Below, piece after piece: positions 1-7,069 of a stretch of DNA of 7,069 nt. The DNA is taken from IMG/VR virus record IMGVR_UViG_2695420687_000003; one strand, 5' to 3'. The number at the start of each line of letters is the position of its first letter. Within the stretch, counting starts at the first letter, position 1. Below the pieces are notes generated by a model that was not told the DNA's origin, ran no database searches, and saw only the letters and a list, made by a program, of their open reading frames with translations. The stretch comes from a virus (lineage: Duplodnaviria; Heunggongvirae; Uroviricota; Caudoviricetes). A program made the position numbers and the translations under genes.

Positions 1-2982
<2,982 letters not shown>

Positions 2983-3001
2983 TCACGCTCCAGAAACGAC
3001 A

Positions 3002-3021
3002 AAACCGCCCTGAGGCGGTTT
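3002..3021 (-). terminator. GC-rich hairpin (8-bp stem, 4-nt loop) in the I-J intergenic space, followed on the minus-strand transcript by a U-rich run; possible partial intrinsic terminator or RNA stability element
   Basis: Plus-strand aaaccgcc-ctga-ggcggttt is a perfect inverted repeat. On the minus-strand RNA it reads AAACCGCC UCAG GGCGGUUU followed by UGUCGUUUCU. It lies 19 nt after the I stop and about 22 nt before the J start. Confidence 0.3.
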
Positions 3022-3039
3022 CACATAAAACATTTTGCA

Positions 3040-3681
3040 TCAGCGACCAATCACCACAACCTGACCACCATCCCCTTCGTCTGCCGTGCTGATCTCCTGA
3101 GAAACCACGCGTGACCCCACGCGCATTTCACCGTACAGAACAGGCAGAACATTGCCCTGGGCAACCATGTTGTCCAGTGACGAGAAATACATGTTCTGCT
3201 TACCGTTATCCGTTGTCTGTGTACGGGGAGTTCTGGCTTTCGGTGCCAGCATCTGTGCAACACCGCCAAGCGTCATCGCCGCACCCATTGAAAAGAGAAT
3301 GTCACTGAAAGCGATACTGATCCCCGGCATCCAGATTGCCGTAGCAATCAACGCCGCACCCAGCACCGCCTGAAACACACCGCCACTTTTTGCTCCCGCA
3401 AGACGCGGTACGATGTGGATCACTGCACTATTTGCCAGCGGCTCATTAAGACGGGATGATAATTCGGTTTCGCCTGCATCACGCCCGGCAATCCGTACCT
3501 GATACCAGCCGTCGCTCAGTTTCTGACGAAACGCCGGGATCTGTGTGGCCAGCGCACGGATAGCTTCGGCCCCCGTTTTTACACGAAGGTCGATGCGGCG
3601 GCCAAATCGTTGTAAATCCCCGTAAAGGCAGATGCGTGCCATGCCCGGTGACGCCAGAGGGAGTGTGTGCGTCGCTGCCAT
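3040..3681 (-). CDS. I: Tail tip assembly protein (lambda I-like), 213 aa
   Basis: Translation MAATHTLPLASPGMARICLYGDLQRFGRRIDLRVKTGAEAIRALATQ... and C-terminus ...KQNMYFSSLDNMVAQGNVLPVLYGEMRVGSRVVSQEISTADEGDGGQVVVIGR match lambda gpI as recalled. Hydrophobic Gly/Ala-rich central segment. Start codon overlaps the 3' end of K by 103 nt, as in lambda. Confidence 0.9.
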   Translation of the reverse strand: MAATHTLPLASPGMARICLYGDLQRFGRRIDLRVKTGAEAIRALATQIPAFRQKLSDGWYQVRIAGRDAGETELSSRLNEPLANSAVIHIVPRLAGAKSGGVFQAVLGAALIATAIWMPGISIAFSDILFSMGAAMTLGGVAQMLAPKARTPRTQTTDNGKQNMYFSSLDNMVAQGNVLPVLYGEMRVGSRVVSQEISTADEGDGGQVVVIGR

Positions 3682-4322
3682 TTGTCGGTGTACCTCTCTC
3701 GTTTACTCAGTTGTTCAGGAATATGGTGCAGCAGCTCGCCGTCGCCGCAGTAAATTGCGGCGTGATTCGGCACCGATGAACCAAAACAGCACAGCAGCAC
3801 ATCGCCCGGCTGCGCCGCTGACAACGGCACCTGATACAGCCCTGTGGCCTCCAGATTATCCAGATAGAGATTCTGACCGTTACGCCACCAGTCATCCTCA
3901 CGATGAAAATCCGGCATCTCAATCCCCGCCAGATGGTAAGCGTCCCGGAACAGCGTGTAACAGTCCGTCACCCCGTGCTCAAAGCGCCGCCCGGTAAGAT
4001 GTGGCACACAGCGGAACTTGTGAATCGCCCCCCGGCAGACCAGCCACCACGGCAAATCACTCTGCACCTGCAACCGCCGGTCAGCCTCACTCAGCCAGGG
4101 CAGACCACCGGGGTGGCTGTGAACCAGCGCCACAATCCCACCCTGCATCTCTGCCCGCAGCCAGTCCTCCGGCGACATCCGGAAATACTCCTCCGGCTCA
4201 CCGGAGATATTCACGCAGGGAAAATATCTGTCCCCCTCCGACGTTCTCACCACGAAGCCGCACGACTCCGCTGGCGCACATCGTCTGGCGTGCGCCAGAA
4301 TCGCTGATTCTGTCTCTGTCAT
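3579..4322 (-). CDS. K: Tail tip assembly protein (lambda K-like) with N-terminal MPN/JAMM-type motif and C-terminal NlpC/P60-type Cys/His motif; long 247-aa reading frame (a shorter form starting at the internal ATG at 4176-4178 would be 199 aa)
   Basis: Translation MTETESAILAHARRCAPAESCGFVV...HSHPGGLPWLSEAD (H-x-H-x7-S-x2-D JAMM signature) ...HGVTDCYTLFRDAY...HAAIYCGDGELLHH (NlpC/P60-like Cys/His). Strong similarity to lambda gpK as recalled. The ATG at 4320-4322 lies 6 nt after the L stop codon. Confidence 0.85.
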   Translation of the reverse strand: MTETESAILAHARRCAPAESCGFVVRTSEGDRYFPCVNISGEPEEYFRMSPEDWLRAEMQGGIVALVHSHPGGLPWLSEADRRLQVQSDLPWWLVCRGAIHKFRCVPHLTGRRFEHGVTDCYTLFRDAYHLAGIEMPDFHREDDWWRNGQNLYLDNLEATGLYQVPLSAAQPGDVLLCCFGSSVPNHAAIYCGDGELLHHIPEQLSKRERYTDKWQRRTHSLWRHRAWHASAFTGIYNDLAAASTFV

Positions 4323-4327
4323 GGGAT

Positions 4328-5026
4328 TTACTGCGAAAGTTTGTTAATGGAAAGGTAACCGCCAAAGTTGCCGACGTTATTGCGGAACTTACAACCGCTC
4401 AGGCACTTGCTGCATTTATCCTTCGTGATATCGGACGTCGGCTGGTCATATTCATCCGCGACCGCCGGACCGTGATAACCGCACTCATCGCCGCGATAGG
4501 TCCAGGTGCAGGTGTTGGCCAGCATGATACGTCCCGGAAAAACAGCGCCGTCCGTTTCCGTCGGCGTGGACAGTACAAAAGAGGCACTCACCGCGCTCAG
4601 TTCGCTGCACTGCTCGATGCGCCAGCGACTGATCACCTCCTGCTCCGGATCGGCGTCGCTGTTTCCGTTGACGAAGTTCACCGCATCCAGAAAACGAGCG
4701 TAAACCTTACGCCGGACAACCGTTCCGCCGACCAGACTCTGCATATCTTCCACCATCCCGGTGACCATGCCGTACAGGTTAGAGACTGCCAGCGTGGGCC
4801 GCGTACTGGTGCCTTTGCCATTCAGTTCAAAACCACTCCCCTGAATGGGATACGGCTGATACTGTCGCCCCTGCCATGTGACCGGCTCACCTTTTTCGTT
4901 CAGCTCATTACAGAAAAAATAACGTTCTCCACCGACCTCTGTCAGGTCGATTTCCCAGAGCACCACGCTGGCCGACTGCTCCGCACGGGTGCATTCATTC
5001 AGTGTTTCCTGCCGGATATCCTGCAT
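4328..5026 (-). CDS. L: Tail tip protein (lambda L-like), 232 aa, with C-terminal cysteine cluster
   Basis: Translation MQDIRQETLNECTRAEQSASVVLWEIDLTEVGGERYFFCNE...DKCSKCLSGCKFRNNVGNFGGYLSINKLSQ, near-identical to lambda gpL as recalled. Start ATG overlaps the M stop codon (ATGA overlap at 5024-5028). Confidence 0.92.
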   Translation of the reverse strand: MQDIRQETLNECTRAEQSASVVLWEIDLTEVGGERYFFCNELNEKGEPVTWQGRQYQPYPIQGSGFELNGKGTSTRPTLAVSNLYGMVTGMVEDMQSLVGGTVVRRKVYARFLDAVNFVNGNSDADPEQEVISRWRIEQCSELSAVSASFVLSTPTETDGAVFPGRIMLANTCTWTYRGDECGYHGPAVADEYDQPTSDITKDKCSKCLSGCKFRNNVGNFGGYLSINKLSQ

Positions 5027-5355
5027 CAGTTCACCACCTGTTCAAACTCTGCGCTGAACTCAACACGCAGCATACTGACCCGCGACGACCATTTTGCGCA
5101 GGTCACCTTTATCTGCCTGTAACCATAAGGCGGCGTCCACAGAAAAGCCTTCCAGCCCCCGTGCTCAGCCAGAAACGACTCCAGCGCCGTGGCCTCCTCA
5201 CGGGAGACAGACAGCGTCACGCTGTACGTTTTCAGGTCAGCGTTCAGCCCGGCAGGCGCACGCTGGGAATAGCCATCACCAAAGCGCACCTCCCTGACGG
5301 AAGGAGCCGATGTCACATCCATCCCGGGTTTCACTTTCCAGCGGAAGGTTTTCAT
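5026..5355 (-). CDS. M: Minor tail protein (lambda M-like), 109 aa
   Basis: Translation MKTFRWKVKPGMDVTSAPSVREVRFGDGYSQRAPAGLNADLKTYSVTLS...KVTCAKWSSRVSMLRVEFSAEFEQVVN matches lambda gpM as recalled. Start ATG overlaps the H stop codon (ATGA at 5352-5355). Confidence 0.92.
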   Translation of the reverse strand: MKTFRWKVKPGMDVTSAPSVREVRFGDGYSQRAPAGLNADLKTYSVTLSVSREEATALESFLAEHGGWKAFLWTPPYGYRQIKVTCAKWSSRVSMLRVEFSAEFEQVVN

Positions 5356-6836
5356 CGTCCACCTCCGGAGAACAAGCCACCATCACGCATCTGTGCCTGA
5401 ATTTCATCACGGGCACCCTTGCGGGCCATGTCATACACAGCCTTCAGCGCCTGTGGTCCAATCTGCCCGTTCGTGCCGTCGTTGTTAATCACCACATGGT
5501 TATTCTGCTCAAACTTCCCGGACGCCTGCGACCGGCTGTCCGCCAGACTGCCCGGTGTACCGACATAACCGCCGGTGGCATAGCCGCGCATCAGCCGGTA
5601 AAGATTCCCCACGCCAATCCGGCTGGTTGCCTCCTTCGTGAAGACAAACTCACCACGGTGAACAATCCCCGCTGGCTCATATTTGCCGCCGGTTCCCGTA
5701 AATCCTCCGGTCGAAAAATGGAATTTCGCCGCAGCTGCCTGAATGGCTGTACCGCCTGATGCGGATGCGCCGCCACCAACAGCCCCGCCAATGGCGCTAC
5801 CGATACTCCCGACAATCCCCACCATTGCCTGCTTAAGCAGAATTTCTGTCATCATGGACAGCACGGAACGGGTGAAGCTGCGCCAGTTCTGCTCACTGCC
5901 GGTCAGCATCGCTGCCATATTCTGTGCAATACCGTCAAAGGTCTGCGTGGCCACGCTTTTAACCTGCGAAAAACTGTCCGTCGCACTTTCTGCCCACTCG
6001 CCCCAGCCGGACTTCAGACCGGCCATCCAGCTTCCACGAAGCTGCTCCTCCGCAGACCAGGTGTTCTTCAGTGCAGATGTGGCCTTCGCCAGCGCATCCG
6101 GATTATCACCGTACACGTCACGAAGGCGCTGCTCTTCCGACTCCCGCTGCGCCTGACGGTCGGTGAGGCCCCGCGCCTGGGCACTGATTGCCGCCTGCTT
6201 CGCGCCCTGCTGCTGCTCAAACCGCGCAGCCTGCTGTGCCAGCTCATTCAGCCGTTTCTGGTGTTCAACTTTGTCTCCCAGCTCAGCCAGCTGGCGTTTG
6301 TACTCCAGCGTCTCTTTCTCATGGGTCAGCAGGGATTTTTCCTGCTCAGATAACTGCCGTTTCGTGGCTGCCTCTTTCAGGACCGCATACTGATTTTCCG
6401 CTTTCCATAAATCGCGACGCTGCTGGCTGATTTTCTCATTCGCACCGCTGTGTTTTTCCAGCGTCCGGAGCTCGGTTTCAAGCGCCAGCAGGGCAGCATG
6501 CGCCTGGTCTTCCTGACGCTCACCGGCTGACACTTTGACTCCTGACGACTTCGGCTTTTTCAGCGTCGATTCATAATCCTTTTTCGCCGCCGCCATCAGC
6601 GTGTTGTAATCCGCCTGCAGGATTTTCCCGTCTTTCAGGGCCTTATTCAGTTCTTCCTGACGGGCGGTATATTTCTCCAGCGGCGTCAGCAGACGCTCAT
6701 ACCCCTTCTGCGCCTCTCCGGTATACTTCAGCTGTGATGCGTCCCGTTCGGCCCGGTCCCTGGCGGCCAGTTCACCGAACAAAAAATATTTACACGACGC
6801 ATCATTTCCCTTTCCTAAGTCGCGAAAGCAATTCAA
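5352..6836 (-). CDS. H: Tail tape measure protein (lambda H-like), C-terminal portion only; reading frame is N-terminally truncated relative to full-length H (~850 aa) and is probably a gene remnant
   Basis: From about residue 33 of the ORF (ASQLKYTGEAQKGYERLLTPLEKYTARQEELNKALKDGKILQADYNTLMAAAKK...) to the C-terminus (...GSIGSAIGGAVGGGASASGG...YDMARKGARDEIQAQMRDGGLFSGGGR) the protein follows the C-terminal ~460 residues of lambda gpH as recalled. The first ~30 codons (MNCFRDLGKGNDASCKYFLFGELAARDRAERD) have no counterpart I recognise, and the reading frame is closed by stop codons immediately upstream. By my reading the first codon is TTG, not ATG, with no Shine-Dalgarno at suitable spacing. 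My hand count of the start is off by one from the track coordinate, so a search should confirm. Confidence 0.75.
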   Translation of the reverse strand: MNCFRDLGKGNDASCKYFLFGELAARDRAERDASQLKYTGEAQKGYERLLTPLEKYTARQEELNKALKDGKILQADYNTLMAAAKKDYESTLKKPKSSGVKVSAGERQEDQAHAALLALETELRTLEKHSGANEKISQQRRDLWKAENQYAVLKEAATKRQLSEQEKSLLTHEKETLEYKRQLAELGDKVEHQKRLNELAQQAARFEQQQGAKQAAISAQARGLTDRQAQRESEEQRLRDVYGDNPDALAKATSALKNTWSAEEQLRGSWMAGLKSGWGEWAESATDSFSQVKSVATQTFDGIAQNMAAMLTGSEQNWRSFTRSVLSMMTEILLKQAMVGIVGSIGSAIGGAVGGGASASGGTAIQAAAAKFHFSTGGFTGTGGKYEPAGIVHRGEFVFTKEATSRIGVGNLYRLMRGYATGGYVGTPGSLADSRSQASGKFEQNNHVVINNDGTNGQIGPQALKAVYDMARKGARDEIQAQMRDGGLFSGGGR

Positions 6837-6980
6837 TTATTATAGCTTTTCCCAGACTTTTCGTTTCTAACAGTGAATTTCAAACGGTTTTTATGCCAGG
6901 TGTCCCCCCCCCCTTGATTCAATGTTGAGACAGAACTCAATCTCTGCCGGGATAACATGGCTTCCCTTAAGCTATCGGCC
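6837..6980. other. AT-rich apparently non-coding junction segment upstream of the truncated H gene; no ORF of any length in the H-upstream direction; possible prophage deletion or rearrangement breakpoint
   Basis: Composition shifts from GC-rich phage-like coding sequence to AT-rich sequence (aattcaattattatagcttttcccagacttttcgtttctaacagtgaatttcaaacggtttttatg...). The H reading frame is closed by tandem stops (TAA TAA) just upstream of its first codon. A -10-like TATAAT occurs on the minus strand at about 6840-6845, but without a convincing -35. Confidence 0.5.
6904..6913. repeat. C10 homopolymer tract (G10 on the opposite strand) in the non-coding region upstream of the truncated tape-measure gene
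   Basis: Directly visible: tgt-cccccccccc-ttgattc. It is the only long homopolymer in the window. Confidence 0.9.
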
Positions 6981-7069
6981 TTACAATAGCGCCAGCAAGA
7001 AAACCAGTTCCCTCAGTTCAATAGCCGCCCCCAACGTATCGCCAGTTTGCCCTCCCAGAGTACGTTTAA

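What the first reader, a model, noticed from the sequence alone, without database searches (positions are those of the whole stretch)
3579..3681. 103-nt out-of-frame overlap between K (3' end) and I (5' end)
The I start codon (3679-3681) lies 103 nt inside the K reading frame, in a different frame, so about 34 codons are dual-coding. This is the same arrangement that I recall for lambda K/I, so it is conserved rather than novel. It constrains evolution of both proteins and implies coupled or internal initiation for I. Together with the ATGA overlaps at H/M and M/L it indicates a tightly co-regulated tail-tip operon.
Basis: seen in the sequence. Interest (0 to 1): 0.2.

Follow-up and report, generated by a model that had tools for sequence, protein, structure and literature searches.

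The report
Lambda-type K/I tail gene overlap
This is the known overlap between two phage lambda tail-assembly genes, K and I, read in two frames from the same DNA; it is real, widely conserved and ordinary, although comparison with relatives suggests it grew in two steps.

Summary
On the minus strand, K (3579-4322, 247 aa) and I (3040-3681, 213 aa) share 103 nt, with I in the -1 frame. Phage lambda is annotated with the same 103-nt overlap.

Which I start is used is disputed in public annotation: RefSeq/PGAP starts a 97%-identical E. coli prophage I at Met14, giving a 64-nt overlap. Met1 has a strong Shine-Dalgarno site (-9.3 kcal/mol) and Met14 has none (-1.5).

Across 112 unique junctions, a 58-64 nt core overlap is shared by a broad gammaproteobacterial prophage clade. 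There I starts at the Met14-equivalent codon, using an SD built from K's Trp-Arg codons. The lambda group lost that SD and gained a new SD and ATG 39 nt upstream. More distant phages have 0-26 nt overlaps, or K and I separated.

In the lambda group the core evolves mainly under I-frame constraint. K's tail length is nevertheless conserved more than I-only constraint predicts.

There is no slippery site and no unusual RNA structure, so I is most likely translated by internal initiation.

Verdict: already known, low interest.

The parts
3579..4322 (-). Gene K (247 aa): tail-tip assembly protein with Prok-JAB (residues 4-98) and NlpC/P60 (residues 111-224) peptidase domains. The intact JAMM motif (E19, H68-x-H70, S78, D81) is read from the sequence.
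   Evidence: ORF; Pfam; 96% identical to lambda-derived K over 247 aa (H32); RefSeq annotates the same 744-nt CDS in E. coli O55:H7.
3040..3681 (-). Gene I (213 aa from Met1): 13-residue leader, ubiquitin-like N-terminal domain (about residues 14-101), hydrophobic segment, and C-terminal plug domain.
   Evidence: ORF; Pfam Lambda_tail_I covers residues 14-97; full-length match to lambda gpI chains in PDB 8iyk; domain interpretation from Iyer et al. 2006 and the cryo-EM papers.
3579..3681 (-). The 103-nt dual-coding segment: K codons 214-247 plus stop, and I codons 1-34 plus the first base of codon 35. I is in the -1 frame relative to K.
   Evidence: identical geometry in lambda.
3643..3681 (-). 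Leader layer of the overlap: I codons 1-13 (MAATHTLPLASPG) over K codons 214-227, which include the last NlpC/P60 beta-strand. Present only in the lambda-like group and evolves as K-coding DNA.
   Evidence: Diverged I proteins lack it. Most variable position is K position 3 (0.056 vs 0.024 and 0.016). I residues 1-11 have pLDDT 28. K strand 219-225 is modelled with fair confidence.
3579..3642 (-). Core layer of the overlap (64 nt): I codons 14-34 (first beta-hairpin of the ubiquitin-like domain) over the K C-terminal tail (residues 228-247) and the K stop. Conserved as a 58-64 nt overlap across a broad clade.
   Evidence: Geometry in 151 loci. Most variable position in the lambda group is I position 3 (0.081 vs 0.035 and 0.014). 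I beta1 at 15-19 and beta2 at 29-32. K tail length is conserved against the resampling expectation.
3692..3700 (-). Shine-Dalgarno site for I (GAGAGAGGT), built from K codons Arg208-Glu209-Arg210 (CGA GAG AGG), 10 nt upstream of the Met1 ATG.
   Evidence: Duplex energy with the anti-SD is -9.3 kcal/mol (background mean -2.5, 5th percentile -7.6). AGG is used at Arg210 in 74 of 75 unique lambda-group sequences, and only 8.6% of K-synonymous resamples give an SD this strong.
3703..3705 (-). TAA in the I frame, 8 codons upstream of the I ATG. It closes the I frame upstream, so any K-to-I frame switch would have to occur within about 125 nt.
   Evidence: Read; the I frame open from this stop is shown (WIN row).
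3640..3642 (-). Met14 ATG of I: the ancestral start position, used as the start by RefSeq/PGAP in close relatives. In this window it has no Shine-Dalgarno site.
   Evidence: Codon at this position across 112 unique sequences: ATG 99, GTG 10, CTG 2, TTG 1. SD -1.5 here versus -8.0 in diverged relatives. PGAP annotation.
3651..3656 (-). Relic of the ancestral I ribosome-binding site: K codons Trp223-Arg224 read TGG CGT here, whereas diverged relatives read TGG AGG or TGG AGA (a GGAGG-type SD 8-9 nt before their I start).
   Evidence: (example sequences).
3579..3581 (-). K stop codon TAA (TGA in lambda). It lies across I codons Val34-Lys35 (GTA AAA).

Best explanation
The segment is the genuine K/I gene overlap of a lambda-type tail-tip operon (H-M-L-K-I-J, minus strand).

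Shown: the same 103 nt encode the end of K (last NlpC/P60 strand plus a roughly 20-residue C-terminal tail) and, one base out of phase, the beginning of I (a 13-residue leader plus the first beta-hairpin of its ubiquitin-like domain).

Inferred mechanism: I is translated by independent internal initiation. Ribosomes bind a strong Shine-Dalgarno sequence (GAGAGAGGT, 3700-3692) that is itself written in K codons, and start at ATG 3681-3679. Frameshifting and termination-reinitiation are not involved. K has no SD of its own and begins 5 nt after the L stop, so it probably depends on ribosomes coming from L. That arrangement would let the structural protein I be made independently of the non-structural K.

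Inferred history, in two steps. (1) In the ancestor of a broad gammaproteobacterial prophage clade, K was extended by about 16-19 codons across the first 19-21 codons of I, giving a 58-64 nt overlap. I then started at the Met14-equivalent codon, using an SD made from K's Trp-Arg codons (TGG AGG). (2) In the lambda lineage that SD was lost (AGG changed to CGT), and a new SD and ATG 39 nt upstream took over, lengthening the overlap to 103 nt.

According to the literature prediction, the two proteins are functional partners: the K peptidase is proposed to process I's ubiquitin-like domain. That link was not tested here.
For: ORFs and frames. Domain identities. Same overlap in lambda.

Start and SD: Met1 -9.3 versus Met14 -1.5 kcal/mol in the window. 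Lambda-group means are -9.2 and -1.5; diverged-group Met14-equivalent mean is -8.0; background mean is -2.5. The SD relocation is visible in the sequences, AGG is used at Arg210 in 74 of 75 unique sequences, and only 8.6% of K-synonymous resamples give such an SD. Two E. albertii-type sequences have CTG at Met14 but keep the Met1 ATG.

Geometry: 151 overlapping junctions, all with I in the same frame relative to K. In most diverged loci the I frame is closed 1-2 codons before the Met14-equivalent start. In 13 outgroup phages with both genes in the locus (K 27-41% identical), K ends 4-12 residues after the RH motif (21 in one), and the genes overlap by 0-26 nt or are separated.

Constraint: a K-type codon-position profile in the leader and an I-type profile in the core. 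All 3 window-versus-lambda differences in the overlap are silent in I. K-frame openness: only 25% of I-synonymous resamples stay open as far as observed in the diverged group, yet 34 of 37 unique sequences have exactly 18 codons. Mannheimia-type phages keep the K tail even where I has moved away and the -1 frame is full of stops.

No slippery heptamer in the window or the lambda group. RNA fold z = -0.09. Operon SD strengths, with K at +0.7. Functional link between K and I: Iyer et al. 2006. In virions gpI is seen only from residue 101 or 134 onward, and gpK is absent.
Against: There is no direct experimental evidence for the I N-terminus. RefSeq/PGAP and many database entries start I at Met14. 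The SD-to-ATG spacing at Met1 (10 nt) is at the long end of the usual range. The Met1 ATG and the open leader frame are largely by-products of K coding (88% and 84% of K-synonymous resamples), so only the SD argues for selection on this start. The conservation statistics are not corrected for shared ancestry, and the resampling pooled codon usage from AT-rich and GC-rich hosts. The AlphaFold model gives the K tail low confidence (pLDDT 50-62), so a structural role for it is unproven. The direction of evolutionary change is inferred from outgroup comparison, not from a rooted phylogeny.
Confidence: 0.8

Rival explanations
1. I actually starts at Met14 (3642-3640), as RefSeq/PGAP annotates close relatives. 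The real overlap would then be 64 nt, and the 13-codon leader would be an untranslated by-product of K coding.
For: Met14 is the ancestral start position: ATG or GTG in 109 of 112 unique sequences, and the only possible start in most diverged relatives. The Pfam I domain begins at residue 14. PGAP annotates a 200-aa I in a 97%-identical prophage, and many database entries are 200 aa. The leader shows no I-frame selection signature and is predicted disordered. The Met1 ATG and the open frame are expected from K coding alone in 84-88% of resamples.
Against: Met14 has no Shine-Dalgarno complementarity in the whole lambda group (-1.5 kcal/mol, weaker than the background mean of -2.5), whereas Met1 has -9.2. 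The ancestral SD was specifically destroyed (TGG AGG changed to TGG CGT), and a new one using the AGG Arg codon (rare in E. coli, from general knowledge) is kept in 74 of 75 sequences. Two natural variants have CTG at Met14 and retain Met1. The two starts may both be used, and this cannot be excluded.
Confidence: 0.2
2. The overlap is real but only the I frame matters. On this view the K tail (residues ~228-247) is a functionless read-through left by loss of an ancestral stop codon, so the region is not truly dual-function.
For: Outgroup K proteins end 4-12 residues after the RH motif and function without the tail. In the lambda group the most variable positions in the core are I third positions, which are K second positions. 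All window-versus-lambda differences there change K but not I. The tail has low model confidence. In the lambda group the K frame would stay open by chance in 82% of resamples.
Against: In the diverged group only about 25% of I-synonymous resamples keep the K frame open as far as observed (median simulated stop after 2 codons), yet 34 of 37 unique sequences have exactly 18 codons and none is shorter than 16. All three codon positions are similarly variable in the core in the diverged group, which suggests both frames are constrained. Mannheimia-type phages retain a 15-19 residue tail with a shared KLDF motif after I moved 290-2300 nt away. In 30 K proteins of 67% identity or more, W228, T234, G235, I236, N238 and D239 are invariant, although this is confounded by the I frame.
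Confidence: 0.3
3. The overlap serves programmed -1 ribosomal frameshifting, producing a K-I fusion protein by analogy with lambda G/GT.
For: I is in the -1 frame relative to K. K-I fusion proteins exist in databases and one was noted by Iyer et al. 2006. Some AT-rich Pasteurellaceae relatives carry A_AAT_TTN or T_TTA_AAT heptamers in the K frame.
Against: No X_XXY_YYZ heptamer occurs anywhere in the overlap of the window or of any lambda-group sequence. No stable RNA structure is present (z = -0.09). The database fusions are singletons or near-singletons, each switching frame at a different point, as expected from random indels or assembly errors. I has its own strong SD and start. The heptamers in Pasteurellaceae follow simply from Lys-Phe (AAA TTT) in I and are not conserved across the clade.
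Confidence: 0.02

Closest known systems
Bacteriophage lambda K/I gene overlap (NC_001416: K 14276-14875, I 14773-15444)
   Same: Same genes (K is 96% identical to the lambda-derived DE3 K; the I leader and first 46 residues are identical to lambda). Same 103-nt length, same -1 frame relation, same SD and start context, same gene order H-M-L-K-I-J.
   Different: Three substitutions inside the overlap (two change K: H229R and A241V; one changes the stop from TAA to TGA), all silent in I. The window's K is an intact 247-aa ORF, whereas the lambda reference has a 1-nt deletion and annotates only 199 aa. The window's I is 213 aa versus 223 aa in lambda, through a 10-residue difference in the hydrophobic linker. 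The window's H is truncated.
K/I junctions of Pasteurellaceae, Orbaceae and other Enterobacterales prophages (for example Pasteurella, Haemophilus, Gilliamella, Enterobacter, Erwinia, Hafnia)
   Same: Same frame relation. The K tail overprints the first beta-hairpin of I. A 58-64 nt core overlap is equivalent to window 3642-3579.
   Different: In most, the I frame is closed 1-2 codons upstream of the Met14-equivalent codon. The SD is TGGAGG or TGGAGA, made from K Trp-Arg codons. There is no 13-codon leader.
HK97, T1-like (Drexlerviridae), Dhillonvirus and other distant K/I pairs
   Same: Homologous K (JAB + NlpC/P60) and I (ubiquitin-like + C-terminal domain) in the same order. The genes often touch or overlap slightly.
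   Different: K ends 4-12 residues after the RH motif. The overlap is only 0-26 nt and never reaches I's first beta-strand, or the genes are separated by inserted genes or terminators.
Lambda G/GT programmed -1 frameshift
   Same: Two tail-assembly reading frames overlapping with a -1 relation in the same operon.
   Different: G/GT uses a slippery heptamer (GGGAAAG in lambda, from general knowledge), and T has no independent start. Here there is no slippery site and I has its own SD and ATG. The two products are separate proteins.

Membership tests
Lambda-type tail-tip assembly K/I gene pair | K protein with an N-terminal JAB/MPN metalloprotease domain and a C-terminal NlpC/P60 (C40) peptidase domain | tested here: met
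   Pfam Prok-JAB 1.7e-13 (residues 4-98) and NLPC_P60 5.7e-13 (residues 111-224). JAMM motif residues and the Cys121/His187/His199 positions are invariant in alignments.
Lambda-type tail-tip assembly K/I gene pair | I protein with the Lambda_tail_I (ubiquitin-like) N-terminal domain and the C-terminal plug domain seen in lambda tail structures | tested here: met
   Pfam PF06805 5.8e-23. Full-length match to gpI of PDB 8iyk, E = 1.3e-107.
Lambda-type tail-tip assembly K/I gene pair | Gene order H-M-L-K-I-J on one strand | tested here: met
   Pfam hits for the tape-measure C-terminus, Phage_min_tail (M) and Phage_tail_L. J N-terminus [15 protein letters not shown] begins at 2979. Same order in lambda and E. 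coli prophages.
Lambda-type tail-tip assembly K/I gene pair | I start inside the K reading frame, -1 frame, 103-nt overlap as in lambda | tested here: met
Lambda-type tail-tip assembly K/I gene pair | K peptidase processes the ubiquitin-like domain of I (predicted functional link) | not testable with these tools
   A prediction of Iyer et al. 2006. Compatible with gpI being resolved only from residue 101 or 134 in virions and gpK being absent, but no cleavage data were found.
Programmed -1 ribosomal frameshift site | Slippery heptamer X XXY YYZ in the upstream (K) frame within the overlap | tested here: not met
   No heptamer in the window or in any lambda-group sequence.
Programmed -1 ribosomal frameshift site | Stimulatory RNA structure downstream of the shift site | tested here: not met
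   Fold of 3560-3760 has z-score -0.09, and 101 of 200 shuffles fold at least as well.
Programmed -1 ribosomal frameshift site | Downstream frame lacks its own initiation signals | tested here: not met
   A strong SD (-9.3 kcal/mol) lies 10 nt upstream of the I ATG.
Overprinted (overlap created by extension of one gene over an older one) | One of the two overlapping coding segments is absent from outgroup homologues while the other is ancestral | tested here: met
   The K tail beyond about 4-12 residues after RH is absent in the outgroup phages analysed, while I's beta1-beta2 is present in all. The I leader is absent outside the lambda group.
Overprinted (overlap created by extension of one gene over an older one) | The younger frame shows weaker purifying selection than the older frame | tested here: inconclusive
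   In the lambda group the I frame dominates in the core and the K frame in the leader. In the diverged group all three positions are similarly variable (0.44, 0.35, 0.41), which suggests both frames are constrained, but saturation and shared ancestry were not corrected for.

The most novel reading that the evidence does not exclude
The K C-terminal tail created by overprinting I's first beta-hairpin may not be junk. It could be a selected functional element of the peptidase, for example one that docks on or regulates access to I's ubiquitin-like domain. The overlap would then physically link an enzyme's regulatory tail to its substrate's N-terminus. Together with the later 39-nt upstream relocation of I's SD and start in the lambda lineage, this would be a documented stepwise growth of a dual-coding region between a peptidase and its putative substrate. 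It would also mean that RefSeq's Met14 start for lambda-type I proteins is wrong.
Probability: 0.3. Interest if true: 0.35.

Novelty: already known. Interest (0 to 1): 0.15.

Why it matters
The overlap itself has been visible in the lambda sequence for decades, so confirming it adds little. Three modest practical points follow.

1. Public annotation of the I start is inconsistent (Met1 in lambda records, Met14 in PGAP prophage annotation). The ribosome-binding-site evidence here favours Met1 for the lambda group and the Met14-equivalent codon for more distant relatives.

2. Anyone engineering K or I, for example recoding or refactoring lambda tails or tailocins, must respect a dual-coding segment that also contains I's SD written in K codons.

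3. The overlap joins a predicted peptidase (K) to its predicted ubiquitin-like substrate (I). The conserved K tail is therefore a cheap target to test in that still-unproven processing step.

Tried and rejected
1. Programmed -1 frameshift producing a K-I fusion: rejected. There is no slippery heptamer, no RNA structure, and the database fusions are singletons with different junctions.

2. The idea that the Mannheimia phage K tail carries a relic of an I start in its -1 frame (duplication on gene insertion): rejected, because that frame is full of stops. Budvicia's second I-like hit turned out to be a full tandem duplicate of I, not a relic.

3. A broad K alignment for the genome scan failed for lack of conserved stretches. 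A two-sequence alignment worked.

4. The lambda ribosome-profiling paper could not be retrieved by DOI or PMC id. The literature searches for K/I overlap found nothing specific.

5. Virion mass-spectrometry supplements list one gpI peptide without its sequence, so they say nothing about the N-terminus.

6. AlphaFold models were only moderately (K, pLDDT 74.6) or poorly (I, 46.6) confident. I did not run fold searches on them and draw no structural conclusion about the K tail.

7. NCBIfam gave no above-threshold family for either protein.

8. The terminator scan did not call the hairpin I saw between I and J.

Full report
**Observation.** All relevant genes are on the minus strand. One search lists ORFs at 3579-4322 (247 aa) and 3040-3681 (213 aa), which share 3579-3681 (103 nt). 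Read directly, K ends ...GAC AAA TGG CAG ... TTC GTG TAA, with its stop at 3581-3579. I begins ATG GCA GCG at 3681-3679. Its ATG is formed by the last base of K Lys214 and the first two bases of K Trp215, so I is in the -1 frame relative to K. A TAA at 3705-3703 closes the I frame 8 codons upstream. The finding's coordinates and description are correct.

**Identity.** Pfam assigns the 247-aa protein Prok-JAB (residues 4-98) plus NlpC/P60 (111-224), and the 213-aa protein Lambda_tail_I (residues 14-97). The upstream ORFs are M, L and the C-terminal part of the tape-measure protein H, and J starts at 2979. The lambda reference annotates K 14276-14875 and I 14773-15444, the same 103 nt. The window and lambda are near-identical across the junction. 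The locus is extremely common: 4409 of 5426 complete E. coli genomes have a match.

**Which start does I use?** This turned out to be a real question.
- RefSeq/PGAP annotates a 97%-identical E. coli O55:H7 prophage with the same 744-nt K but a 603-nt I starting at the Met14 codon, giving a 64-nt overlap. Protein databases hold both 213-215 aa and 200 aa forms.
- I scored pairing to the 16S anti-SD upstream of each candidate. In the window, Met1 scores -9.3 kcal/mol (GAGAGAGGT, 3700-3692, 10-nt spacer) and Met14 scores -1.5. The background mean is -2.5 and the 5th percentile is -7.6.
- Across 75 unique lambda-group sequences the means are -9.2 and -1.5.
- The SD is written in K codons Arg-Glu-Arg (CGA GAG AGG). 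The AGG codon (rare in E. coli, from general knowledge) is used in 74 of 75 sequences, and only 8.6% of K-synonymous resamples give an SD that strong.
- Two E. albertii-type sequences have CTG at Met14 but keep Met1.

**Conservation and history.** I collected K-I junctions from viral contigs, annotated phages and one genome per species, and anchored them on conserved residues in both proteins.
- 151 junctions are of the overlapping type, always with the same frame relation.
- The lambda group (Escherichia, Shigella, Citrobacter, Buttiauxella) has the upstream ATG with an open frame.
- A diverged group with K only 46-55% identical (Pasteurellaceae, the Orbaceae genera, Enterobacter, Erwinia, Pantoea, Hafnia, Atlantibacter, Budvicia, Photobacterium) has, in most loci, the I frame closed 1-2 codons before the Met14-equivalent codon. 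That codon is ATG or GTG, giving a 58-nt overlap (64-67 nt in a few). Their SD (mean -8.0) is TGGAGG or TGGAGA, made from K's conserved Trp-Arg codons.
- In the lambda group the same Arg is CGT, which abolishes that SD.
- In 13 more distant phages with both genes in the locus (K 27-41% identical: HK97, T1-like, Dhillonvirus, and Vibrio, Aeromonas, Ralstonia, Acinetobacter and Moraxella phages), K ends 4-12 residues after the RH motif (21 in one). I's first strand is always downstream of the K stop. The genes overlap by 0-26 nt or are separated by inserted genes.
- The simplest reading is two steps. First, K was extended over I's first 19-21 codons in the ancestor of the broad clade. Second, I's SD and start moved 39 nt upstream in the lambda lineage. 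The polarity rests on outgroup comparison, not on a rooted tree.

**Constraint in the two frames.**
- In the lambda group, the 39-nt leader varies most at K third positions (0.056 vs 0.024 and 0.016), like ordinary K-coding DNA. The 64-nt core varies most at I third positions (0.081 vs 0.035 and 0.014), like I-coding DNA. All classes are about three-fold lower than in the I-only flank.
- This matches the domain boundaries. The leader overlaps K's last NlpC/P60 strand (219-225), and I residues 1-11 are predicted disordered. The core overlaps I's beta1-beta2 hairpin (residues 15-19 and 29-32) and K's post-domain tail.
- All three window-versus-lambda differences in the overlap are silent in I.
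- The K tail nevertheless looks maintained. In the diverged group, resampling I-synonymous codons puts a K-frame stop after a median of 2 codons, and the frame stays open as far as observed in only 25% of trials. Yet 34 of 37 unique sequences have exactly 18 codons.
- Codon-position variability there is nearly flat.
- Mannheimia-type phages, in which I has moved 290-2300 nt away, keep a 15-19 residue tail with a shared KLDF motif, although the -1 frame there is full of stops.
- These statistics are not corrected for shared ancestry, and codon usage was pooled across hosts. I rate a functional K tail at only about 0.3-0.5.

**Mechanism.**
- There is no slippery heptamer in the window or the lambda group, and the local RNA fold is unremarkable (z = -0.09).
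- Database K-I fusion proteins are singletons that switch frame at different points. Programmed frameshifting is therefore rejected.
- Because the K stop is 100 nt downstream of the I start, termination-reinitiation is implausible. I is most likely made by de novo internal initiation at its own SD.
- K has no SD (+0.7) and starts 5 nt after the L stop, so K probably depends on ribosomes from L (inference). This would uncouple synthesis of the structural I protein (three copies per tail) from that of the non-structural K protein (not detected in virions).

**Functional context from the literature.** Iyer et al. 2006 identified I's N-terminal domain as ubiquitin-like with a C-terminal glycine, and predicted that K's JAB and/or NlpC/P60 domains release it. 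Cryo-EM studies resolve gpI only from residue 101 or 134-135. That is compatible with this prediction but does not prove it. No K structure has been solved.

**Comparison and verdict.** The feature meets every testable defining feature of the lambda K/I pair and fails those of a frameshift site. It is already known. The two-step history, the SD relocation and the annotation discrepancy are small additions. Interest is low (0.15).

Noticed in passing
L001 (lambda NC_001416) 4134-4364 and 4277-4876; window 4322-4180 region: The lambda reference lacks one base relative to the window near K codon 45 (window GAGGAGTATTTCC, lambda GAGG-CTATTTCC). This splits K into a 76-aa ORF carrying the JAB N-terminus (including the catalytic Glu) and the annotated 199-aa K. 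The window, the lambda-derived DE3 prophage and thousands of prophages have an intact 247-aa K, so the reference annotation looks truncated, either by a sequencing error or by a lab-strain frameshift.
   Followed up: partly
window 6778-7069: The H (tape-measure) frame is open only from about 6836, with many stops upstream. E. coli prophage homology ends near 6777. The remaining ~290 nt has one weak 95-nt hit near cobT/ldtA in a single E. coli genome, and the upstream frame ends in a non-phage-looking peptide (GGQTGDTLGAAIEL...). The window therefore seems to come from a tail-gene remnant truncated within H, in a genome outside the complete E. coli set.
   Followed up: partly
L168 (E. coli O55:H7 RM12579) 5259-5861, compared with window 3642: RefSeq/PGAP starts I at the Met14 codon (200 aa, 64-nt overlap) in close relatives, while lambda records use Met1 (103 nt). 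Protein databases contain both forms in large numbers.
   Followed up: yes
L120 (Budvicia aquatica) 3175-3717 and 3745-4311: Two full-length tandem I genes (180 and 188 aa). The first overlaps K by 67 nt; the second follows 28 nt after the first.
   Followed up: partly
L083, L129, L148, L152 (Mannheimia, Rodentibacter, Actinobacillus): K and I have been separated secondarily by 290-2300 nt (a terminator and small ORFs), yet K retains a 15-19 residue tail with a KLDF motif related to the overlapping-type Pasteurellaceae tails.
   Followed up: partly
L089-L101, L110, L111, L113, L114, L117, L119, L121, L126, L135 (genome-contig hits): Near-identical lambda K sequence occurs on low-coverage contigs, some about 48.5 kb long, in assemblies of unrelated organisms (Neobacillus, Shewanella, Bradyrhizobium, Paenibacillus, Streptomyces-group and others). 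This looks like lambda DNA contamination of those assemblies.
   Followed up: no
P0038, P0094, P0014, P0115, P0067 (database proteins): K-I fusion proteins of 348-428 aa carrying JAB and/or NlpC/P60 plus the Lambda_tail_I domain. Each switches frame at a different point in or near the overlap, and each is a singleton or near-singleton, consistent with sporadic indels or assembly errors.
   Followed up: yes
window 4320-4330: K has no Shine-Dalgarno complementarity (+0.7 kcal/mol), and its ATG lies 5 nt after the L stop (TAA ATCCC ATG). This suggests K translation depends on ribosomes terminating at L.
   Followed up: partly
window 3001-3018 (minus strand): A GC-rich hairpin followed by a T run (CCGCC-TCAG-GGCGG-TTTTGTCGTTT) sits between the I stop (3042-3040) and the J start (2979), resembling an intrinsic terminator. 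I saw it by eye, and the consensus terminator scan did not call it.
   Followed up: partly
window 3379-3399 (I residues 95-101, AGAKSGG): I's ubiquitin-like domain ends in Gly-Gly, and one cryo-EM study of the lambda tail resolves gpI from residue 101 onward. This coincides with the cleavage point predicted by Iyer et al. 2006, but no cleavage evidence was found.
   Followed up: no
Pasteurellaceae loci among L127-L149, 8-14 nt upstream of the I Gly21-equivalent codon: About 25 loci carry A_AAT_TTN or T_TTA_AAT heptamers in the K frame inside the overlap. These arise from Lys-Phe (AAA TTT) in I. They are formally slippery-like but are not conserved across the clade and are absent from the window.
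   Followed up: no
   Followed up: yes

What the first reader, a model, noticed from the sequence alone, without database searches (positions are those of the whole stretch)
6700..6990. Tape-measure gene is missing its 5' half: abrupt breakpoint between H-like coding sequence and AT-rich foreign-looking DNA
Lambdoid tape-measure proteins are ~850 aa, and tail length scales with their length. Here only the C-terminal ~460 residues are present. Upstream of about 6790 the sequence no longer encodes anything H-like, the frame is closed by stop codons, and composition becomes AT-rich. The downstream genes M, L, K, I and J look intact. This pattern fits a defective or cryptic prophage with an internal deletion, or insertion of another element into H. 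It is less likely a naturally short tape measure, because the ORF has no credible start signals. Either way, this end of the tail module is not that of a normal functional lambdoid phage.
Basis: partly seen in the sequence, partly recalled or inferred. Interest (0 to 1): 0.6.

Follow-up and report, generated by a model that had tools for sequence, protein, structure and literature searches.

The report
Half tape-measure gene at suspect contig join
The phage tape-measure gene really does start halfway through, but the DNA in front of it is ordinary Escherichia albertii chromosome (cobS–ldtA), and the join is probably a stitching error in a poor draft assembly, or else a routine deletion in a decaying prophage.

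Summary
The breakpoint is real in the sequence and lies at window 6777/6778. Reading the minus strand, 6776→5352 encodes residues 386-859 of an 859-aa lambda-H-type tape measure. These 474 residues are identical to an intact E. albertii allele, and the N-terminal TMP_2 domain is missing. M, L, K and I are full length; J runs off the contig.

The "AT-rich foreign-looking" DNA (6778-7069) is host chromosome, 98% identical to the E. albertii type strain. It holds the cobS 3' end, a cobT remnant, the ldtA promoter and the first nine ldtA codons. ldtA's ATG is out of frame with H.

The window is an entire 7,069-bp contig of a draft assembly with more than 1,300 contigs. I found the junction in only one other place, a sister draft assembly. 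That contig chains at least eight unrelated chromosome and plasmid pieces of 63-272 nt, with N gaps. In both contigs the host piece is short (292 and 180 nt), and the join shares only 1 nt.

- **Best reading (about 0.6):** a chimeric contig end, not biology.
- **Rival (about 0.33):** a genuine deletion from ldtA into H in one clone, leaving a dead tail-tip remnant.

Both readings are ordinary. Only reads, PCR or long-read data can decide between them.

The parts
6981..7067 (-). 3' end of host cobS (last 28 codons plus stop, ...KRTLGGQTGDTLGAAIELRELVFLLALL*); the contig ends inside the gene
   Evidence: Translation. Collinear with and ~98% identical to cobS of E. albertii NBRC 107761 (L004 1472-2215, PF02654 CobS). 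About 82% identical to E. coli IAI1 cobS.
6806..6980 (-). Host spacer between cobS and ldtA: a cobT remnant (ATG at 6958-6956, a 10-G run, a diverged cobT 3' end) followed by the ldtA upstream region
   Evidence: The same arrangement is in the E. albertii type strain, where cobS is followed after ~170 nt by ldtA with no cobT. In E. coli a 1,080-nt cobT sits here. Only 6780-6874 matches E. coli, at 89.6%, and it matches the cobT-ldtA intergenic region. No consensus sigma-70 promoter was detected.
6778..6805 (-). First nine codons of host ldtA (erfK), MMRRVNIFC-; read on from this ATG the frame gives a 25-codon ORF ending in TGA, out of frame with H
   Evidence: Alignment to E. coli IAI1 ldtA and E. 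albertii ldtA (PF03734 YkuD in the full gene). ORF translation.
6777..6778 (.). Junction between ldtA' and 'H; C6777 is common to both partners (1-nt microhomology)
5352..6776 (-). 3' 55% of a lambda-H-type tape measure gene (codons 386-859 plus stop); the mechanical ORF extends to TTG 6836 through ldtA-derived sequence
   Evidence: 474/474 identical to P0002 residues 386-859. PF09718 only, no PF06791. ORF listing.
5026..5355 (-). gpM-like minor tail protein, full length (109 aa)
   Evidence: PF05939. The exact protein is very widespread next to 853-1024-aa H genes.
4328..5026 (-). gpL-like minor tail protein, full length (232 aa)
   Evidence: PF05100. Same length as in L017.
3579..4322 (-). 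gpK-like tail protein (247 aa)
   Evidence: ORF. The equivalent 247-aa gene in L017 carries PF14464 and PF00877.
3040..3681 (-). gpI-like tail assembly protein (213 aa as the longest ORF)
   Evidence: PF06805. The exact protein is found only in a handful of E. albertii assemblies.
1..2979 (-). gpJ-like tail tip/host-range gene, first 993 codons; cut by the contig end
   Evidence: Gene call. Collinear with J of L017 and L002.

Best explanation
The ldtA'|'H join is most likely not a feature of the living genome. It looks like a chimeric contig end in a very fragmented draft assembly of an Escherichia albertii strain.

In this reading the strain carries a lambda-like prophage with an ordinary 859-aa tape measure gene and an ordinary cobS-ldtA locus. 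A short stretch of the cobS-ldtA locus became attached to the end of the phage contig. The likely route is a chimeric DNA fragment or read made during library preparation, or faulty scaffolding and gap closing.

**Shown:** the two sides of the join are separate, well-known loci. The join has essentially no homology. The host piece is only 292 nt and ends the contig. The only other contig with the same join is a chain of many unrelated short pieces.

**Inferred:** the two assemblies share a sample, library or reads, which is what would let them share one artefact. The missing H 5' half and the rest of ldtA would then lie on other contigs of the same assembly.
For: 1. The window is the whole contig CDRK01001341.1 of GCA_000936005.1, with a contig index above 1,300.
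2. Apart from this one point, the contig is collinear with the E. albertii chromosome over 6778-7069 (98%) and with intact E. albertii prophages from 6777 to the end of each reference contig (98.5-99.6%, no gaps).
3. The only other occurrence of the join is contig CCBU01001275.1 of GCA_000940615.1 (L006). It is 99.98% identical over window 6956-2035.
4. L006 is a patchwork of at least eight pieces:
   - an unidentified 98 nt;
   - 63 nt of F-plasmid trbI/traW;
   - 272 nt upstream of glgB;
   - 180 nt of cobT'-ldtA';
   - the phage block;
   - 'NN';
   - about 125 nt of purN;
   - 1.8 kb of traK-traB-traP;
   - 147 nt of uxaA.
5. The 180-nt ldtA piece is in the same size class as those junk pieces. 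It is joined in the same blunt way (1-2 nt shared).
6. In both contigs the host side is under 300 nt, although unique chromosome should normally assemble for kilobases.
7. The join was not found in 5,426 complete E. coli genomes, the phage and plasmid collections, IMG/VR or JGI metagenomes. The protein cluster holds only these two truncated copies plus the intact allele.
8. From general knowledge: spontaneous deletions in enterobacteria usually end in several-nt direct repeats or at IS elements, not in 1 nt.
Against: - The identical junction, to the nucleotide, appears in two separately accessioned assemblies. Random chimeras are not reproducible, so this explanation needs the two assemblies to derive from the same sample, library or reads. 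I could not verify that.
- The window contig has no N and no other discontinuity. Its phage part shows no indel errors against relatives.
- A chimeric read would normally be out-competed by genuine reads across H codon 385, unless coverage was very low there.
- Real deletions that cut H do occur in complete genomes (L010).
Confidence: 0.6

Rival explanations
1. The junction is a genuine deletion in one E. albertii clone. A lambda-like prophage sat downstream of ldtA with its int end nearest ldtA, for example at the co-oriented tRNA-Asn about 4.7 kb away. One illegitimate recombination event then removed everything from ldtA codon 10 through attL, int, the early, lysis and head genes, and V-G-T, up to H codon 385. 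That would leave a dead remnant: 'H-M-L-K-I-J. It cannot make tails, because the tape measure N-terminal half, the tube and the chaperones are all missing. It would also inactivate LdtA. Its only likely role would be as a stock of J/tail-tip sequence for recombination with incoming lambdoid phages.
For: - The same junction occurs in two deposited assemblies with an identical 4.9-kb sequence. This is the natural result if they are clonal isolates.
- The orientation fits a simple deletion: ldtA' and H-J are co-directional. The type strain has a co-oriented tRNA-Asn downstream of ldtA that could serve as an attachment site.
- Truncated H genes next to non-tail DNA occur in complete E. coli genomes, for example L010, where H is cut to its last ~147 codons.
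- The window contig is otherwise clean.
Against: - The host side is only 292 and 180 nt in the two contigs.
- In L006 the host side is directly preceded by unrelated junk.
- There is only 1 nt of microhomology and no IS element.
- The junction is absent from every other collection searched.
- No prophage is known here: the type strain has none.
- The sister assembly demonstrably produces false joins of exactly this kind.
Confidence: 0.33
2. This is a naturally short tape measure, or a split H gene interrupted by an inserted element, intron or intein, with the rest of H lying beyond the contig end.
For: None beyond the open reading frame 5352-6836.
Against: - The sequence upstream of 6777 is host cobS-ldtA, collinear with the type-strain chromosome up to the contig end. 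It is not an insertion with H resuming.
- The extra 20 N-terminal codons are ldtA leader and coding sequence read out of frame.
- Intact alleles identical over the retained 474 residues are 859 aa.
- All relatives next to the same M protein are 853-1024 aa.
Confidence: 0.02

Closest known systems
Chimeric or misjoined contigs in low-quality short-read draft assemblies (concatenated library fragments, scaffolder or gap-closer misjoins)
   Same: There is one blunt, homology-free join between two loci that are each collinear with references. A short piece sits at the contig end. The sister contig is built from many unrelated 60-270-nt pieces plus N gaps.
   Different: The same join is seen in two accessions. 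A random artefact should be unique unless the data are shared, and that could not be checked.
Defective lambdoid prophage remnants with truncated tail genes (for example the E. coli K-12 Rac tape-measure pseudogene tmpR, from my own knowledge, and the L010 example found here)
   Same: A 3' fragment of an H-type gene with intact downstream tail-tip genes lies next to non-tail DNA. L010 shows a real case in a closed genome.
   Different: Here the partner is a host housekeeping gene fused at codon 9 with only 1 nt of homology. The structure is unsupported by any high-quality genome.
Phage lambda gpH and intact E. albertii/EHEC lambda-like tape measure proteins (WP_059254513.1, 859 aa)
   Same: Residues 386-859 are 100% identical to the E. 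albertii allele. The Tape_meas_lam_C domain and gene order H-M-L-K-I-J are kept.
   Different: It lacks residues 1-385, including the TMP_2 domain. It has no G/T/V genes upstream and no credible own start site.

Membership tests
Lambda gpH-type tail tape measure protein | C-terminal Tape_meas_lam_C domain (PF09718) | tested here: met
   E = 3.7e-22 at residues 268-342 of the 494-aa ORF.
Lambda gpH-type tail tape measure protein | N-terminal TMP_2 domain (PF06791) and a full length of about 850 aa or more | tested here: not met
   No PF06791 hit in the window ORF. It is present at residues 54-256 of the intact allele P0002. Only residues 386-859 are encoded.
Lambda gpH-type tail tape measure protein | Position in the tail operon directly after the G/T chaperone genes and before M | tested here: not met
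   M follows, but ldtA'/cobS precede instead of G/T. Intact loci show V-G-T-H-M.
Genuine defective prophage remnant (deletion junction with host DNA) | The junction is reproduced in an independent, reliable genome of the lineage | tested here: inconclusive
   A second assembly has it, but that contig is a patchwork of unrelated pieces. It was found nowhere else.
Genuine defective prophage remnant (deletion junction with host DNA) | The deleted segments (H codons 1-385 of this phage, ldtA codons 10-311) are absent from the same genome | not testable with these tools
   The other contigs of GCA_000936005.1 cannot be retrieved by sample.
Genuine defective prophage remnant (deletion junction with host DNA) | A prophage attachment site or prophage is known next to ldtA in the species | tested here: not met
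   The type strain has cobS-ldtA, an ankyrin-repeat gene, tRNA-Asn, a MATE transporter and a second tRNA-Asn, with no prophage. Only one genome was examined.
Chimeric contig (assembly or library artefact) | The two sides are separately collinear with references, and the join has no meaningful homology | tested here: met
   One shared base, C6777.
Chimeric contig (assembly or library artefact) | The assembly (or its sibling) shows other demonstrable false joins of the same type | tested here: met
   L006 has at least 8 unrelated pieces plus N gaps. This was shown for the sibling assembly, not for the window's own assembly.
Chimeric contig (assembly or library artefact) | The junction is supported by few or duplicate reads, while the intact paths have normal depth | not testable with these tools
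   No read data are available. No Logan contig from the underlying runs surfaced in the look-ups.

The most novel reading that the evidence does not exclude
The junction is real and selected. In this reading a host promoter (ldtA) has captured a tail-tip cassette ('H-M-L-K-I-J), so the cell expresses a J-containing tip complex or an N-terminally truncated H. Such a product could serve for receptor blocking or superinfection exclusion, or as a ready-made host-range donor. That would make it a domesticated fragment rather than debris.
Probability: 0.02. Interest if true: 0.4.

Novelty: not a real feature. Interest (0 to 1): 0.07.

Why it matters
It matters little for biology. If the join is an artefact, the value is cautionary. 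A gene that looks truncated at the end of a short contig in a 1,300-contig draft should not be scored as prophage decay, and GCA_000936005.1 and GCA_000940615.1 should be treated as chimera-prone. If the join is real, it is one more decaying lambdoid prophage in E. albertii that also knocks out the non-essential L,D-transpeptidase LdtA. That is a routine event with no new mechanism.

Tried and rejected
- **Foreign element inserted in H:** rejected. 6778-7069 matches no phage record and no genuine plasmid; the 8 PLSDB hits are ldtA-cobT matches in chromosome-like records. It is E. albertii chromosome.
- **E. coli origin:** rejected. No E. coli genome matches 6875-7069, and the ldtA leader is only 89.6% identical.
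- **In-frame LdtA-H fusion protein:** rejected. The ldtA ATG frame stops after 25 codons.
- **Repeat-mediated misjoin or homologous recombination:** rejected. Only 1 nt is shared.
- **Restriction-site signature at the joins of L006 and the window:** checked by eye, no consistent site found.
- **tRNA or att site at the junction:** none in the window.
- **Promoter or terminator consensus near the junction:** none found.
- **Independent copies of the junction:** none in IMG/VR or JGI metagenomes. The second hit of the genome scan (a Nitrospiraceae MAG, L005) appears to be a chance 21-mer match.
- **Literature search for the accession prefixes:** nothing found.
- **Exact-protein look-up with M:** too common to be informative about this strain.

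Full report
**What is in the window.**
All genes of interest lie on the minus strand. In reading order they are:
- the 3' end of cobS (7067-6981);
- a spacer of about 175 nt (6980-6806);
- the first nine codons of ldtA/erfK (ATG at 6805);
- a tape measure (H-type) reading frame running to 5352;
- M (5355-5026), L (5026-4328), K (4322-3579) and I (3681-3040);
- the first 993 codons of J (2979-1), which run off the end.

An exact-protein look-up showed that the window is not an excerpt. It is the complete 7,069-bp contig CDRK01001341.1 of assembly GCA_000936005.1. The contig index above 1,300 shows that the draft is very fragmented.

**Checking the observation.**
I searched 6400-7069 against 5,426 complete E. 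coli genomes and 5352-7069 against the phage collection. Homology to "phage tail tape measure protein" genes always starts at query position 293, which is window 6777. Alignments to the O103:H2 prophage gave the same start, as did three E. albertii contigs carrying the same prophage with H unbroken at this point (L017-L019, 98.5-99.6% identical, no gaps).

At the protein level, residues 21-494 of the mechanical ORF equal residues 386-859 of an intact 859-aa E. albertii tape measure (P0002, WP_059254513.1) at 474/474 identity. Pfam finds only the C-terminal Tape_meas_lam_C domain. The intact allele also has TMP_2 at residues 54-256.

- The breakpoint is at 6777/6778, not about 6790.
- 474 residues are retained, not about 460.
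- The frame stays open for another 20 codons, to a TAA at 6839-6837.

GC falls from 58% to 44.5% across the junction.

**What the upstream DNA is.**
It is not foreign. It has no match in the phage records, and its 8 PLSDB hits are ldtA-cobT matches in chromosome-like records. In E. coli only 6780-6874 matches, at 89.6%, and the match is to the cobT-ldtA intergenic region plus the start of ldtA.

A 21-mer scan of one genome per species hit the Escherichia albertii type strain NBRC 107761. Its cobS-ldtA region is collinear with, and about 98% identical to, window 7069-6778. The type strain has the same arrangement, with cobS followed after about 170 nt by ldtA. E. coli has a 1,080-nt cobT in that position. 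The cobT remnant is therefore at least shared with the type strain and not part of this event.

The ldtA sequence stops after ATGATGCGTCGTGTAAATATTTTTTGTTC. The last C (6777) is also the base preceding GGTGAACTGG in intact H genes, so the join has 1 nt of microhomology. The ldtA ATG is out of frame with H and gives a 25-codon ORF. No tRNA, consensus promoter or terminator lies nearby.

**Is the junction biology?**
The cluster of the 494-aa ORF has three members: the ORF itself, the intact 859-aa allele, and a 476-aa protein. The 476-aa protein is encoded on contig CCBU01001275.1 of another ENA-deposited draft, GCA_000940615.1 (L006). It is shorter only because an N at L006:557 destroys the upstream TTG.

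L006 matches window 6956-2035 at 99.98% and includes the identical junction. Outside that block it is a chain of unrelated fragments:

| L006 coordinates | Content |
|---|---|
| 1-98 | unidentified (no E. coli match) |
| 99-162 | F-plasmid trbI/traW |
| 163-434 | upstream region and first codons of glgB |
| 435-614 | cobT'-ldtA' |
| 614-5356 | H'-J' phage block |
| 5357-5358 | NN |
| 5359-5483 | purN |
| about 5481-7258 | traK-traB-traP |
| 7259-7405 | uxaA |

Such a chain cannot be a real chromosome. The sister assembly therefore contains many blunt false joins between pieces of 63-272 nt.

The ldtA piece is 180 nt in L006 and 292 nt at the end of the window contig. It has the same size and the same kind of homology-free join as those junk pieces. 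Unique chromosome (cobS, cobU and beyond) should assemble for kilobases. Being under 300 nt in both contigs is expected for a chimeric end and unlikely for a real junction.

The junction was not found in any E. coli genome, in phage or plasmid records, in IMG/VR or in JGI metagenomes. From general knowledge, spontaneous deletions in enterobacteria typically end in direct repeats of several nucleotides or at IS elements, so a 1-nt join is atypical.

**The counter-argument.**
One argument runs the other way, and it is serious. A random chimera should not recur at the same nucleotide in two assemblies. The artefact reading therefore needs the two assemblies to share a sample, library or reads. 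They do share an identical 4.9-kb sequence, similar contig counts and the same deposition route, but I could not verify shared data.

If they are independent clonal isolates, the junction is real. It would then be a deletion from ldtA codon 10 into H codon 385. The geometry allows this. ldtA' and H-J are co-directional, and the type strain has a co-oriented tRNA-Asn about 4.7 kb downstream of ldtA that could have been the attachment site.

Real H truncations also exist in closed genomes. In OZ038639.1 (L010), homology to an intact relative begins only 147 codons before the end of H, next to a porin gene.

I put the artefact at about 0.6, the real deletion at about 0.33, and anything else (a naturally short or split H) at about 0.02.

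**How it would work if real.**
The remnant could not make tails. It lacks the tube (V), the G/GT chaperones, the terminator and joining genes (U, Z), and the N-terminal half of the length ruler. From established lambda biology, tail length follows gpH length and assembly needs G/GT bound to H.

H' has no credible start of its own, although it lies downstream of the ldtA promoter. The likely consequences would be loss of LdtA (one of several redundant L,D-transpeptidases) and a stock of J/tip sequence available for recombination with incoming lambdoid phages. These consequences are inferred, not shown.

**Comparison with known things, and novelty.**
As a gene, H' fails membership as a functional gpH-type tape measure: the N-terminal domain, the full length and the operon context were all tested and not met. 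As a structure, it matches either a chimeric contig end or a routine defective-prophage deletion. Neither is new. I file it as "not a real feature" with moderate confidence. If the junction proves real, the right label is "already known".

**Verdict.**
Interest is low (0.07). The decisive tests are read mapping across 6750-6810 against the intact ldtA and H paths, a search of the remaining contigs for the missing halves, and PCR or long reads on the isolate.

Noticed in passing
window 6870-6980 (minus strand); L004 2216-2389: In both this contig and the E. albertii type strain, cobT is reduced to a remnant of about 110 nt between cobS and ldtA. The remnant keeps an ATG, a G-run and a diverged cobT 3' end. 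E. coli has a full 1,080-nt cobT here. This could mean E. albertii lacks this step of the cobalamin lower-ligand pathway, or encodes it elsewhere.
   Followed up: partly
window 6902-6911 (minus strand): A run of 10 G lies in the cobT remnant. The type strain has GGGGGGGTG at this site. The run is identical in both draft contigs. It may be a homopolymer that is hard to sequence, or a variable tract.
   Followed up: no
L006 (CCBU01001275.1) 1-7405: This sister-assembly contig chains at least eight unrelated pieces: unknown, F trbI/traW, glgB upstream, cobT'-ldtA', phage H'-J', NN, purN, traK-B-P and uxaA. Assembly GCA_000940615.1 should be treated as chimera-prone, and so probably should GCA_000936005.1.
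   Followed up: yes
L010 (OZ038639.1) about 7905-10004: A closed E. coli genome has a lambdoid prophage in which homology to the intact relative begins only 147 codons before the end of H. It lies directly downstream of a Q antiterminator gene and a porin gene. This appears to be a genuine deletion of the lysis, head and proximal tail genes, and serves as a natural comparator for truncated H genes.
   Followed up: partly
window 6400-6777: The first 378 nt of the retained H segment are 100% identical to tape measure genes in hundreds of E. coli genomes (O103:H2, O45:H2, O84:H7 and others). The whole tail block is only 93.6% identical to the O103:H2 prophage. This is typical lambdoid mosaicism shared between E. 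coli and E. albertii.
   Followed up: no
window 3579-3681: The longest I-like ORF (213 aa) overlaps the end of K by about 100 nt. Gene callers in related loci give I as 190-213 aa, so the true start of I is uncertain.
   Followed up: no
L005 (Nitrospiraceae MAG contig JBBIOW010000172.1) 3351-3371: This contig holds an exact 21-mer match to the cobT-remnant probe in an unrelated genome with dense overlapping ORFs. It is probably a chance hit and was not examined further.
   Followed up: no
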